DNA of 64,000 nucleotides, taken from the IMG/VR virus record IMGVR_UViG_3300028797_000100, positions 99,721 through 163,720 of that record. One strand, written 5' to 3'. The DNA comes from a virus (lineage: Duplodnaviria > Caudoviricetes). This document shows, piece by piece, positions 1-64,000 of the stretch. Made by a program: the position numbers and the translations under genes. Numbering within the stretch: the first letter of the stretch is position 1; each line of letters starts with the position of its first letter. Below the pieces are notes generated by a model. The model was not told where the DNA came from. It worked only from the letters and a program-made list of their open reading frames with translations, and ran no database searches.

Positions 1-1
1 T

Positions 2-976
2 GGACTGTCTTGGAAAGAAATTCTTGCTACAACTAAGATGGGTCATATGGCTCTCCTTAGAAATATCAAGAATGTTTTCACTGAGATTAATGACCTCGAA
101 TTCTGTAAAGCTTACATGGCTGACCTGAAGGATGGGGTTATTGATGGTAAACAGTTCCCATATCGTTATGAGGCTGCTTACACCAGACTCAAGAACGAGA
201 AAGGTGTACATCATCTTTCAACAATTCTCGACGGGCTTGAGGAGTGTATCGACATCTCTGTCGAGAATCTTCCTAAGCTCAAGGGTACAACTGTATGTCT
301 TTCTGACAATAGTGGTTCCGCTTGGGGTGCTCTCACTTCAGAATATGGTTCTACAACAGTTGCTCATATCGATAACTTATCATCTGTAATTGCTGCTCAG
401 TGTAGTGATGAAGGATATGTTATCAAGTTCGGTGACAGATATGAGGAGTATCCTATTTCGCACAGAAATGGTGTCCTCAAACAAGCATCCGAAATTGACA
501 AAAATGGCTACGACATTGTCGGTGGACACACTGAAGGAGGAATCTGGAAGTGGTTCAAGAGAGCTATCAATGAGAGAATCAAGGTGGACAACATCTTCAT
601 CTTCTCTGATATGCAGGCAGGTTGTGGTGGTCTGTATGGTACCATCGAAGACATTAGAGAATACCGTGAAGCTTACGGCTATCGGTATGGACAGATGAGT
701 AGATGGAGACATCGTGGAAGCAGATGCAATCTGTATGATATGATAAACGTATACAAGCTTGTACTTGACTACAGAAAGAAAGTTAACCCCAAGGTTAACG
801 TCTTCTGTGTTCAGACAGCAGGCTATGACAACGTTGTTATACCTCAGATGACATATAGATGTGCAATGCTCACAGGATGGACTGGTAAGGAAATTCTGTT
901 TGCGAAAGAGTATATAAAACAATGGGATGACATTGAGTGGAAGAACACTTCTCCTCATGAGTCTCCCAACAACTAA
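2..976 (+). CDS. TROVE/Ro60-like RNA-binding protein, C-terminal part with vWA domain (5'-truncated by window)
   Basis: Frame is open from position 2. Contains MALLRN and FPYRY (end of TROVE domain), the vWA MIDAS motif CLSDNSGSA, IFIFSDMQ, and the C-terminal YRKKVNPKV..VQTAGY..LTGW typical of TROVE proteins. Confidence 0.85.
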   Translation, partial: GLSWKEILATTKMGHMALLRNIKNVFTEINDLEFCKAYMADLKDGVIDGKQFPYRYEAAYTRLKNEKGVHHLSTILDGLEECIDISVENLPKLKGTTVCLSDNSGSAWGALTSEYGSTTVAHIDNLSSVIAAQCSDEGYVIKFGDRYEEYPISHRNGVLKQASEIDKNGYDIVGGHTEGGIWKWFKRAINERIKVDNIFIFSDMQAGCGGLYGTIEDIREYREAYGYRYGQMSRWRHRGSRCNLYDMINVYKLVLDYRKKVNPKVNVFCVQTAGYDNVVIPQMTYRCAMLTGWTGKEILFAKEYIKQWDDIEWKNTSPHESPNN

Positions 977-983
977 TTGATAG

Positions 984-1159
984 AAACCGCCTATGATGCA
1001 GCGGTCAGTGTTACTTCTGAATTTTAAATTGATTATTTAAAACATTCATTCCCCGGTTGTAGTTAAACATTCAAGCCGATGGTATACTTGTATATCGCGT
1101 TTAACACAGAGGCGCTGGGCAAACACATATACACTGATGAATATTCTCATAGGCGGTTT
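984..1159 (+). ncRNA. Putative Y-RNA-like structured RNA downstream of TROVE gene
   Basis: Perfect 13-bp terminal stem: 984-996 aaaccgcctatga / 1147-1159 tcataggcggttt. After an internal loop comes a 7-bp stem, 1005-1011 tcagtgt / 1131-1137 acactga, enclosing nested hairpins. Starts 8 nt after the TROVE stop. Confidence 0.6.
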
Positions 1160-1236
1160 TATATGTGCTCTGAGAGGTAGTCCCCTCAAGGAGCGCTCCG
1201 AAGTTCTACAAATCAAAAAGTTTCATTTAACCTCTC

Positions 1237-1268
1237 GGGCCCTACTTGGGCCCATACTCTTTTTTTTT
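1237..1268 (+). terminator. Intrinsic terminator
   Basis: gggccc-tactt-gggccc hairpin followed by a T run. Confidence 0.6.
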
Positions 1269-1317
1269 ATTTTAAACAGCTCTGTAATTTATAACATTAT
1301 AAAGGAGATGTTAAATT

Positions 1318-3045
1318 ATGAATATTACTAATGAGATTTTATTTGCTATAGATAATATATACGAGGAGCAGTACAGAGCAAACAGTAATGTTGCTGAATC
1401 ATTGTTGAGTGTATATGACAAACAGCAAATGATTCTTGAAAGTTGTGAAGATATGATGGATCTTCCAGATATACCCATCATGGAAGCTGATTATACATTC
1501 ATGGCTGCAGACCTTGGTCAGAAAGAAAAGAAGTCAAATATCTTCCAGACTATATGGAATGCTATTAAGAATTTCTTCAAGATGTTAGCTGACAAGGTTA
1601 AATCGTTGATTGATAGAATTACTTCCAAAGGTGAGACTCCTGGGGGATATCAATCATGTAACAGTGTACTGTTGAAACTTTTATCCAAGTCCAAAGCTAA
1701 CATACCTGATGATATTGATAGCTACAAAATTCCTACAGTAAACCCAAAGTATCTTCATAAAGACTTCGTTGAGGAATCGTATATTGAAGAATATCATGAC
1801 GTAATGACTGAAGATGACTTCATCATGGAATCTGGAGATACAACAAAATATATTACAGTACAAATTCCTGTTGGTAACGGTTCAACATTCTATCCAAAAA
1901 CAATCAAAGTCCCTAACAATGATATTCTTGCCGTATTTGATAATGATGAAAAGTCTATCACATTCCATGTATCCGGTTTTGGTAAATGGACTGATATCAG
2001 TATCAACAGAACTGGTGATACTACTGGTTCTTCTGAAATCACTGGTACAAAGAAACCATGGTTTGGTGATGCAAAAATACCATTGTATCTGATAACAAAT
2101 CGTGAAGCTCTTGACAAGCTCATTGAGTTGTCTAATCTTGCCACAGCAATTCTTATTGAGAAGAAAGAAAAGCACGTAAAGTTATTCAACCATAGAATCA
2201 AGGGTATCATCGATGATATCGAGAAGAATGCTAAGAAGATTAAGATGAACAAGTATGCTGTTTCATTGAAAGATCTCACATATTTCCAGAAGGCTTTGAA
2301 CAAGATCAATTATAAATTGGATCAGTATGCAAACATCAATACAGATGTATCATCTTTAGATAAACATACTATAGAAAATCTTTCTTACTTAACAAGCAAG
2401 ATGATTAGATACCAGATAGCATTCAATATGATTACATCATCTCTCAATGATAACTACATAGTGGATGCTAAATTCATTGGTTGTATTAGAAGCGTTGCTT
2501 TGCTTGACCAGTTTGTTGCAACATGTATAAAACAGGGTCTTCCTCCAAAATACATCGCATATAATACATGGCTTGTTGCTGATCAATGCATCAAGGGTTC
2601 AAAGAATGACTACAAACCTGTATGGGGTCAGACTAGATTCATCTTCTTCCCACCAGGAGGCCGTGTAGTTTATAAGATTGCCATGACAGGTTCTGGTATA
2701 ACATCCAATAAAGCAGAAGATCGTACATCTGATCTGTTTGTTAAGATGGATAGAGTTGATCTGATTGCTCCTGTATGTAAGGTATGGCCTGCAAATGCAA
2801 TTATTGCTATGGAGCGTGTAGACAATGAAGAGAAGCCGTCATATCCAGCATTGATGTCATATACAAAACGTGTCAATGATGTTATTGAAGATTATGAAAG
2901 ATCACACAATCTCCATCTCAACATTGACATATCCGACCAGCATAAAGACAATATCAAGTATGATAAGAAATATGGTTGCTATAGATCTATCGACTATGGT
3001 ATTGCGAACAGAGTTTATCGTAAACCTGAAAAGAAAAAGAAGTAA
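1318..3045 (+). CDS. Putative virion (head) protein with C-terminal protein-kinase-like domain
   Basis: Acidic N-terminus with xxE motifs (ILES, IMEA, FVEES, FIMES). The C-terminus has VYKIA, SNKAE, IAMERV, DQHKDN and SIDYG, matching the kinase Lys, alphaC Glu, catalytic loop and DFG equivalents. Paralog of 18930-20546. RBS aaggag. Confidence 0.65.
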   Translation: MNITNEILFAIDNIYEEQYRANSNVAESLLSVYDKQQMILESCEDMMDLPDIPIMEADYTFMAADLGQKEKKSNIFQTIWNAIKNFFKMLADKVKSLIDRITSKGETPGGYQSCNSVLLKLLSKSKANIPDDIDSYKIPTVNPKYLHKDFVEESYIEEYHDVMTEDDFIMESGDTTKYITVQIPVGNGSTFYPKTIKVPNNDILAVFDNDEKSITFHVSGFGKWTDISINRTGDTTGSSEITGTKKPWFGDAKIPLYLITNREALDKLIELSNLATAILIEKKEKHVKLFNHRIKGIIDDIEKNAKKIKMNKYAVSLKDLTYFQKALNKINYKLDQYANINTDVSSLDKHTIENLSYLTSKMIRYQIAFNMITSSLNDNYIVDAKFIGCIRSVALLDQFVATCIKQGLPPKYIAYNTWLVADQCIKGSKNDYKPVWGQTRFIFFPPGGRVVYKIAMTGSGITSNKAEDRTSDLFVKMDRVDLIAPVCKVWPANAIIAMERVDNEEKPSYPALMSYTKRVNDVIEDYERSHNLHLNIDISDQHKDNIKYDKKYGCYRSIDYGIANRVYRKPEKKKK

Positions 3046-3047
3046 TT

Positions 3048-3076
3048 ATATGGGGGCTATATGCCCCCATATTTTT
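3048..3076 (+). terminator. Intrinsic terminator
   Basis: atatgggggc-tatat-gcccccatat followed by Ts. Confidence 0.75.
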
Positions 3077-3083
3077 ATTATCT

Positions 3084-3097
3084 AAATATATATTATT
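3084..3097 (+). promoter_or_regulatory. Phage promoter motif AAATATATATTATT (tRNA promoter)
   Basis: The identical 14-mer recurs on the minus strand at 11237-11250, 13770-13783 and 27309-27322, always just after a terminator or gene end and upstream of a gene. Confidence 0.65.
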
Positions 3098-3123
3098 ATT
3101 ACGGAGAACAAAGGAAATAATAT

Positions 3124-3198
3124 TGGGGCATAGCCAAGTGGTAAGGCACAGGACTTTGACTCCTGCACCCGTGGGTTCAAATCCCGCTGCCCCAACCA
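3124..3198 (+). tRNA. tRNA-Gln(UUG)
   Basis: Acceptor stem tggggca/tgcccca, D loop agtggta, anticodon arm cagga-ctTTGac-tcctg, T arm gtggg-ttcaaat-cccgc, encoded CCA. The discriminator base is A. Confidence 0.95.
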
Positions 3199-3385
3199 TA
3201 GGGTTTGTCATATGGCAAGCCCATCATTTTCTTTTACATCCTATGGGGCGTAAGAGCCCCACATTATATCATTTCATTTTATACAGCTATTCCGATCACC
3301 CGCTGTATCTGGGAGTTGTGGCAACTCCCTTCCCTTTTAAAATAATTCAATTTATATAGATATTTCATATGAAGGAGATGGTTAT

Positions 3386-3760
3386 ATGACACTTATGGAG
3401 TGTGCTAGCAAGGTCTGTTATCTATTGGGAATTGATGGCAATGATATCAACGAGATATACTTTGTTGAAAGGAAGGTCATCAAAAAAGAAAATAGAATAA
3501 AAGGTGTTGTGATACGTACAACATTTCTAATTATAATTGTACCAGATCTAAATAACATGGAATACATTCTTCAGTATGATTCAGAACAGACTGAGGATGA
3601 TATAATCCATGACCTCGTTGACGTACATCAATTCGCACAACGAGACGTAGCACGAATTCTCCGATATTGTCAAGGTACGATATCGAGAAAAATACATAAA
3701 AAGGAAGTAAAAGAAGATGAAAAAGGAGGAATTGATCTGCAAGATCAAAACATGCATTGA
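3386..3760 (+). CDS. Hypothetical protein with C-terminal helix-turn-helix
   Basis: FAQRDVARILRYCQGTISRKI fits an HTH pattern. RBS aaggag. Confidence 0.55.
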   Translation: MTLMECASKVCYLLGIDGNDINEIYFVERKVIKKENRIKGVVIRTTFLIIIVPDLNNMEYILQYDSEQTEDDIIHDLVDVHQFAQRDVARILRYCQGTISRKIHKKEVKEDEKGGIDLQDQNMH

Positions 3761-4247
3761 TGAAAATATCGATGCACAAAAAGCATACCGCGAGAAACAC
3801 ATAAAGAAAGCGGTGAATGAATTAAGCAAGTCGGTTGGAACAATCGATTCATGCTTAGTCATCAAGGACGTACTGGATGACGAAAACACTTTAAGAAAAA
3901 CACTAAATGATCGACATCATTGGGTAATGTCTATCGAGACAATTGTGAACAATGTAGAGAACACATTGGACCAGTGCCTGTATGATATCGAGTATGAATT
4001 GATCACGGCATACAAGATACGTGTGGTAATCAATGATGCAATAGCTCTCCATCTTGAGCATGAGAAATCTGCTTCATATGAGGGAGGATGTACAACTCCC
4101 AATTGCAGATTATATTGGGGAATAGCTCATCTTGAAAGAGAGCCTGAACCAACAAAGATGACACGCTGCAATGCTGGAGATCCGGCAGCAATATTGAAAC
4201 TGATGGATGCGGTTGAGCATGCGGCATATCCACACAGATATCAATGA
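3717..4247 (+). CDS. Hypothetical protein
   Basis: 176-aa ORF in an operon, followed by a terminator. Confidence 0.7.
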   Translation: MKKEELICKIKTCIDENIDAQKAYREKHIKKAVNELSKSVGTIDSCLVIKDVLDDENTLRKTLNDRHHWVMSIETIVNNVENTLDQCLYDIEYELITAYKIRVVINDAIALHLEHEKSASYEGGCTTPNCRLYWGIAHLEREPEPTKMTRCNAGDPAAILKLMDAVEHAAYPHRYQ

Positions 4248-4253
4248 AAAGAT

Positions 4254-4284
4254 TACGGGGCTTCACGCCCCGTATTTTTTTTTT
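4254..4284 (+). terminator. Intrinsic terminator
   Basis: tacggggc-ttcac-gccccgta followed by T10. Confidence 0.8.
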
Positions 4285-4293
4285 CATTTATTC

Positions 4294-4305
4294 ACATATA
4301 TTATT
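4294..4305 (+). promoter_or_regulatory. Phage promoter motif (ACATATATTATT)
   Basis: Variant of the recurring motif, located directly after a terminator. Confidence 0.55.
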
Positions 4306-4352
4306 GGCTTGAACACAACAGAAGAAATATATTCTTGAAAGGAGTTGATATT

Positions 4353-4406
4353 ATGGGAGAAATATTCATCCCAAGCACTTCTGGTTCTGAAGTATTCTGC
4401 GGTTAA
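4353..4406 (+). CDS. 17-aa small ORF MGEIFIPSTSGSEVFCG
   Basis: Strong RBS gaaaggag followed by ATG at 4353. Lies within the long-range stem 4308-4325/4457-4473. Confidence 0.5.
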   Translation: MGEIFIPSTSGSEVFCG

Positions 4407-4494
4407 CCCTATAAATCGCAGTTTTGATTGATATCACACGCAACAAACCCTAATCATCTTCTGTTGTGTCAAGTTATATAGGAGGTATAAATAA

Positions 4495-5280
4495 ATGAAT
4501 AAAAATTATAAATCAGAAATTCTCATAAACTTTGAAGTTCCACCGATGTGGGATTATTGTCCCAATGAAGAAATGATGTATATAGATAACATATTCAAAC
4601 CACCAGTTATCTCATTACAGGGTTCAGACCAGTACTCGGTTCTACCAATGGGTCCAACTATGGTGAGAACGATGATGGGTTCGGTAACATTCTACAAGTG
4701 TGAACTTTTTACAAACGAACTTGAGATTGTTCCTGTAGGACCTAAGCGTATAGGTTATCTAGATCCATCAAATCCAAAGCCAAGTGAAGGGTTTGAATAT
4801 CAACATTATGACGGTAGAATCAAACCGGGTAAAAAACTATTTGTTTCACCAGGATTCTTATCAAGGTATTGTCTCCCCAGCATCAGATATGATCTTGATT
4901 CGGGTGACTATAACAAGATTAAATCCGTGCTATATCCAAAACATAAGAGTGAAGCTGATCTAAACCATATATCTGAATTGTTATCTGGATATGCAAACTC
5001 ACATGAGTTATACTATATCAGATTGGATGATATGATGTATGCCTTAGAATCTGTTATACAACCATCTCTTCCCGATCAGACACTATTCTTCCCAGAAATG
5101 GGACAACGTCGTCCATTGATACATAAAGAGCAAGTTCGTCTACATGACTTTCCGGTTGTGTTTACGAGACAAGATGCTGAAGTAAGGCATGTTGATGTTA
5201 CAACATACGGCGTGACTGTTAATGAGGACGATTATCTGTGGGCAGTATGTTTGTTCTCAGAATTATATGATATGGCTTAA
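4495..5280 (+). CDS. Hypothetical protein
   Basis: 261-aa ORF with RBS aggagg. Confidence 0.75.
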   Translation: MNKNYKSEILINFEVPPMWDYCPNEEMMYIDNIFKPPVISLQGSDQYSVLPMGPTMVRTMMGSVTFYKCELFTNELEIVPVGPKRIGYLDPSNPKPSEGFEYQHYDGRIKPGKKLFVSPGFLSRYCLPSIRYDLDSGDYNKIKSVLYPKHKSEADLNHISELLSGYANSHELYYIRLDDMMYALESVIQPSLPDQTLFFPEMGQRRPLIHKEQVRLHDFPVVFTRQDAEVRHVDVTTYGVTVNEDDYLWAVCLFSELYDMA

Positions 5281-5309
5281 TATAGAAAATTAACAAAGGA
5301 ATGATTTGA

Positions 5310-6368
5310 ATGTATGCCTTCATAGGAGACCTCCACTTAGGAGTTAAATTACCACAGATGGATTTCTTGAAATCTTTAGATAAATTTCTTGGTTTAATAA
5401 AAGAGCATAAAGAAGAATGTCATTGTATCTTCGTAGCAGGGGATTTATTCGATCACAAATTATCAGTAGAGGAAGCAAAGTTCGCTGCAATATTCTTGGT
5501 TAATCTTGTATACAATAACTGTGGTAGAGATGGTAGACAGCATGTACCTGTTCATTTCATTCATGGTACATATACACATGACAATGAACAATATGAGATG
5601 TTTATGCCATTATTGGAAAGACTCAGTAATGCGGAAGTATTCTATACAAAGCATGCGTGTAAGATTACTTTACACAATGGAGTCAGAGTTCTGTATATGC
5701 CACAAGAATATCGTGGTAGCATAGATTATTCGCAAGCTTTCAAAGAAAAATATGACTTGATTGTTGGTCATGGTCCCATTTCATCCAATGTGAAGGCACC
5801 ATGTAAATCTACACAATATGAGATACTTCATTCTGCAGAGCAATTAGGCGATATATCCAAGTTGTGTGTATTCGGTCATTATCATGGTTATACCGACTTT
5901 GGTAATGATGTATACTACACAGGTCCATGGTTACGTTGGAAGTATGGTGAAGATGAACCGAGAGTATTCTTCTTTGCAAATGATGACTTCGAAGTTGAAA
6001 CAGTACCTAATGAATTTGCAATGGAATTTGTTACTGTGCATGTTACTTCATGTGAGGAACTTCGTAGTTGGTTATCCAAAGATATAACATCGCCACATAG
6101 ATTCATCATTCATTGCAAGAATGATGAATTGAATGAATACCATGGTATTATGAATGCTTATAAGAATAATCAATTTGTAAAGTATCAGATTATGTCTGAG
6201 CATGTTGAAGCTAAAGATATAACTATAAATGCAGATACAGTGAAGCCAATGGTTGAACCTGTACCTGCATTGATAGAATATGTCAAAGACAAGTATGATA
6301 TTGATGTAACCGAGGAGGTTAAAGAATATGAATCAAGAATCAACAGAGACGGCAAACCAGAACAATGA
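5310..6368 (+). CDS. SbcD/Mre11-like metallophosphoesterase nuclease
   Basis: Motifs GDLHLG, AGDLFD, GTYTHD, VGHG, FGHYH, YTGP. Confidence 0.85.
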   Translation: MYAFIGDLHLGVKLPQMDFLKSLDKFLGLIKEHKEECHCIFVAGDLFDHKLSVEEAKFAAIFLVNLVYNNCGRDGRQHVPVHFIHGTYTHDNEQYEMFMPLLERLSNAEVFYTKHACKITLHNGVRVLYMPQEYRGSIDYSQAFKEKYDLIVGHGPISSNVKAPCKSTQYEILHSAEQLGDISKLCVFGHYHGYTDFGNDVYYTGPWLRWKYGEDEPRVFFFANDDFEVETVPNEFAMEFVTVHVTSCEELRSWLSKDITSPHRFIIHCKNDELNEYHGIMNAYKNNQFVKYQIMSEHVEAKDITINADTVKPMVEPVPALIEYVKDKYDIDVTEEVKEYESRINRDGKPEQ

Positions 6369-6438
6369 GTTTCTGGAATTTCTCAGCAGTTTAGATCTGT
6401 TTGAGTATCATGAATATCTTGTGAAAGGGAGGATTTGA
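6328..6438 (+). CDS. 36-aa small protein (MNQESTETANQNNEFLEFLSSLDLFEYHEYLVKGRI)
   Basis: RBS gaggagg upstream of ATG 6328. Fills the gap before 6443. Below the ORF-track size cutoff. Confidence 0.45.
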   Translation: MNQESTETANQNNEFLEFLSSLDLFEYHEYLVKGRI

Positions 6439-6442
6439 ATTT

Positions 6443-6802
6443 ATGAAACCACGTATCATAAGACGTTTAGCGGGAGTGACTGAAAAGACTCTGATGGATG
6501 GCTTTAATAAAACGAAACTCAATCATCGTGTTTTGTGTATCAGTAGCGTCATTGTAACACCCGTGGCTAAACTACCAAAAGTATTGAAAACCAGAAGTTC
6601 TGTATCATATGAAATTGATGATGACAATAATGATGATGAGGAGTTATATCTGACAGAAAATGATATTGAATTGCTACAGGAAGCGTTTGAAGAATGGACT
6701 TCACATAATAAGAAACATCCACAGAAGAAAGACTTTGGTCCTATAAAGGAATATCTTCAATACATAAAGGATCAAATGGTTCATTATAGAAAGGCTGATT
6801 AA
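6443..6802 (+). CDS. Hypothetical protein
   Basis: RBS gggagg; part of an operon. Confidence 0.7.
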   Translation: MKPRIIRRLAGVTEKTLMDGFNKTKLNHRVLCISSVIVTPVAKLPKVLKTRSSVSYEIDDDNNDDEELYLTENDIELLQEAFEEWTSHNKKHPQKKDFGPIKEYLQYIKDQMVHYRKAD

Positions 6803-6803
6803 T

Positions 6804-7346
6804 ATGGAAGCATATAGATTTGATGAAAAGATGTATGTTGTTGGTGATGCATACATCTTGCATAGATTTGTACATGTTGATGGTAAGGAAACCTCAAGAG
6901 AAGATAAGATAATGGGTATATTGACGAAATACTCGCCATCTTTATTAACATTTATGACCATCAATGGTACAATAACATTTGAAGCTACTGTACATCCTGA
7001 CTTTGAAACATATAATCCAAAAACAAGGATTGGTATACTTGGTAACAAGTTTGACATTGTAATGAGTGGCTTAAAAGCAAATCTGGATGTAATAGAACAA
7101 ACTTTCAAACCAGGTCTCGCTTATTATATAAAGACACCTGTTGATTGGATTAACAGACCAAACTTTTATGGTATATATGCAGGATATAATGAAAAGGATC
7201 TCTGGGAATGGCCTGAACTTAAGTTCATGTCTGAGAAAGGTGAGGTTCGCATACACTTTATAGATATTCTCAGAGGAGTAGTTACAGTATCCAAATTCGA
7301 TAAACCATCAGAAACAATTACATTTGATGACATAGGAGGAAAATAA
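6804..7346 (+). CDS. Hypothetical protein
   Basis: 180-aa ORF in an operon. Confidence 0.7.
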   Translation: MEAYRFDEKMYVVGDAYILHRFVHVDGKETSREDKIMGILTKYSPSLLTFMTINGTITFEATVHPDFETYNPKTRIGILGNKFDIVMSGLKANLDVIEQTFKPGLAYYIKTPVDWINRPNFYGIYAGYNEKDLWEWPELKFMSEKGEVRIHFIDILRGVVTVSKFDKPSETITFDDIGGK

Positions 7347-7347
7347 A

Positions 7348-7464
7348 ATGACCGAAGAAAATCAGAATGCATTGGTTGATGAGTTACATGCTCTCAACTT
7401 GAACATTCAAGAACTTATAAAGGTTCTCAAGGATAATAAAGAACCAAGCAAAGGAGGAAAATGA
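7348..7464 (+). CDS. 38-aa small coiled-coil protein
   Basis: RBS aggagg. Sequence MTEENQNALVDELHALNLNIQELIKVLKDNKEPSKGGK. Exactly fills the gap between neighbouring genes. Confidence 0.6.
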   Translation: MTEENQNALVDELHALNLNIQELIKVLKDNKEPSKGGK

Positions 7465-7465
7465 T

Positions 7466-8134
7466 ATGAGTGAACCAATGTTATCACTTGATGAAGTACG
7501 TGTCATAATGACAAAGTGGATCAAACCATTCATAGACAAATGGGAGAACGATGGGGATTCGTGGAGATTTGAAAGTTTTCCCGGTGAGTTCTATTGGTTC
7601 TGGTCATGTAAATCCTCAAACATTAACACGGGTGTTGGAGCAAAGCTTATCTGTCAAGGTTCATGTATCGCAATATGGTCCATAAATGATAACAATACAA
7701 ATATTCTGGTAAAGGAAGATAAGGTTGTTATCGATAACGAATACTCAAACTTTGAACATTTCAATCATGATGAGATGCATGATCTTTATTTAGCACTCAT
7801 GTATCATGATACTGGGGATGAAGCTGAAGAGATTATGAATAACAATCTTGACAAAGAATCAAACCCTACAGGCATCAACATTGATAGTCATTTACCTGGC
7901 ATCATAGTCAAACAAAAGTTTGATCTTAATTACTTCGAACTGTATAATGCGTACGCTGTATATGATCAAGCGGGTGTATGTGCACATGGTATACTCATAT
8001 CAGCAAACGAGAATGTTCTCACATTCTGTACATATGGAATTCGTGGTAGTGGTCGTACCGATCTTATAATTGACATTGACGAATATACTGAAGGTAAATT
8101 CACTATTAAACCATTGATAGTCGGTGAACAGTAA
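7466..8134 (+). CDS. Hypothetical protein
   Basis: 222-aa ORF with RBS aaggagg. Confidence 0.7.
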   Translation: MSEPMLSLDEVRVIMTKWIKPFIDKWENDGDSWRFESFPGEFYWFWSCKSSNINTGVGAKLICQGSCIAIWSINDNNTNILVKEDKVVIDNEYSNFEHFNHDEMHDLYLALMYHDTGDEAEEIMNNNLDKESNPTGINIDSHLPGIIVKQKFDLNYFELYNAYAVYDQAGVCAHGILISANENVLTFCTYGIRGSGRTDLIIDIDEYTEGKFTIKPLIVGEQ

Positions 8135-8169
8135 TTTACCAAAATCACATAAGGAAAGGAAGATGTACT

Positions 8170-9597
8170 TTGGCTACTAAGAAAGCCTCGGCTCTTGAAG
8201 CTGATCTTCAGAATCTCGATATTATGACAGTATTATCTGGAGGAGGAACTTCGAAAGTATTTGAGAAGAATACTCTTGTTGACTACTGTTATCCCACTGG
8301 TATATCTGTTATAGATTACTACCTTGGATACATTGTTAACGTCAGAGATGAATCTGGTCAGATAATCAAACAGCGTGAATGTATCGGTCTTCAGGCAGGT
8401 TCATTCAATGTACTTACTGGTGCAACACAGTCATTCAAGACCACACTTGGTATGCAGATGGTTGCTAACATAGCATATCAGTACAATGGCAATGTTGTAC
8501 ATATCGATGCTGAAAACCGACTATCTCTTCAGAGAGTTAAGACGCTTACTAAACTTCCTGAGTCATGGTTCGATGCAGAGTTCCCACGTTATGCAATCAA
8601 GAACGGTGCAATCGGTTATGATACTCTTCAGGAATACATCACTGAAATCTATGAGAACAAGATGAAGTATGTAAATGTATTGAGTAAGGATACTGGCGAA
8701 GTAGATGATCACAATCGTCCTATCAAGCTTATGCCTCCTACAGTTGTATTCCTTGATTCGTTGTCAGATGTAATCGCCAAGGAATATGATATGCGTGATA
8801 AGAAGGAATGGGATAAGCAGAAAGAGATGCGTTCTAATACTGATGGTATGCAGAATGCCAAAACACTTAAGGGTGTTCTCAATGATATACTTCCTATGCT
8901 TAAGGAAGCAAACATCATCCTTATTACAATTGCTCATGAGAATGCAAACGTTGCTATGACTGCATTTGCAGGACCAAAGAAGCAGTTCCAGTATGGTAAT
9001 AAGGATGTCAAGATCAGTGGTGGTAGAAGTGTTGAATACAATGCATCTGCACTTATGACATTCACTGGCGAGATCAAGGATGATTCACGTTATCATGAAG
9101 AGTCTGATGGTTTTGAAGGTAACACCGTTCTGTTTGAACCTACCAAGGTATCAACAAATGAATCTGGTAATGCAAAGACTGGATTAAGTGCTCGTATCAT
9201 TATCGATAAGAGACGTAACGGTGCAGATAATCTCAGAACTCTTGTTAAGTTCCTTGAAGATAAAGGACGTATCAAGGGTGATAAGCGTGGTTATAAGGTT
9301 CTCAATGACAAGGGTGAAGAAATCTCTGAGAAGTTCTCTTGGAAGAATATATACACAGACTTCGAAAAGGACAAGGCTACTTTCAGAACATTCATGATTG
9401 TTGCTAAGGAAGAACTTACAAAGCTCTTGGCTAAAGCACCTGATGTTGCTGGACAGATTGATCCCTTCAATGTTAACAACATTCTCAACAATCTCGGTGA
9501 TGACAAGATTGAGAGTGGTACAACTGATACACTCATTTGCAGATCTATGCGTGTTCGCATGGAACTCGACGATGAGTATGAATACTATAGCGCATAA
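8170..9597 (+). CDS. UvsX/RecA-like recombinase
   Basis: YPTGI..ID, Walker A variant GATQSFKTT, HIDAE, Walker B VFLDSL, SGGRSVEYNA. TTG start. Confidence 0.85.
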   Translation: MATKKASALEADLQNLDIMTVLSGGGTSKVFEKNTLVDYCYPTGISVIDYYLGYIVNVRDESGQIIKQRECIGLQAGSFNVLTGATQSFKTTLGMQMVANIAYQYNGNVVHIDAENRLSLQRVKTLTKLPESWFDAEFPRYAIKNGAIGYDTLQEYITEIYENKMKYVNVLSKDTGEVDDHNRPIKLMPPTVVFLDSLSDVIAKEYDMRDKKEWDKQKEMRSNTDGMQNAKTLKGVLNDILPMLKEANIILITIAHENANVAMTAFAGPKKQFQYGNKDVKISGGRSVEYNASALMTFTGEIKDDSRYHEESDGFEGNTVLFEPTKVSTNESGNAKTGLSARIIIDKRRNGADNLRTLVKFLEDKGRIKGDKRGYKVLNDKGEEISEKFSWKNIYTDFEKDKATFRTFMIVAKEELTKLLAKAPDVAGQIDPFNVNNILNNLGDDKIESGTTDTLICRSMRVRMELDDEYEYYSA

Positions 9598-9603
9598 CAA
9601 ACA

Positions 9604-9638
9604 AAAAAAAAGAACCCCCGCAATGGGGGTTCTTTTTT
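9604..9638. terminator. Bidirectional terminator
   Basis: A run, gaaccccc-gcaat-gggggttc, T run, between convergent genes. Confidence 0.8.
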
Positions 9639-10668
9639 ATAGTCCTATGTTCTCCCAGTTTAACTCGTCATCAGCCTTCTCGTCAGTAACAACGATTTTG
9701 GAGGTTCCTTTTGCAAGATTATTAAGTAAAGTATTCTTACGAAGATCTTCTTTGGTGGGAGTATACTTCTCAACCAGTTCGTCTAATTTGTCACATATTA
9801 AATTCTTATCACATGTTAAAGGATTCTCGCGATATTCTTTCATAACATCGATTATATCAATAACCAGTGTTCTTGGAAAATCTCCTTCGATTATTTCTCT
9901 TACTGAGAACTTAACGAATGCTTCGCGTGACTCCTCGTCAAGAGACTCATCTAGAAGGATTTTCTTAGTACGTTCTACAGCCAGACCCATCATGGTAACA
10001 TCTTCCACTGTTCGAATTTCTTGTTTCTGTGTCAGCAGAATTTCTTGTGACCGTAAGAACTGGAGACGTTTCTCAGCATCATCAATACCGAACAGCTTTG
10101 TTGAAAGATCTTTCAGCCATTCAATATCAATGGCTTTGTTTCCGATCATATTATTGAGCTCAGTCATAGCATTGATTAAAGCACCTTTAGGATCATCAGC
10201 GGCCATGAAATCCTCATCTTGGATATATTGTCGAATGAATGATATGAATGTCAGCTTCAGTTCATTGTGCATCAGGGTTGTGAAAGCCCTACTTCCTAGC
10301 ATACTACCGATACTGTCATAACCAGTGATTTTCATTTTGAACTGACGCAACCATTCGGATGCTTCATTCACCATATCTTGAGGGTTTCCTCCCTTTGGAA
10401 TATACTTGGATATTACGCCGTAATATTCGTCAAAGTATTTTGTTAATGTTGTTTTGAGTTCTGGTTCAACGGTAATTTCGTTGATAACCTTTGTCTTTAT
10501 TGAGTACTTGAAAGCCTCGAAAAAGGCCAATCGATGCATGCTGTCATGTTCAATTCTTAGTAAAGCATCATTTAAGCCGCTAATAAATACTTCATGTATT
10601 TTATCAATGCATGTAAGTATCTGTATATTCTTAATCTGTTCCTCATTCAGTTCATCTTTCATTCCCAT
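9637..10668 (-). CDS. Hypothetical helical protein
   Basis: 343-aa ORF with RBS gaggagg. Confidence 0.75.
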   Translation of the reverse strand: MGMKDELNEEQIKNIQILTCIDKIHEVFISGLNDALLRIEHDSMHRLAFFEAFKYSIKTKVINEITVEPELKTTLTKYFDEYYGVISKYIPKGGNPQDMVNEASEWLRQFKMKITGYDSIGSMLGSRAFTTLMHNELKLTFISFIRQYIQDEDFMAADDPKGALINAMTELNNMIGNKAIDIEWLKDLSTKLFGIDDAEKRLQFLRSQEILLTQKQEIRTVEDVTMMGLAVERTKKILLDESLDEESREAFVKFSVREIIEGDFPRTLVIDIIDVMKEYRENPLTCDKNLICDKLDELVEKYTPTKEDLRKNTLLNNLAKGTSKIVVTDEKADDELNWENIGL

Positions 10669-10669
10669 A

Positions 10670-11149
10670 TTATTCGTCCTCCTCTTCGACAGTATCGTTT
10701 ATCATATCCTCCATGGAATAATCGGCACGAAGAATGTACCAATTAACTCCGCAATTTCCTGACGGATGTACCCATCTTTTGGCATATTTAGCCGATGGTA
10801 AAACCGTCTCATACTCAAGTCCTCGGGTATCGCCATATGGAGGATATCCCCATTCCACACGGACAAGTATGTGTGGGGGTTTGTTAGTTTTTGGCTTGAA
10901 CCATTTCAAGCCATTTTTCTCCCAGAACTTTCCTGGCATGATGTGGAGTTTTCCATCCACTATCATTGGGTTCAGTGGTCTTTCACTAAAGACTAAGTCT
11001 TTGTTCGAGTCATCTATCCAGAACAGTAAGTCCGGATCAGCTCCTCGCATCCTTGGGATAGCCCAATATGGTTCTCCTGTGAATTTACAGATACACGGAT
11101 GTACCTTTCCTTTTTTGATCTCCGGCCATAAATCTTTGATTATATTCAT
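10670..11149 (-). CDS. Hypothetical protein
   Basis: 159-aa ORF with RBS aaggag; promoter motif at 11237-11250. Confidence 0.7.
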   Translation of the reverse strand: MNIIKDLWPEIKKGKVHPCICKFTGEPYWAIPRMRGADPDLLFWIDDSNKDLVFSERPLNPMIVDGKLHIMPGKFWEKNGLKWFKPKTNKPPHILVRVEWGYPPYGDTRGLEYETVLPSAKYAKRWVHPSGNCGVNWYILRADYSMEDMINDTVEEEDE

Positions 11150-11236
11150 AATGGCTCCTTTCCCTGGATTACTCCAGTGTCAATAAGTGAATAGTTTATA
11201 AAAAGGAAGCTATCGTTTTATTCTTCCTCTCTAAAT

Positions 11237-11250
11237 AATAATATATATTT
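11237..11250 (-). promoter_or_regulatory. Phage promoter motif AAATATATATTATT
   Basis: Exact copy of the recurring motif. Confidence 0.65.
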
Positions 11251-11319
11251 AGAAAACCAATATAATTTCGGGCCAGCATAGAAAATTTGGGGGCTTTTCG
11301 CCCCCAAAAATATCCATGC

Positions 11320-12042
11320 TTAATCTATGAAAGGATCATCAATGATAGTGGATTGCATAACTTCTTGGAAGAAGGGATTGAGATGCCCAGGATTGAATAT
11401 ATAATATCCCTCTTCGAAATGAGACTTATCTTCTTTAATTGTCTTTGAATAAGACTTCTGTGCACCGATGACTTTGTTTAACTCAACAGGTTTAACTCTA
11501 CCATCAAGCGCAGCAACATCAACTTGATTCGTATAAGGAATCCAGTATGTCTTATAGCCATGTATATGACCATGAACGTTAATATCATTATCGTTCTTAA
11601 CTGGCATATGTGAGAATAATACATTATGCCAAACAAATGATTGTACAACATCTGTGAAACCACATGACTTGTAGAATGTTGCAGTGAATAAATCATTGTT
11701 TCCTCGAACAAGAATCTTCGTACCAGGTATTGTTTTAAGAATACTCTTGAGTTCATCTTTATCCTGGAACTCACCGTCAACTAAGTCTCCAAGATATATG
11801 AGTATATCATCCTTAGTCATACTCTCATTTACGTTCTTGATTATCTCTTCAAAGTTCTTACACTTATGACATTCTGGTTTACCTTTCTCTTTACGGACCC
11901 ACAAATGCCAATCCGTTGCACAGTAAACTTTATGCCATCTTCTAAGACATTGATCTATCATTTTTGATAATCTACCAGAATCTTTTTCTTCAGGTTCTTT
12001 TAAATCATCAACAAGTTTTTCTTCTTTTTCACGATTGTCCAT
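11320..12042 (-). CDS. Calcineurin-like metallophosphoesterase
   Basis: Motifs TDWH, LGDL, RGNND, FSHMP, VHGHIH. Confidence 0.85.
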   Translation of the reverse strand: MDNREKEEKLVDDLKEPEEKDSGRLSKMIDQCLRRWHKVYCATDWHLWVRKEKGKPECHKCKNFEEIIKNVNESMTKDDILIYLGDLVDGEFQDKDELKSILKTIPGTKILVRGNNDLFTATFYKSCGFTDVVQSFVWHNVLFSHMPVKNDNDINVHGHIHGYKTYWIPYTNQVDVAALDGRVKPVELNKVIGAQKSYSKTIKEDKSHFEEGYYIFNPGHLNPFFQEVMQSTIIDDPFID

Positions 12043-12107
12043 TGTATCATCTCCTGTGAAAGTATTTTAATCAAGTGTGAAATAGAAAAGAAAAAGAATG
12101 GTGGATG

Positions 12108-13697
12108 TCAATTGACATCCACCATATTATTTTTTGTGAGTTTTATGTTAGCACCACTCTGGTAGAACTTGTGGTTCTCAACTAATATGTGATTATCACA
12201 GAGCTTTTCTATTCCCTCATTATGACTAATGAAGATAACAGTCATATCTTCTGTGATAACTTCATTGAATAATTCTATAGCTGCGTATTTTGTTTTGTCA
12301 TCTAAATTAGATGTTACTTCGTCTAATATAAATAACTTACGAGGATTATTCTTCATCTCAATAACAGCTCGGATTATATTAATCCTTTGCTTCTGTCCTG
12401 ATGAAAGTTTGCATCCTCTTTCACCAATTTGTGTATCGAAACCATCCTCAAGATCTGTAAACCAATCATAGAGGTTGAGTTTCTTAAAGTATTCCTTAAT
12501 CTCATCTTCTGACACATCATAAGGATTATCAAATATGATATTCCTGATCAATGTGTCATCCAGAGACTCTGTCTCTTGCCATACATAGAAAACATCGAGT
12601 CTTGGTACGAAACCTGATTTAGGTTCAATACCTCCAGCTAGAAGATTAGCCAATGAGGATTTACCCTCACCACTTTCTCCTGTGATAAGAGTTTTAGAAC
12701 CTTTCTTAAACCTAAGATGAGATATCTCAAACTTGACAGATTCCTCACCATAATCAAAGTTGATGTCATCTAAAACAATATCATCTTTAACTAAACCTCT
12801 AGGTTCTGTATCATCACCCTTGAGATCCTTGATAATCTTTTCTGATGAATCGATCTCAAGTTTATACTCAAAGATTCCCAGAATGTTGTTTCTGAAATTA
12901 ACAAGTGCGAAATCTGATACAACAATAAGAGCCATCATTTCTAACGATTGTCTACACAACCATACATTGATGATTAATGGCGCCATGTAGATTATATCTA
13001 CAATTCTAAAGACACCTATTCTTGCTGGATTGATACTAGTATACCACGCATCGTTTTGTGCGGCAACAAGTCTTTTTCTGGCGAATGTTTTCTGACCCAA
13101 GTATTTCAATGTTCTAATATTTATAAAGTTATCAGAACATTTACCGTGAAGATCTTCCTTCTTTGCTTTCGCAATTTCTGAGAACTTCACCACTCGCTCT
13201 GCTATTAAAGCAAAAGCAATACCTAACGGTATTGATACCGTTGATATAATTGCTGCAGCTACACTGTAATTCCATTCTTTATAGATTAATACCATTGCCG
13301 GTGCTACGCTATTCAGAAGTGTAACCATATACAGTTTCTGATCAGCTTTCATCGAAGCCAGATCTTTTGCTACATCAAATATCTTACCCGATGCAACATT
13401 GTTAATGTTTGCCATTTTTGAATCCAATACTCTGTCGAGGATTCTCAAATGCTCGGTATTGATCATTCTGGATTTTGCCGTACCACCGATGAAACGATCG
13501 ATTGCTGTCATAATCAAGACTAACGAATATCCAACGATTATCATCATGAATATTCTAGTATCGAATCCCTGTGTAATTCTGGCCTCTTGCACATTAAGCA
13601 TAGAGGTCACAATGCCGTGTGTAAACTGACTTACGATTATTATCGCAAACATTCCAGCCAGCGGGATTCTTCCCAACCATTCTACAAACTTTTTCAT
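12108..13697 (-). CDS. ABC exporter, fused transmembrane and ATP-binding domains
   Basis: Several N-terminal hydrophobic helices, Walker A GESGEGKS, signature IGERGCKLSSGQKQR, Walker B ILDEVTSNLD, H-loop ISH. Start placed at ATG 13697, after RBS aggag. Confidence 0.9.
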   Translation of the reverse strand: MKKFVEWLGRIPLAGMFAIIIVSQFTHGIVTSMLNVQEARITQGFDTRIFMMIIVGYSLVLIMTAIDRFIGGTAKSRMINTEHLRILDRVLDSKMANINNVASGKIFDVAKDLASMKADQKLYMVTLLNSVAPAMVLIYKEWNYSVAAAIISTVSIPLGIAFALIAERVVKFSEIAKAKKEDLHGKCSDNFINIRTLKYLGQKTFARKRLVAAQNDAWYTSINPARIGVFRIVDIIYMAPLIINVWLCRQSLEMMALIVVSDFALVNFRNNILGIFEYKLEIDSSEKIIKDLKGDDTEPRGLVKDDIVLDDINFDYGEESVKFEISHLRFKKGSKTLITGESGEGKSSLANLLAGGIEPKSGFVPRLDVFYVWQETESLDDTLIRNIIFDNPYDVSEDEIKEYFKKLNLYDWFTDLEDGFDTQIGERGCKLSSGQKQRINIIRAVIEMKNNPRKLFILDEVTSNLDDKTKYAAIELFNEVITEDMTVIFISHNEGIEKLCDNHILVENHKFYQSGANIKLTKNNMVDVN

Positions 13698-13769
13698 TCT
13701 TTTACTCCTTTTCTCCAACATACGTTGGTGTCAAAATTTAGAAGACCTTCTCTTTTTAGTCTTCATATT

Positions 13770-13783
13770 AATAATATATATTT
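13770..13783 (-). promoter_or_regulatory. Phage promoter motif upstream of ABC exporter
   Basis: Exact AAATATATATTATT. Confidence 0.65.
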
Positions 13784-13916
13784 GAGTCCAAAAAATAACA
13801 TATGGTAAGAATGGGACACGTGGACATGTCAATGCCTGGTCAGCATTGTTGTGTTCTATTCTTGTAGCGTGTGATGTAGGTAGGAGGGGCGAAATGCCCC
13901 TCCAAACCCTCCCATC

Positions 13917-15791
13917 TTATTTCAACGCTTCAAATGCTTCTTCAACTGTGTAGATTGGTATATTTGCTCGACGAGCTTTTGATACCTTACTTGAGACATA
14001 TCCCTTGTTCGGTATAACCAATGCAATTGTCTTTGATGAGAAGTCTGATACTTCATATCCTCTAGCTGTTAGAACACTAATCAGATTCTTATCACGTGTA
14101 CCAGTGAGTGTAACTCTTCCCTTGGTTGGAATGTTTTCTGGTTTAGACAATACATAGAATGATATGAACTGTATAGCATCCCTGATTTCATCCCAATATA
14201 ATGTCAATCCTTCTTTAATCATTGCATATGTATTAACAGAGAATCCATATACATAATCGGGGATACATTCCATCATGAATGAATCGACAGTACCATTCTC
14301 GATATGATACTTATACTTATTTACAGCCATCATCTCATCGCCATGGAACTTTGCATTGATTACAAGCCTCCATGTCTTTGCAGATACATCCTTGATTGGC
14401 ATTGCACCCATCCATTTATCCAAAGGAACATCTTTTGTTGATGATTGGATTGTGTTATATATGTTAACAGCACTCTTTTCCTTATAACCATCAAGAGTCA
14501 TTATCCTATCAGGAGTCAATCTATAAAGATCTCCTATACACTGAATCAAATTGGCTTCAAACAATTTCGTTATCGTGTTCTTTGCTATACCCATCATCTT
14601 CATCTTCTCACAATAACGATGAATCATTCCAACTTTCAATCCAGAACACTGTGGGTTAGTACATCTAACAGTCTTCAATGTCTTGAAGTTGAGATCTGCA
14701 CCACATATAGGACACTTGGTTGGAATGGGTATAAGTTGGAAACCATCATGATATGTATCAATGAGATATGGCACGATGTTATATACTATTCTAACAGTAT
14801 CATTGAATCTGAGTTCCATCGATTTAACACGAGATAGATTTGCCAAACCAACATGATCAACTGTCACATTATCAAACATAACCGGTTCCAGTATACCAAC
14901 TGGAGTTATCTTTCCGGTCTTTCCATACTGATAGTCAATTCTGATTAATTTAGTTTCCTTGATATTGTTAAGGATCTTGATTGCTACCTCATTGGTTATT
15001 GATGTATCATACATGTTAACCAATGACACGACCACTCCATCAATAGCATAGGTTGCATCATTAAGTTTAATGGTTGCTCCATCTTCAAGTATGTTGTTTA
15101 CAAACTCATTTATCGCTTCATTATTACCTGCATCTGTTATGATTGATAATTCTGAAGTTGTATAAGATACAAACAATTTCGAATCATGATAATCTCTCAA
15201 TGGTACAAGAGTGATATACTTTGCCATATCAATATTCTGTGATGTAAGTGTTGCAGATACAACATCACGAGGACGTTTATACCTTTGATTGAAACCCATT
15301 TCTTTATATACTTCATTCGCCATAATGGCTTCACACTTTACAGTCTGAACTTGATCCGGATGATATATTCCTGGATGTGAATCAGTCTCACCAAAATATC
15401 CCCTGAAAAGTGCAGTTACATTCATCGACTCTCCATTGTCATAATCACCGCGTGTGAAATACTGATTCGTCAATACATCATATGCTACAGAGCATCCATC
15501 AAACTTAGGCTGTACAACTATTTTTCCAGCCAAAGGAATCTGCTTTGCTTTTAACCAATCATCATATGACTTCTGGTTCTCTCGTGGAGACAGATATACT
15601 TTTGGAAGAGTACCAACAACATCGTTGACATTCGATGATTGCTGCTGTCTAAGATACGGTCTATTGGATTCACCATGTTCTGCAAGATATTCTTCCAATA
15701 GTTTATCATATTCTTCATCAGATATAAGAGGATTACCTCTGTTATATGCTTCAAGATATCTGTCCAGTTCTTCTTTTGTTATCATCTTCAA
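13917..15791 (-). CDS. ligA: NAD-dependent DNA ligase
   Basis: Motifs YNRGNPLISDEEYD, KFDG, TRGD, IDGVV, GKTGKITPV, CPIC..C, HhH repeats and a BRCT-like end. Confidence 0.92.
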   Translation of the reverse strand: MKMITKEELDRYLEAYNRGNPLISDEEYDKLLEEYLAEHGESNRPYLRQQQSSNVNDVVGTLPKVYLSPRENQKSYDDWLKAKQIPLAGKIVVQPKFDGCSVAYDVLTNQYFTRGDYDNGESMNVTALFRGYFGETDSHPGIYHPDQVQTVKCEAIMANEVYKEMGFNQRYKRPRDVVSATLTSQNIDMAKYITLVPLRDYHDSKLFVSYTTSELSIITDAGNNEAINEFVNNILEDGATIKLNDATYAIDGVVVSLVNMYDTSITNEVAIKILNNIKETKLIRIDYQYGKTGKITPVGILEPVMFDNVTVDHVGLANLSRVKSMELRFNDTVRIVYNIVPYLIDTYHDGFQLIPIPTKCPICGADLNFKTLKTVRCTNPQCSGLKVGMIHRYCEKMKMMGIAKNTITKLFEANLIQCIGDLYRLTPDRIMTLDGYKEKSAVNIYNTIQSSTKDVPLDKWMGAMPIKDVSAKTWRLVINAKFHGDEMMAVNKYKYHIENGTVDSFMMECIPDYVYGFSVNTYAMIKEGLTLYWDEIRDAIQFISFYVLSKPENIPTKGRVTLTGTRDKNLISVLTARGYEVSDFSSKTIALVIPNKGYVSSKVSKARRANIPIYTVEEAFEALK

Positions 15792-15849
15792 TTACCTCCT
15801 TACAAAAATAATATACTATAGGGTCCCCGAAGGGACCCGATAATATATT

Positions 15850-16092
15850 TTAATATTGCTTCCAAGGTCCTGATGATTGAGGACCATTCTGAAACCAGGG
15901 TACTTCATTATTACCCATATCATTAGGCCAATCAACAGGAAAGTTTTCACCAGTTCCACAACGTATCTCACCACGTGCAACACATTCCAGAATGGTTTCC
16001 ATGTCAGCTGCTGCATACTTGGCACCTGGAGTAGTGTTTAAAGGTAAACCATCATCTCCAACCATCGTATCAGTATAAATTATTTGTGGCAT
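15850..16092 (-). CDS. Small hypothetical protein
   Basis: ORF lies between a promoter-like motif (16127-16138) and a terminator (15821-15838). Start may be 16092 or 16110. Confidence 0.6.
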   Translation of the reverse strand: MPQIIYTDTMVGDDGLPLNTTPGAKYAAADMETILECVARGEIRCGTGENFPVDWPNDMGNNEVPWFQNGPQSSGPWKQY

Positions 16093-16146
16093 AATCGTCA
16101 CACCTTTCATATTATTTATTCATTAAAATAATATGTGTGTGAAATA

Positions 16147-18924
16147 TCACTTTTTAGTCTTAGCGTATTGCTTGTTAGCACGATTATTACCAAGAGCACC
16201 GGATGTTCTACGATCCTCTGCACCTTCAGGAAGCTTGTTACCAGCATCACGAGAAGCTGTAACATCCTTTACACCTTCCTTATCAAGAGAAAGCATCTCT
16301 GTCAAGTCAGATGTGGCTGCCTTAGTGATTGACATATATGTCTTAACGATTGTCTCCATGTATCCAACATACTTGTTGTATGCATTTCTATCCTTATAAT
16401 AGATACTATTCATATTACCCTGGAGACCCTGCATTACTTCAAGGATCTGATCAGTAACCTGAGAATACTTGCCAGTGATCATTGCAAAACACATGAGCTT
16501 GTTGTAAACGTTGTTTGATTCGTATATAGCTCTATTAGCTTCTTCGTTCCAAACCTTAACGTTTATCTTCTTATCAGAATAACCAAAGAATTCGTTGATG
16601 AGAGCATCCTTGTTCTTATCAGTTACAATAACCTTGGTCTTTGTCATGTTAAGACTCCTGATCTTAGCCATACCATCTTCAATGCTACCATACTTGATAG
16701 GATTCTTGATAGTACCATGGTAACCTTGTTCTGTAACTGTAACACCACACTTCTTACCGATATCAACTGACAGTCTATAGAGGAGGTCTACATACTGCAC
16801 AGGAATAACCATGTTAAATGCAGCATCAGTATCATTGTAGAAGTAGAAGTATTTTCCTGATTTGAACAAACCGGTTATACCATTCTTCTTGATCCACTCC
16901 ATTCTAGCATGACGATTGATACGATTTCTTTCACTGCTTTCTCTGATGTTAGCTGTGAGAGTAGAAAGTGCTTTAAGAGCTGCCTTGAATCCTTTAAGTA
17001 GTAATGCAAATGGATTAGGTGTACCCTTGAGTTCCTGAGGAGCTCTAGCTGTGTTGACAACCTCTTCCTGGAAGTAAGCTTCGAGTATAATTCCATACTG
17101 TTTAGCAGTATTATCAGCACGGTGATAGTATGCATACATAGATGCTTCCAGAATAATCTCTGCCTGATGAAGCATTGTAAGAGAGTTGTTTGCAGCATAT
17201 TCGAGTATCTCGAAATCCATTTCATCAACAGAATCAGATGATGTTTCCATCGATCTCTTGTCAATGGCTGTCTGCATTGCAGTATGATCATCCATACCGA
17301 GCTGGAGAAGTTCCTCATATTCCTTCTTGACTTCAGGATCACGAGGCTCATACTTTTCACCGGTGAATTGAGACTTCTGGAACATAAGCTGTTCCATGTG
17401 GAATCTTTCTTCTCTACCGATATCAGAATACAGACGACGTGCATTTGAATCATGTGAATCCTTGGAGGCATCGAAGTAATCATTAATAGCTTCAGCTTCT
17501 GCAGCTATGAGCTTATTGAGTATTTCGATTTCCTTAGGATCATAGTCGTTCTGTACATCAGAAGTATCTGTACCGAAGTCCTTGAGGTCATCTCCTTCAG
17601 GAGTTGTTGATCCTTCAAGAGCATCATCAGAAGATGGAGCATCAAGGTCAAGAGAGAAATCAAAATCACCAGATGTGGCAATGCTACCGGTATCAGCTGT
17701 TTCGTTCTCAGCTTCTATGGCCTCACCAACTGTCTGCTCGTCGGAAACCTCACCATCTTCTTGAACAAATGCCTCATTGACGTTCTTTTCACGCCTCTCC
17801 ATGAGTTTCTTTTTCATTTCTTCAAGTTTAGCCATGCTGTCATCCCTCATTGCCTTTGTTTGAGAATCCAGCAACTCATCGAAATATTTCTTCGCATGTA
17901 GTGATAAAGCTATCTCGGGGCGATCCTTTATCTGATTCCAGACACGCTCACGATTTTCCTTAAGCTCAGCTTCTGTTGGGTTAACCCATGAACCACATAA
18001 CTCTTTGAACTGTTTGTCGATACTATCAGCTATAGCCTGACGTACCTCAGGTCTCTGTATCATTTTAGCAGCTTCAGATTTCATATCAAAAGCTTCCTGA
18101 ACATAAGATTCCTGACCAAGCTCATGTTTAAGTTTACTATAGAACTCATTTACTTCATCCGGTGATAATTTATCATCAACTTCTGTATCATCCGCTGTAA
18201 CCTCTTCGTTACCGTCTCCAACCTCCTCTGTGTTGTCCTCGGTAGGTTCAGCATCAAGATCAAGATCCCCAGCATCATCAGCTGTTGGCTCTTCTTCAGT
18301 AGCAGGTTCCTCTGGTGCAGGTTCTTCCGTAGGTGTTGCATCTTTTTCGATGACCTGGTGTTTGGACCAATATTCATAACTGGCCATGAGATCCTCTACA
18401 TTTCTAGCGTACATACATAAGTCGACTACCGGGCCTGTTTGTAATGTGCCATATTGGTATTTTTTCTGGAATTCATAAAGAACGATATAATCGTTCATTT
18501 CCCCATTCTCATCACAATCAGCTGTTGCAACAGGAATTACTTTTACAATGAATCCATCAGGTGACTTGATATCCTTTATGTTATCATTCACTTTCTTGTA
18601 TTCAGCCGGTATTTCATCAAGACTAAAAAATCTACCGATCTTTGTCATACCAACTTCGTCACCAACTGAAAGACCTTTGAATTTTTCAGCTTCACCAGAT
18701 TCTATGAATTCTTTATGGAATTCCGGTATCTCTGGCATAGCATCAGCAGATGAACCAGCATTATCTGTTGAAGGTTCTTCTACTGCGGGTTCTTCAACCT
18801 CGACGTTTTCATCTGCTTCTTGAACGACTTCATCGTCATCATAGAACATCAATGGATCTCTTACTGAACCTTCCTGAACGATAGGTTCGTCAAGATCCAT
18901 ATCGAAAAATTTGTTATCATTCAT
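16147..18924 (-). CDS. Putative virion internal-head protein with half-ferritin-like domain
   Basis: Acidic, with many xxQE motifs (IVQE, VVQE, YVQE, FVQE, YFQE). The segment LIAAEAEAINDY...IGREERFH is ferritin-like. Confidence 0.6.
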   Translation of the reverse strand: MNDNKFFDMDLDEPIVQEGSVRDPLMFYDDDEVVQEADENVEVEEPAVEEPSTDNAGSSADAMPEIPEFHKEFIESGEAEKFKGLSVGDEVGMTKIGRFFSLDEIPAEYKKVNDNIKDIKSPDGFIVKVIPVATADCDENGEMNDYIVLYEFQKKYQYGTLQTGPVVDLCMYARNVEDLMASYEYWSKHQVIEKDATPTEEPAPEEPATEEEPTADDAGDLDLDAEPTEDNTEEVGDGNEEVTADDTEVDDKLSPDEVNEFYSKLKHELGQESYVQEAFDMKSEAAKMIQRPEVRQAIADSIDKQFKELCGSWVNPTEAELKENRERVWNQIKDRPEIALSLHAKKYFDELLDSQTKAMRDDSMAKLEEMKKKLMERREKNVNEAFVQEDGEVSDEQTVGEAIEAENETADTGSIATSGDFDFSLDLDAPSSDDALEGSTTPEGDDLKDFGTDTSDVQNDYDPKEIEILNKLIAAEAEAINDYFDASKDSHDSNARRLYSDIGREERFHMEQLMFQKSQFTGEKYEPRDPEVKKEYEELLQLGMDDHTAMQTAIDKRSMETSSDSVDEMDFEILEYAANNSLTMLHQAEIILEASMYAYYHRADNTAKQYGIILEAYFQEEVVNTARAPQELKGTPNPFALLLKGFKAALKALSTLTANIRESSERNRINRHARMEWIKKNGITGLFKSGKYFYFYNDTDAAFNMVIPVQYVDLLYRLSVDIGKKCGVTVTEQGYHGTIKNPIKYGSIEDGMAKIRSLNMTKTKVIVTDKNKDALINEFFGYSDKKINVKVWNEEANRAIYESNNVYNKLMCFAMITGKYSQVTDQILEVMQGLQGNMNSIYYKDRNAYNKYVGYMETIVKTYMSITKAATSDLTEMLSLDKEGVKDVTASRDAGNKLPEGAEDRRTSGALGNNRANKQYAKTKK

Positions 18925-18929
18925 CTCAA

Positions 18930-20546
18930 TTACTCCTTTTCTCTATAATGTACACCGTAATCTATAGAGCGATATACCTTATACTTATTATCATATGCAA
19001 CGTTACCAATGTGCTGTGAACCAACTTTGATATTGAGACTACCATGTTTTTTCTGATAGTCAGAGAAAACATCATTAACCTTCTTAGAATATTCTTTCAG
19101 CGTCTTGCTAGAAAGATCAAAGTTGCCATGTACACGTTCCATTGCAACTATTGCGTTATTCTTAAAGTCTTTTATAACCGGAGCAATTAAATCTATTCTA
19201 TCCATGTCGGTGAATATCTTTGTAAAACGAGATTCAGTTTCATTGGATGTTGTTCCCAGACCGGATAATGCTATCTTAAGAACTATCGTGTCATTAGGTG
19301 GGAAGATAGTTGCACGAGCATGACCAAATATAGGTTTATATTGACCCGTACCACGAATACATTCGTCGGATATCAACCATGCATTGTATGCAATATACTT
19401 TGGAGGAATGCCAGCCTTAATACAACGACCAACGAATTCATCGAGTAATGCAATAGACTTAATTGACTTATACATTGATGCATCAATAATGCTCATGTTC
19501 TTGAATGCTGACGAGATGTAATTGAGAGATATCTGGATTCTCATCAAAAGACGAACAACCATATTCAGAGAATGGATTGTCTTTCCATCAATACCTGTTA
19601 TGTCAACATCAGTACTTGTAAACGCTTCCATATCTGTCAATAACTTTGACGCCCATGCCTGGATTTCCGTAAGTTTTGACATAGGTATCTCATAGAAATG
19701 AGATTCTGGTTTAAGGAATATCTTAACGATCCTTGACATTTTGTCAGACTTATTAAGTTCCTTCATATCTTCGGGCTTACGATCTTTAACAACCTTCAAC
19801 GCAAGAGACACAAGTTCTGTTATCTTATCACGAGTTGAATCATGAGTCATGATATGAAGAGCAACCTTTGGTGATGAATACCATTCTTTATCCTGACCAG
19901 GTATTTCAATCTCTTCACCATCAGCCTTTACATTTGTCTTAGAGAATCTTCCGAATCCGATGTATGATATTTTCAAAGTCTTTTTATCATCAGAGAAAGA
20001 TACATCTACATTACGACGTTTCAATGTTATGGTTGTACCTTTTATTTCTGATCTTGAGTCGGCAGGTATTGTTACCGTAACACCATCTTCAGTTTCCTGA
20101 TCTGGCGTAACTTCCTCCTGAACGAAGGATTCTTTTACAACCGCATCAGGTCCTTCTGGTACAATGTATTTTGGATTAACCTTTGGAACAGGCCATGCAG
20201 CAATATCGTCAGGAACATTGTTCTTTGACTTCAATACTTCTGCAGCTATAGAAGTCACAGATGCAGTTGAACCTTTACCAGTAATTTCACCTTTGTGATT
20301 TGTTATACTTGCTATGAAATTCTTTATACCTTGAACGATGTTATGGATAAAACGTTTTATGGCATTAATTATCTTTTTGATTATGCCGTCACTATTTTTA
20401 GTAGCGGCGGCATACTCAGCTTCTTCCATAATAATGCACTGTTTATCAATATAATCGACAAGAGATTCCATAACAGAAATTTCGGATTCCTGACACAATG
20501 TATTCATTGAATCAATAGAATCCAATATAGCAATTTCTGTATTCAT
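18930..20546 (-). CDS. Putative virion protein with kinase-like domain (probable pseudokinase)
   Basis: Paralog of 1318-3045. Contains VLKIA, SNETE, VAMERV, SQHIGN and SIDYG. Confidence 0.65.
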   Translation of the reverse strand: MNTEIAILDSIDSMNTLCQESEISVMESLVDYIDKQCIIMEEAEYAAATKNSDGIIKKIINAIKRFIHNIVQGIKNFIASITNHKGEITGKGSTASVTSIAAEVLKSKNNVPDDIAAWPVPKVNPKYIVPEGPDAVVKESFVQEEVTPDQETEDGVTVTIPADSRSEIKGTTITLKRRNVDVSFSDDKKTLKISYIGFGRFSKTNVKADGEEIEIPGQDKEWYSSPKVALHIMTHDSTRDKITELVSLALKVVKDRKPEDMKELNKSDKMSRIVKIFLKPESHFYEIPMSKLTEIQAWASKLLTDMEAFTSTDVDITGIDGKTIHSLNMVVRLLMRIQISLNYISSAFKNMSIIDASMYKSIKSIALLDEFVGRCIKAGIPPKYIAYNAWLISDECIRGTGQYKPIFGHARATIFPPNDTIVLKIALSGLGTTSNETESRFTKIFTDMDRIDLIAPVIKDFKNNAIVAMERVHGNFDLSSKTLKEYSKKVNDVFSDYQKKHGSLNIKVGSQHIGNVAYDNKYKVYRSIDYGVHYREKE

Positions 20547-20562
20547 TCATTAGTCACTCTCC

Positions 20563-21375
20563 TTAATCTTTATTGGCATTATTCAAGGACTTCCATCCTT
20601 CAGTATCTATACCGAACTTATGAGCACGACGTAAGATCTTTCCAGCAACTTCCTTGCGGTACTTGTTAGGTACACCACGAGGAAACATTCTTGCTGCGGC
20701 CTTAACATGTGCTTCATCATTTATAGGATACTTGCGTATCTTTTCACCAGAAGCATCCTTATATACTAATGCAAAATCAGAATCATCCAATTCTTTTCTA
20801 GTCTTAGCTTTCATTTTAGCTTCTTGGAAGAAATGATCAAATTCTGATAATGGTTCATATGATTCGTTCATTTGTTTCACATCCTTATCCCAATCTTCAA
20901 TATATGACTTGTAGAAGTCATTACTCAAAAGGAGGTCTTTCATAGTTTTGAAATCACCTCCACAAAGACGATTGCATATAGCCAACAATTTTGGATTTTC
21001 ATTAAATCCTGAATTGATATAACGTTCGATTTGTCCGTTCTCTTTTATCATGAAATTTATTTCATGATCATCAAGATTGATGTATTCATTCCAATAAGTA
21101 TCCTGAATATGATCCGTGATGTATTTCTCCCATATAGAAGCTTTATCAGAATTAAATCTAACCTTGTAGTCACCATCATCTTCAGTGATTTCAAAACCAT
21201 CTTTTTTCAAATCATATATGGAATCATCAACTCCCATTGCATATGATATGCAATTGAGATCTTTATCGGTTGCTGATTCACAATAGCAATCATCAGGATC
21301 CTTATCTTCAAAGTCGTCAACTTCTGCGGTACCAGTTGTATTGTCTTTAGTCGGTTCCATATGGTTAACCTCCAA
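20563..21375 (-). CDS. Putative virion protein, C-terminal DUF6582-like domain
   Basis: After FFQE comes RKELDDSDFAL...RKYPINDEAHVKAAARMF...ILRRAHKFGI, a pattern recognised from memory. Confidence 0.55.
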   Translation of the reverse strand: MEVNHMEPTKDNTTGTAEVDDFEDKDPDDCYCESATDKDLNCISYAMGVDDSIYDLKKDGFEITEDDGDYKVRFNSDKASIWEKYITDHIQDTYWNEYINLDDHEINFMIKENGQIERYINSGFNENPKLLAICNRLCGGDFKTMKDLLLSNDFYKSYIEDWDKDVKQMNESYEPLSEFDHFFQEAKMKAKTRKELDDSDFALVYKDASGEKIRKYPINDEAHVKAAARMFPRGVPNKYRKEVAGKILRRAHKFGIDTEGWKSLNNANKD

Positions 21376-22831
21376 GATTCATAATATTTGCAAACCTACC
21401 ACTTCTACCAGGATTGAGCATTCTAGCAAGACCCATCATTCCCATAGATGTTGCACCAGGTAAGAATTCTTCAAAAGGTTTATGGAAGAATATCATTGCT
21501 ACTAGCATAACAGTAACAGTGATAGGTCCACCAGCAATCATTGCACTAATGTCACCATTATAAGCCTTTGCATTGAAAGGACAATCTTCCCAACGGTATG
21601 TCTCTTCCTTGATGTTATCAAGAACAGCAGTACGTGTTAATGCCATAGTCTTGTTCAACTTAACACCATATTCTTTACGGAGTACAGTATCCTGATCAGA
21701 GAACTTATCAAACTCAGCATCAAGTACATCCATTTCTTTACCAAAATCCTCGATATCTCTTATAATCGCTTTTGGATTGAAGTTCACAATACCGGTGACT
21801 GCTCTAACAAGAAGATTGAATACAGTTGATACAGTAAACAAACCAATTGTTGCAGGAATAGTGATGAACTTTTCAGATCCATATATAACCGCCTTAAGAT
21901 TATCAGCAGATAAGTAATCTCTACCAGAGAGAAGATTATAACCTTTACCGAAAGTCTCAGCAAATTTCTCCAAGAGATCAATATCCATTTCAGCCTTAAT
22001 AGTATTATTACTATCGATCTTTTGTTGTGCTCGTTCTCTTGTGTAATTATCAATAGACTTAGTCTTCTTGATAGCCTTTGCATCACCAAAAGACTTACCA
22101 GTTGTAGCAATAAGACCTATCGTACTTACAGCATTCTTATCGATACCCTGGAAGTTATCATTCTTAGTGATATCATTTACAGCATCCCGTAATTTACGTA
22201 ACTCATCCTTTGATGCACCTATACATGTTACCTTAACAATGTTCTCTACATCTGTCTTACTAAGCATACGTGTGAACTTATCATCAGCGAATACTTTACG
22301 ACGAAGCTGTTTAACGAAATCCTGTACAGCTTTATCATTTGCTTTGACATTTTCGTTCAATTCCTTTTCACGAACAACTTGTCCCTTCATGTATTCCTCT
22401 TCTTCTTTTTCTTGTTCAGACTTTCTATCGAACAAACCTTCTTGGAATACTTCGGCAGATATCTGATCTTCCATGTATTCTTTGAATATATTAGAAGAGA
22501 ACATTTTGTTGAGTTCATCAACAATGAGAAGAGCATTGTAGGATTGTATGTACTTTGTCTTATTGACAGTAACACATCTCAGGAACAATCCTTTTATCTT
22601 AGCGCACACATTTTTGAAGAACAATATTACCTTTTTGAATAATGCCTTTATTGAAAAACCATTCTCACCATCCTCCATGTATATAGAGAATGATTCTTGA
22701 ATTATGTCTTCACTATAATCTTCATTAGATATTATAGCTAAAGCTTTCTCATAGCTTTCACATACAGCAATCAAGACATCTATTTCGGATCTAAATGTAA
22801 CTTCATCAATGTAGTTCAATATGTCATTCAT
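21365..22831 (-). CDS. Putative virion (head) protein
   Basis: N-terminus has the same style as the 1318 and 20546 proteins (..LNYIDE...SEIDVL...IIQES...KKVILFFKN). Confidence 0.55.
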   Translation of the reverse strand: MNDILNYIDEVTFRSEIDVLIAVCESYEKALAIISNEDYSEDIIQESFSIYMEDGENGFSIKALFKKVILFFKNVCAKIKGLFLRCVTVNKTKYIQSYNALLIVDELNKMFSSNIFKEYMEDQISAEVFQEGLFDRKSEQEKEEEEYMKGQVVREKELNENVKANDKAVQDFVKQLRRKVFADDKFTRMLSKTDVENIVKVTCIGASKDELRKLRDAVNDITKNDNFQGIDKNAVSTIGLIATTGKSFGDAKAIKKTKSIDNYTRERAQQKIDSNNTIKAEMDIDLLEKFAETFGKGYNLLSGRDYLSADNLKAVIYGSEKFITIPATIGLFTVSTVFNLLVRAVTGIVNFNPKAIIRDIEDFGKEMDVLDAEFDKFSDQDTVLRKEYGVKLNKTMALTRTAVLDNIKEETYRWEDCPFNAKAYNGDISAMIAGGPITVTVMLVAMIFFHKPFEEFLPGATSMGMMGLARMLNPGRSGRFANIMNLGG

Positions 22832-22962
22832 TTATGTTTCACTTCCTTAATAGATTTAGATTACAATGGCGTTCATAAACAAAAAGAAAAGAGAGGGAAT
22901 TGTGGGGGCCGAAGCCCCCGTTCCCGATGAGTATTAGTATATAATTCAGGAAGATCTCTGAA

Positions 22963-23241
22963 TTAGTCGAAGAATCTGCCAGGACGAGCAGGCTCGAGAG
23001 GCTTGTCATTCTTCTTGTAGCCGAGAGCGATGTCAGGTGTCTCCTCAACTTCCATTGAGAACATGCCGCTCTTGAGCTTGTTGTTTCCACCAGATACGAT
23101 AGCTTCAGGATTGAATGAAGTGAACTTCTCCTGGAACAGATCTGAGAAACCTGAATTGTTAGCGTTATAGCTTTCCTGAGTAACCTCAGCGTTGTCTTCG
23201 AAGTTGAAGCCGAGGTCATCAATTATTCTGTTATCAGCCAT
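22963..23241 (-). CDS. Small putative virion protein
   Basis: RBS aaggag; VTQES and LFQE motifs; followed by the hairpin gggggc-ttcg-gccccc. Confidence 0.6.
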   Translation of the reverse strand: MADNRIIDDLGFNFEDNAEVTQESYNANNSGFSDLFQEKFTSFNPEAIVSGGNNKLKSGMFSMEVEETPDIALGYKKNDKPLEPARPGRFFD

Positions 23242-23258
23242 TGTTAAAGACTCCTTTT

Positions 23259-24629
23259 CTATAGATTTGATTTACCATACATATCAGCAAGCAACTGATT
23301 TGCATACAGCTTGTTCATCGCAATGATGAGACGATATGTATGAGCATAGTTGATGTTTGTGAATACCAACATACGACGTTTCCAGTCGACGTAGTAACCA
23401 TCATCTATTAAACATTTGTTTTCACGCAGCTTTACCGATAGGAATACACCTACATCGATATTGTTCTCCAAGTGATGGTCTATTAGCTGATTTATTTCGT
23501 CGCTAAAGATAGCTCCGATGTATACTTCCTTTTCTCCCCAATCCAATTGTATGATCGGTCTACCTATGACTTTCCAGCCATACAGTAATGGGAAGTCCTT
23601 TTCATTCCAAACGTCCGAGAATATTGGAATAGCAATGGATCCCGGCAATGGATCTTTACGAACAAATGGACCAGGGTTAGGAACACATAAATCATATAAA
23701 CCAATTGTGTTGAACTCGCATCGCATTGTGAAAGTTATGGGATAGTCAGATTCGACTAAGTTGCTTGACTTTGTGCCATTCGAATAGCTCAAATCACCTA
23801 TGTTGCAAAGTATAGGTGAAGAATAGTGCATGTAAAATGCATCCTTATGACGTCCAGATGAGAATCTGTACGAAACAGGAAACTCACTATTCATATTTAG
23901 GTAATCAACAAACTTTGCCACACTACCATTTTCGTCCTTAACAGGTATACCTGCATGATGTGCAGTCTCCTCAAGGAATCCATCAGGTATTGCCAATTCC
24001 AAAGCAGTATCAATATCAAAAAATCCACCGTCGGTTGGGATTGTATTTATTAGGTATGAACTCCAGTTCAGCTGTTCAGCATAACTTCTGAAAGCTAAGA
24101 CAAAGTCTAACATTACAACAACTCTGTTGACCTTACCACGCCATACTATTTTCTTCTGAGGGTCGACTAATAATTCCGGCATCTCAGAGCGATTCTGAAA
24201 ACGGTTTGATGTAGAAGACCACGTCGTCGTTGCAAAGGAACCAGCAGCCAACCTATTATCCAGACCAGATAAAGATACTCTTGGATTCACAACACACAAT
24301 GGATATGCTTGTTGTCGAACTTGTTGAGGTGTATGTCTCAGTTGTCGATGTGCAATCCTTGTGGATGGAAGGACTGTTTTGAAGGTTTCGTCAGGAAACC
24401 TATCAACAATGAATTGCAACGCTATGGCTGCAACATTGCCTATGGAGTGCATCATATCTGTACCACTTCGACATGCCAATGATAATGAGTATCCATGCTC
24501 ATTACCTCGTGGAGAGAGACCATTGTATTGATACAACAATCTTCTTTCTCGGATATCATGATCTCCTAAACCCTCATTAAAATTATTGATATTACCCTTG
24601 TTTGGGTGGGTATCAGAATAATTACTCAC
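23259..24629 (-). CDS. Putative virion structural protein
   Basis: 456-aa ORF in the structural operon. Confidence 0.55.
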   Translation of the reverse strand: MSNYSDTHPNKGNINNFNEGLGDHDIRERRLLYQYNGLSPRGNEHGYSLSLACRSGTDMMHSIGNVAAIALQFIVDRFPDETFKTVLPSTRIAHRQLRHTPQQVRQQAYPLCVVNPRVSLSGLDNRLAAGSFATTTWSSTSNRFQNRSEMPELLVDPQKKIVWRGKVNRVVVMLDFVLAFRSYAEQLNWSSYLINTIPTDGGFFDIDTALELAIPDGFLEETAHHAGIPVKDENGSVAKFVDYLNMNSEFPVSYRFSSGRHKDAFYMHYSSPILCNIGDLSYSNGTKSSNLVESDYPITFTMRCEFNTIGLYDLCVPNPGPFVRKDPLPGSIAIPIFSDVWNEKDFPLLYGWKVIGRPIIQLDWGEKEVYIGAIFSDEINQLIDHHLENNIDVGVFLSVKLRENKCLIDDGYYVDWKRRMLVFTNINYAHTYRLIIAMNKLYANQLLADMYGKSNL

Positions 24630-25041
24630 TTTGAACCCTCGATATCAATACAGATAATATGTTGGTAAACTTTTCGATGTTGTATTGCTTAATGTACTTG
24701 AAGTTGAAATCCATTATTGATGGACATTTATTCAAGATCATAATAGGACGCCACATGTTAGTGGTACCATATTTATCATAAGCATACTTCTTGGGATTAC
24801 GTACATATTTCAAATCGAAATTCTCCACAGAAGAAATATCATCAATACTATTAATGATATCGAAGAACTTCAACGGAAGCTGAGATATGACTACATCCCA
24901 TTTCGAAAGATCGTTGCCTTCTATATCAGGCTCATCTGCTACCAACGTTACTGAAGAAGAGATGTTATTGAAAGTGAATAAATCTGAATTTATGTATTTT
25001 ATTAATGAGGGTACTAACGTTTTTTGATCAGATGTCATCAC
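24622..25041 (-). CDS. Baseplate wedge protein, T4 gp53-like (LysM-related)
   Basis: PKKYAYDKYGTTNMWRPIMILN resembles the gp53-family pattern A..xYG...xW.xIx.xN. Confidence 0.55.
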   Translation of the reverse strand: MMTSDQKTLVPSLIKYINSDLFTFNNISSSVTLVADEPDIEGNDLSKWDVVISQLPLKFFDIINSIDDISSVENFDLKYVRNPKKYAYDKYGTTNMWRPIMILNKCPSIMDFNFKYIKQYNIEKFTNILSVLISRVQSE

Positions 25042-25063
25042 AACGCATCATCTCCTTTCACAT

Positions 25064-25342
25064 TCATTGTATGCGAACATACATATTGAATATGTCATTA
25101 TCATCACAGACCAAAGTTGCTTTCAAGTTCCCGTCACTAACAACAGGATCACTTGAAAGGACTCGTGCAGTAACATTGAATCTATCTCCAATATCCACTG
25201 CACGAGAAGTGTACCTTGTAGATGAGAAAATAACAGAAGATATCTCTACGATATCACCATTATTAATTACGCCTTCTGTATGAATAATACAAGTTGATGT
25301 ATGCGGTATAGTGAAATCATCTCCACTGATTGACAGTAACAT
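25064..25342 (-). CDS. Hypothetical protein
   Basis: 92-aa ORF in an operon. Confidence 0.55.
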   Translation of the reverse strand: MLLSISGDDFTIPHTSTCIIHTEGVINNGDIVEISSVIFSSTRYTSRAVDIGDRFNVTARVLSSDPVVSDGNLKATLVCDDNDIFNMYVRIQ

Positions 25343-25365
25343 ATTCTTTTATCACCTTGCGATGA

Positions 25366-26337
25366 TTACTTACCTACTGCTGAGATGAGGCTGAGGAAAG
25401 CATCGCCGAATGCACCGATGAGTGTCTTGCAAGCAGCCTGGAGCTTCTTATTAACTTCAGGACACTTCTTGTTGCACTCTTCTGCAGCACCAGAAACCTT
25501 CTTCTTATCCTGTTCCTTTACAGCAGCAGAGATCTGCTTCTCTGACTTAACGCCGCCGCTCTTCTTGATGCCATCAGCTACAGCATATACTGCGAACCAA
25601 GCACACATTACCATTGCGATGTCGTTAACTGAAGCACTGTCTGTCTTCTTGAGTTTGTTATCTGCATTAACAAGAGCATCAGCAGCATTGCCGAGATTAC
25701 CAGACATATAGCTCAGTGAACGCTTACCATCCTCACTCTTTGTCTTAGCAAGAGCAGGAACGATTGCCTTTACTGAATCATTCTCATAGAATGAATCTGG
25801 TACGCTTATGCAGCAACCTTCTGCGAGGTTTGCAAAAGCCTTGATAACTGTAGCAGCTGCAGCCTTAGCTGAAGCTCCTGTAACGAATCTTTCACCTTCG
25901 AGCTGAACTGATGACTTGCCACCTGTAACAGCCTTAGCAAATGTCTTTGCATATTCCAGTGAAGGATTGATTGTAACTTTAGCGCCGCACTTCTTTGCGA
26001 GCATATTGAGAGCCTTGTTAGGAGATGTTGCCTTTTCAGCGTATTCAACAAATATACAAGCTTCCTGATAAAGGTGACGGCATGTACCGATCAACTCTCT
26101 TTCAACGGCTTCATACATGAGTTCGATAGCTTTTTCTCTATCTGTAGGAAGACCAGCATTTGTAGCTGCTTCCTGGATAACTTCTGTCATTTCAGAAGGT
26201 TCGAGAGAAGCTATATTCTTAGCTGCATCATAGATAGCTGCAGAAACATTTACCTGACCCATTGCTTCCTGGACATACGCATCGTGAACTGAAGCGTCAC
26301 CAGTCTCAAGGTCCAACATAATATCTGATACCTTCAT
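25366..26337 (-). CDS. Putative abundant head/virion protein
   Basis: Ala/Lys-rich; YVQEA, VIQEA and LYQEA motifs; RBS gaaagga. Confidence 0.55.
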   Translation of the reverse strand: MKVSDIMLDLETGDASVHDAYVQEAMGQVNVSAAIYDAAKNIASLEPSEMTEVIQEAATNAGLPTDREKAIELMYEAVERELIGTCRHLYQEACIFVEYAEKATSPNKALNMLAKKCGAKVTINPSLEYAKTFAKAVTGGKSSVQLEGERFVTGASAKAAAATVIKAFANLAEGCCISVPDSFYENDSVKAIVPALAKTKSEDGKRSLSYMSGNLGNAADALVNADNKLKKTDSASVNDIAMVMCAWFAVYAVADGIKKSGGVKSEKQISAAVKEQDKKKVSGAAEECNKKCPEVNKKLQAACKTLIGAFGDAFLSLISAVGK

Positions 26338-26447
26338 GAGTTGAATATCGTCCTTTCAAATTATAGATTTTTACAATATACCAAGCCTGGGAGCCCCTCC
26401 AGAATTAGTTATGTTGTAAATTACAAAGTTGTGGTTGTATAAAGTAA

Positions 26448-26765
26448 TTATACAGTTGGTGTATCCTTATATTTCTGAATCAATTGTTGAGCTTGCACTT
26501 TGTACTTCTCAACAAGATCAGCTTTGAGTGAACGATGATCCAAACCCAAACGAACGAGTTGTTTGAATTGTGGATCGTCTGCATTCTGTGCAAGTAACAA
26601 AGATGTTATTGCAACTGCAGTATTGTCTTTATTGGTCGGATTGAGTCTTAATGTGCTTTTAACATCAAGGCCATTCCTTTCAGTCAGATCCTGGAGTTCC
26701 TGATCTTTGTCAAGCTTCTCCATAAGAGTTTTAACTCTATTGAAGATTTGTTCTTCAGTCATCAT
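26448..26765 (-). CDS. Hypothetical protein
   Basis: RBS aaggagg. Confidence 0.7.
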   Translation of the reverse strand: MMTEEQIFNRVKTLMEKLDKDQELQDLTERNGLDVKSTLRLNPTNKDNTAVAITSLLLAQNADDPQFKQLVRLGLDHRSLKADLVEKYKVQAQQLIQKYKDTPTV

Positions 26766-26877
26766 AGAGCATGTCCTCCTTCCTTCGAGAGTTTATTATT
26801 ACGTCCGAATTACAGGAAAACGAAAAAAAAGAACCCGCGTGATTGCGGGTCCTCTTTATGTGATGCGTACAGTCCGC

Positions 26878-27192
26878 TTATGCGGCAGGATTCTGAGCTC
26901 CCTCAGGAGCGGGTGCAGGAGCAGGAGCTGTTTCCTTCTTGCCGGGAAGGATGCCCTTGATCTTGCCGAAGATGGACTTCTTAGGAGCGGGATCATTATC
27001 CTGTGCAGGAGTGATCTGTGCCTCGATGTCCTTGATCTTCTTGTTGATGTAAATCTTACCTGCGATGCCTCCGGCTACGGGAACTACCTTGAGAGCGAGA
27101 GCTGCTGCCGGATTCTTCTTCTCCCACTTAGTCACTTTCTTGTTAATCTTCTTAGCTGACTTGTTTACCTTTTTGATCATCTTGTTTGCCAT
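26878..27192 (-). CDS. Basic protein with one hydrophobic segment and a Pro-Ala tail
   Basis: RBS aaggagg; own promoter motif at 27309-27322; terminator at 26823-26856. Confidence 0.7.
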   Translation of the reverse strand: MANKMIKKVNKSAKKINKKVTKWEKKNPAAALALKVVPVAGGIAGKIYINKKIKDIEAQITPAQDNDPAPKKSIFGKIKGILPGKKETAPAPAPAPEGAQNPAA

Positions 27193-27380
27193 AAATAGGC
27201 CTCCTTATATTCTCCTATAGATACGCTATAGGTCGTCCCTTATCAGGGTGACAATGATTGGTTTTCGAATGATGAAGGAGACAGGATTATCTCCTTCTTC
27301 TTCATAATAATAATATATATTTAGAAACTTGAAATTCTAGCTCTGTAGCATACACTTTTCGGCAGCATAGATAAATTTCA

Positions 27381-27662
27381 TTAGTATGGATAGTAATCTG
27401 GTAAGTATGAAGTATCATCATTATCTGTAAAATCAATCATTATATCCGGATTATTAACGAGGAGGTCATATCTCCCTTGATTTAATAAACTGGATATCTT
27501 TTTCAGTTGTTCAAATGCCTCCACCTCTTCCTGGGTGACTAATAAAATGTCCTTTTCATAAAATGATAAAAATATTGATAATTCTTGTGCTAAAAACTTC
27601 AAAGATCTTAATGATATCTTTTTATAGTCATCTGGGTCTATCATATTTTCATATAACAGCAT
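27381..27662 (-). CDS. Hypothetical protein
   Basis: RBS aaaggag. Confidence 0.65.
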   Translation of the reverse strand: MLLYENMIDPDDYKKISLRSLKFLAQELSIFLSFYEKDILLVTQEEVEAFEQLKKISSLLNQGRYDLLVNNPDIMIDFTDNDDTSYLPDYYPY

Positions 27663-27754
27663 TATGATTTACTCCTTTCATTGAACAATTCTGAAACGAT
27701 GTTTTCATCGTTGTATTCATATTAATAAAGTATATTTTATAAAGGAGAATTTTT

Positions 27755-28195
27755 ATGTTTAACTTAGACGATACTAAAACAATCATGAGCATTATCAATC
27801 AGAGGGATACTGATGTGATGTTATTCCCTGTCTGTGTTAAGATAGATCAGAATTATTACTATATTCCATCATTAGATAAATCCGATGTAGTCGGTTCTAA
27901 TATTAAAATAGTATTTGGCTCATCTATCAATGTATTCACCAAGAAGAAATTTCCAAAGAATCTGTTACTGTTGTTTGACAATGTCAAGATGTTTAATTAC
28001 TTTGACGAAGAGAAACAGGTAGCAACAGAGTATTTCTATTTCGAATCAGGATATGTAGAAGCTGCTGGTAGTGATCCTATTAATGTAGCAGAAGAAATCA
28101 ATGGTTGGTGTGATATCTTGATTCCTTATGTAAAGAACATTATTGACAGGAATAGAAAAGAGAAAATCAAGAAGATGATGGAAGAACAATCTTGA
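27755..28195 (+). CDS. Hypothetical protein
   Basis: RBS aaaggag. Confidence 0.7.
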   Translation: MFNLDDTKTIMSIINQRDTDVMLFPVCVKIDQNYYYIPSLDKSDVVGSNIKIVFGSSINVFTKKKFPKNLLLLFDNVKMFNYFDEEKQVATEYFYFESGYVEAAGSDPINVAEEINGWCDILIPYVKNIIDRNRKEKIKKMMEEQS

Positions 28196-28297
28196 TTTCT
28201 ATTTTTCTTATTTTAGAAAATATATATACTTAATATGACGGAGTCATATTATATATAATAAAATAAGAAAGAAGATGTAAAGGAAAGGTGGATTGTA

Positions 28298-29272
28298 ATG
28301 AATAAGGAGTTATATGAGTTTAAAGAGAAGCTACTAAGTACTGGTATGTTTAAACCTGTTACTGGTAGTAATTGGTATAGACTTCGCGAATGTCCTTTCT
28401 GTGGGGATGGAAAGTGGCATATGTATGTTTGTATCAATCTCACCAGTGATGACATCGTTGGATACAACTGTTTCAAGTGTAACAAGAAAGGTGTGTTGAA
28501 TCAAAAGTTCTTGGATCACTTTGGGCTGAATGATTTGAAACTTCCGACGAATATTTCTGGTAGTAGAAGGGTTGTTGGTGATGGTAGTGTTAGTACCAAG
28601 ATACCCAATGTGAATGTCAATGAGCATGACTACATCGATGGTGTGTGTAACTATACCATGGATAGAGTTGGTCATTATCCTACACTTGGTGAATTACAAG
28701 CATTTCAGTATGTTGGTAATCCAAAGAAGTATGCAATGGAGTATCTTGGTATAGATGACATCAATAATATAAGGAATCGTTTTTGGTTCCAGATGACAAA
28801 CGGTAATATTATTGGTAGATTTCATAATGATAATACAGAGATGCGGTGGTTGAAGTATAAGACCAACAAGTGTAAGACTACCGGGTTATATAAAATCTCC
28901 GTACCTGTCGATCTTGGTTCAGACATCAATGTTCTTATCAGTGAAGGAATATATGATTCGATTGGTTTGTATTATAATTGGCATGGGACTACGAATAATA
29001 TATACATCTCCGTCATGGGTCAAGACTATCTGAAGGGTATCAAGTATATACTCAACAAGGGTATCTTTGGTAAGAGTGTTAATATCTTGATATTCAAAGA
29101 TGCGGACATTGATATCAACAAGATATTCATTCCGTATATGTTGAAGAAGATGTTTAAGAGTGTCAACATTTATGAGAATGCTTTATCGAAGGATTTTGGT
29201 GTCAAAGAGGAATTGTACGATGTATGTAAAGTCGTACGCAGAACCAACAACTATGATGGAGGGTTGTATTAA
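28298..29272 (+). CDS. DNA primase (Zn-ribbon + Toprim)
   Basis: CPFCGD...H...CFKC zinc finger; Toprim motifs ISEGIYDS, FKDAD and KDFG. Confidence 0.8.
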   Translation: MNKELYEFKEKLLSTGMFKPVTGSNWYRLRECPFCGDGKWHMYVCINLTSDDIVGYNCFKCNKKGVLNQKFLDHFGLNDLKLPTNISGSRRVVGDGSVSTKIPNVNVNEHDYIDGVCNYTMDRVGHYPTLGELQAFQYVGNPKKYAMEYLGIDDINNIRNRFWFQMTNGNIIGRFHNDNTEMRWLKYKTNKCKTTGLYKISVPVDLGSDINVLISEGIYDSIGLYYNWHGTTNNIYISVMGQDYLKGIKYILNKGIFGKSVNILIFKDADIDINKIFIPYMLKKMFKSVNIYENALSKDFGVKEELYDVCKVVRRTNNYDGGLY

Positions 29273-29289
29273 CGAAAGGAGAATGACTT

Positions 29290-29577
29290 ATGAGAAGTAT
29301 TCAAGAATTTTTATCAGACAGAAAGAACAAGAAGACTGAAAAGAAGAGTGCTGAAGCATATGATCTTATGAAGAGTCAGGAGAGGTATACTACTTCTGAC
29401 ACATTCATGATACGTCTCAATGGAGATGTTGAGTACTTCAAGCCTTTTCTTGAACGAATCAGAGTAGAGGGATATGAATATAGGATAGATACAATCGACG
29501 GGGAATTGTTCTCTCCTACAATCATTTATGTTAGAATAATTAAGCCGAATGCAAACAAGTATTTCAGAAAGGATTGA
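29290..29577 (+). CDS. Hypothetical protein
   Basis: RBS aaaggag. Confidence 0.7.
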   Translation: MRSIQEFLSDRKNKKTEKKSAEAYDLMKSQERYTTSDTFMIRLNGDVEYFKPFLERIRVEGYEYRIDTIDGELFSPTIIYVRIIKPNANKYFRKD

Positions 29578-29583
29578 TCATTA

Positions 29584-30231
29584 ATGGGAATCAACATGGA
29601 CGAACCAACACAGGAAGGAAGAGCATTCGAGGACGCTACTGCGGTTTATGACAAATCTGTCAAAGACCATGAGCCTTCAAACGAATGGAAGAAGATGGCT
29701 GCTATGGCACGGGGTGAAAACTTTGTTGAACCTGAAAAGCCAAAGGCATTCCAGAGAATTGACAAAATAAACTACTACCTTGATATTGCAAAAGCTGTTG
29801 CTGTACGTGGCACATGTCTCCGTAGAAAGTTCGGTGCTGTTATTGTGAAGAATGACAGAATCGTTTCTACTGGATACGTTGGTGCACCACGTGGTCGTGT
29901 CAACTGTTCTGATCTTGGTAAATGTTTCAGAATGGAGCATAACATTCCCAGTGGATGCATGTATGAGAAATGTCGTTCTGTTCACGCAGAAATGAATGCT
30001 ATCATAGGTGCGGACAAAGAAGAACTTGAGGGAAGCGTTCTGTTCCTTGTGGGACTTGAGAATGATGGTAAGTTTACTGAGAATGCAGATTGTTGTTCAA
30101 TGTGTAAACGCATGATCATCAACGCAGGCATCTCAATAGTAGTCATCAGAACTTCTGATGGATATAAACCTATCAATGTTGAAGAGTGGGTTAAGAATGA
30201 CGACTCATTAGAAGAACACGAAGGATATTGA
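29584..30231 (+). CDS. dCMP deaminase
   Basis: Motifs RGTCLRRKFGAVIV, STGYVGAP, VHAEMNAI, CSMCKRMIINAGI. Confidence 0.9.
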   Translation: MGINMDEPTQEGRAFEDATAVYDKSVKDHEPSNEWKKMAAMARGENFVEPEKPKAFQRIDKINYYLDIAKAVAVRGTCLRRKFGAVIVKNDRIVSTGYVGAPRGRVNCSDLGKCFRMEHNIPSGCMYEKCRSVHAEMNAIIGADKEELEGSVLFLVGLENDGKFTENADCCSMCKRMIINAGISIVVIRTSDGYKPINVEEWVKNDDSLEEHEGY

Positions 30232-30707
30232 TAATGGAATACAAAAGTAAAAACAATGACAAGAAAAGAAGTATCGATATTGCAATACGTATAGAAGATT
30301 ACACAGATCTATTAGAAAAGTCTGTGTATGATAATATACGTACAACTATCGTACAGCATGACATTATAAATCAGATACTGGAGATCTTCATTCAGATGAC
30401 TGCATGTGGTAAACACATCGATGACATTACCAAGACATATAATGAAGAAACTGGTGAGTATAGTGTATCATTCTATTTCGGAAAGTTTTCTGAAGATGTT
30501 GTAATATCTTGGGGCAAGAATGTATCTGTAATAGACATCAAGGCTTATACGTTTGCTTATAGATGGCCCGAAGGTCATATAGCAATCATAGTAAGGCCCG
30601 ATAAGCCTCCACTAATGTCGAATCTATCGGATCATCCGACGACATTGATGGATGTTATATTCAAACATCTCAAAAGAGATCTGGATCAATATAGACCAAA
30701 CGTATAA
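30228..30707 (+). CDS. Hypothetical protein
   Basis: ORF in an operon, ending at a terminator. Confidence 0.65.
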   Translation: MIMEYKSKNNDKKRSIDIAIRIEDYTDLLEKSVYDNIRTTIVQHDIINQILEIFIQMTACGKHIDDITKTYNEETGEYSVSFYFGKFSEDVVISWGKNVSVIDIKAYTFAYRWPEGHIAIIVRPDKPPLMSNLSDHPTTLMDVIFKHLKRDLDQYRPNV

Positions 30708-30711
30708 TATT

Positions 30712-30745
30712 AGGAGGGGCATTACGCCCCTCCATATTATTTTTT
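30712..30745. terminator. Terminator between convergent genes
   Basis: ggaggggc-attac-gcccctcc; the same core occurs at 40186-40206. Confidence 0.8.
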
Positions 30746-33700
30746 ATACTTCGTCCCATCTTGAAGTCTTTGAATTATATACTTTCATCTTCAAAGCATC
30801 TTCATTCTCTTCAATAATGAGAGTCTTTGTAGAAACATCATTTCCAGCTTCATCATATACTCTCGATGTATCTGTGATATGAATGTCTCTATTTTTAATT
30901 ACTTCCATTTTCTTTGGAATGTACTTTGTCTGAGTAATATCGTTTGACAACATGTATGAAGAAACACGTGGGAATACAAGTTTCCAGTTACCCTTCATCT
31001 TATGCTGTTCAGGAGTCAAGTTTACATTGGTTCCTATGACGATGTCACTCATATTTGTCATTTCAGGATTCTGATATAATGGTTCATTTGATGCTGGTGT
31101 ATATGGAATATTCTGAGGATTGTTTGTCATGATATTCCACAGATAATTTCCATTATCATCTACGACCTTAATGACTTCACTACTATCACCAAGACGGATA
31201 TCAATGTCAGCATATGTCATGTCCTTACGTATAACTTCAAGATTCATTGTCTCTGGATCTACACGATATTCTTCACGCTTTGTTGAATTAGGATCATATA
31301 CCCAGATCATTGGACCGATACCAGGTACAGTCCATATCAATGTTGTGGATGGATTGAAGTGAACATAGTTGTCACAATGTAATTTGTTTGTTGGAAGTTT
31401 TGTGGTTGTATCAGTTGTGAAGTAGTTATTGAAACCTCTGCTAACAACACCGAACTGGAATGTTGTTCCATCACCCTTCCATCTCCATATGATATAAGAA
31501 TCATAACGAATCATGTTCATGTCTTTCAGAGTATCAATTACTGAGTCAACTGTTCTTCTAGCGGTATTTGCTTCTTTGATACCATCACAATAGAACTTAC
31601 AGATGTCCACCACGTTATCTGTCAAATTATCATCAACTGTCTGAACTACTGGAGTATGATCCGTATCGATGATAGTTATACTGTTAGCGGTCTGCATAAC
31701 ATTCAACTGAGTTGGTGTTGAATGATCAAGTCTCTTTGTAACAGGGAGTGATTCATTCTTTGGAATGATCGAGTTGATGAATGCTTCCTGAGTTGCGATA
31801 CCACCTTCAAGTTTGTTGGTTGAAGTAACTTCGAACTCAGAGATTCTCATTCCCTTTGTCCATACTCCACCCTTTGGCGTTGCTAATGAAGATTGATCTA
31901 TGTCATACGTATACATGTAAAGTCCATCACGTTCACGTACAAGAGCAAATAAGTCTGTAAAGAACTCACCCTTGTATGGAAGAATTGACTCAAAGTATTC
32001 ATCACTGAATGTGAAAGACAATCTTAAACCTTCGCCAACACCTTCCAAAGGAGATGTACCGTATACACTTGTATTGATACCAGGTTCATTGTTTGGGAAA
32101 TCAAAGTTCATCAGTGGTATCTGAGACACATGTTCATCAGGAGTAATTTCGAGTGTTAGTATAGCACCAGTCTCATCTACCGTCATAACAGTATATGTGA
32201 ATGAACAACCACCAACAATACACAAACCTTCATCTCCTTCGGCATATCCACTACCACGATTAACCAAAGGATCAGCAACTAGTACTCTTGATGTGTCAAC
32301 CATAGGATTCAGATTTTCCATAACTCTGAAGTTATTGTAATTATACATATCAACATCTTCGAGTTCTTCTATTGATTCAAATATGAATCTATTATCCATT
32401 CCCATTTCTTCATAAACAGGATTACCACTTCTTGAAAGATGTGATGGTTTAACCCATCTTGTTGTTAACTCATTATACAGCTTCTCTTTATCTGATGCCA
32501 GATAAGATGTTTCTGTACGAACGTACTTTCTGTCAACAACTTGAGTGGTTGATAAACCATGTGCGCCTTCAAGCATAACAGCTGATGTAGGAATATCACA
32601 TATTCTTGCAGCTGTTCTTGCTGGCTTGATGTAAAGGTTATCAGGATCTGCATTGTTTCTGTATTCTGTATCATCATTAGACAATACATATACACGACCG
32701 ATTTCATCATTTGGATCGGGATTGTTTGGATCTGGAACTTTACCTGGATCAAATATCAATCCAGAACCCTGTGCAGTTTCAGGGTTTTCAGGAGCTGTGG
32801 TCTTTGTATTATGCATTGCGTATACAATACCATGTTCCTGAACGAGTGTGTCTACTACAGATTCATCGTTCAACCATTCAGGAAGTCCACTCCATTTATT
32901 GAGATTATATGGATAACGGGTAGCTGTATCTGATGATGGATTACCAGCATTGAATCTCATGCCAGCATAGCCATATTCCTTGGTGTCCTTAACGAAAGGA
33001 ACCTGTGGATCAAATGCAACGTTCAACATTGCAACCAATGGAGAACCATCGCCTGTCTCATAGTTATTGACAACGAAATAGTCCATGTCAATGCTATAGG
33101 ATAAGTTATCAACATATTCCCATGTCTCAGAATCGTTGCACATTGTGATTACATCATTAGGATTACATCCCAATGTAACTGTGTATGTGTCGGTTGTATC
33201 CATGTTCTTGAATACAATGTTATTTGACAGAGGTTTGTTGAAGTCAGCACTGGTGTTATCAAATGAACCATTGCCTGGATAAACAAATATCTTGTAATTG
33301 GATACTGATTCTCCATCAGGAGTTGCATCATTATTACCATCAATACCAACGTAAAGCTTTGCATTGAATGGAGGTTTGTCTCCTTCATTTGATATGTACA
33401 TTATCTGAGAATCATTTGCACCAATGTTAGATGAATCAAATGTTATGTTTGATCCGATGACAGTTTGATCACATGTAAACCAGAACAGAGGATCACCAAT
33501 ATATCTATCGTTGTCAACAGCAGACAATACATATGTCGTACCAGTCTTAGTTACGTCGAATGGTTGAAGTGCTTCCTCCAATGGATAATACCACACAGTA
33601 TTTGTTGCACCAGTGAAGTTAAGTTCACGAACGATGTCATACTGGTTTGTGGTTGTATTGTTTATGAGAATCTTTGGAGGAGTAGTTGTTCTTATCCATT

Positions 33701-34160
33701 TACCAGCATATACTTCATCGGAAGATTTTGATGCAGCGAAAGGAATAATACACTCAGATGCATTTTCGAACTTGAGTTTGTAGTTACCATACAAAGCAAC
33801 CTGACGTTCATCGTCATAACCGTATTCGTATCTTGTAGAAAGGATACGTGTATACATTAATCCATTTACTGCAGAGGAATGTGGTAATGCGGAAATGTAT
33901 ATATCTAAGATATCTTCTGCATGAGGTAATGCAAATTTGATATCATTTGTGTAGTCGTATTTATAAGGTAACTTCTTTGACTCAATGACAATATCAGATC
34001 CCGTATTATCTACACGACCTTGGTATATATCGCCAGTATCTTTATCCTGAATCTGATTGTTGGCACTGGTCTTCATTAACCAGTGCCTACGTTCTTGCAT
34101 CAGAATAATTGATAAGTTATTATAACCTAAAACACGTAGTAATTTGTTAGGGTTCATCAA
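30744..34160 (-). CDS. Large virion structural protein (tail/baseplate-associated), paralog of 34157-37882
   Basis: 1138 aa, rich in beta strands and Asp/Thr. Shares the block GRVY..SND..EY.NN...ARICDIPT...YVRTE with the neighbouring gene. Confidence 0.55.
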   Translation of the reverse strand: MMNPNKLLRVLGYNNLSIILMQERRHWLMKTSANNQIQDKDTGDIYQGRVDNTGSDIVIESKKLPYKYDYTNDIKFALPHAEDILDIYISALPHSSAVNGLMYTRILSTRYEYGYDDERQVALYGNYKLKFENASECIIPFAASKSSDEVYAGKWIRTTTPPKILINNTTTNQYDIVRELNFTGATNTVWYYPLEEALQPFDVTKTGTTYVLSAVDNDRYIGDPLFWFTCDQTVIGSNITFDSSNIGANDSQIMYISNEGDKPPFNAKLYVGIDGNNDATPDGESVSNYKIFVYPGNGSFDNTSADFNKPLSNNIVFKNMDTTDTYTVTLGCNPNDVITMCNDSETWEYVDNLSYSIDMDYFVVNNYETGDGSPLVAMLNVAFDPQVPFVKDTKEYGYAGMRFNAGNPSSDTATRYPYNLNKWSGLPEWLNDESVVDTLVQEHGIVYAMHNTKTTAPENPETAQGSGLIFDPGKVPDPNNPDPNDEIGRVYVLSNDDTEYRNNADPDNLYIKPARTAARICDIPTSAVMLEGAHGLSTTQVVDRKYVRTETSYLASDKEKLYNELTTRWVKPSHLSRSGNPVYEEMGMDNRFIFESIEELEDVDMYNYNNFRVMENLNPMVDTSRVLVADPLVNRGSGYAEGDEGLCIVGGCSFTYTVMTVDETGAILTLEITPDEHVSQIPLMNFDFPNNEPGINTSVYGTSPLEGVGEGLRLSFTFSDEYFESILPYKGEFFTDLFALVRERDGLYMYTYDIDQSSLATPKGGVWTKGMRISEFEVTSTNKLEGGIATQEAFINSIIPKNESLPVTKRLDHSTPTQLNVMQTANSITIIDTDHTPVVQTVDDNLTDNVVDICKFYCDGIKEANTARRTVDSVIDTLKDMNMIRYDSYIIWRWKGDGTTFQFGVVSRGFNNYFTTDTTTKLPTNKLHCDNYVHFNPSTTLIWTVPGIGPMIWVYDPNSTKREEYRVDPETMNLEVIRKDMTYADIDIRLGDSSEVIKVVDDNGNYLWNIMTNNPQNIPYTPASNEPLYQNPEMTNMSDIVIGTNVNLTPEQHKMKGNWKLVFPRVSSYMLSNDITQTKYIPKKMEVIKNRDIHITDTSRVYDEAGNDVSTKTLIIEENEDALKMKVYNSKTSRWDEV

Positions 34161-37100
34161 TCATTCCTCCTTTGTATTTTAACCCATACCACTCCGCCAT
34201 TTATAAAGCGAGCAATGTATCTTTCACTATTGATGATTAACATGGTCATCTCTGTTATATCGATATCACCATCATACATTCTGAATCCACCAAGTGTCAT
34301 AGGATCAGTAACGTCATCTAATCTGAATATATATTCCGGATTGATTTCATAATTAGTGCTTCCTATCTTTCTGGTAGGATATATTTCCTCGATGACATCA
34401 ATGAATCCACCTGTTGGTGTTGTTCCTTTAGATCCTTTATATGCAAAGATTTTAACACCCTGACGTCTATATATAGACTCAGGTCCCTCAGTGTAATAAA
34501 CACTATCCGGTCCTTGGAACAGATCATTGTCGATGATGTATTCGATCAACATATCCTTTGTGAATGCAAAGCCAGTATCTTCGAAATTCAATGGATATGC
34601 AGCTTCATTCATCGCTGTAATGATATCAATGAGTTCATTGCGGTCCTTTTCACTCAGAGTATGACGAAGTGTATCGCGATATGATGTATCGAATTCATTG
34701 TAAGAGTAGATGTTATAACCCAATCTACCCTGGCTGTCAAATATGTCTTGAGGAGTAAATCTACTCTCAATGAGAACATCCTTGAGGGTTATGTCTTCCT
34801 CATTAACAACAACATGTACATCATTTGAAACATTTCTTGTTGTTTTCTTGGTTGATTTATTAGGATCATAAATGGTTACAGTGTAATTATTTTCATCAAA
34901 TGTGTATTTAAGAACATTTGACTTCATGTAATATGACGAAAGATTGAGATCACCAAAGTCAGGATATTCAATATTTGTATATCTTGAATCATCAGTGAAT
35001 GCATTGTTGGCGAATCGTGTAATCATTGCATGATAGTCGGATACAGATCCGTATGATGGTTTCAACAGATAGAATGTATCCTGTCTATCAACCAAATCGT
35101 CATTAAGATATACTGACATATCTGTCATACCGGTTGGATCAAGGTATGGTTCACCGGCTGGAGCATGTTCTGCATCATTGTAAATGTTTCTACTGAAGAA
35201 ATCCCATGGGTCGACTGTGGGAGTACCAATTACCATAGCCTTATTATTCATCTTAGAATACAAGAATGTGTCAAGAAGAGTATACTTCCTACCTCTTCCA
35301 GTATCGTATTTGTTCTTATACTCTATCAAGCCTGTGACTTGTCCAGCATTTTCGAAGCTATTATTTGATTTATCATACTCATAGATGAAGATATTGTCAT
35401 ATGAGTCATTGAAGAAATAATACACTCCATCAATGATACCATCTTCGGTTCTGGTTAGTGTATCGAAATACGATTCATTGATTGTAATTACAATATGCAA
35501 TCCTTCACCACTACCAGACTTTGCATTTGTTGGATATGATGTTTGATATGCATTGAACATAACTACGTTAATCGTACCATAGTCTCCAAAGAATACTGGT
35601 CTATCACCAGAGTATTCACCGGTAACCTGATTCATGTAAGAAACTCTAATGATTGTACCATTATCGATTTCTTCAATCTTACCCTTGATACATATTCCAC
35701 CAACATAGAAATCAAACAAATCTCCTTCTTGATAGTTAATAGCTCCTCCACTATCAAAGTTGAAAGTAACATTTGTTGTATCATTGAAGTCTATTACTGA
35801 GATGAGATTTGTCCATGAAGGATATTCATCTTCAGCAAGAGTCATAAAGTCGGGGCTTGTATAGTAATCGAATATATAACGTTGACCATTATGAAGTAAA
35901 TGCTCCATCTCCTGTTCATTGAGGAGTCTATCTATGTCATCATAAGAATAATTTGATTCTGTTCTGACATAGTTTGTATCAAGTACAAACGTAGGAGATT
36001 TATTCTCAATACCAGTAATCTGATCATATTTCGTAGGAATATCACATATTCTGGCGAATGTTGAAGGGGCTTTGGGGTTCTCACAATTGTCATTGTTTTC
36101 ATATTCAGCTCTATCATTTGTTACAAGATATACACGACCGTATTCCAACTCAGGATCAAAACCAACTTTGTACAATGAGAAATGTCTATTGCCATGATAG
36201 ATGAGTTTTGGTTTACTTGCTTGCGAAATGATTCTTGCATTTCCAAGATGATACATATCAACATAATTGATTTCCGACAATACATTGACTCCTGATATAG
36301 GAGGATTCTCAGGATCCCAATAGAAATGCCTATCGTCAGGATTTTCTCTATCGAAAACAATTGTCAATGGAAGTCCATCTGTCAATTCATCATATTCTAT
36401 TTGAGGAATACCTGAATCAACTATGACAGCTGCAGTAGGTTTATCTGTAGCTTTCTGATATGGATCATTGTATTTATCACGCAAAGAATACATCTCTACA
36501 TGAGCACGGTGAATCTTCTTGTTCATCGTCTTTCCATCGTCTATGAGATTCTCGTCATATTTGAAGTAACGTGGTAAACCATCATAATCTCCGAGATCAT
36601 GAATTATACCATTCTTCTTATCGACATCATTGTCTGAATGATCAGATGTTACATCGACATGTACGCCGGAATATGTATTCAAAGATAAATACTCGGTAGG
36701 ATAAGCATATTCCTCAGCCATATGTAAATCAAGGCAAGGTCTGGGAATAACGTCATCATCATAGTATAAATTATTATTGAATGATGTGCCATAGATATAC
36801 GCATAGATACGGTTGCGATATGTTGTACCGTCATAATCATAATCACCCTGCACAGGTTCTCTGAAACTCCAGTACAAAAATCTTTCCTGATGAAGTGTCA
36901 ATCTAGAATTTTCATTGTCATATAAAATGACTAATTCTCTGTCAGGTCTTTCATGTACATCAATATTTCCATCATTGTATATACAGAAATGAATCTCGGT
37001 AACATCTACTTCGAAATTCATCATGTAGTAATCTGGATCAACTATAAAAGAACCCGTATCTGAAGGAAGTATTTTGATGAGTACATTGTTAAGGTCAATT

Positions 37101-37882
37101 TCTTCACTTGAAAGAGACAAGAATGGATACACCAAAGATATATCATGACCGTCTGTACCTATAGTCAGCAAGGGTTTTTCATCCTCACCATATTCATTTC
37201 CTTCGAAACGTATATCAGGTAGAGTCTTTAACACATCAACACTCATCCATATCATTGGATAACCATTCATTGAATCATTGATTTCTTTTGTTGTGAGCAT
37301 GTGATCCTCAAATGTATCGATAAGGTCTTCCGTTTCAACTCCCATGTGGAAGTAATAAGCAGTCGTAGCGCCTGTAACATCAGTAAGCTTTAATGTAACC
37401 GATGTATTACCATCAATGACCAATGTTGGTGGAGTTAATGTAATAACGAACCTATCCTTCTTGACGATTGGATCACTACTGCTTGCAGCACGAGGAACTG
37501 AGAATTCATATGCATTATCAAATCTCAGTTTGTATGTGTGATTCGATAATAAAACGTCTTTTCTTAACAATGCACACAACAGACTCTGCTGGTCATATGT
37601 ATTGACAAATCCAGAATATTGAACGTTGAAATAGTAATCGAAAGTATTTTCGACTAATATATTTTTCAATGATGGTTTGTTCAATAGAAGTTTACGGGAT
37701 TCCATTAATTCTTCAGAACCCCAGTTTTCTACAGTACCTTCATAATATGAACCTTTGGTATCTTCGAAACCATACGTCCTAGGGGTATGATTCTCAAATA
37801 ACTTCTTCGACAGATATAAAAACTGACGAAGAGAATCTGGTCCTAAAAATGGGGAGAATTCCATAGGAGCTCTATTTGCCAT
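34157..37882 (-). CDS. Large virion structural protein (tail/baseplate-associated)
   Basis: 1241 aa. Shares FEDTKGSYYEGTVEN/IQDKDTGDIYQGRVDN, YKL.F.NA.E and ARICDIPT with the downstream paralog. Confidence 0.55.
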   Translation of the reverse strand: MANRAPMEFSPFLGPDSLRQFLYLSKKLFENHTPRTYGFEDTKGSYYEGTVENWGSEELMESRKLLLNKPSLKNILVENTFDYYFNVQYSGFVNTYDQQSLLCALLRKDVLLSNHTYKLRFDNAYEFSVPRAASSSDPIVKKDRFVITLTPPTLVIDGNTSVTLKLTDVTGATTAYYFHMGVETEDLIDTFEDHMLTTKEINDSMNGYPMIWMSVDVLKTLPDIRFEGNEYGEDEKPLLTIGTDGHDISLVYPFLSLSSEEIDLNNVLIKILPSDTGSFIVDPDYYMMNFEVDVTEIHFCIYNDGNIDVHERPDRELVILYDNENSRLTLHQERFLYWSFREPVQGDYDYDGTTYRNRIYAYIYGTSFNNNLYYDDDVIPRPCLDLHMAEEYAYPTEYLSLNTYSGVHVDVTSDHSDNDVDKKNGIIHDLGDYDGLPRYFKYDENLIDDGKTMNKKIHRAHVEMYSLRDKYNDPYQKATDKPTAAVIVDSGIPQIEYDELTDGLPLTIVFDRENPDDRHFYWDPENPPISGVNVLSEINYVDMYHLGNARIISQASKPKLIYHGNRHFSLYKVGFDPELEYGRVYLVTNDRAEYENNDNCENPKAPSTFARICDIPTKYDQITGIENKSPTFVLDTNYVRTESNYSYDDIDRLLNEQEMEHLLHNGQRYIFDYYTSPDFMTLAEDEYPSWTNLISVIDFNDTTNVTFNFDSGGAINYQEGDLFDFYVGGICIKGKIEEIDNGTIIRVSYMNQVTGEYSGDRPVFFGDYGTINVVMFNAYQTSYPTNAKSGSGEGLHIVITINESYFDTLTRTEDGIIDGVYYFFNDSYDNIFIYEYDKSNNSFENAGQVTGLIEYKNKYDTGRGRKYTLLDTFLYSKMNNKAMVIGTPTVDPWDFFSRNIYNDAEHAPAGEPYLDPTGMTDMSVYLNDDLVDRQDTFYLLKPSYGSVSDYHAMITRFANNAFTDDSRYTNIEYPDFGDLNLSSYYMKSNVLKYTFDENNYTVTIYDPNKSTKKTTRNVSNDVHVVVNEEDITLKDVLIESRFTPQDIFDSQGRLGYNIYSYNEFDTSYRDTLRHTLSEKDRNELIDIITAMNEAAYPLNFEDTGFAFTKDMLIEYIIDNDLFQGPDSVYYTEGPESIYRRQGVKIFAYKGSKGTTPTGGFIDVIEEIYPTRKIGSTNYEINPEYIFRLDDVTDPMTLGGFRMYDGDIDITEMTMLIINSERYIARFINGGVVWVKIQRRND

Positions 37883-37985
37883 CGTATCATCTCCTTCTAA
37901 AATTTATAGATTTAAACACACACATTATTTTTCCGAGTAATAAGGGAACTATCCTTTACTCTATTAAAGAAAAGGAGGAATATAT

Positions 37986-39623
37986 GTGATTGATCATTTC
38001 ATCAAACAAGCACACAATCCGTTGAGTAATATCAAGGTTGACCTTGGTACCGATGAACCGTTATGGAAGTATGTCCAGAAAGCGGTTCAAGATATCGAGA
38101 TCATCAATGTATTGGAATTAAATCCAATTGATAATATCTCAACAACTCCGTTTATTCATGTCGGTAACTGGAAATGGAATCCCTATCCATCTGCAGCGGA
38201 GATACAGCATCGCCGTCGTGAAACAGGAGACAAACTGTCGACGAAGACAATTGGTAATTCTCGTTTAGGAATCCTTGAGTTTGACATTTATTGTGGAGCA
38301 CGTGACAAGAATAAGAATCTTGAAACAGATGTAATCCATAATAAACTTTATGTACCAATTGAGGATGATCACGGTAGGTACCTGATAGAGAATATCTTGT
38401 ACTCAGAGTATCAGCTCGTTGACAAATTATTGTATCCTTCTGGTAAGGATTCGATAACACTGAAGTCGTTGCTTCCTATTGTAATTAAATATGAAGAAGC
38501 ATCTGAAACTTCAATGGATGGTCATATTTATTACTCAAAAATCGGCATGGTTAAAATCTTTACAACAATGGAACCGATACTGTCATGCTTCATGCACATA
38601 CCGGCCCCATTAAGTTATCTCGAAGTTTTCCCCATACTTCAATTTTGTGATCATATATCTGATGACAAAGACAAGTATGATTACTTCCAGCCGATTCCAG
38701 ATAGAGACATTTATATCAAGGGATATAAGAAGGGTCTTGAGAAGTTTGACTATGTCAGATCAGTACTTGTAATGGCAATTCATCTGATAAGAAAGCATGA
38801 ACCTCCTTCAATAGAGGAACTAAGAGATCCTAAGTGGTGGGTATATCAGTTATCTTATTATGATAACATCATTGAGCACAGGGGAGCATGTCATGAAATG
38901 CATGTGGCTCGTATGTTGGATACTATCTCAGCAAATGTACTTCCTATTCCAGAGATAGACAAACGTACAATGGTATCATTATTAAGATATATCCTTCAGA
39001 CAGAGTTTACTGATGTCAATATCTATTCTTATGAGAATAAGAGATTGAGATTGAATGAAGTAATCTCTACAATCGTAACTGCAGAGGTATCTGATAAGCT
39101 GAAGAAGATGTTCAGATATGGTATTCTGATTAAGATGAAGGAAATGCAACCGATTCTGAAGTTCCATCCAGATCTCATATTGAAGAATCTTTATAAGCTC
39201 GGAACTGTTCATGTTACAGACTTCGCAAATGACTTGGATTATTATCAGATGCTGCGTTGGACAAAGCATGGACCGAATAGTTTGGGAAGAATCGACAAGC
39301 ATAAGATCAATCTGGTACAGAGACAGCTTCATCCATCTATGATTGGATTGGTTGACTTGTTACAATCCTCAAAGGATGTTGGTCAAAGTGGTATGATATC
39401 TCCATGGGCAGATACAGCAATGCTGTTTGAAGCAGATGTCAATAAGTATCCAAACATCAAGTTCGATCTGTTCCAGTTCATATGTCAAGAGTTTGGTGAT
39501 CCAGTGTTAACATTTGACTGTGACAACATTGTCGATTATAATAGAATACTCGATAAGTTGGTTGCAGCAGCATATGTTAACTTTGATTACAAGATTCCTG
39601 AAAAGGGTACGGTGGAACAATGA
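37986..39623 (+). CDS. Split multisubunit RNA polymerase beta subunit, N-terminal part
   Basis: KLYVP...GRYLIE, RWTKHGPNSLG, and RQLHPSMIGLVDL...VGQSGMISP (equivalent to RpoB RDVHPSHYGRIC...NIG). GTG start with RBS aaggagg. Confidence 0.8.
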   Translation: MIDHFIKQAHNPLSNIKVDLGTDEPLWKYVQKAVQDIEIINVLELNPIDNISTTPFIHVGNWKWNPYPSAAEIQHRRRETGDKLSTKTIGNSRLGILEFDIYCGARDKNKNLETDVIHNKLYVPIEDDHGRYLIENILYSEYQLVDKLLYPSGKDSITLKSLLPIVIKYEEASETSMDGHIYYSKIGMVKIFTTMEPILSCFMHIPAPLSYLEVFPILQFCDHISDDKDKYDYFQPIPDRDIYIKGYKKGLEKFDYVRSVLVMAIHLIRKHEPPSIEELRDPKWWVYQLSYYDNIIEHRGACHEMHVARMLDTISANVLPIPEIDKRTMVSLLRYILQTEFTDVNIYSYENKRLRLNEVISTIVTAEVSDKLKKMFRYGILIKMKEMQPILKFHPDLILKNLYKLGTVHVTDFANDLDYYQMLRWTKHGPNSLGRIDKHKINLVQRQLHPSMIGLVDLLQSSKDVGQSGMISPWADTAMLFEADVNKYPNIKFDLFQFICQEFGDPVLTFDCDNIVDYNRILDKLVAAAYVNFDYKIPEKGTVEQ

Positions 39624-40180
39624 TTACGTATGACACAGTACTCTATAGAGGATCCAAGTATGGGTCTGTCAATCCAGATATGTATATCATATACGTATAT
39701 CAATATGATGAAGGTGGAAACTATCCAACTCTCAAATTGAAAAGGAATGGCGGACTATCAATAAATCCATCGTTTGGAATAAATATTTCCGAAGGATATG
39801 ACAGAAACAAACTGTATATTCCTGGGATGAAATATTACTCATTTGGATCTCTGTTGGATAAAGCGGTTACAAAGATACAGGAGAATTTGTTCACACTGTT
39901 TCCGAATGTAACCAGTACTGAATTCGAGGTCGACTCGAGGGCTCTCGAAATATTCCAAACAGAGAAAGCGTTTACTACTGCGGGAATGACAGCTGTACCC
40001 TCAGTATGGACTAATCCAACGAATGAATGTTTCCCTGGGGTAAAGGTTACTTCTAAACATGGTACTGTTACGATACCATTGGAAGATGCAATTCCAATAG
40101 TAAATATGTTAAAACAATTCGATCCAATAGTATACGCCGCATCAATGTTGTCGTTCTTTGGCAGAATGCCACAATCATAA
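39620..40180 (+). CDS. Hypothetical protein
   Basis: ATGA overlap with the RNAP gene. Confidence 0.75.
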   Translation: MITYDTVLYRGSKYGSVNPDMYIIYVYQYDEGGNYPTLKLKRNGGLSINPSFGINISEGYDRNKLYIPGMKYYSFGSLLDKAVTKIQENLFTLFPNVTSTEFEVDSRALEIFQTEKAFTTAGMTAVPSVWTNPTNECFPGVKVTSKHGTVTIPLEDAIPIVNMLKQFDPIVYAASMLSFFGRMPQS

Positions 40181-40215
40181 TATAAGGAGGGGCATTACGC
40201 CCCTCCTTATATTTT

Positions 40216-41961
40216 TTATTGTTTATCCCAAGCGTATACTCTATTGACGAGTGAATGCCAGTCGTTCATAACGGCATTGGATATTGATGCAAACATGTTA
40301 TTTGCAGCGGCAGTAGCAAGAGCCAGACGTGTTGCAGTACGCATAGAACCATTTACACGATACTTATCAACACCACATGATTGTGCAATGTAGTCGAACA
40401 TACCATTGTTGTTTAAGAATACAGCCGGTTTGTTCATTGGAGACGTAACTAATGTATGCTGCAGGTCCTTGATGTTGATTGTTACGTCAACAACTGTAGG
40501 CCAACCATTTATAGATACATCTTTACCTGTAGGATTCTTTGATACAGATACTGATTCAACCATTGCCAAACGAGAACCCCACATACCAGGAATGTTACAC
40601 TGGATTACAGGAGGATACTCATATGCAGATGCATTGTTCTTTGACATCTGAGGTAAAGCTAAACCATAGATGAAGAATAATGGTACAAGTATATCTACAA
40701 GATATGAATATGCATCACCGGCGTTTGCAACAAGATGAACCGTTACTGACATTGATGATGTTGAAGTATGTGACTGGAATACTTCCGGATATATTGTATG
40801 ATCACCAGTATATGAACGTGCCATTGATGATGCAATAGCTGCAGTGAACTTACCATGACCCTTGGACATACTCTTCATTACATCCTGAGCAGCTTCACGT
40901 GCTTCACTACCGAGTTTGATTACAGCATCTTTAGATGATGAAACTGTGGAGTTCGTAAGAAAAGCAATCTCAGCACCAACACTGCTACCCATGTTAATTA
41001 CAGATGAGAATATCTGTGATTGACCAATGTTGTTAGTATAGCTTTCTGAGATAGATGCAGGATCTATCATGAATGAAACGTACTGAGATGTGTCACCATT
41101 ATCAGATGCTTTCTCGGTAACCTGACCAAGACCAGATGTAGGAGTGATAAAACGATAGTTTGCCCAAGCATCACTTTCAGGATTCTTATCATCTATATCA
41201 ATCATTCCTATTGGAAGATAATTATCACCGATTCTTACACAAGCATTCTGTAATCCTAACATGATAACGGCTGTATTGATCATCATCTTTACATTATTAA
41301 TGTAGGAATACCAGTCTGCTTCGAATGTATAGAATGGCTGTTGTACTGATAATGATGTAAGCAACGATGCTAACAACGCACCAGATCCCTGACCAGCTAC
41401 ATCTGCAATATTACTCAATCCAACATCTTTACTACTAACATCGATTGCCAAAGCATCATCATCAACATCATCTCTTGTTGCATTGAGAGCTGATTTTATT
41501 TGGCCAAATGATAAGAGTTCATCTTCCTCCAGATCCATCTGACCATATGCTTCTTCATAAGCTTCTTTGGAGGCACTATCTTGAACTGATGCTGCTATAC
41601 TGTTACCTCCAGCCATTGGTTCATCATTCTGACCATAGATGTCATACTTGCTGAGAGCCTTGGCATAATAGTAAGCTTCTCTGATAATGGTAGCTTTACT
41701 ACTCATACCTCCAGTGAATCTAGCACGTCCTACATTGAAATGTATGATGTTCGCATCCTGAAGAATCTTTGTTAAATAGAAATCTCCAACAGCTCCTGGA
41801 TGTGTACCATCCGAACTTAAGATTCTCATGTCGCACTGATTTGTTAACTGTGGAGGTGCTCCAAGTAAACGTGGTGAATAATATCTCAATAGGGGTGATG
41901 TTTGTGATGGCGACATATCATCAACTGTCGTCTCAGCTCCCGGTAATATATATTTAGCCAT
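40216..41961 (-). CDS. Putative tail/baseplate structural protein
   Basis: C-terminal PPVIQCNIPG..AMVESVSV...GWPTVVDVTINIKD resembles tail-tube/baseplate-cap-like folds. Confidence 0.5.
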   Translation of the reverse strand: MAKYILPGAETTVDDMSPSQTSPLLRYYSPRLLGAPPQLTNQCDMRILSSDGTHPGAVGDFYLTKILQDANIIHFNVGRARFTGGMSSKATIIREAYYYAKALSKYDIYGQNDEPMAGGNSIAASVQDSASKEAYEEAYGQMDLEEDELLSFGQIKSALNATRDDVDDDALAIDVSSKDVGLSNIADVAGQGSGALLASLLTSLSVQQPFYTFEADWYSYINNVKMMINTAVIMLGLQNACVRIGDNYLPIGMIDIDDKNPESDAWANYRFITPTSGLGQVTEKASDNGDTSQYVSFMIDPASISESYTNNIGQSQIFSSVINMGSSVGAEIAFLTNSTVSSSKDAVIKLGSEAREAAQDVMKSMSKGHGKFTAAIASSMARSYTGDHTIYPEVFQSHTSTSSMSVTVHLVANAGDAYSYLVDILVPLFFIYGLALPQMSKNNASAYEYPPVIQCNIPGMWGSRLAMVESVSVSKNPTGKDVSINGWPTVVDVTINIKDLQHTLVTSPMNKPAVFLNNNGMFDYIAQSCGVDKYRVNGSMRTATRLALATAAANNMFASISNAVMNDWHSLVNRVYAWDKQ

Positions 41962-42028
41962 ATTTATATATCTCCTTTCATTTATACTTAAAGATACAAA
42001 TTACTTAATTAAATGGAGGTCGAATAAT

Positions 42029-42850
42029 ATGCATGTTAAAGACATCACTTTATCTTTCAAAGAAACATATGAGGAAGATACAATACTTCCTTACTTATTA
42101 AAAAATAACATTGATAATGAGAAATACTTTCAAACAATATTCTTCGAAATAACAATGGATGTTAATCTTACAGACAGTCTCATGGATATGGTTTATCGTA
42201 TATTCTATGAAGATATCTATTTACATAATCATGATGCTAAAACTGATCATGAAAGAATATCATTCTATGACGATGATACAAGAACTTTCTATATGCAGGT
42301 AAACTTGTCAGAACTCATAGGATATATTAACATGACCGCTCCACCATTGATACTTAATCTCATTAAGAATCAGGGCTACAAGGACATTGATGAATTCATT
42401 TCTGTATTGAAGGAATTACTTATTCAGGAAAGAATACGCGTTCCATACTATACAATGAAATTCAAAGAGTGTATGGGATTGAATCAATTCCAAACAAAGA
42501 CAACTTATAACTTTGATCGTATAGATGCTCTTCGTAGTCTCAATAGTGGTAAAGATCCCGTTGTAGATCTCGAAGCAGCCTTTGGCTATACAATTGAAGA
42601 AGTGGCCACTACAGATGTTGAAGAAGTGCATTTACAATGCGTGATTAATTTCATGAATGATGATCACGTAAATTTCTGGTTGCCAGATATACTTGATGAT
42701 TTATGTGGTCGTGATTCTATTATAAATGTATTCAAGGATGATAAACGAGGATACTTTATAGAATTAAACATTCCCGAGTATTCATCAAAGAAGTATGGAT
42801 ACATTGATTCCTTGATAAAGAGATCTTATGCGTTAATCTTTAATAAATGA
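42029..42850 (+). CDS. Hypothetical protein
   Basis: RBS ggagg; followed by the terminator aagcccc-cataag-ggggctt. Confidence 0.7.
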   Translation: MHVKDITLSFKETYEEDTILPYLLKNNIDNEKYFQTIFFEITMDVNLTDSLMDMVYRIFYEDIYLHNHDAKTDHERISFYDDDTRTFYMQVNLSELIGYINMTAPPLILNLIKNQGYKDIDEFISVLKELLIQERIRVPYYTMKFKECMGLNQFQTKTTYNFDRIDALRSLNSGKDPVVDLEAAFGYTIEEVATTDVEEVHLQCVINFMNDDHVNFWLPDILDDLCGRDSIINVFKDDKRGYFIELNIPEYSSKKYGYIDSLIKRSYALIFNK

Positions 42851-43050
42851 AATAAGCCCCCATAAGGGGGCTTAAATATTTTTTTTTATTTTTAAAGACA
42901 TATATCGTTCATATGCATATATGGGAATGAATTATAAATAATTCCTAAAATTTATATTTTAAACACATATATGTTTCATATGATATCAATACGGAAAAGC
43001 ATGCAGCCGTATTGAGCAATAGCATTAACGTTATAAGGAGGATTTTAAGT

Positions 43051-44568
43051 ATGAACATTTCAGGTATTCTTAAAGTCTGCGCTATTGTTGGTCTTTCTGC
43101 AGTTACTATGGTAAGTACGATGCTTAAAGTTAAAGAGGAACAGAATGGTCTGATCAACCAGAATGTACCTGCTTTCAATAATGGCAATCCTTATAATAGT
43201 AACATGGGAGAGATGAATATGTATAACAATAACGCATATGGTTCACAAAGTCGCAGATTCTATGGATGTGCGCAGCCATCATATCCGATGGCTAATGGCC
43301 CAATGGGTCCCTATCAACAGCCGATGAGACCTCTGACATTTGGGTCTCCAATTCCACAACCTTCCGCACAGCTGCAAATGGCTCTGGCCCAGTGTGGTTA
43401 TCCATGTTACAATAGTGCAGTTGCATATCAGGGAGGTTTCAATGCTGTTCAGCAGTATGGTTATCAGCCATCAGGTTATTCAAGAAGAAACATGATGCCT
43501 AATGGTATGATGTATCAGCAGCCACAGCCTCAGCAGATGACATATCCAAATCCATTCGTAAACCAGTGTATGGGTAACGGTGTATATCGTGAGCCCACAT
43601 ATAGTCAGTATGGATATGGTTATGGTAATGACAGTGGCGTAGCAGCATTGTATTCTGGAGGAAGCAATTATGGTTATGGCTACTCCAATGACTATGGATA
43701 TGGCGGAAACTATCAGCAGCCTCAACAGCAGCCACAGCCACAGGTTCAGACATTAGGAAATTATAATGCGAATCTGATTGGTAGTGCAGCTAGGTATAGG
43801 TGTTGGTCTCCAGAGACATCTGGTAGTTCCTGCACATATTATGGATATGATGACAACATGCCGTCATATCCAGCGTCAGCTCCACCTCAGCAACCACCGA
43901 GAATGATGCAACCCCAACCAATGATGAATAATGGTTATGGGTTTCAGCAGCCCCCTATGATGACTCCACCTCCACAGCAGCAGAATCAGTATAATGATGA
44001 ACAGATGAAGCTGTATGCAGAGATCGAGAGATTCAAACAGTCCGAGGCTGCTAGAGCAAATGCAATGCGTCAGCAACCACCTAGATCAATGAGTGATCCT
44101 ATGGATGGACGTTTACACAATACCATCCGTCCATTCAGTGCAGAGAATGCATGGTATTCGGCTAGTGAGATGCAGGCTCCTCAACAGCCACAACCTCAAC
44201 CGTCGAATGTCACAGTTGCACCAATACCACCATTCATGCAGAATGGTCCGGCAGAGATGCAGCAACCAAATCCACCACAGTCAGTAGGTGGTAGTTCTAT
44301 AACATGGGATGCTATGTTGTCGAATGGTAATCATCAACAAGAACCAGCACCAGCAAATCCAACAAATCCCGAGGATATTGTGATGCAGTTTGGTGATAAC
44401 TGGGTTCCAGTAGAACAGCAGGCAGAAGCATATAACACACCACCACAACAGCAGCAACAACCACAACAAGCTGTAGGTGTACAACCGTTGTATACGATGC
44501 CTGAACAACAACCCCAGCAACCTCCGATACAGATGTCACCACCAAAAGAGACATTCTCAATGGTGTAA
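43051..44568 (+). CDS. Low-complexity Q/P/G/Y/N/M-rich (prion-like) protein with N-terminal hydrophobic helix
   Basis: ATG 43051 follows RBS aaggagg. N-terminus ILKVCAIVGLSAVTMVSTML. Contains YGYGY and QQPQ repeats. Two promoter motifs upstream, at 42898 and 42965. Confidence 0.8.
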   Translation: MNISGILKVCAIVGLSAVTMVSTMLKVKEEQNGLINQNVPAFNNGNPYNSNMGEMNMYNNNAYGSQSRRFYGCAQPSYPMANGPMGPYQQPMRPLTFGSPIPQPSAQLQMALAQCGYPCYNSAVAYQGGFNAVQQYGYQPSGYSRRNMMPNGMMYQQPQPQQMTYPNPFVNQCMGNGVYREPTYSQYGYGYGNDSGVAALYSGGSNYGYGYSNDYGYGGNYQQPQQQPQPQVQTLGNYNANLIGSAARYRCWSPETSGSSCTYYGYDDNMPSYPASAPPQQPPRMMQPQPMMNNGYGFQQPPMMTPPPQQQNQYNDEQMKLYAEIERFKQSEAARANAMRQQPPRSMSDPMDGRLHNTIRPFSAENAWYSASEMQAPQQPQPQPSNVTVAPIPPFMQNGPAEMQQPNPPQSVGGSSITWDAMLSNGNHQQEPAPANPTNPEDIVMQFGDNWVPVEQQAEAYNTPPQQQQQPQQAVGVQPLYTMPEQQPQQPPIQMSPPKETFSMV

Positions 44569-44674
44569 ATAAAGTTGATGTAAATGTCAACCGATATGTA
44601 TCTGGTCGTAGGAATAAGTATATTTACATGGAGAAATTCATGTGATATAAAATAAAGAAAAGGAGGATGATTTG

Positions 44675-45112
44675 ATGGATATCAAATCAGTAAACATTGA
44701 TGATGTTTTCAATGGAGCTAACACAACTCTTGGTACCATGTATGCAGCAGCAAACGTGCTGTATGATGGATGGAACAATATCAAGAACTCTATGTCATCA
44801 TCAAGAAGAAACATGAATAGCGGTTATGGATATGGCTATGGTTATGGTGGAAACAACTATGGCTATGGTTATGGCCAGCCAGCATCCTATGGATATGGAT
44901 ATGCCGATTATGGTTATCCTCAGCAGGGTGGTTATCCTTATGGCAATTCAATGTATCCGTATCCTAACAATGGTGGATTCTCCAATCCGGGATATTTTGG
45001 ATTCACTGATCCTAGCTATGGTTTAAATCCTGGCATGAATCAGCAGAATGGTCCTGTATTGGATATGATGCCTAATATGAACTGTCCTCAGGGAGGAGCG
45101 TGGGGTCTCTAA
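44675..45112 (+). CDS. Gly/Tyr-rich low-complexity protein
   Basis: RBS aaggagg; GYGYGYGYGG repeats; SSRRNMN motif. Confidence 0.8.
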   Translation: MDIKSVNIDDVFNGANTTLGTMYAAANVLYDGWNNIKNSMSSSRRNMNSGYGYGYGYGGNNYGYGYGQPASYGYGYADYGYPQQGGYPYGNSMYPYPNNGGFSNPGYFGFTDPSYGLNPGMNQQNGPVLDMMPNMNCPQGGAWGL

Positions 45113-45474
45113 TGGCTTTCGTAGAGTTCTGTCTCGGTAAAGCAAATGGTGATCAGATCGATACACCGTTCTTTACAGAAGATCATGATTGGGTGTCACC
45201 ACCAGCGCAGTATAAGAAACCCTTGGACGTACTGATTAAGAACATGAAGATCAAACGTGACATTCTTGATAGAGTCAGTGTTCCGTATGTCGAGAATGCA
45301 TTCAGTGGGGATTATAAATCCATCCTTGATGAAAAACTCGAGGATGGAGAAGTCCCTGATTCAATGATAGAATATTTATCAGATGGAATCTTTGGCAAGA
45401 AGATCAATGATCTGGAGTATAATCAGAGATCCATAATAAAAGTTCTGTCAGTCTACATCTGTATACAAAATTAA
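45112..45474 (+). CDS. Hypothetical protein
   Basis: TAATG stop/start overlap at 45110-45114. Confidence 0.7.
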   Translation: MAFVEFCLGKANGDQIDTPFFTEDHDWVSPPAQYKKPLDVLIKNMKIKRDILDRVSVPYVENAFSGDYKSILDEKLEDGEVPDSMIEYLSDGIFGKKINDLEYNQRSIIKVLSVYICIQN

Positions 45475-45495
45475 TTCCATAAGGAGGAAATTACA

Positions 45496-46137
45496 ATGGC
45501 AACAGTAGTAAACAAGGCCGGTATCCAGCCTATTCCTTGTGATAGATATACTATCACAGCATCACAGGTAGTCAAGTATCTTCAGGATCAGCTTGGCTTC
45601 AACATCGGTTATGACTTCACAAGATGGGTTGGTGTTTCAACAAACAATTCTTATGTAAGAATGAGAGTTGTATTCAACCCCAAGGACATCATCGCTGATT
45701 CAAACTCCACAGATTATGTTGATAAGATCCTCGAGGCAAGTGGCGCTGGTATTCAGTTCAAGGATACAGTTATGTCAGCTCTCAAGCCTTATATGTTCCC
45801 TGAGAATCTTGGCTATGCTCAGACAACTCAGGAAGAGGCAGACAGAAGATATGTTCTCGGTATCGCTGGTGATAGATGGGAAGAGCTTCTCAGGTTTGCT
45901 AAGCTCACATATAATCCTCAGGCAAAGCTGTTCAGACTCTATCTCCGTCCTGAGAGAATCATCGCTGACATGCTTGCAGATCCTTCAACAGATGAGATCG
46001 ATGGCAATATGTCTATCACAGGCGTAAGCGGTACAACATCTGATACTATTCGTTGGGAAGTATCTGTTGAGAGAAAGAATGCAGAATTCGTTGCAGGTTC
46101 AGACCTCTCAATGGATCAGATCTTCTATAGACACTAA
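45496..46137 (+). CDS. Hypothetical protein
   Basis: RBS aaggagg; terminator at 46148-46173. Confidence 0.8.
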   Translation: MATVVNKAGIQPIPCDRYTITASQVVKYLQDQLGFNIGYDFTRWVGVSTNNSYVRMRVVFNPKDIIADSNSTDYVDKILEASGAGIQFKDTVMSALKPYMFPENLGYAQTTQEEADRRYVLGIAGDRWEELLRFAKLTYNPQAKLFRLYLRPERIIADMLADPSTDEIDGNMSITGVSGTTSDTIRWEVSVERKNAEFVAGSDLSMDQIFYRH

Positions 46138-46199
46138 TTGATGATTAATGGAAGCGGGGCTTCCCGCTTCCATATCATTCATATCTTTGGAGGTTAACC

Positions 46200-47297
46200 A
46201 TGATTATCGAATTAAATCAGATGATAGATCTTATCGATGATTTCTATAGCAGCGCTGATATGAAAGAGATGCTCATTGGTGGTATTGCTGGTACTCCAAT
46301 AAATAAGTTAGCCATCGAAGGTTGTACTAAATATACAAAGTTCGAAAAGATACTTATAATCGAAGGATGTCAGGATTATATAGGATTACTCAAGAATCCT
46401 ATTTCAAATGTAAAGCATTGGTCGGATCTATTTGTTGAGGAAATAGTTCCACCACTTGTACCATATGATCCATGGAAACCCAAGATATTTCAAGAGGCAC
46501 CGGCATTTGTCAATAGACTCAATGTTGATATCATCAGTAAATATGAAGCAATAGTTGCGTTCGATTCTCATTTGATTCCACGTGATGTAAAGAAAGTTCT
46601 GTCTGATAGTTTTAAAGGTCAAATACTTTGGGTAACTGATCCTGTAGAAGACCTTGGTTGTATGGGTGTAGGAGGTCAAGAACTTCCAATAGTCATAGAT
46701 TCTTTATCGAAGTTATCACCCATTATAGCCATGGCACGTCAGACGCTTGGTGTTGAAACCAGAGCTGTTGATACAAAGGTACGTGGTTCAGTAATTGAGA
46801 CTGCTAGAATGAGTAATAGAACCATCGGTAAAATCGACGACAAACAATATGTGACAAACAACTATGAATTGTTTGATGAGGTAACAAACCGTCAACGTGA
46901 AATGCAATTCAGAAAGAATCAAAAGCTTATCGTTGTAGATGACCTTGTTGACATGATGGAAGAGAATGGTGTGAGAAAAGCATCACTTGCACGCAACAGC
47001 ATGTTGGTTATAGATAATGCTGGAGCCAATCCTTTGATGAAACTCCGTCTCTATAATTCAAAGATATCATACTTTGCTGATCCTGTTTATAACGGTATGG
47101 GATTTAATCCAATACGTCCTAATGCACGCGGAAAGATATCCGTTGTACCAGGAAACATTATGATGATAGGCGGTTGTTTCCCATATCATAGATATAATCA
47201 TACAGTCGTTGTGTTAGCATATCCCCTTGAGATTAGGCAAAAGTATAGCGTGCTTAAGAATAGTAACAACGTGACAGTCGTTGATAAATCTAAATGA
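46200..47297 (+). CDS. Degenerate Dda/RecD-like SF1 helicase homolog
   Basis: IGGIAGTP (cf. GxAGTGKT), VAFDSHLI (cf. IIDEASMV), LWVTDP (cf. LFVGDP), SPIIAMA. Confidence 0.5.
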   Translation: MIIELNQMIDLIDDFYSSADMKEMLIGGIAGTPINKLAIEGCTKYTKFEKILIIEGCQDYIGLLKNPISNVKHWSDLFVEEIVPPLVPYDPWKPKIFQEAPAFVNRLNVDIISKYEAIVAFDSHLIPRDVKKVLSDSFKGQILWVTDPVEDLGCMGVGGQELPIVIDSLSKLSPIIAMARQTLGVETRAVDTKVRGSVIETARMSNRTIGKIDDKQYVTNNYELFDEVTNRQREMQFRKNQKLIVVDDLVDMMEENGVRKASLARNSMLVIDNAGANPLMKLRLYNSKISYFADPVYNGMGFNPIRPNARGKISVVPGNIMMIGGCFPYHRYNHTVVVLAYPLEIRQKYSVLKNSNNVTVVDKSK

Positions 47298-48031
47298 AAG
47301 AAAGTAGTGGTGTAATGTTCGGTTATAAATTGATGCTTGTAAAGAATGCGGATCTCAAAGAACTGAAAACGTTCAAGAGTGTCGTTATCGATCTGAATGA
47401 TACGGTAGAGTCATTTGGAGAATTCATATCAGGTGGATTTGAACTTGACAGAGAAACCGCTACGTTATTGACAGAATTCAATGATGAGATCGGCGTGTAT
47501 GTTGACATGTATTTCAACAACAAATTCTCATTACCATCTAACTCGTTGGCCATGTATACAAACATGGACAAAGTGAGAAGTCATACTTTAATCATTATAG
47601 ATGCAATTAATGAATACAATAAAATACTATCTGTGCAAGGTAAGTTTCAAGCTACTTGTGACGAACTAGGTGAAGCGTATTCTAATAGCCCAGATTCAAT
47701 GATGCTTCGAAGTGAAATTCAGAAAGGTTTCCAAGGTGTATGTGATACGATTGGAAAAGCGTCGGGCGTTATTCTGAATTCATTGCTGTTGTTACATCAT
47801 TCGGTTGCTGGTGATAAAGCTAGAGTTAATTCAGGTTATGACTTCATTAAGGCTTATAAGAAACGGCTGAAAAGAATTCCTAAGGATAAAAACCTTATGA
47901 GTGAATTCACCGTTAAGTTTGCTTTGAACACTCGCTCAGATAAAGAATATTTATTAAAGGAGCGCGTTAAAGATGGTAAACAACGAAGCCGAGCTCGAGC
48001 TGCAGATGGCAGGTCTGAAAAAACAGTATGA
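47294..48031 (+). CDS. Hypothetical protein
   Basis: 245-aa ORF in an operon. Confidence 0.7.
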   Translation: MKESSGVMFGYKLMLVKNADLKELKTFKSVVIDLNDTVESFGEFISGGFELDRETATLLTEFNDEIGVYVDMYFNNKFSLPSNSLAMYTNMDKVRSHTLIIIDAINEYNKILSVQGKFQATCDELGEAYSNSPDSMMLRSEIQKGFQGVCDTIGKASGVILNSLLLLHHSVAGDKARVNSGYDFIKAYKKRLKRIPKDKNLMSEFTVKFALNTRSDKEYLLKERVKDGKQRSRARAADGRSEKTV

Positions 48032-49748
48032 CTATACTGAGTTTGCACACAATGCACACGTAAATGTTATTCCTGAATCAGATTTCAAACGTCTGGTTTC
48101 AGATACCTTTAAGACAATCACATTCGTACTCAAGCAGACATACGGTCCATATGGAGCATCAGGTATAGTATCAGATCAGGCTGATACAACTACAACTAAG
48201 GATGGATATAATGTATTCCAGTCCATAGGATTCCAGCATGCTTATAAACGCAAGGTATATCTGGCAATAAACAAAATCATCACACGAGTAAATCGTACTG
48301 TAGGTGATGGTACCACATCATGTATCTTACTTGCAGAAAAGATATTTAACAATCTTGACAAGCTTATCAACACACCTGATGAAAAGAGAGTTGCTCTCGA
48401 GTTATTATCTGAGATTGAAAAGAATCTCCAGAATAACAATGAGATTGAAGATGACGTTAGAGTAGGACTCATCAAGAAGGTTGACATCAACAACGTCAAA
48501 GCTCTCATATCAGTTGCAGCTAACTATGACGATGAACTCGTAAATGTTCTTTATGACGCATTAAACCCAACAGCTGATGAAAACGGAAACGTTGTAATCA
48601 GAACAGTCATTCCGAAGAGTGAGGTTGATATAGATGCCGGATCTAATGCAGCTTACACAGTAGATTATCTCCCGGGAGATTATCGTGTATCCGCATTTTC
48701 TGATATTGATACTTCGGCCAAGTTCAATCATCAGAAGAAGGTAAAGATTGTTTTATACGATCATTCATTCAACTCAACAGACTGGATTAATTTCATGAAG
48801 ACATGGGACCAGAGAGAGGAAGTACTCATCTTGGCTAGAGACTTCAATAGATCTTTCCTCGCTCAGGACTTTGCATCTTACGTAAATAAGATATCCTTCC
48901 AAAAGAAGGCTGATCCTAATGGTGAGCATGAAGTAAAGGTTCATCTCTTCTGGATGGGTGGTACTCATAAACAGGATGAGCTTAAGGATCTTGCTGCCGT
49001 ACTCGGTACAGAAGTACGTGATATGAATGCTTTAGAGCCAGACTTCTCAATCCTCCCTGAAGTGACAGTGTCACTCTATAAAGGAGACTGCTTGGCATTC
49101 TACGATATCAAGGGTAAAAATGACATAACACATTATCTGGAGTCACTCGATAATGAATTATCACATGATGAATCACACTCATACATCAGACTCTCAGAAT
49201 ACAAGAGACGTATCAGATCACTTAAGATGGAATCTGCTGACACACTTCTTACAGTAAAAGCGGGAACAACCCTTGAGGCAAAGATCATTATGGACAAGAT
49301 TGACGACTGTATTCACATTGTTGAATCCGGTCTTAACTCTGGTATCGTACCCAACCTGTTCAGGTACGTTCATGATAGACTTAACAGAATAAGTGATAAC
49401 TCTTCAGACTCATTCATGAAGGATATCTGTAATGGAATGAAAGATTCTATCTATGGACTATTCGATGAGATCTGGTGTTCCAAGTATGGTTCAACAGAGA
49501 CGAAGGGTAAGAACAACAATTCTGTTACAGAGCATGCAGCAATCCATTATGGTGAAGAAGTATATTCATCATTCAACATAATCGATGAAGAACATACTGA
49601 CTTGGAGAAGTTCTCAACATCAGCTCAGTATGACCTTGAGGTTACAGTTGCATCAATTGCAATTGTTAAATATCTCCTCACAAGTAGATTCTTCATCTTC
49701 GACGCAAACTTGTTACAACCTGTCAATGACGAAGGTCATTATGCATAA
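47973..49748 (+). CDS. groEL: Phage GroEL-like chaperonin
   Basis: Motifs LKQTYGPYG, TTKDGYNV, VGDGTTS, and KIDDCI...GIVP. Confidence 0.85.
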   Translation: MVNNEAELELQMAGLKKQYDYTEFAHNAHVNVIPESDFKRLVSDTFKTITFVLKQTYGPYGASGIVSDQADTTTTKDGYNVFQSIGFQHAYKRKVYLAINKIITRVNRTVGDGTTSCILLAEKIFNNLDKLINTPDEKRVALELLSEIEKNLQNNNEIEDDVRVGLIKKVDINNVKALISVAANYDDELVNVLYDALNPTADENGNVVIRTVIPKSEVDIDAGSNAAYTVDYLPGDYRVSAFSDIDTSAKFNHQKKVKIVLYDHSFNSTDWINFMKTWDQREEVLILARDFNRSFLAQDFASYVNKISFQKKADPNGEHEVKVHLFWMGGTHKQDELKDLAAVLGTEVRDMNALEPDFSILPEVTVSLYKGDCLAFYDIKGKNDITHYLESLDNELSHDESHSYIRLSEYKRRIRSLKMESADTLLTVKAGTTLEAKIIMDKIDDCIHIVESGLNSGIVPNLFRYVHDRLNRISDNSSDSFMKDICNGMKDSIYGLFDEIWCSKYGSTETKGKNNNSVTEHAAIHYGEEVYSSFNIIDEEHTDLEKFSTSAQYDLEVTVASIAIVKYLLTSRFFIFDANLLQPVNDEGHYA

Positions 49749-49846
49749 AAAGTATTTTCATCCCCGGGAATTCCCGGGGATGTTTTAATACAATTTTGTC
49801 TCTCAACAGTCTAGTACTTTAAAATTTCGCAAAGGGGAAATAGATT

Positions 49847-51083
49847 GTGAAGACTTTAAAAAATTATATATACAAAGATATCATATCAATTCTCTGTAGT
49901 GCTAAAAGGGATTTAAACAACGCAACTGCAGTGGCATTATTTGATAAAGCGATATCAGTATATCCATCGAAATCCATATATTGTTTAGCGGCACATCGAC
50001 TCATATCATATATAGAACAGAATATACGAAACGTCGATCTCATATTAGATGCAATGAGGGATGAAGGAGAAGACAAAGACATCATCGATACAATAGAATC
50101 ATTGAAGGCTTCTCCGACAATATCTACTCAGGCAGAATGCACTCGTTTATGTAATAAACTTGCAGACTATATCAAGTACGCATTAATCCTCAAAGCAAAA
50201 GAACCATTCTTAAAATGTCTGGATATCATAGAAGATGACGATGAGAATCTTCATGCAAGCATGGAGAAGTTATATGAGTTGGCTCAAGAAATAGCTAAAG
50301 CATATCAACAAGTAAACATACAATCAGTGATCCATTCATTTGACTCATCTGATATTGAAGCAATGAAGATGGCAATTGCAGATGCTAAGGATGCCAGATC
50401 TCCCGACAAGTGCATCATCACAGGAGTCAGAGGTTTGAATAACTTGTTATCACCTGGATATCTGTCTGGGTGTTTATACATATACTGTGCTCTACCAGGA
50501 AACTACAAGTCTGGTATATTATTGAAATCACACGTAGACACATTGAAGTATAATGAACACATTAAAAACACTACCAATGGAAAGACACCAATATCCATGT
50601 ATATCTCTATGGAGAATACTATGGCTCAGACTATACGTAGATTATGGAGTGTTCTGTTCCCAACAGCAGATATGAACTCTTATTCAGTTGAAGAGATCTC
50701 TGATATGATCAAGTCTGAGTTGGAAGTAAAGGGTATGCGTAGTGTTATTCTGTATTATGGTTATAGAGAGAAATCTACTAAGGATCTTGAGACTATAATC
50801 AGGTCATATAATACAGATGAATATGAGGTCGTTGCGTGTTATCTTGATTACATCAAACGAATCAGATCTGCTAGAACTGATGCGGCAGTATTATCTTCAG
50901 AAAAGTCTGAACTTCATGCAATCATGAATGAGTTAAAGAATATTGCAGCTGAGTTAAATATACCAATCGTATCAGGACATCAGCTCAATAGAGATGCAGC
51001 ACGTCAAGTTGATGAAATCGTTAAGAGTGGAGGATTCAATAAGACTGATCAGGCAATGGGTCGTAGTAACGTAGGAACTGCGT
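49847..51083 (+). CDS. DnaB-like replicative helicase, exon 1
   Basis: Walker A ALPGNYKS, ISMEN, LDYI, SGHQLNR. The reading frame stops at the intron 5' splice site. Confidence 0.85.
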
Positions 51084-52029
51084 AAACATCTTGCGCCATA
51101 TAGAAGTGATTCTATATGCAAACCTATTTAATTGCGGGGACTTCGTAAAGTAACGTCGGGAGACGTAGCAGAATATCCGCAGCCAAGTCGTATTTTGTAT
51201 TATCATATAAAGGAGATGATTATATAGAGGAAGAAATATGGAAACCCGTTGAATATGGAACCGTAAGACCTGAGACGTATGAAGTATCAAACTTTGGACG
51301 AATCAGAAATGCTTATACTCACAAATTATTGACCCCATGTGTATCAGAAAAAGGATATTTGATGGTATGTCTTAGATGTGTTGATAGAAATCATAAAACG
51401 ATAAAACTTCATAGGATTGTTGCAACACATTTTGTACCCGGATACACGAAAGAAAAATGTGAGGTTGACCATCTGGACGGTAATAAACTAAATTGTCGTG
51501 CTGATAATTTAGAATGGGTTACACATCTAGAAAATATAAGAAGAGCGTATAAGAATAATTTGGTTCCTATAATGAAAGGTGAACTTAATGGACGAAGCTT
51601 GTTAAAGGATTCTGAAGTTCATGAGATATGTGAGTTGTTGGCAAAACATAACGGGAATTGTCGACTTGTATGGAAGATTGTCAGATTTAAAATAACCTGT
51701 AATATAGGTATGATTCGTGATATAAAGTATAAGAAAACGCATGTTGAAATTTCTGACAAATACTTCTCTAAAGATTCATTTACAAAATACGAAAGGTTCA
51801 ACGACTATCGAAACTAACTCAATCAAATTGATTGGAATAATGGTGAATAACCTAAAGGAGTAGAGTAGCGCCAAGTGGTTCTGGTATGAAGTAATAATTC
51901 AGTAATTCCAGATTAAAGCGAAATGGTAGGGGTCTCGTCAGAGATCGTGATATAGTCTCACCTTCCACTATAACGGTGGAGAAGTTCATAAGAGAACTGT
52001 ACGAATTAACGACTCGTATGAAGACAGTG
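51084..52029 (+). mobile_element. Group I self-splicing intron in the helicase gene
   Basis: The exon ends in U51083, paired to G in P1 (gcgUaa/uuGcgc). P attgcggggac at 51131, Q atccgcagccaag at 51175, R ggttcaacgacta at 51795, S gatatagtc at 51949, P7 gacta/tagtc, terminal G52029. Splicing gives GTA-W-EIHEVADW in frame. Confidence 0.9.
51224..51817 (+). CDS. Intron-encoded NUMOD4-HNH homing endonuclease
   Basis: The frame extends upstream of the track ORF to EIWKPV...YEVSNFGRIR (NUMOD4). Contains LHRIVA..F and EVDHLDGNKLNCRADNLEW..ENIR (HNH). Probable ATA start 8 nt after AAGGAG. Confidence 0.85.
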   Translation: MEEEIWKPVEYGTVRPETYEVSNFGRIRNAYTHKLLTPCVSEKGYLMVCLRCVDRNHKTIKLHRIVATHFVPGYTKEKCEVDHLDGNKLNCRADNLEWVTHLENIRRAYKNNLVPIMKGELNGRSLLKDSEVHEICELLAKHNGNCRLVWKIVRFKITCNIGMIRDIKYKKTHVEISDKYFSKDSFTKYERFNDYRN

Positions 52030-52283
52030 GGGAAATTCATGAGGTTGCTGACTGGATGGCAGTAATGAATATAGAGAACAATGGTGAAGTAAAGTATCTA
52101 ATGATCAAGGCAATCAAACAAAGAGATTTGGATAACAATACGGACAACAGTGTTCAAGCTATACGTCATCCATTCATATCAGTACAATCGTTTGGATTAA
52201 AGGATGATATAATGGAAACGGTAAGTATATCTATTCCAGTATATACGGGAGTGCAAAGAATCAATTATGTGGCTGCCGTATAA
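52030..52283 (+). CDS. DnaB-like helicase, exon 2 (spliced product 496 aa)
   Basis: EIHEVADW...KAIKQR corresponds to DnaB motif H4 and the KxR finger. Confidence 0.85.
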
Positions 52284-52376
52284 TTTATTATTTAAAGACA
52301 TATATAATTCTTGGGATAGAGGTATACATCAGTATACTTCTTCCAAGATTATGTAAATTCAAAAGGAGGATTCAGT

Positions 52377-53024
52377 ATGAACAATATGAATATGCTTGTT
52401 CATCAGTATCAGTCTAGGATTCTCGGACCCGATGAACCCGTAGACTATACAAACATCATCAAATCTGTGTATCCTACAGATGCGATACAGCGCGAACCTT
52501 TCGTAGGTTTCAAAGTATTGTGTACTGATACACAGGCCTTTATGGGTGATCCCAGACAGCGTATGGCATATCTCGATACGCAGATAGGATTCATCAGAAA
52601 TAAGGGTGTTATCATCAGAGAGACCAACACAAATAAACCTGATGGTTTATGGGTAATCTCATTACCTGTTCCAAGATCTCAGATAACTCTCGCTCTGAAT
52701 AATCTCTTCGATGTACTTCGTACACTGGAGAACTATTACGGCATCGTATGCGATGGTTTGTTTGATATCTGTACATCAGGTAGATGTCATGTATCCGAGG
52801 TAGAGAGATCCTTCCAGGGTATTATCATTCCTCAGGATTATATGGCATGCCTTATTCCGACCAACAACATCATGTGCAGTATCGGACAGATCCAGCGTAT
52901 GAATGACATGTTCATGTGTCTCCGTACAAGATGGGATCTGAAGAGTAAGGCAAACAATAACCAAAACGCATACTTTGAGGGTCTGGCGTTGTTAGGTCAG
53001 CTCCTGTCCTCAATGTATCATTAA
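52377..53024 (+). CDS. Hypothetical protein
   Basis: Promoter motif at 52298; RBS aaggagg. Confidence 0.8.
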   Translation: MNNMNMLVHQYQSRILGPDEPVDYTNIIKSVYPTDAIQREPFVGFKVLCTDTQAFMGDPRQRMAYLDTQIGFIRNKGVIIRETNTNKPDGLWVISLPVPRSQITLALNNLFDVLRTLENYYGIVCDGLFDICTSGRCHVSEVERSFQGIIIPQDYMACLIPTNNIMCSIGQIQRMNDMFMCLRTRWDLKSKANNNQNAYFEGLALLGQLLSSMYH

Positions 53025-53046
53025 ATTCACCGAGGAGGAAATATTT

Positions 53047-53811
53047 ATGTACAATCCTGATTATCCTGTTGACGATGGTGCTTCATTCCTTATGCACACT
53101 TATCAGAGACCTCAGCAGACAAGTATGTATTGGAATGGTGGTTACGGCATGATGGGCATGCCGTACAATGATCCATCATCACGCAGAAACTTCAATCCTG
53201 TTAACCCCTTCCAGCAGTGGGGTCAGCAGCAGCCTGTTCAGCCACAGCAGATGACATTCGGTAACAATAACAGCAACGGTGCAATTCCTGAGAATATGGT
53301 TCAGCCTTTCGGCACATATCCTCCGTCTTGTCCTCAGACTCCTCAGATGGGTCTCAACTCACTGATTGATTCTAGAAGAAACATGAACAATCCTGTTCAG
53401 GTATCTCAGAACAATCCTTGGGCAACACCTGCACCACAGCAGCCCACTGCACCTGTACAGCAGAACACAAATCCATTCCAGCCACAGCAGCAGAATCCTT
53501 TCGCAGGATTCGGTTATGTAGATCCGAATTATTATGCAAATAACTTCAGAGTTGACATGGCTACTGCAGCTTTGTATAATAACAATGGAACTAACCTGGA
53601 CAAGAACAATGCTTGGGAGAATTACTTCACACAGTATAGACCTCTCCAGCAGCCACAGAATATCAACTGGAGACCCAATGAGCAGTATCAGCAGAACCCC
53701 TTCGCACTGCAGTCTCCACAGCCATATGCAATGCCTCAGTATCCCGTTCAGCAGTATGCTGTTCCCCAGAACTGGAATGACATTGCTACAAAGAATTGGC
53801 AGAACGTATAA
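53047..53811 (+). CDS. Q/N/P-rich low-complexity (prion-like) protein
   Basis: RBS gaggagg; repeated NPF/NPW; two SRRN motifs. Confidence 0.8.
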   Translation: MYNPDYPVDDGASFLMHTYQRPQQTSMYWNGGYGMMGMPYNDPSSRRNFNPVNPFQQWGQQQPVQPQQMTFGNNNSNGAIPENMVQPFGTYPPSCPQTPQMGLNSLIDSRRNMNNPVQVSQNNPWATPAPQQPTAPVQQNTNPFQPQQQNPFAGFGYVDPNYYANNFRVDMATAALYNNNGTNLDKNNAWENYFTQYRPLQQPQNINWRPNEQYQQNPFALQSPQPYAMPQYPVQQYAVPQNWNDIATKNWQNV

Positions 53812-53822
53812 GGAGAATCATT

Positions 53823-54683
53823 ATGAATGAAGATGTGAGCATTATTGATCGTAAAAGACAATTTCGTTCTCGTCTCAATTCTCTTCCAATAGAGCTCAAA
53901 TGTGAGATTGGTGAGATCCCTCTTCAGAAGGGTCTTAGAGCAACCTCCAGAAAAGAGAAAGTGATTGAGCTTCTAAATAAATATCATATAGATTATATAG
54001 AAATAGGTACTGGTACAAATAGATTCATTATCAAGTATGATGGATATGCTGTAAAGATCGCTCTTGATAGAGAAGGCGTTGCAGATAATATTCAGGAATT
54101 CTCGATATGTGAATCTCTGATGCCAAATGTTGCTTACGCGTACGAGATTAGTAGTGGTGGCCACCTATTGGTGGCCGCTTACTGTCCCGCTTTTACGTCG
54201 CAATCAGAAATGTGGTCTCACAATGCCAAAATCAGAGAGATCCTTGGTGAATGGAGTAAAAGATATTTGTTAGGTGATGTTGGTATGACTGATAGAACCT
54301 TTGCAAATTGGGGACTCGCTCCCGGTGGTAGACCTGTGTGTATTGATTATGCATATATCTTCCCGTCAACAATGGATCAGTTTGAATGTATTTGTGGCAA
54401 TAGACAAATGACATTTGCCAGATCAGATTTCTCAACATATAAGTGTACGGTATGTGGAAAGGAATATGAAGATAGAGAATTGAGAGCTAGAATCTCGAGC
54501 GAAGAAAGAATAAGACTATTCGAAGGTACTAAGGGTATCACGATGACTCAAGAATATGAGATGCATGATGTTGACCTTAAGTATATTAAAATGGATGACA
54601 ATCCTGATATGCCAGATCCATATGATGTAGCCAACACAACAGTTGACCACATTTATGGTAGACCTACATCGGGATGGTTATAA
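53823..54683 (+). CDS. Protein kinase-like protein with C-terminal Zn ribbon
   Basis: IGTGTNR (P-loop), AVKIA, NIQE, GDVG...NWG, CIDYA, CICG...CTVCG. Start ATG 53823 follows aaggag. Confidence 0.75.
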   Translation: MNEDVSIIDRKRQFRSRLNSLPIELKCEIGEIPLQKGLRATSRKEKVIELLNKYHIDYIEIGTGTNRFIIKYDGYAVKIALDREGVADNIQEFSICESLMPNVAYAYEISSGGHLLVAAYCPAFTSQSEMWSHNAKIREILGEWSKRYLLGDVGMTDRTFANWGLAPGGRPVCIDYAYIFPSTMDQFECICGNRQMTFARSDFSTYKCTVCGKEYEDRELRARISSEERIRLFEGTKGITMTQEYEMHDVDLKYIKMDDNPDMPDPYDVANTTVDHIYGRPTSGWL

Positions 54684-54696
54684 AGGAGGAAAGAAA

Positions 54697-55440
54697 ATGA
54701 AATACTGGGACTTATTATTCACAGTGGGTGCTAAGACGTCTGCACCCACTATTGATGAAAAAGTCGCATCCGTAATCAAAGATGCTGCCAGAGAAGCAAT
54801 CCAGGAAATCATTCCAGCACCACAACCAGTAATGGTTGATGAGAATGCTTTAGGTAAGTTAATCGATGATGCTGTTGCAAAGCATGTTCCCGCACAGGTA
54901 GAGGCCAAGCCTGATGTAGAGTTAAATGACAAAGTCAACATGATGATGCAGCTGATGAAGGAACTTGCTGAAAAGGATAACTCTGCTCCAGCCAATTTTG
55001 ATTCATACGCTCTGAATGATGGTGAAATCTCACAGGTACTCACTTGGTTACTTAACTTCCAGGAGAAGTACTTCCCGAATACACCATTATCAGATACACT
55101 CCATCAGGACTTCATGTGGAATATTCCTAAAGAAGTCTATAATGCAGCATATGATGCGGAAGTACTCGGATATCCGGATGCTTTGAATCCGATCTATTGG
55201 TTCTACATGTTCTGTCTGGACTGTCCTCATGATATGATTGGTGAATTTATAATGAATGCTATCAATGGAATATCAGATGAAGACAGTGAAGTCATCGCTT
55301 CTCATGCAAAAGAATACCGTCGTGTATACTTTGATGAGGAAGAAGCTGTGATATCACCCGTTCAACCAGGTGAATCATCAATCGAAGACTTCGACGCAGA
55401 TATATCTGTAGAGACTATCGGAGCTAGTGAAGAAGAATAA
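54697..55440 (+). CDS. Acidic hypothetical protein
   Basis: ATG 54697 follows RBS aaggagg; terminator at 55447-55476. Confidence 0.75.
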   Translation: MKYWDLLFTVGAKTSAPTIDEKVASVIKDAAREAIQEIIPAPQPVMVDENALGKLIDDAVAKHVPAQVEAKPDVELNDKVNMMMQLMKELAEKDNSAPANFDSYALNDGEISQVLTWLLNFQEKYFPNTPLSDTLHQDFMWNIPKEVYNAAYDAEVLGYPDALNPIYWFYMFCLDCPHDMIGEFIMNAINGISDEDSEVIASHAKEYRRVYFDEEEAVISPVQPGESSIEDFDADISVETIGASEEE

Positions 55441-55487
55441 GATTATGTGGGGCATTAGCCCCACTTCTTATTTTTTCTATTTTTCAA

Positions 55488-55499
55488 AAATATATTATT
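55488..55499 (+). promoter_or_regulatory. Phage promoter motif upstream of the pentamer array
   Basis: AAATATATTATT, directly after a terminator. Confidence 0.55.
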
Positions 55500-55612
55500 T
55501 ATATGCTAATCAAAATAAAATGAATTTTATTCATTAAAAATGAAAGGAGAAGTGTTCTCGTGGAACAATAAACCACGTGTTGTCTCCGGTGACTAACATC
55601 ACCGACGTGAGA

Positions 55613-56768
55613 CGTAAAGTATAAATTTAGCTCGACATAACATGTACTGCTTCGTTCTGGTAACGTGGACCGAGGTTTTGTATTGTTCTGTGCTGTTAAG
55701 TGGGGGTCCTGTAGGGCGGTGTCTGGCAATGTAGGGTATAGGTGTGTGTTGTCCGGGTATAGTTGCGGCAATTGCAGTCAGGCTATGGTGATGGCTTTGT
55801 GTCGTGAAGTGTAGATCAGTACAGCTACGCACAGGTTTAGTTCAGTGAGGTTCTGTTTGATCCGGTGCTGGTTAGGTCTGGGACGGTCCGGTTCGGTATG
55901 GCAGGGTATGGTTCAGTCTTGGTATGGCCTGGTAGAGAATGGTACAGTTCTGTCTCGGTATGGTCAGATTAGGTGTCATAAGGTCCTGTTGCGGTAAAGT
56001 TGAGTTGTGCCTTATGAGATACAGTGACGGTACAGCTCGGTTATGTCAGATGGTGTGTGGTTCAGGTAAGGCAAGGCTCGGCTTCGTTGTGGTTCTGTCA
56101 AGTAACACATAGCAATGTTAAGGTGGTTACGGTTTAGCGGGGAGTCGTCAAATGTTGTTTTGGTGTGGTCATGTTTGGTATTATCTCGTAAGGTGCTGGT
56201 GCAGGTTCGTAGTGTGCGGCTTCATCGTGTGTTGGTGTGGTAAGGTTAAGCATGGCTTTGTGATGATCTGTTCGTGCTGTCATGGTATGGTTAAGTTGAC
56301 CAAGGTAATGTTAGGCTCTGTTATGCTCCGGTTGAGTAGGGTAATGATGGCTCGGTACTGGTATGGTCTTGTGCCATATCGCGAGATTAGGTTACGGTGG
56401 AGCTCGGTTAGGCAGGCTGCCGATCGGTAACGCGTGGTTCGGGTTCGGCCAGGTAAAGTTAGTCATGGCTAAGTGATGGTACAGTAGAGCTTAGTGCGGT
56501 GTCGTGTAGTCCCGGTACGGTAGTGGCGTGTTCTGTTGCATGTGGTCGTGTTATGCGTTGGTATGGTAATGTCGGGTTGGGCGCGGCGCGGAGTGTTACG
56601 TGGTGTTACGCGATGGCTTGGTACGGCATTGGAAGGTACAGATTAGCTCTGTGAAGTTATGGTAGGGTTATGTTGTTGATGGTAGCGTTCGATGGCGTTC
56701 TGGTAAAGTGCCGTTCGACTGCGTGCAGTTGAGTTACGTAATGGCAAAGCAGAGTTTTGGTTCTGTGC
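55613..56768 (+). repeat. GGY/NRY-NN pentamer array, probable non-coding (guide-like) RNA
   Basis: G/T-rich and A-poor, with 5-nt periodicity (e.g. ggtaa ggcaa ggctc ggctt). Consecutive 36-nt units start at 55920, 55956, 55992 and 56028. Flanked by hairpins. No credible CDS. Confidence 0.85.
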
Positions 56769-56880
56769 GGGTTTGGTCAACCCGTTGTCAATTATTTAAG
56801 GGGGTGGTGCTTCAAAATAGAATTATCTCAGGTGACAGTTGATTAGCGACGAGAAAATCTATTAAAGGAGTAAAAAGAAA

Positions 56881-57441
56881 ATGGTCAACATCAAAGATTT
56901 AGGAAAAGCCGAGGTGTTAAAGACACTTTGGGAACATTCTCATACACAGGGAATGTCATTCTTGGGGTTACTCGGTCTCGAGAATGGAGTATTTACTATC
57001 GAACATGCAAGAGAATTGGTTGATTCAAACCCACGTCTCTATTTTGATTATGTCGACGGACATGTGATCAAATGTGATCTTAGTGGAGATGAGTTTGATG
57101 AGCGGTTGTATGACCGTGATTGTGGCAAGGGTATGGCTCAGAAAGCCATTGATCATTTAAGAAAGGAGGTAGCTGTAATGGAATCTAAGTATGAAGGCAG
57201 CGTCGTTGAACTTAAGATATCTAGAGCTAAGGACAATGACAAAGTTGCTGAAGCATTCCATAATGCATTTGTCGGCAAAGACTATTACCGCGACAGTAGT
57301 GTCATAATAAATAAAGATCCTGACATTACTACAGGTAATGAGCAATCCAGAATATGTATCTGTGTTGATGAAATAGACGACATCGGCGAGATCATAGACC
57401 TGATTGCTAATACTCTGAAGTCTCTCAAAGACTTAATATGA
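56881..57441 (+). CDS. Hypothetical protein (N-terminal domain with YFDYxxG..K.D and YDRD.G.G motifs)
   Basis: RBS aaaggag. An internal RBS aaggagg before ATG 57178 suggests a two-domain fusion or an internal start. Confidence 0.7.
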   Translation: MVNIKDLGKAEVLKTLWEHSHTQGMSFLGLLGLENGVFTIEHARELVDSNPRLYFDYVDGHVIKCDLSGDEFDERLYDRDCGKGMAQKAIDHLRKEVAVMESKYEGSVVELKISRAKDNDKVAEAFHNAFVGKDYYRDSSVIINKDPDITTGNEQSRICICVDEIDDIGEIIDLIANTLKSLKDLI

Positions 57442-57466
57442 AATACATTATGGAGGTATATGACTT

Positions 57467-57988
57467 ATGAATGAACAGGCACCAGTTTACTTCTACAGCA
57501 AAGATCTTCTTACTCAGATAGCTGATCAGAATATCGATCTTGCTGGTAAGGTATACGGCGTAGTTGCTGAAGTAACAGAATCACTTCAGCATATCTTTGG
57601 AATCGAGCAGGTTCCACTCAATCCAGTGGATATGTTCTTCGAAGCTGTCACCAAGGGTGAAGACGGAGACGTAGTTCTCAGAGTGGATTGGAGAATTTCA
57701 CAGGGTACGGTTACTCTTGTAGCTATTAATCCAGTTGACGGTGCATTACTCGGATCTGCAACGCTCAGACTGGCTTCAAATAGATTTGCAGAGAGCTTTA
57801 ATCGTATTAAGGATACTGACCTCAAGGCAAAGCTTTCACAGTGGTTTGATGGCCTCTCACGTATAGACATCACTACTGTAGCTGAAGTAGGTCACTTCTA
57901 TGAGAAGCATGATGAAGCTCCTGCTGTACCAGCACCGGCACCCTCGGAAGTGCCTCATGTTGACGCAGAATTAGTTTCAGAAGGTTAA
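57467..57988 (+). CDS. Hypothetical protein
   Basis: RBS ggagg; hairpin at 58001-58024. Confidence 0.75.
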   Translation: MNEQAPVYFYSKDLLTQIADQNIDLAGKVYGVVAEVTESLQHIFGIEQVPLNPVDMFFEAVTKGEDGDVVLRVDWRISQGTVTLVAINPVDGALLGSATLRLASNRFAESFNRIKDTDLKAKLSQWFDGLSRIDITTVAEVGHFYEKHDEAPAVPAPAPSEVPHVDAELVSEG

Positions 57989-58057
57989 TCGATAATTATT
58001 ATCACCCCGGGAAACCGGGGTGATTTGATTATATTTATTTTATGGAGGTAAAAGAAT

Positions 58058-58891
58058 ATGTGCGACGAGTACAATCAGAGACCAATTGGTGCATCAGACG
58101 TAGAACAGGTGTGGTTTGAACACCAGAGAAAAGCAAGAGAATCAGCAAGTAATGATATCTACACTAATGGTGGATTACTTGACTCATCTAACAGCATGGG
58201 CTTCCAGGTTTTCCCACCTTATGGAGCTCCAGTAATATCCAGAGACATCCTTGAGAATGAATTCTCATATAGTGAGTTGAAATTCATCAGTAACGCTAGA
58301 CTCCTTGCAATGACAGCTCCTGATGTTGACAAACTCATCTTGTTACTCAAGAGATTCAAGCACTTCCTTGAGGTTAAGGGACTTACTGTGGGACAGGGTA
58401 CATATGGTACTCCCAATTACTTCATTCCACAGTATAACACAAATGTTCAGCCACTCTATGGTTGTCCTATTCCTCAGGATCAGAGAATTCTCAATGCTAA
58501 GTGGGAGAATGATCTGTGGACTAGAAAGTGGGGTAACTTGGGTGAAGAGACAGGATTCGACTTCCCCAAGGATAAGGAAGATGATGACAAGAAGGAAGAA
58601 GAGAAGATGCCTTCATTCCTTGGAAGCGCATGGAATGATCCAGCACCTGTTAGAACAAAGCCAGAGAAACCCTTCAGTCCAGGAACTCTGTTTCCGGAAA
58701 AGATTGGGGAGAAAAAGGACCAGCATAAAAAGACGGTTGTTCTTTCTGCAGAAGGCATATCATCAAATGATGACAGCAGCCTCTCTAAGGTTGTAATTGA
58801 TGGACCTTCAACAGGTATCGCAATCAATGAAAACCCTGTTCCATTAACAGATGAAAAAGACAGTGTTGACAAAGACAATGAAGAAGACTAA
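58058..58891 (+). CDS. Hypothetical protein with disordered C-terminus
   Basis: RBS ggagg. Confidence 0.75.
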   Translation: MCDEYNQRPIGASDVEQVWFEHQRKARESASNDIYTNGGLLDSSNSMGFQVFPPYGAPVISRDILENEFSYSELKFISNARLLAMTAPDVDKLILLLKRFKHFLEVKGLTVGQGTYGTPNYFIPQYNTNVQPLYGCPIPQDQRILNAKWENDLWTRKWGNLGEETGFDFPKDKEDDDKKEEEKMPSFLGSAWNDPAPVRTKPEKPFSPGTLFPEKIGEKKDQHKKTVVLSAEGISSNDDSSLSKVVIDGPSTGIAINENPVPLTDEKDSVDKDNEED

Positions 58892-59150
58892 TGTGCTAAC
58901 TGGATGTGGCCATACCCTTTCTTTGGTATGGCCACGATTCTTCAATCATTCAGAAGAATGTGTACGTTTAGCGAATGATTGTGCAATCGCTTTGGTTGAA
59001 AATAAGATACCTAAGTTATCTATTAATATTAGCTCCCTTTCAGCGAAACTAATTAGTGTAATTCGTGATACGATGAAGAGGTATGACTGTATTGTTGAAA
59101 CTTCTTCTATGTATGAAACGGAAATTCTAACTTTCGAAAGGAAGAAATAA
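58878..59150 (+). CDS. Hypothetical protein
   Basis: Fills a gap in the operon; start uncertain. Confidence 0.5.
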   Translation: MKKTNVLTGCGHTLSLVWPRFFNHSEECVRLANDCAIALVENKIPKLSINISSLSAKLISVIRDTMKRYDCIVETSSMYETEILTFERKK

Positions 59151-59151
59151 T

Positions 59152-60048
59152 ATGGCTATACTCACTTCAGATAATCTCCTTGAAATATGGGAACCTGTAA
59201 TCCCAGGGGTTGAAGGAACAATCGTTATCGTCGGTGTGAATGCAGATGATAAGACCATCCTTGCACAACAGCTGCTCAATAAAGAACTTTGTACCGATGT
59301 AATTCATTATAATATGAATACATTCGACCAGGTGTTTAAACCACGTGGAGATAAGTGGTCATTCAAAGATACCGAGGTACCAGAAGAATCCAAAGGATTG
59401 GGTGTCTTTAAATTAAATAATAAGGGTGATGTTGTTTCCACCAAAATACTCGGTGAGTTTACTGGATGTGAAAACTATCTTAAGATGGATGGTGACAAAG
59501 CTCAGTTTGATTCTGGCGCTATTCGTTACACTAAAACAGGTAAAGGTAGATATGACCTCGTCCCTGGTGACGAAATCTCCGACATAATTGGTTATGCGAA
59601 CGATCTCTGGGTTGGGAAGAATGTAATTGCTATATCAAAGGCGAACATAATCGAAGATGCATATCGTGGTACCCCTTATGATAGATTCGCAAATACAGTT
59701 ATAAATCTTATCATATATCACTATGCACCATATGACATCGTTCAAAATGACATAGGTATGACTGCACATGAGGTAACACCTGTATCATTTGATGCTGGTG
59801 TAGCACCAATGCTGAGAGATTTGGCTATACACTACGAGAATGGTGCCGAGAAGTACGGCGTTGATAACTGGAAGAAAGGCATTCCAGTTACAGGTGGTGA
59901 TAGAGGTGGTTCATTTATGGATTCAGCTATGCGTCATCTTACACAGTATCTTATCGGTCTTACAGATGAACCCCATCAGATATCATGTATCTGGAATTGT
60001 GTATGTGGTCTATGGACACTCCATCAGGAAGAGTTAAAGAAAGATTAA
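59152..60048 (+). CDS. DUF5664-type dATP/dGTP diphosphohydrolase domain protein
   Basis: FDSGAIR...KGRYDLVP ... HYENGAEKYGVDNWKKGIP...DSAMRHL...H...WN. Confidence 0.75.
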   Translation: MAILTSDNLLEIWEPVIPGVEGTIVIVGVNADDKTILAQQLLNKELCTDVIHYNMNTFDQVFKPRGDKWSFKDTEVPEESKGLGVFKLNNKGDVVSTKILGEFTGCENYLKMDGDKAQFDSGAIRYTKTGKGRYDLVPGDEISDIIGYANDLWVGKNVIAISKANIIEDAYRGTPYDRFANTVINLIIYHYAPYDIVQNDIGMTAHEVTPVSFDAGVAPMLRDLAIHYENGAEKYGVDNWKKGIPVTGGDRGGSFMDSAMRHLTQYLIGLTDEPHQISCIWNCVCGLWTLHQEELKKD

Positions 60049-60119
60049 AGTAGGGGACCTCGTGTCCCCTCTTTTTTATTCTTATATACATATATAATTC
60101 TTGTGAAAGGAGTGATGAT

Positions 60120-61049
60120 ATGATCGTCATGAGTAAGAGATGTTTCCTAAATAAGTTCATTCAAATGAATACTGCGGAAACTGTATTGAATGCAAATTAT
60201 TATATGGCCGATGACGGTAAGAAGAAGAGCACAACAAATATCAATCCAAACATAAGAAGAAATGAATATGGAGAGATAATTGAAGAACCATCCGGAACAA
60301 TAGAAGCTACATATACATGTGGCGTTGGTGCCGAGAACATGGGTTCCGTATTTCATATCCGCAGGTCGAATATACTCAATCCAGAAGGATATAATGCGGA
60401 ATATGTTATGGGTCAATCAAATGATGGATTCAATTCTCCTGAGGAAAGGTATATCAATCATCTACAGCAGAAAGATACCATGATAGCTGTATTCAACTTC
60501 TTATTTGGACATCAGCTTCAAGGCAATGGTCTTCAGATATTGATATTCACAGATTGTGCAAACTTGAAAAGATTCGGCAATATACTATGTCAATTCTTAT
60601 CAATGACATATGGTGTTGATATTGTATTCTTGGATCCAGCATATAGACCGGATTGTAGAGGACAAGTTAAATATGAAGGTAACAAACAACAGGGAATTGT
60701 CAATTCAAAATTCTTGATGGATTGTGATACTGTATCTAAATTTGATGCAGCAATAGATCAGTCTCGACTTCGTGGTACATTATCCAATATAAGAGAATTC
60801 TTACAGAGCTTCCATGGTATGGAATTGATGAATATCTATAATCTTCTATTTCCAAACGACCCTCTACCTCAGGGTAATTATACCGATGATCAGCTACGAG
60901 AGATACTCATATATCGTGCAACTGAAGGACAAGTCATTGACAGTGGTCAATTGGCAAATGTCTTGGTCGAGAACGACTGGGCTTCAGTACTTGATAGAAT
61001 GAGCTCGGAAGCAGAAGACTTCGGTCTTGATGACACAGGTCTATTCTAA
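60120..61049 (+). CDS. Hypothetical protein
   Basis: Promoter motif at 60088; RBS aaaggag; terminator at 61054-61087. Confidence 0.75.
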   Translation: MIVMSKRCFLNKFIQMNTAETVLNANYYMADDGKKKSTTNINPNIRRNEYGEIIEEPSGTIEATYTCGVGAENMGSVFHIRRSNILNPEGYNAEYVMGQSNDGFNSPEERYINHLQQKDTMIAVFNFLFGHQLQGNGLQILIFTDCANLKRFGNILCQFLSMTYGVDIVFLDPAYRPDCRGQVKYEGNKQQGIVNSKFLMDCDTVSKFDAAIDQSRLRGTLSNIREFLQSFHGMELMNIYNLLFPNDPLPQGNYTDDQLREILIYRATEGQVIDSGQLANVLVENDWASVLDRMSSEAEDFGLDDTGLF

Positions 61050-61106
61050 CAATAAATGACCAACTTCGTGTTGGTCATTTTTTTTTCTACAAGGAGTGAT
61101 TAAACT

Positions 61107-64000
61107 ATGGGAGCTCAGACAGCCAATCCAATGGCAGAGTATTTATTGAAACTCCAACTCATCGTTTCCAATACTGAATTTATGAACGATGAAGAAGCTC
61201 GTAAATATGAAACATTGGAATCAAGACTTGCTGGTGATAAATATGTGAGAGCTGTTACAAAGACAGATATATTTGAAAACTACACATATGCTGATACAGC
61301 TGTCTATGATCTCTTAATCCATTATGGTTATCAAGAAGACCAAGTATTCTTATGGATTAAGAACCCTTCAATGATTCCACAATCTATGAAGAATATTCTC
61401 ATGGAGGGAGCACGTCAACAAGTCATATCGAACTATGTTGAACAAAATAAATATTATGCAACTTTAACCGGTACACCATTCGTCGGTAATGATAAAGTTG
61501 ATCCTGATCCTATTATACCAATACCGGATGGATTCTATACACAATATCAAAATGATACAGTTCTTATGCGTGGTATGCCAATACATGAAATGCCAAAGAA
61601 GTATCAAGAGTTATTCATGAATTCCAAGTACTACCAGGAGACTTTAGACAAATACCCCGAGGTAGCATACATAAAATACATCGGAAGTAACTCAATTCCG
61701 ATAGAGGTTTCTCGTAAAGCACGTGATGGTGATATACTTTTAATCAATACTTCTAAATTATCAACACATCATGCAATCTTTGGTAATGTATCCGTTGAAC
61801 CTGATATCGTTCATGCATACACAAACATCTATAGATCTACACGTGACTATGTATATCAAACACTCAGAGGTGATTTCTCATCTATATATGAGAATTATAA
61901 CGAGTTGATCAGATACCTGACAATCTATATGTCATTAGGTGCTGCATTAAATGAATTCCAGAAGAAGTCCGCTAAGCTCATATACATGAATAATGTAACA
62001 GCTAACAATCTCTTTACTCTTTATGGTCTTCCTTCTGTAATAATGGAAGGTGCACCAATGATAGAGTTCTTGAAGAAATTTAGAACCATTCTTATGGATA
62101 AAGGTACTAACTATGTATACAGAGTTAAAGACCTTATTGGATATGGTGATACAGATATCTATACACTCGTAATGGTTAAACAGCAAATCTTTGAGAATGG
62201 TAAACCTAAGTACATATATAAAGATGGAGAACCTCCTCAGCCAATGTACAAGATCGTATTCCGTAGACTTGGAACTGCTGATGACAATACATCATACTTC
62301 AAGTTCCGTGAAAGCACAGTCGAGTATCCTTATGAAGATATACGTGATGCTGATCCACGTTGGTGGAATACTCCTGAAGTTGAAGCTATCTTGAATGATA
62401 TGAATTATACTTTATCAAATTCAAAGTATATTCAGTTATCTACTCATATGAGTATGACTGATATCTGGTGGCAATCAGTTATATTCCTTAGAGGTATGAT
62501 GGATCGTCGTTCAGAAACAAGTAACATGATTCTCAATCTCAATAGAGATATTGATAACTCATCTACCATAACATTATTCGATGCAATATTGTCATTGATA
62601 GTTATGATGCACTGGCAGTTACAAATTCCGGGCAGTATGTATCTTCCTAATACAGGATATGATACTTGTCTTGATCTGTTACTTGAAGGATTTGACTATG
62701 ATACACCTATAACAAAATGGGGAGATCCGTTCAAAATTGCTTCATTCAACTTCGACGTTAGATCAAAGGATAAAACCAAATGGGAAGCATTGATCGATTA
62801 TGAATACCTTGGTGCTGACTTTGTTCAGAAAGTTGAAAAGATACTTGATCGTCAGGACAGTAATATCGGTGAAGTATTAATGGTTGATATACGTTCTATA
62901 TACGACTTCCTTGCAGAGAAAGTTAGAACAGCAACAACTATTCATGATTATCGTCAAGCAACCGAAGCATACAACACATTGTTCTTGGTTGATCCTGTAC
63001 GTGATTGGTATGATTCCGATACTCGCAAAACTGATGAGATCATTTGCGAAAGATTCATGATATCTGACGCAGAGTATTCACAATTGAAGACGTTCTTTAA
63101 CATTCCATCTGTTAAGATTCGTAAAGATGGTGAATACAAGATACCTGAACCAGATTTACTTGTTGACTATAATGAGCACAAGTATCCGGTATATCTGTGG
63201 GATGTATTGAATAACAATGTTCTCGACGTTGCCATTGCACCATATAAGCGAGTTGATGAAGAAGACGATCCTGTTAGTGAATATGTCTTCAGAGATTCTG
63301 CATTCGTAGATGAATTCAACAAAGCACTGATACATTACTACACTGGAGCGTTATCACCTGCTGAGAGAGAAGCTACATATGCCGATGAGAATATTGAAAA
63401 GATGGCTGAATCTGGATTATCTAGTGCAATAAAGGATAATTACCTTGTCATCATAAAGGATAAAGTTAACATTGACATTGGTAACAGTTCCGAATATGGC
63501 CCTACAACATTTGAATATCTTCTTATGATGGAAAATACTTCGCTGTATGATTACATCAATGACCAGAGGCTCAATAACAAACAAGAAATAATCACAATGA
63601 TGAGATCAATCATTCAAGCATTGGAGATATACACTAATTCATCATTGTCTGCTTTGACATGTTCTGTGTTGGGTGTTGATAAATATATCTCTATTCTGAA
63701 AGAAGTTATTTCATACTTCAAATCATACATGGTTGAATTCACACGTGATGAATTCAGATATATCTTTGGAGGTATATTGGATAACGGTGGTAATGGAGAT
63801 ATGTTAAAACTCATCGATGAAATACCTTGTGGTACAATTGAGATAGCTCCGAATGATTCAATGGCTTTGTTTGATGTATCTCATGCTAATGTTTACTTTG
63901 GTATGGCAGATGAGAATATAGGATTCATGTATGATGAAGCATTATTCAGATTAGCTGGTACATATGGAAACATAAAGCAGAGTGGATATCAATTATGGTA
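61107..64000 (+). CDS. Very large virion structural protein (baseplate-like), 3'-truncated by window
   Basis: ATG 61107 follows aaggag and reads MGAQTANPMAEYLLKLQL...YVEQNKYYATLTG. It is absent from the ORF track, consistent with no stop before the window end. Confidence 0.7.
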   Translation, partial: MGAQTANPMAEYLLKLQLIVSNTEFMNDEEARKYETLESRLAGDKYVRAVTKTDIFENYTYADTAVYDLLIHYGYQEDQVFLWIKNPSMIPQSMKNILMEGARQQVISNYVEQNKYYATLTGTPFVGNDKVDPDPIIPIPDGFYTQYQNDTVLMRGMPIHEMPKKYQELFMNSKYYQETLDKYPEVAYIKYIGSNSIPIEVSRKARDGDILLINTSKLSTHHAIFGNVSVEPDIVHAYTNIYRSTRDYVYQTLRGDFSSIYENYNELIRYLTIYMSLGAALNEFQKKSAKLIYMNNVTANNLFTLYGLPSVIMEGAPMIEFLKKFRTILMDKGTNYVYRVKDLIGYGDTDIYTLVMVKQQIFENGKPKYIYKDGEPPQPMYKIVFRRLGTADDNTSYFKFRESTVEYPYEDIRDADPRWWNTPEVEAILNDMNYTLSNSKYIQLSTHMSMTDIWWQSVIFLRGMMDRRSETSNMILNLNRDIDNSSTITLFDAILSLIVMMHWQLQIPGSMYLPNTGYDTCLDLLLEGFDYDTPITKWGDPFKIASFNFDVRSKDKTKWEALIDYEYLGADFVQKVEKILDRQDSNIGEVLMVDIRSIYDFLAEKVRTATTIHDYRQATEAYNTLFLVDPVRDWYDSDTRKTDEIICERFMISDAEYSQLKTFFNIPSVKIRKDGEYKIPEPDLLVDYNEHKYPVYLWDVLNNNVLDVAIAPYKRVDEEDDPVSEYVFRDSAFVDEFNKALIHYYTGALSPAEREATYADENIEKMAESGLSSAIKDNYLVIIKDKVNIDIGNSSEYGPTTFEYLLMMENTSLYDYINDQRLNNKQEIITMMRSIIQALEIYTNSSLSALTCSVLGVDKYISILKEVISYFKSYMVEFTRDEFRYIFGGILDNGGNGDMLKLIDEIPCGTIEIAPNDSMALFDVSHANVYFGMADENIGFMYDEALFRLAGTYGNIKQSGYQLW

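What the first reader, a model, noticed from the sequence alone, without database searches (positions are those of the whole stretch)
55613..56768. 1.15 kb GGY/NRY-NN pentamer array: candidate RNA-guided system with a non-contiguous code
Seen: a G/T-rich, A-poor block in an otherwise AT-rich and densely coding genome. It parses into roughly 220 pentamers, each a semi-conserved triplet (GGT/GGC, relaxed to NRY) plus a freely varying dinucleotide, e.g. ggtct gggac ggtcc ggttc ggtat ggcag ggtat ggttc. Units are not copies of each other, so the variable positions could carry information. The block has its own promoter motif (55488), 5' hairpins and a 3' hairpin (56768-56784). Inference: it is transcribed, a protein filament binds the constant triplets, and the NN pairs read a gapped target, as Cas7 does with its 6-nt period. 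From memory, and not verifiable here, this matches recently reported phage 'VIPR'-type GGY/NN RNAs that partner a Cas7/RAMP-like protein. I see no such protein in this window, so this would be an orphan or trans-acting array with a relaxed first base.
Basis: partly seen in the sequence, partly recalled or inferred. Interest (0 to 1): 0.92.

Follow-up and report, generated by a model that had tools for sequence, protein, structure and literature searches.

The report
Distal VIPR guide-RNA array in phage
The 1.15-kb five-base-periodic block is a real array of about 27 short guide RNAs of VIPR, a CRISPR-related phage system first described in 2026. Its Cas7-like partner protein lies 87 kb away in the same phage genome, so this is a good new example of a known system, not a new one.

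Summary
Window 55,659-56,767 is non-coding and G/T-rich, and it is built of about 217 five-base units (x-G-Y-N-N). A one-base slip cuts them into about 27 segments of 5n+1 nt, most often 36 nt.

It is the third of three such arrays in this 164-kb phage record. All three lie on one strand and share a conserved, structured 68-nt leader. The array beside genome 66,943-67,839 follows a 298-aa protein that folds as a Cas7/Csm3 RAMP. That protein's G-loop aligns with the G-loop of the SUSP1 Vipr protein. All 80 IMG/VR loci encoding its relatives carry the same kind of array next to the gene.

Related metagenomic phages keep an array at the position syntenic with this one. Between orthologous guides, changes fall on the scaffold bases (27/219) and spare the NN pair (3/138). 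That is the pattern expected if NN carries the code.

The array acts in trans but is not orphan. No target was found for the five guides I could scan, and transcription is untested.

This scan has already reported the other two arrays of this genome, and VIPR arrays in other genomes. This is a new member of a known kind.

The parts
55447..55464 (+). Intrinsic terminator of the upstream gene (54,643-55,440). It insulates the array from read-through.
   Evidence: Terminator scan. The hairpin is kept, with compensatory changes, in relatives L217 and L219.
55480..55511 (+). Promoter-like AT-rich block. Its core 16-mer starts at 55,491.
   Evidence: It is nearly invariant in the two syntenic relatives although the flanks diverge. 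Similar motifs lie upstream of vipr (L001:2866-2885), upstream of the array-1 operon, and at several other sites in the genome. There is no sigma-70 consensus match. Promoter function is inferred.
55554..55621 (+). Conserved structured leader with two hairpins. H1 pairs 55,557-55,563 with 55,573-55,579. H2 has an outer stem (55,582-55,586 with 55,609-55,613) around a variable inner hairpin.
   Evidence: All three arrays of the genome and six metagenomic relatives share it. The inner stem has four different sequences that all keep pairing. The predicted fold is the same in all three own copies, with z from -1.9 to -2.6. Rfam gives no match.
55622..55658 (+). Degenerate transition between the leader and the first clean guide.
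   Evidence: Parse: weak pentamer conformity and no GGT-initiated segment.
55659..56767 (+). Array body of about 27 abutting guide segments. Each starts with GGT or GGC, continues with x-G-Y-N-N units and ends with one extra base. Lengths are 5n+1, with 36 nt the most common.
   Evidence: The same 5n+1 segmentation is seen in the arrays of 80 IMG/VR relatives. Six guides have orthologues in relatives with NN conserved.
56768..56784 (+). 3' hairpin that closes the array: a 6-bp stem and a 5-nt loop, with no T-run.
   Evidence: Sequence and fold. A hairpin with the same loop but a different, still complementary stem ends the syntenic array in L219. The same short G-rich motif follows it there.

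Best explanation
The block is a vrRNA (VIPR guide-RNA) array of the 'staggered' kind. It is one of three dispersed arrays that serve the single Vipr (Cas7-like RAMP) protein of this large phage. Inferred mechanism: it is transcribed rightwards from its own conserved promoter-like block, starting with a structured leader. The transcript is divided at the one-base slips into about 27 guides of 26-51 nt, each beginning with GGU. Vipr protomers coat each guide, one per 5-nt unit, and hold the G-Y scaffold. The NN pairs are left exposed to read double-stranded DNA with a gap between pairs. The bound complex silences genes of competing mobile elements, or, with the neighbouring HNH-like accessory protein, perhaps cuts them. 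Shown here: the array anatomy; the RAMP fold and G-loop of the partner; the strict gene-array linkage across the family; synteny of this array in relatives; and selective conservation of NN. Inferred only: transcription, processing, binding, the one-base skip and the targets.
For: (1) Period 5 and the 5n+1 segmentation are significant. (2) Two more arrays of the same build and strand lie at genome ~17.2-18.0 kb and ~68.4-69.45 kb. All three share the leader. (3) P0001, beside array 2, is a RAMP. The AF2 model has pLDDT 80. The top Foldseek PDB hits are Csm3/Cas7-type CRISPR effector chains, best E 2e-6. VIA-align gives Z 11.3 to Csm3 9g9a_D, and all 24 chains with Z>=8 are chains of CRISPR effector complexes. 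(4) A profile of P0001 relatives aligns with SUSP1 Vipr ALH47069.1 over the G-loop (GTGQWR against GVGDWR), E 7.7e-5. (5) 80 of 80 IMG/VR loci encoding relatives have a G-skewed period-5 array abutting the gene, and those arrays show the same 5n+1 segment lengths. (6) L217 and L219 carry an array with the same leader at the position syntenic with this one. In L220 the vipr-adjacent array holds orthologues of three guides of this array. (7) In guide pairs chosen by overall identity, mismatches are 3/138 at NN and 27/219 elsewhere, p 5e-4. For this array alone they are 1/76 and 14/119, p 0.006. (8) There is no Cas1, no CRISPR-like repeat array and only one RAMP gene in the record.
Against: No transcript data exist. 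Exact skip-one scans found nothing. The scans covered four guides in IMG/VR, one of them also in JGI metagenomes. A relaxed 8-unit scan gave only chance-level hits in unrelated proteins. One guide allowed two mismatches in 401 genomes of the order of a Ruminococcus MAG also found nothing. So the skip-one rule is not verified for this clade. The sequence match to a characterised Vipr covers only 48 C-terminal columns, at 62% probability. The array is 87 kb from vipr, and the record is only about 61% complete.
Confidence: 0.85

Rival explanations
1. It is a vrRNA array, but not for attack on rivals. It could be a decoy or counter-measure array, as in satellite or vipr-null 'solo' vrRNAs that redirect or target other phages' VIPR systems. 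Alternatively it could be a self-regulatory array that silences the phage's own genes on a schedule.
For: Solo vrRNAs with such roles are reported in bioRxiv 10.64898/2026.10.15.759431. The array has its own promoter-like block and lies far from vipr. Under the skip-one rule two guides match the phage's own genome perfectly at 14/14 positions. One of them is the guide at window 55,921-55,956, which hits genome 50,986-51,005. About 0.03 such matches are expected from unit-order shuffles.
Against: The genome does encode Vipr, so the array is not solo. Hits with up to one mismatch are not enriched over shuffles, 9 against 5-16. The self-matching guide is not conserved in relatives. Its skipped base falls on codon position 1, not the wobble position. 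The other perfect hit comes from a low-complexity guide. No guide hit the vipr loci of 113 relatives above shuffled controls.
Confidence: 0.08
2. It is a long structured or protein-sponging non-coding RNA unrelated to Vipr, for example a G-rich scaffold or two-tetrad quadruplex former. On this view the similarity to vrRNA arrays is only compositional.
For: GG recurs every 5 nt on one strand. No target was found. No expression or binding data exist.
Against: The leader is the same as in the vipr-adjacent array. Guides are shared with a vipr-adjacent array in a relative. The family-wide 5n+1 punctuation occurs only beside vipr homologues. The non-G positions (NN) are conserved while the scaffold drifts, the opposite of what a quadruplex or sponge would select for.
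Confidence: 0.04
3. It is a DNA-level element, such as a replication origin, a packaging or nucleoid-protein binding tract, or curved DNA. The mean period of about 5.14 bp is roughly half a helical turn.
For: The mean period, 36/7 = 5.14 bp, is close to half of 10.3-10.5 bp. The region has strong GC skew.
Against: The period is a strict 5 with discrete +1 slips, not a smooth 5.14. The strand asymmetry always follows the vipr strand in 80 of 80 relatives, and in array 2 it does so inside a minus-strand gene block. The leader and 3' hairpins show compensatory changes typical of RNA. Position-specific selection on NN has no DNA-structural rationale.
Confidence: 0.03

Closest known systems
VIPR systems with 'staggered' vrRNA arrays and relaxed (YNNNG-type) repeats (bioRxiv 10.64898/2026.04.26.720920, text on types I-VII, legends of figs S17-S18)
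   Same: A lone RAMP gene sits with a small accessory gene. Long tracts of 5-nt units abut without an inter-guide tail, and each guide ends where the next begins. The origin is viral and there are no cas genes. The repeat keeps G-Y and relaxes the first G.
   Different: I could read only the legend, not the figure, so the exact match of the 5n+1 rule is inferred. Here the repertoire is split over three loci up to 87 kb from vipr. Each locus is headed by the same structured leader. The words 'leader' and 'distal' do not occur in that preprint.
Type II VIPR of Escherichia phage SUSP1 (Vipr ALH47069.1, Vap1 ALH47068.1; KT454805.2 27.6-29.2 kb)
   Same: The protein has a RAMP fold, and the G-loop W-R motif aligns. 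The repeat is a pentamer with a variable NN pair. Arrays lie on the vipr strand.
   Different: SUSP1 has four vrRNAs of about 100 nt, each with 9-16 strict GGY-NN units and a conserved pseudoknot tail. Here there are about 73 tail-less guides of 5-10 units. The protein is 298 aa against 195 aa. The G-loop Asp that reads the first G in SUSP1 (D177) aligns with an invariant Gln here. That fits the relaxed first base, but this link is inference. P0002 shows no similarity to Vap1.
Solo / orphan vrRNAs of F5 satellites and vipr-null SUSP1-like phages (bioRxiv 10.64898/2026.10.15.759431)
   Same: A vrRNA locus with no adjacent vipr gene that must act through a Vipr protein encoded elsewhere.
   Different: Those elements lack vipr altogether and carry 1-2 vrRNAs. 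This genome has its own vipr, and this locus holds about 27 guides. It shares its leader and some guides with vipr-adjacent arrays.
Class 1 CRISPR crRNA-Cas7 backbone (type III Csm3 / type I Cas7)
   Same: A RAMP protomer binds a fixed step of guide RNA and flips bases out at regular intervals. The fold of P0001 is closest to Csm3.
   Different: The step is 5 nt, not 6 nt. There are no identical repeats separated by spacers. No Cas1 and no CRISPR-like repeat array were found; other cas families were not screened apart from a profile search for further RAMP genes. The guide information is interleaved with the scaffold instead of contiguous.

Membership tests
VIPR (Viral Interference Programmable Repeat) | A Vipr protein: a minimal RAMP with an RRM core, glycine-rich loop and thumb | tested here: met
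   P0001 lies at genome 66,943-67,839. The AF2 model has pLDDT 80. Foldseek's top hits are Csm3/Cas7-type CRISPR chains. VIA-align gives Z 11.3. The G-loop GTGQWRGSGEYG is invariant at G245, Q246 and R248. The gene is outside the window.
VIPR (Viral Interference Programmable Repeat) | Sequence homology to an experimentally characterised Vipr (SUSP1) | tested here: met
   hhalign of alignment A1 against ALH47069.1 gives E 7.7e-5 and probability 62%. The match covers 48 C-terminal columns including the G-loop. It is local only and the rest of the protein is too diverged.
VIPR (Viral Interference Programmable Repeat) | Guide RNA gene built of tandem 5-nt units, each a conserved GGY-like scaffold plus a variable NN pair | tested here: met
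   There are 217 units, 83% NGY and 41% GGY. Lag-5 z is 9.2.
VIPR (Viral Interference Programmable Repeat) | The NN positions carry the specificity | tested here: met
   In orthologous guides of related phages, mismatches are 3/138 at NN and 27/219 elsewhere, p 5e-4. This is evolutionary evidence, not functional evidence.
VIPR (Viral Interference Programmable Repeat) | Array physically linked to vipr in a minimal locus without cas genes | tested here: inconclusive
   This array is 87 kb from vipr, so linkage is not met for it. It is tied to the vipr-adjacent array by an identical leader and by shared guides in L220. In the family, linkage holds in 80 of 80 loci. There is no Cas1 and no CRISPR-like array.
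VIPR (Viral Interference Programmable Repeat) | Targets in competing mobile elements, read with a one-base skip | tested here: inconclusive
   Five guides were scanned and none gave a significant hit. Self-hits are ambiguous. NN composition fits codon positions 1+2 best, by about 85 log-likelihood units, but composition-preserving shuffles fit equally well.
VIPR (Viral Interference Programmable Repeat) | vrRNAs are expressed, processed and co-purify with Vipr | not testable with these tools
   No RNA-seq or biochemistry is available and the host is unknown.
VIPR type II (SUSP1-like) | Each vrRNA ends in a conserved structured 3' tail (pseudoknot) | tested here: not met
   Segments abut with one extra base and no tail. 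Only the whole array has a 5' leader and a 3' hairpin. It is therefore not type II.
CRISPR-Cas | Identical direct repeats separated by unique spacers, plus the cas1/cas2 adaptation genes | tested here: not met
   No exact 20-mer recurs three or more times at 45-90 nt spacing. PF01867 (Cas1) is absent, and the control genomes were positive.

The most novel reading that the evidence does not exclude
The three dispersed arrays form one exchangeable guide pool. The conserved two-hairpin leader heading each array would work like a CRISPR leader, as a loading, processing or even guide-acquisition signal. On this reading VIPR arrays in this clade gain, lose and move guides between loci by an active mechanism rather than by ordinary recombination. 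The evidence does not exclude this. Only 6 of about 27 guides are shared with the closest syntenic relative although its flanking protein is 82% identical. In another relative, guides of this array sit in the vipr-adjacent array.
Probability: 0.08. Interest if true: 0.85.

Novelty: new member of a known kind. Interest (0 to 1): 0.4.

Why it matters
VIPR is known only from 2026 preprints, and most of the detail comes from one E. coli phage with four guides. This uncultured phage record (164 kb, about 61% complete) carries about 73 guides in three loci. It offers a natural test set for several open questions. How are tail-less 'staggered' arrays cut into guides? Can one Vipr serve distant arrays? 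What does the shared leader do? The drift pattern between related phages gives sequence-only support that the NN pair, and not the relaxed first base, is the code in this clade. It does not change the picture of what VIPR is.

Tried and rejected
(1) A translated gene is rejected: there is no ORF over 92 aa and the period is 5, not 3.

(2) A known RNA family is rejected: Rfam at E<=1 over 54,000-58,500 gave only a chance lncRNA hit.

(3) Close phage relatives: blastn and megablast against 50,697 phage records found none.

(4) Leader pattern in IMG/VR: the strict pattern gave 0 hits. A 15-base core gave 97 hits, none followed by an array, so these are chance. This also sets IMG/VR at about 1e11 searchable positions.

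(5) Target scans:
- Exact skip-one patterns for the guides at 55,870 (IMG/VR and JGI metagenomes), 55,705, 56,396 and 56,514 (IMG/VR) gave 0 hits.
- The middle 8 units of the 55,870 guide gave 27 hits against about 24 expected, in unrelated proteins.
- The 55,705 guide with up to 2 mismatches gave 0 hits in 401 genomes of the order of a Ruminococcus MAG.

(6) Choosing between skip rules 0-3, using 751 guides of relatives against 2 Mb of their own loci: no rule was enriched over shuffles.

(7) Self-targeting: two perfect hits were found, but near-perfect hits are not enriched, so this is left open.

(8) The accessory protein P0002: Pfam gives only a weak HNH_3 match (E 0.11). The profile match to the HNH_3 region of P0003 has E 0.0017. 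The AF2 model has pLDDT 61 and no fold match. It shows no similarity to SUSP1 Vap1. Its function is unresolved.

I therefore could not inspect the large ENA/Logan contigs that hold the closest Vipr homologues.

(10) The supplements of the VIPR preprint are not held, so I could not assign a VIPR type number.

Full report
**Observation.** The stretch 55,613-56,768 has no ORF above 92 aa on either strand. It is G/T-rich (G 35%, T 32.5%, A 18%, C 15%) inside a 38% GC window. Same-base identity at lag 5 is 0.414, against 0.281+-0.015 in Markov shuffles (z 9.2). Lag 36 gives 0.414 (z 9.5), while lag 35 is at background. The autocorrelation peak walks from 5k to 5k+1 as k rises, which is the signature of pentamers with one extra base about every seventh unit. 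A dynamic-programming parse gives a unit consensus of x-G-Y-N-N: G 40% at position 1, G 85% at position 2, and T 70% / C 20% at position 3. The array body has 217 units, of which 89 are GGY, 180 NGY and 195 NRY. The six-base units fall 26, 31, 36, 41, 46 or 51 nt apart, and the unit after each one starts with GGT or GGC. The body therefore reads as about 27 abutting segments of 5n+1 nt.

**Context in the genome.** The window is the last 64 kb of a single 163,720-bp virus record that CheckV rates as about 61% complete. A whole-record scan finds exactly three such arrays, all G-rich on the plus strand. They lie at about 17.2-18.0 kb, 68.4-69.45 kb and 155.33-156.5 kb, and the last is this finding.

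- *Shared leader.* All three arrays begin with the same leader of about 68 nt. Hairpin H1 is invariant. H2 has an invariant outer stem, and its inner stem differs in each copy while keeping its pairing.
- *Arrays 1 and 2.* Here the leader starts right after the stop codon of the upstream gene.
- *Array 3.* Here the leader follows a terminator (55,447-55,464) and an AT-rich block (55,480-55,511).

**The partner protein.** Array 2 is preceded by a 298-aa ORF (P0001) and a 157-aa ORF (P0002).

- *Fold.* Pfam and PDB sequence searches find nothing for P0001. Its AF2 model (pLDDT 80) matches CRISPR RAMPs. Foldseek's top hits are Csm3/Cas7-type chains (best E 2e-6). VIA-align gives Z 11.3 to Csm3, and all 24 chains at Z>=8 belong to CRISPR effector complexes.
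- *Copy number.* A profile of its 26 metagenomic homologues finds only this one copy among 693 ORFs of the record.
- *Link to a characterised Vipr.* I located the published SUSP1 VIPR locus in KT454805.2 through its GGY-NN arrays. The P0001 family profile aligns with SUSP1 Vipr over the C-terminal G-loop at E 7.7e-5. The W-R pair that holds the second G and the pyrimidine in the cryo-EM structure is conserved.
- *Relaxed first base.* The Asp that reads the first G in SUSP1 aligns with an invariant Gln here. This fits the relaxed first base, but the link is inference.
- *No CRISPR features.* The record has no Cas1 and no CRISPR-like repeat array.

**Family-wide linkage.** Over 560 IMG/VR contigs encode relatives of P0001. 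In all 80 that I fetched, a period-5, G-skewed array abuts the gene on its strand. Their six-base units are again spaced 21, 26, 31, 36, 41 or 46 nt apart. A further 33 relatives sit in MAGs, many of them gut or rumen Clostridia and Eggerthellaceae, plus lineages from other habitats. This matches the preprint's 'staggered' arrays and its relaxed YNNNG-type repeats.

**Comparative evidence for this array.** A leader pattern with 24 fixed bases found six metagenomic loci.

- L217 and L219 carry the leader and an array at the position syntenic with this one. Their flanks match genome 153,954-155,244 and 156,739-163,718.
- L215, L216 and L218 are syntenic with array 1.
- L220 is the vipr-adjacent array of a relative.

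The promoter-like block and the upstream terminator are conserved in L217 and L219. Similar motifs precede vipr and the array-1 operon. The 3' hairpin (56,768-56,784) recurs in L219 with a different but still complementary stem.

Six guides of this array have orthologues in L217, L219 or L220. Three of them sit in L220's vipr-adjacent array, so the loci draw on one guide pool. I then chose pairs only by overall identity (>=78%) to avoid circularity. Mismatches are 10/70, 2/70, 13/70, 1/70 and 2/68 at positions 1-5, and 2/9 at the extra base. That is 3/138 at NN against 27/219 elsewhere (p 5e-4). For this array alone it is 1/76 against 14/119 (p 0.006). The ten-unit guide at 55,870 keeps all 20 NN bases while five scaffold bases changed. 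NN is therefore the selected information, and position 1 belongs to the scaffold.

**Targets.** I found none.

- Exact skip-one scans of four long guides gave no hit.
- A relaxed scan gave chance-level hits in unrelated proteins.
- A two-mismatch search of one guide in 401 genomes of the order of a Ruminococcus MAG gave none.
- Two guides match the phage's own genome perfectly under skip-one, against about 0.03 expected. Near-perfect hits are not enriched, one of the two guides is low-complexity, and the other is not conserved. I leave this open.
- NN composition fits codon positions 1+2 best, but only at the level of base composition.

**Verdict.** It is a new member of a known kind. The conserved leader and the multi-locus layout are modest additions that the preprint text does not mention.

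Earlier notes of this scan pointed me to the vipr gene and to the hexamer punctuation, and I re-tested both here.

Noticed in passing
window 55,921-55,956 (guide) against genome 50,986-51,005, outside the window: Under the skip-one rule this guide matches the phage's own 310-aa ORF (genome 50,578-51,510, minus strand) at 14/14 informative bases, and a second own site at 13/14. An array-1 guide matches the start of a 99-aa ORF at genome 44,084. Two perfect self-hits were seen against about 0.03 expected, but the skipped base is not the wobble position and near-hits are not enriched.
   Followed up: partly
window 55,491-55,506; genome 15,047; L001:2866-2885; window 13,778, 27,317 (minus strand): An AT-rich 16-mer motif recurs upstream of the arrays, upstream of vipr and at several other places in the genome. 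It is probably a phage-specific promoter class, so the arrays and vipr may be expressed together.
   Followed up: partly
L220:1901-2031 and its array (Ga0247610_10000325): In a related phage the vipr-adjacent array mixes orthologues of guides that this genome splits between array 2 and array 3. Only about 6 of 27 guides are shared with the closest syntenic relative. Guide content therefore turns over and moves between loci quickly.
   Followed up: partly
L002:2480-3643 (P0003) and L001:3893-4366 (P0002), outside the window: The gene before array 1 has an HNH_3 domain (E 1e-5). The small gene after vipr has a weaker copy of the same C-terminal motif. An HNH-like accessory protein could mean target cutting rather than silencing only.
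   Followed up: partly
window 59,152-60,048: This ORF has a dATP/dGTP diphosphohydrolase N-terminal domain (PF18909, E 5e-12), a family seen in phages that replace a canonical base. It may hint at modified DNA.
   Followed up: no
window 55,546-55,596: A Shine-Dalgarno-like AAAGGAG followed by a GTG opens a 14-codon mini-ORF across the leader of array 3 only. It is not kept in the leaders of arrays 1 and 2, so it is probably fortuitous.
   Followed up: no
window 49,847-51,085: A divergent DnaB-like helicase (PF20307, E 4e-30) lies upstream. Most neighbouring ORFs have no Pfam or PHROG match.
   Followed up: no

What the first reader, a model, noticed from the sequence alone, without database searches (positions are those of the whole stretch)
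55833..56063. Higher-order 36-nt units (1 nt + 7 pentamers) inside the array
Seen: the 5-nt phase slips by one extra base before a GGT at regular intervals. Units of exactly 36 nt start at 55833, 55920, 55956, 55992 and 56028 (e.g. c ggtaa agttg agttg tgcct tatga gatac agtga). Other units are 26, 31, 41 or 51 nt, i.e. 5n+1. Inference: the +1 slips mark the boundaries of individual guides or processing sites. Each 36-nt unit would carry 14 variable nt, and the array would hold about 30 units.
Basis: partly seen in the sequence, partly recalled or inferred. Interest (0 to 1): 0.8.

Follow-up and report, generated by a model that had tools for sequence, protein, structure and literature searches.

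The report
Guide boundaries in phage VIPR array
The regularly spaced one-base slips are real and separate about 25-30 short guide RNAs in the third guide array of a rumen jumbo phage's VIPR system (a CRISPR-related DNA silencer described in 2026), two of which match a rival temperate phage's gene exactly from slip to slip, so this is a well-supported new example of a known kind.

Summary
Observation confirmed. Window 55560-56790 is a gene-free, GT-rich RNA gene: a structured leader, then about 225 pentamers of the form n-G-Y-N-N. The 5-nt phase slips by +1 thirty times. After 29 of 30 slips the next pentamer is GGY, against 40% G at that position inside units. Spacing is far from random (P<=5e-5), and 36 nt is the modal length.

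It is a 'staggered' vrRNA array of a VIPR system (bioRxiv 10.64898/2026.04.26.720920). The same genome encodes a Cas7/Csm3-fold protein with the Vipr G-loop motif next to a sister array. Seven related phages show the same gene-plus-array layout.

- Homology blocks between orthologous arrays start and end at the slips, and units are swapped as cassettes.
- An 83-nt deletion, seen in contigs from two studies, removes exactly three units.
- Two units of this array match an amidoligase gene of temperate phages perfectly (22/22 and 16/16 guide bases). They follow the published skip-one-base rule, in frame, and the match stops at both slips.

RNA processing itself is not shown. This scan reached the same VIPR reading for the two sister arrays of this genome.

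The parts
55447..55464 (+). Terminator hairpin of the upstream gene (54643-55440). It is followed by an AT-rich spacer conserved in the relatives L114 and L115, which is the presumed promoter region of the array.
   Evidence: Terminator-like site found. No sigma-70 consensus promoter was found in that scan. The spacer is conserved in L114/L115.
55560..55626 (+). Array leader: hairpin P1 (CGTGG...CCACG), an invariant GTTGTC, then helix P2 (GTCTC...GAGAC) closing a variable hairpin P3. There is one leader per array, not one per guide.
   Evidence: The first 62 nt match the leader of a sister array at 84%. In the alignment of 12 leaders, P1 covaries by eye (CGTGG/CCACG, ATCGT/ACGAT, GTAGT/ACTAC), and P2 has one pair switching CG:8 to GC:4.
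55659..56780 (+). Staggered vrRNA array. It holds about 225 n-G-Y-N-N pentamers in about 25-30 units of the form GGYNN-(nGYNN)k-n, with unit lengths 5n+1.
   Evidence: Tiling. Boundary logo over 353 units of 12 arrays.
55834..55869 (+). 36-nt unit (7 repeats). It is absent, together with 55787-55833, in contigs of runs X3 and X9. Its guide dinucleotides are 7/7 identical in L115 despite 14% sequence change.
55870..55920 (+). 51-nt unit (10 repeats). Conserved in L115 (92% identity, 8/10 dinucleotides).
   Evidence: No exact target found.
55921..55956 (+). 36-nt unit. L115 has an unrelated 36-nt cassette at this position (42% identity, 1/7 dinucleotides).
55957..55992 (+). 36-nt unit, conserved in L114 and L115 (7/7 dinucleotides in L115).
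55993..56064 (+). Two 36-nt units (55993-56028 and 56029-56064), each 97% identical to units of L114. There they sit in a different array context.
56560..56614 (+). 11-repeat guide; its 7th repeat is a 4-mer, GGAG. The dinucleotides AT AA CG TG GC GC AG TA GG TA GA match the codons of MNRWAARYGYE in a temperate-phage amidoligase gene, 22/22, on the sense strand, with the skipped base at the wobble position.
   Evidence: The match stops at both flanking slips. P is about 8e-9 per guide in the 68.7 kb searched.
56661..56701 (+). 8-repeat guide. The dinucleotides AG TA TG AT AG TC GG TC match, antisense and in frame, the EPELIQYL codons of the same amidoligase gene (16/16) in 19-20 viral contigs.
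   Evidence: The dinucleotides are identical in L115 despite four scaffold changes.
56781..56835 (+). 3' end element conserved in the orthologous arrays (..CCCGTTGTCAATTATTTAAGGGGGTGGTGC..). There is no intrinsic terminator here, unlike the two sister arrays, so read-through into the gene at 56881 is possible.
   Evidence: sequence.

Best explanation
The stretch is the third guide-RNA array of a VIPR system carried by a large rumen phage.

The array is transcribed on the + strand from an AT-rich region, through one structured leader, as a single precursor of about 1.2 kb. Copies of the phage's Cas7-like Vipr protein bind one per 5-nt repeat. The gene lies outside the window, at genome 66943-67839, next to a sister array. 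Each protomer holds the G-Y and exposes the two following bases.

Each run of 5-11 in-register repeats is one guide. It begins with a full GGY and ends with a strongly conserved GY-NN plus one extra, usually pyrimidine, base. That extra base puts the next guide one base out of register. The cooperative protein filament therefore cannot run on, and the slip delimits the guide, whether or not the RNA is also cut there.

Each guide reads double-stranded DNA by the published rule: two bases paired, one skipped. It thus reads codon positions 1-2 of conserved protein motifs in rival elements.

Shown here: the unit structure, its non-randomness, the Cas7-like fold and G-loop motif of the protein, cassette-wise evolution at the slips, the constraint on positions 4-5, and perfect slip-to-slip matches of two guides to an amidoligase gene of temperate phages.

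Inferred, not shown: transcription, filament termination at the slip, cleavage, and silencing.
For: Unit structure and statistics.

The system:
- A 298-aa protein encoded next to sister array B folds (pLDDT 80) like Csm3/Cas7 of type III and VII CRISPR complexes (Foldseek E 2e-6, probability 1.0).
- Its invariant G-x-G-Q-W-R aligns with the GGY-binding G-loop G-V-G-D-W-R of the experimentally studied SUSP1 Vipr (hhalign E 1.5e-4, probability 51%).
- All six relatives' contigs examined (out of 26 homologs) show the layout vipr, then a ~145-aa ORF, then a 0.7-2.3 kb array with the same G+(GYNNN)n units.

Boundaries:
- Homology blocks against orthologous arrays begin and end at the slips.
- An 83-nt deletion of three whole units occurs in contigs of two studies.
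- One unit is replaced by a cassette of equal length.

Code: substitution rates per pentamer phase are 0.22, 0.05, 0.19, 0.09 and 0.12.

Targets:
- Guide 56661 gives 35 hits in viral contigs. Of these, 19-20 fall in one ~375-aa Amidoligase_2 / phrog_16683 family, all differing only at the skipped wobble bases.
- Guide 56560 matches 22/22 bases 261 nt upstream in the same gene.
- Guides of L105, L103 and L116 hit the same operon at other motifs.
- The target contig carries tyrosine and serine integrases and an endolysin.

Literature: staggered vrRNA arrays offset by 1 nt, and YNNNG-type repeats, are described in bioRxiv 10.64898/2026.04.26.720920. One protomer per repeat is described in 10.64898/2026.04.26.720927.
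Against: - No RNA evidence exists for this locus. No listed sequencing run is on record as RNA, so neither transcription nor ends at the slips are shown.
- The vipr gene is 87 kb from this array.
- The genome record is only 61% complete.
- No target was found for the five 36-nt units named in the finding. Unit 55834 has only a 13/14 match, which is not significant.
- In L114 the copy of guide 56560 has an extra base after its second repeat. So a +1 slip can lie inside a stretch that is one guide by target complementarity. Not every slip is a boundary.
- Several contig joints lie 5-11 nt from a boundary rather than on it.
- The sequence similarity to SUSP1 Vipr is weak and covers 48 columns only.
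Confidence: 0.85

Rival explanations
1. The units are functional guide segments, but the array is never cut. It acts as one long beads-on-a-string ribonucleoprotein. Each slip is a hinge between adjacent short Vipr filaments, and each filament scans DNA on its own.
For: There is one leader per array and no per-unit hairpin, ribozyme or tail. Only one extra base lies between units. The preprint's staggered arrays were not among the architectures confirmed by small-RNA sequencing.
Against: The legend of fig. S18 of the preprint speaks of individual processed vrRNAs. The type II systems that have been studied give discrete RNAs of about 100 nt. Nothing here can distinguish cut from uncut RNA.
Confidence: 0.2
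2. The slips are not boundaries. They are a structural correction that keeps a continuous protein filament in phase with a non-integer repeat of about 5.14 nt (36/7) along the whole RNA.
For: The autocorrelation at lag 36 is almost as high as at lag 5. The spacing is quasi-regular.
Against: Unit lengths range from 26 to 55 nt. The modal length differs between related phages: 31 nt in L103/L105 and 36 nt here. Homology blocks, deletions and cassette swaps respect the slips. Target matches of two guides end exactly at the slips on both sides.
Confidence: 0.05
3. The element is not a guide array. It is a protein-binding sponge or scaffold RNA, like a TRAP- or CsrA-type repeat RNA, or a product of replication slippage with random indels.
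For: The motif is short, G/U-rich and periodic. No Rfam family matches. This was my own first reading.
Against: A Cas7-fold protein is linked to such arrays in every one of the six relatives' contigs examined. The variable dinucleotides are under purifying selection. They also spell, base for base, conserved codons of a rival phage's gene. The slips are not random.
Confidence: 0.02

Closest known systems
VIPR systems with 'staggered' vrRNA arrays and YNNNG-type repeats (bioRxiv 10.64898/2026.04.26.720920, fig. S18 and Methods)
   Same: Both are phage-encoded and pair a single small RAMP protein with an accessory ORF and long intergenic arrays of 5-nt repeats. In both, consecutive guides are offset by one base, so that the end of one marks the start of the next. 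The repeat is relaxed from GGY-NN to n-G-Y-N-N, the same as YNNNG in another register. The targets are rival mobile elements.
   Different: The preprint gives the architecture in one sentence and one figure and did not confirm it by RNA sequencing.

This locus adds the following:
- Unit-length statistics: a mode of 7 repeats here and 6 in other clades.
- A full GGY only at the first repeat of each unit.
- Cassette-wise evolution at the slips.
- Natural targets that obey the skip-one rule from slip to slip.

The array studied here also lies 87 kb from the vipr gene. It is one of three arrays in the genome, which together hold about 70-75 guides.
Type II VIPR of Escherichia phage SUSP1 and a Pseudomonas fulva prophage (same preprint; cryo-EM in 10.64898/2026.04.26.720927)
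   Same: One protomer binds per 5-nt repeat. The G-loop motif G-x-G-x-W-R is shared. The two variable bases are read with one target base skipped, aligned to codon wobble positions. Either DNA strand can be targeted.
   Different: SUSP1 vrRNAs are separate ~100-nt RNAs with 9-16 strict GGY-NN repeats, each capped by a conserved 3' pseudoknot tail. Here there is no per-guide tail, guides are shorter (mostly 6-10 repeats), and the first G is required only at the unit start. The residue aligned with the G1-contacting Asp of SUSP1 is Gln. The accessory protein is unrelated to vap1 (hhalign probability 0.2%).
CRISPR arrays with Cas7-family backbone proteins (type I/III/VII effector complexes)
   Same: The RAMP fold of the protein is shared (Foldseek to Csm3/Cas7). 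In both, an array of many guides follows a leader, and guides are gained, lost and shuffled as cassettes.
   Different: There are no direct repeats or spacers, and no cas1/cas2 or Cas6. The guide is non-contiguous: 2 of every 5 RNA bases are read. Punctuation is a 1-nt register shift instead of a repeat hairpin.

Membership tests
VIPR system | A Vipr protein: a small single-RRM RAMP with a G-loop and thumb | tested here: met
   The 298-aa protein at genome 66943-67839 (L100:6943-7839) gives an AF2 model with pLDDT 80. Its best PDB fold matches are Csm3/Cas7 (E 2e-6, probability 1.0). hhalign against SUSP1 Vipr aligns the G-loop (E 1.5e-4, probability 51%). The gene lies outside the window, 87 kb from this array.
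VIPR system | vrRNA built of tandem 5-nt repeats with a conserved trinucleotide (GGY or a related consensus) alternating with variable NN | tested here: met
   The profile is n, G 0.87, Y 0.91, N, N over about 600 pentamers of three arrays. Positions 4-5 are variable between units but conserved between orthologous units.
VIPR system | NN dinucleotides specify DNA targets with one base skipped per repeat, typically the codon wobble base | tested here: met
   Guide 56560-56614 matches 22/22 and guide 56661-56701 matches 16/16, both in frame, to one amidoligase gene. Shuffled guides reach at best 2-3 mismatches.
VIPR system | Targets lie in competing mobile elements | tested here: met
   The target contigs are viral (IMG/VR). 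L137 carries tyrosine and serine integrases and an endolysin beside the amidoligase-amidotransferase pair. No excess of self-matches was found in the own genome.
VIPR system | An accessory vap gene beside vipr | tested here: inconclusive
   A 142-157-aa ORF follows vipr in six of the seven loci, counting this genome's own; the distant L109 locus has none. It has no Pfam hit and no similarity to SUSP1 vap1. Its C-terminal Y-x-D-G-D..N-L motif recalls HNH_3 by eye only.
VIPR system | vrRNA is expressed and co-purifies with Vipr | not testable with these tools
   No listed holder of this DNA is on record as RNA.
VIPR, staggered-array architecture | Consecutive vrRNAs abut with a 1-nt register offset and no intervening tail or ribozyme | tested here: met
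   There are 30 +1 steps, with units of 5n+1 nt. No Rfam ribozyme or other family is present in the array.
VIPR type II (SUSP1-like) | Each vrRNA carries a conserved 3' tail with a pseudoknot | tested here: not met
   No conserved non-repeat segment lies between units. Only one leader and one 3' element exist per array. It is therefore not type II.
CRISPR array | Identical direct repeats of about 25-40 nt separated by unique spacers | tested here: not met
   Tandem Repeats Finder reports nothing in the array except a 10-nt, 2-copy match. The units are not copies of each other.

The most novel reading that the evidence does not exclude
A one-base register shift may be the only punctuation of these arrays. 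It would stop the cooperative Vipr filament and so set guide length without any handle, hairpin, ribozyme or dedicated processing nuclease. The requirement for a full GGY only at the first repeat, together with the Asp-to-Gln change in the G-loop, would mark a distinct filament-capping or nucleation step. If so, staggered arrays are the most compact multi-guide format known, with one non-guide base per guide.
Probability: 0.4. Interest if true: 0.6.

Novelty: new member of a known kind. Interest (0 to 1): 0.4.

Why it matters
VIPR was described only in 2026, and its 'staggered' arrays were proposed from sequence alone. This locus gives natural evidence that the one-base slips are real guide boundaries:
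- Evolution handles the units as cassettes.
- Target complementarity starts and stops at the slips.

It also shows that the skip-one-base code holds for the relaxed n-G-Y-N-N repeat. In addition, a clade of rumen jumbo phages aims several independent guides at the amidoligase-amidotransferase operon of temperate phages, which flags that operon as a likely player in phage-phage conflict. For engineering, a format with one spacer base per guide would be a very dense way to encode multiplexed guides.

Tried and rejected
- Rfam at gathering scores found only a tRNA elsewhere in the window and nothing in the array.
- blastn and megablast of the array and its flanks against 50,697 phage records gave no match.
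- An exact scan of viral contigs with a leader motif returned only chance matches in a coding motif. None had 5-nt periodicity.
- An exact scan of JGI metagenome contigs with 35 nt of this array's leader gave 0 hits.
- A distant relative of the downstream gene (L111, 49% identity) has no array beside it.
- Array C has no BLAST similarity to arrays A and B or to the vipr-linked arrays of relatives.
- No RNA holder was listed for this DNA, so RNA ends could not be mapped.
- The two 10-repeat guides (55705 and 55870) gave 0 exact hits in viral contigs.
- The 36-nt unit 55957 gave more than 118 hits with no gene-family clustering.
- Skip rules 0, 1 and 2 gave no excess of matches over shuffled guides in the own genome and about 1 Mb of unrelated loci.
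- Unit 55834 has a 13/14 in-frame match in one target phage. That is within chance expectation.
- phmmer against PDB sequences and Pfam gave nothing for the Vipr candidate.
- RNAalifold on the leader alignment recovered only helix P2. The alignment of the most distant leaders is poor.
- My first reading, a protein-binding scaffold RNA, was dropped once the RAMP gene and the target matches were found.

Full report
**What is in the sequence**

Window 55560-56790 has no credible ORF and is G/T-rich (G 34%, T 32%, A 18%, C 15%). Base autocorrelation peaks at lags 5, 10 and 15 and then drifts to 5n+1. Lag 36 (0.396) almost equals lag 5 (0.405), over a background near 0.23. That is the signature of one extra base about every seven pentamers.

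I learned a pentamer profile by Viterbi training on this stretch and two sister stretches. The profile is n, G 0.87, Y 0.91, n, n. I then tiled the sequence with units of 5 nt, allowing penalised 4-, 6- and 7-nt steps. The array has 30 six-base steps. Units of exactly 36 nt start at 55834, 55921, 55957, 55993 and 56029. A 51-nt unit starts at 55870 and a 26-nt unit at 56065.

**Is it more than chance?**

- The pentamer after a slip begins with G in 29 of 30 cases, against 78 of 197 internal pentamers (P=6e-10). Over the genome's three arrays the figures are 74/77 against 180/505 (P=4e-26).
- Slip spacing has a coefficient of variation of 0.46 (0.36-0.46 in the three arrays), with P<=5e-5 against random placement.
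- None of 20,000 random placements gave as many seven-repeat units.
- Pooled lengths are 36 nt x27, 41 x10, 46 x8, 31 x5 and 51 x5.

Over 353 units from 12 arrays the boundary has a clear logo. The last repeat has G 0.98 and Y 1.00. The extra base is T 0.44, C 0.26, G 0.11. The first repeat is G 0.98, G 0.99, Y 0.98.

**Context in the genome**

The window is part of a 163.7-kb IMG/VR virus record, estimated 61% complete. A periodicity scan of the whole record finds three such arrays: genome 17.1-18.1 kb (A), 68.3-69.5 kb (B) and this one (C). All three lie on the + strand.

Each array begins with a conserved leader of about 65 nt. The leader has a hairpin, an invariant GTTGTC, and a helix (GTCTC...GAGAC) closing a variable hairpin. 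Covariation is visible across 12 leaders. Arrays A and B end in clear intrinsic terminators. Array C has no terminator. It has a 3' element that is conserved in its orthologues.

**Identification**

The notes of this scan on arrays A and B pointed to VIPR, and I checked this myself. The preprints describe:
- a phage-borne RAMP protein (Vipr) that binds one protomer per 5-nt repeat of a vrRNA, holding GGY and exposing NN;
- NN read against DNA with every third base skipped;
- alternative repeats such as YNNNG;
- 'staggered arrays' in which consecutive vrRNAs are offset by 1 nt. That architecture was not among those confirmed by RNA sequencing.

Upstream of array B lies a 298-aa ORF with no Pfam or PDB sequence match. 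With an alignment of 26 homologues it folds at pLDDT 80. Its best structural matches are Csm3/Cas7 subunits of type III-A and type VII complexes (E 2e-6, probability 1.0).

I located the SUSP1 VIPR locus in KT454805 from its GGYNN runs. The family profile aligns with the SUSP1 Vipr over the C-terminal G-loop: G-T-G-Q-W-R against G-V-G-D-W-R (E 1.5e-4, probability 51%). By my alignment, allowing a two-residue numbering offset, the SUSP1 Asp that the structure paper describes as contacting the first G is Gln here. That fits the relaxed first position, but it is only a correlation.

All six relatives' contigs examined show vipr followed by a 0.7-2.3 kb array with the same G+(GYNNN)n units; five of them also carry a ~145-aa ORF between the two. 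The modal unit is 36 nt in three of them and 31 nt in two. So the system is a VIPR with staggered arrays. It is not type II, because there is no per-guide tail.

**Are the slips guide boundaries? Comparative evidence**

Array C has orthologues upstream of homologues of the downstream gene in L114 (91% protein identity), L115 (74%) and L116 (66%).
- Of 15 homology blocks, 5 start exactly on a unit start and one at -1. Eight end 3-4 nt into the next unit, which is its generic GGT (P=7e-5 and 3e-7).
- Units change neighbours. The unit at 56198 sits between different units in L114.
- The apparent 71-nt unit 56091-56161 is 31 + remnant + 31, compared with L114's 31 + 26 + 31.
- Within the finding's own span, units 55834 and 55957 keep 7/7 guide dinucleotides in L115 although 14% and 3% of their bases differ. 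Unit 55921 is replaced by an unrelated 36-nt cassette (42% identity, 1/7).
- The same holds for array B against L102 and L107, with a rearrangement breakpoint exactly at 69298/69299.

I also laid contigs of four bovine-gut runs from four studies on the window. The flanks are conserved and the array is a mosaic. Contigs from two studies carry a clean deletion of 55787-55869, which is 83 nt or exactly three units. Many other joint ends lie within 3 nt of unit starts, but several lie 5-11 nt away.

**Which bases carry the information?**

In 38 homologous pairs of clean units, substitutions per position are 0.22 (position 1), 0.05 (G), 0.19 (Y, mostly C/T exchange), 0.09 and 0.12 (positions 4 and 5). 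Positions 4-5 are constrained relative to position 1 (P=8e-5).

**Targets**

Guide 56661-56701 keeps all eight dinucleotides in L115 despite four scaffold changes. Scanned with the skip-one rule, it gave 35 exact hits in viral contigs. Of these, 19-20 lie at the same place in one ~375-aa protein family (Amidoligase_2, phrog_16683). They are antisense and in frame, spell EPELIQYL, and differ from one another only at the skipped wobble bases.

Unit 56560-56614 is a single 11-repeat guide whose seventh repeat is a 4-mer. Its dinucleotides match the codons of MNRWAARYGYE in the same gene, 22 of 22, on the sense strand. On both sides the match stops exactly at the slips. The neighbouring units' dinucleotides do not fit the adjacent codons. 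The chance of such a match in the 68.7 kb searched is about 8e-9 per guide.

Guides of other phages hit the same operon at other motifs:
- L105 at EYGYKPxPIFYG (exact);
- L103 (one mismatch);
- L116 at AAEERGT, in the adjacent glutamine amidotransferase.

Over five whole target records, real guides give 45 hits against 15-28 for shuffled guides. Of the real hits 82% are wobble-aligned, against 48% for shuffled guides. The target contig L137 carries tyrosine and serine integrases and an endolysin, so it is a temperate phage.

**Caveats**

- No RNA data exist for this DNA, so transcription, cleavage and silencing are inferred.
- None of the five 36-nt units named in the finding has an identified target.
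- In L114 the copy of the 11-repeat guide has an extra base after repeat 2. So a slip can occur inside a guide, and the very short 'units' of 6-16 nt should not be counted as guides.
- The number of real guides in this array is nearer 25 than 30.

**Verdict**

The element is a new member of a known kind: a VIPR system with staggered vrRNA arrays, already recognised by this scan for the two sister arrays of the same genome. What this locus adds is natural evidence, from evolution and from targets, that the one-base slips delimit guides.

Noticed in passing
L137:3031-5125 and G001-G005 (target phages): At least five different guides from four or five related jumbo phages aim at conserved motifs of one amidoligase + glutamine amidotransferase operon of temperate phages. 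The operon sits beside the integrase genes. It may itself be a weapon in phage-phage conflict.
   Followed up: partly
G005:C1:21505-21542: Three guides from two other phages (L105 12264 exact, L107 12599 exact, L105 12577 with one mismatch) overlap within 40 nt of one gene (peptide ..NNDNSRTVNQTNN..). This looks like a second target hot spot.
   Followed up: no
window 56560-56614: The seventh repeat of the 11-repeat guide is GGAG, where L114 has GGTAG. This one-base loss in the scaffold leaves the target register intact but shortens the RNA repeat. It could be a decaying guide, a tolerated variant or an assembly error.
   Followed up: partly
L109:13569-15029: In the locus of the most distant Vipr homologue (227 aa), a reverse transcriptase gene (RVT_1) lies about 2 kb downstream of the array.
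   Followed up: no
L103:11407-13743 and L105:11459-13721: These relatives carry two arrays in tandem. Each has its own copy of the leader, and most units are 31 nt rather than 36 nt.
   Followed up: partly
L101:5480-7143 (genome 15480-17143) and L100:7893-8366: Array A is preceded by a 387-aa protein with an HNH_3 match (E 1.2e-5). The 157-aa ORF between vipr and array B ends in a similar Y-x-D-G-N..N-L motif. The accessory proteins may therefore be HNH-related.
   Followed up: partly
window 56781-56880: Array C lacks the intrinsic terminator seen after arrays A and B. It ends in a conserved element that contains CCGTTGTC, like the leader core. Read-through into the 186-aa gene at 56881 is possible.
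   Followed up: no
window 59152-60048: The 298-aa protein matches phrog_18716 and the N-terminal domain of dATP/dGTP pyrophosphohydrolases. The gene is syntenic in all relatives of this locus.
   Followed up: no
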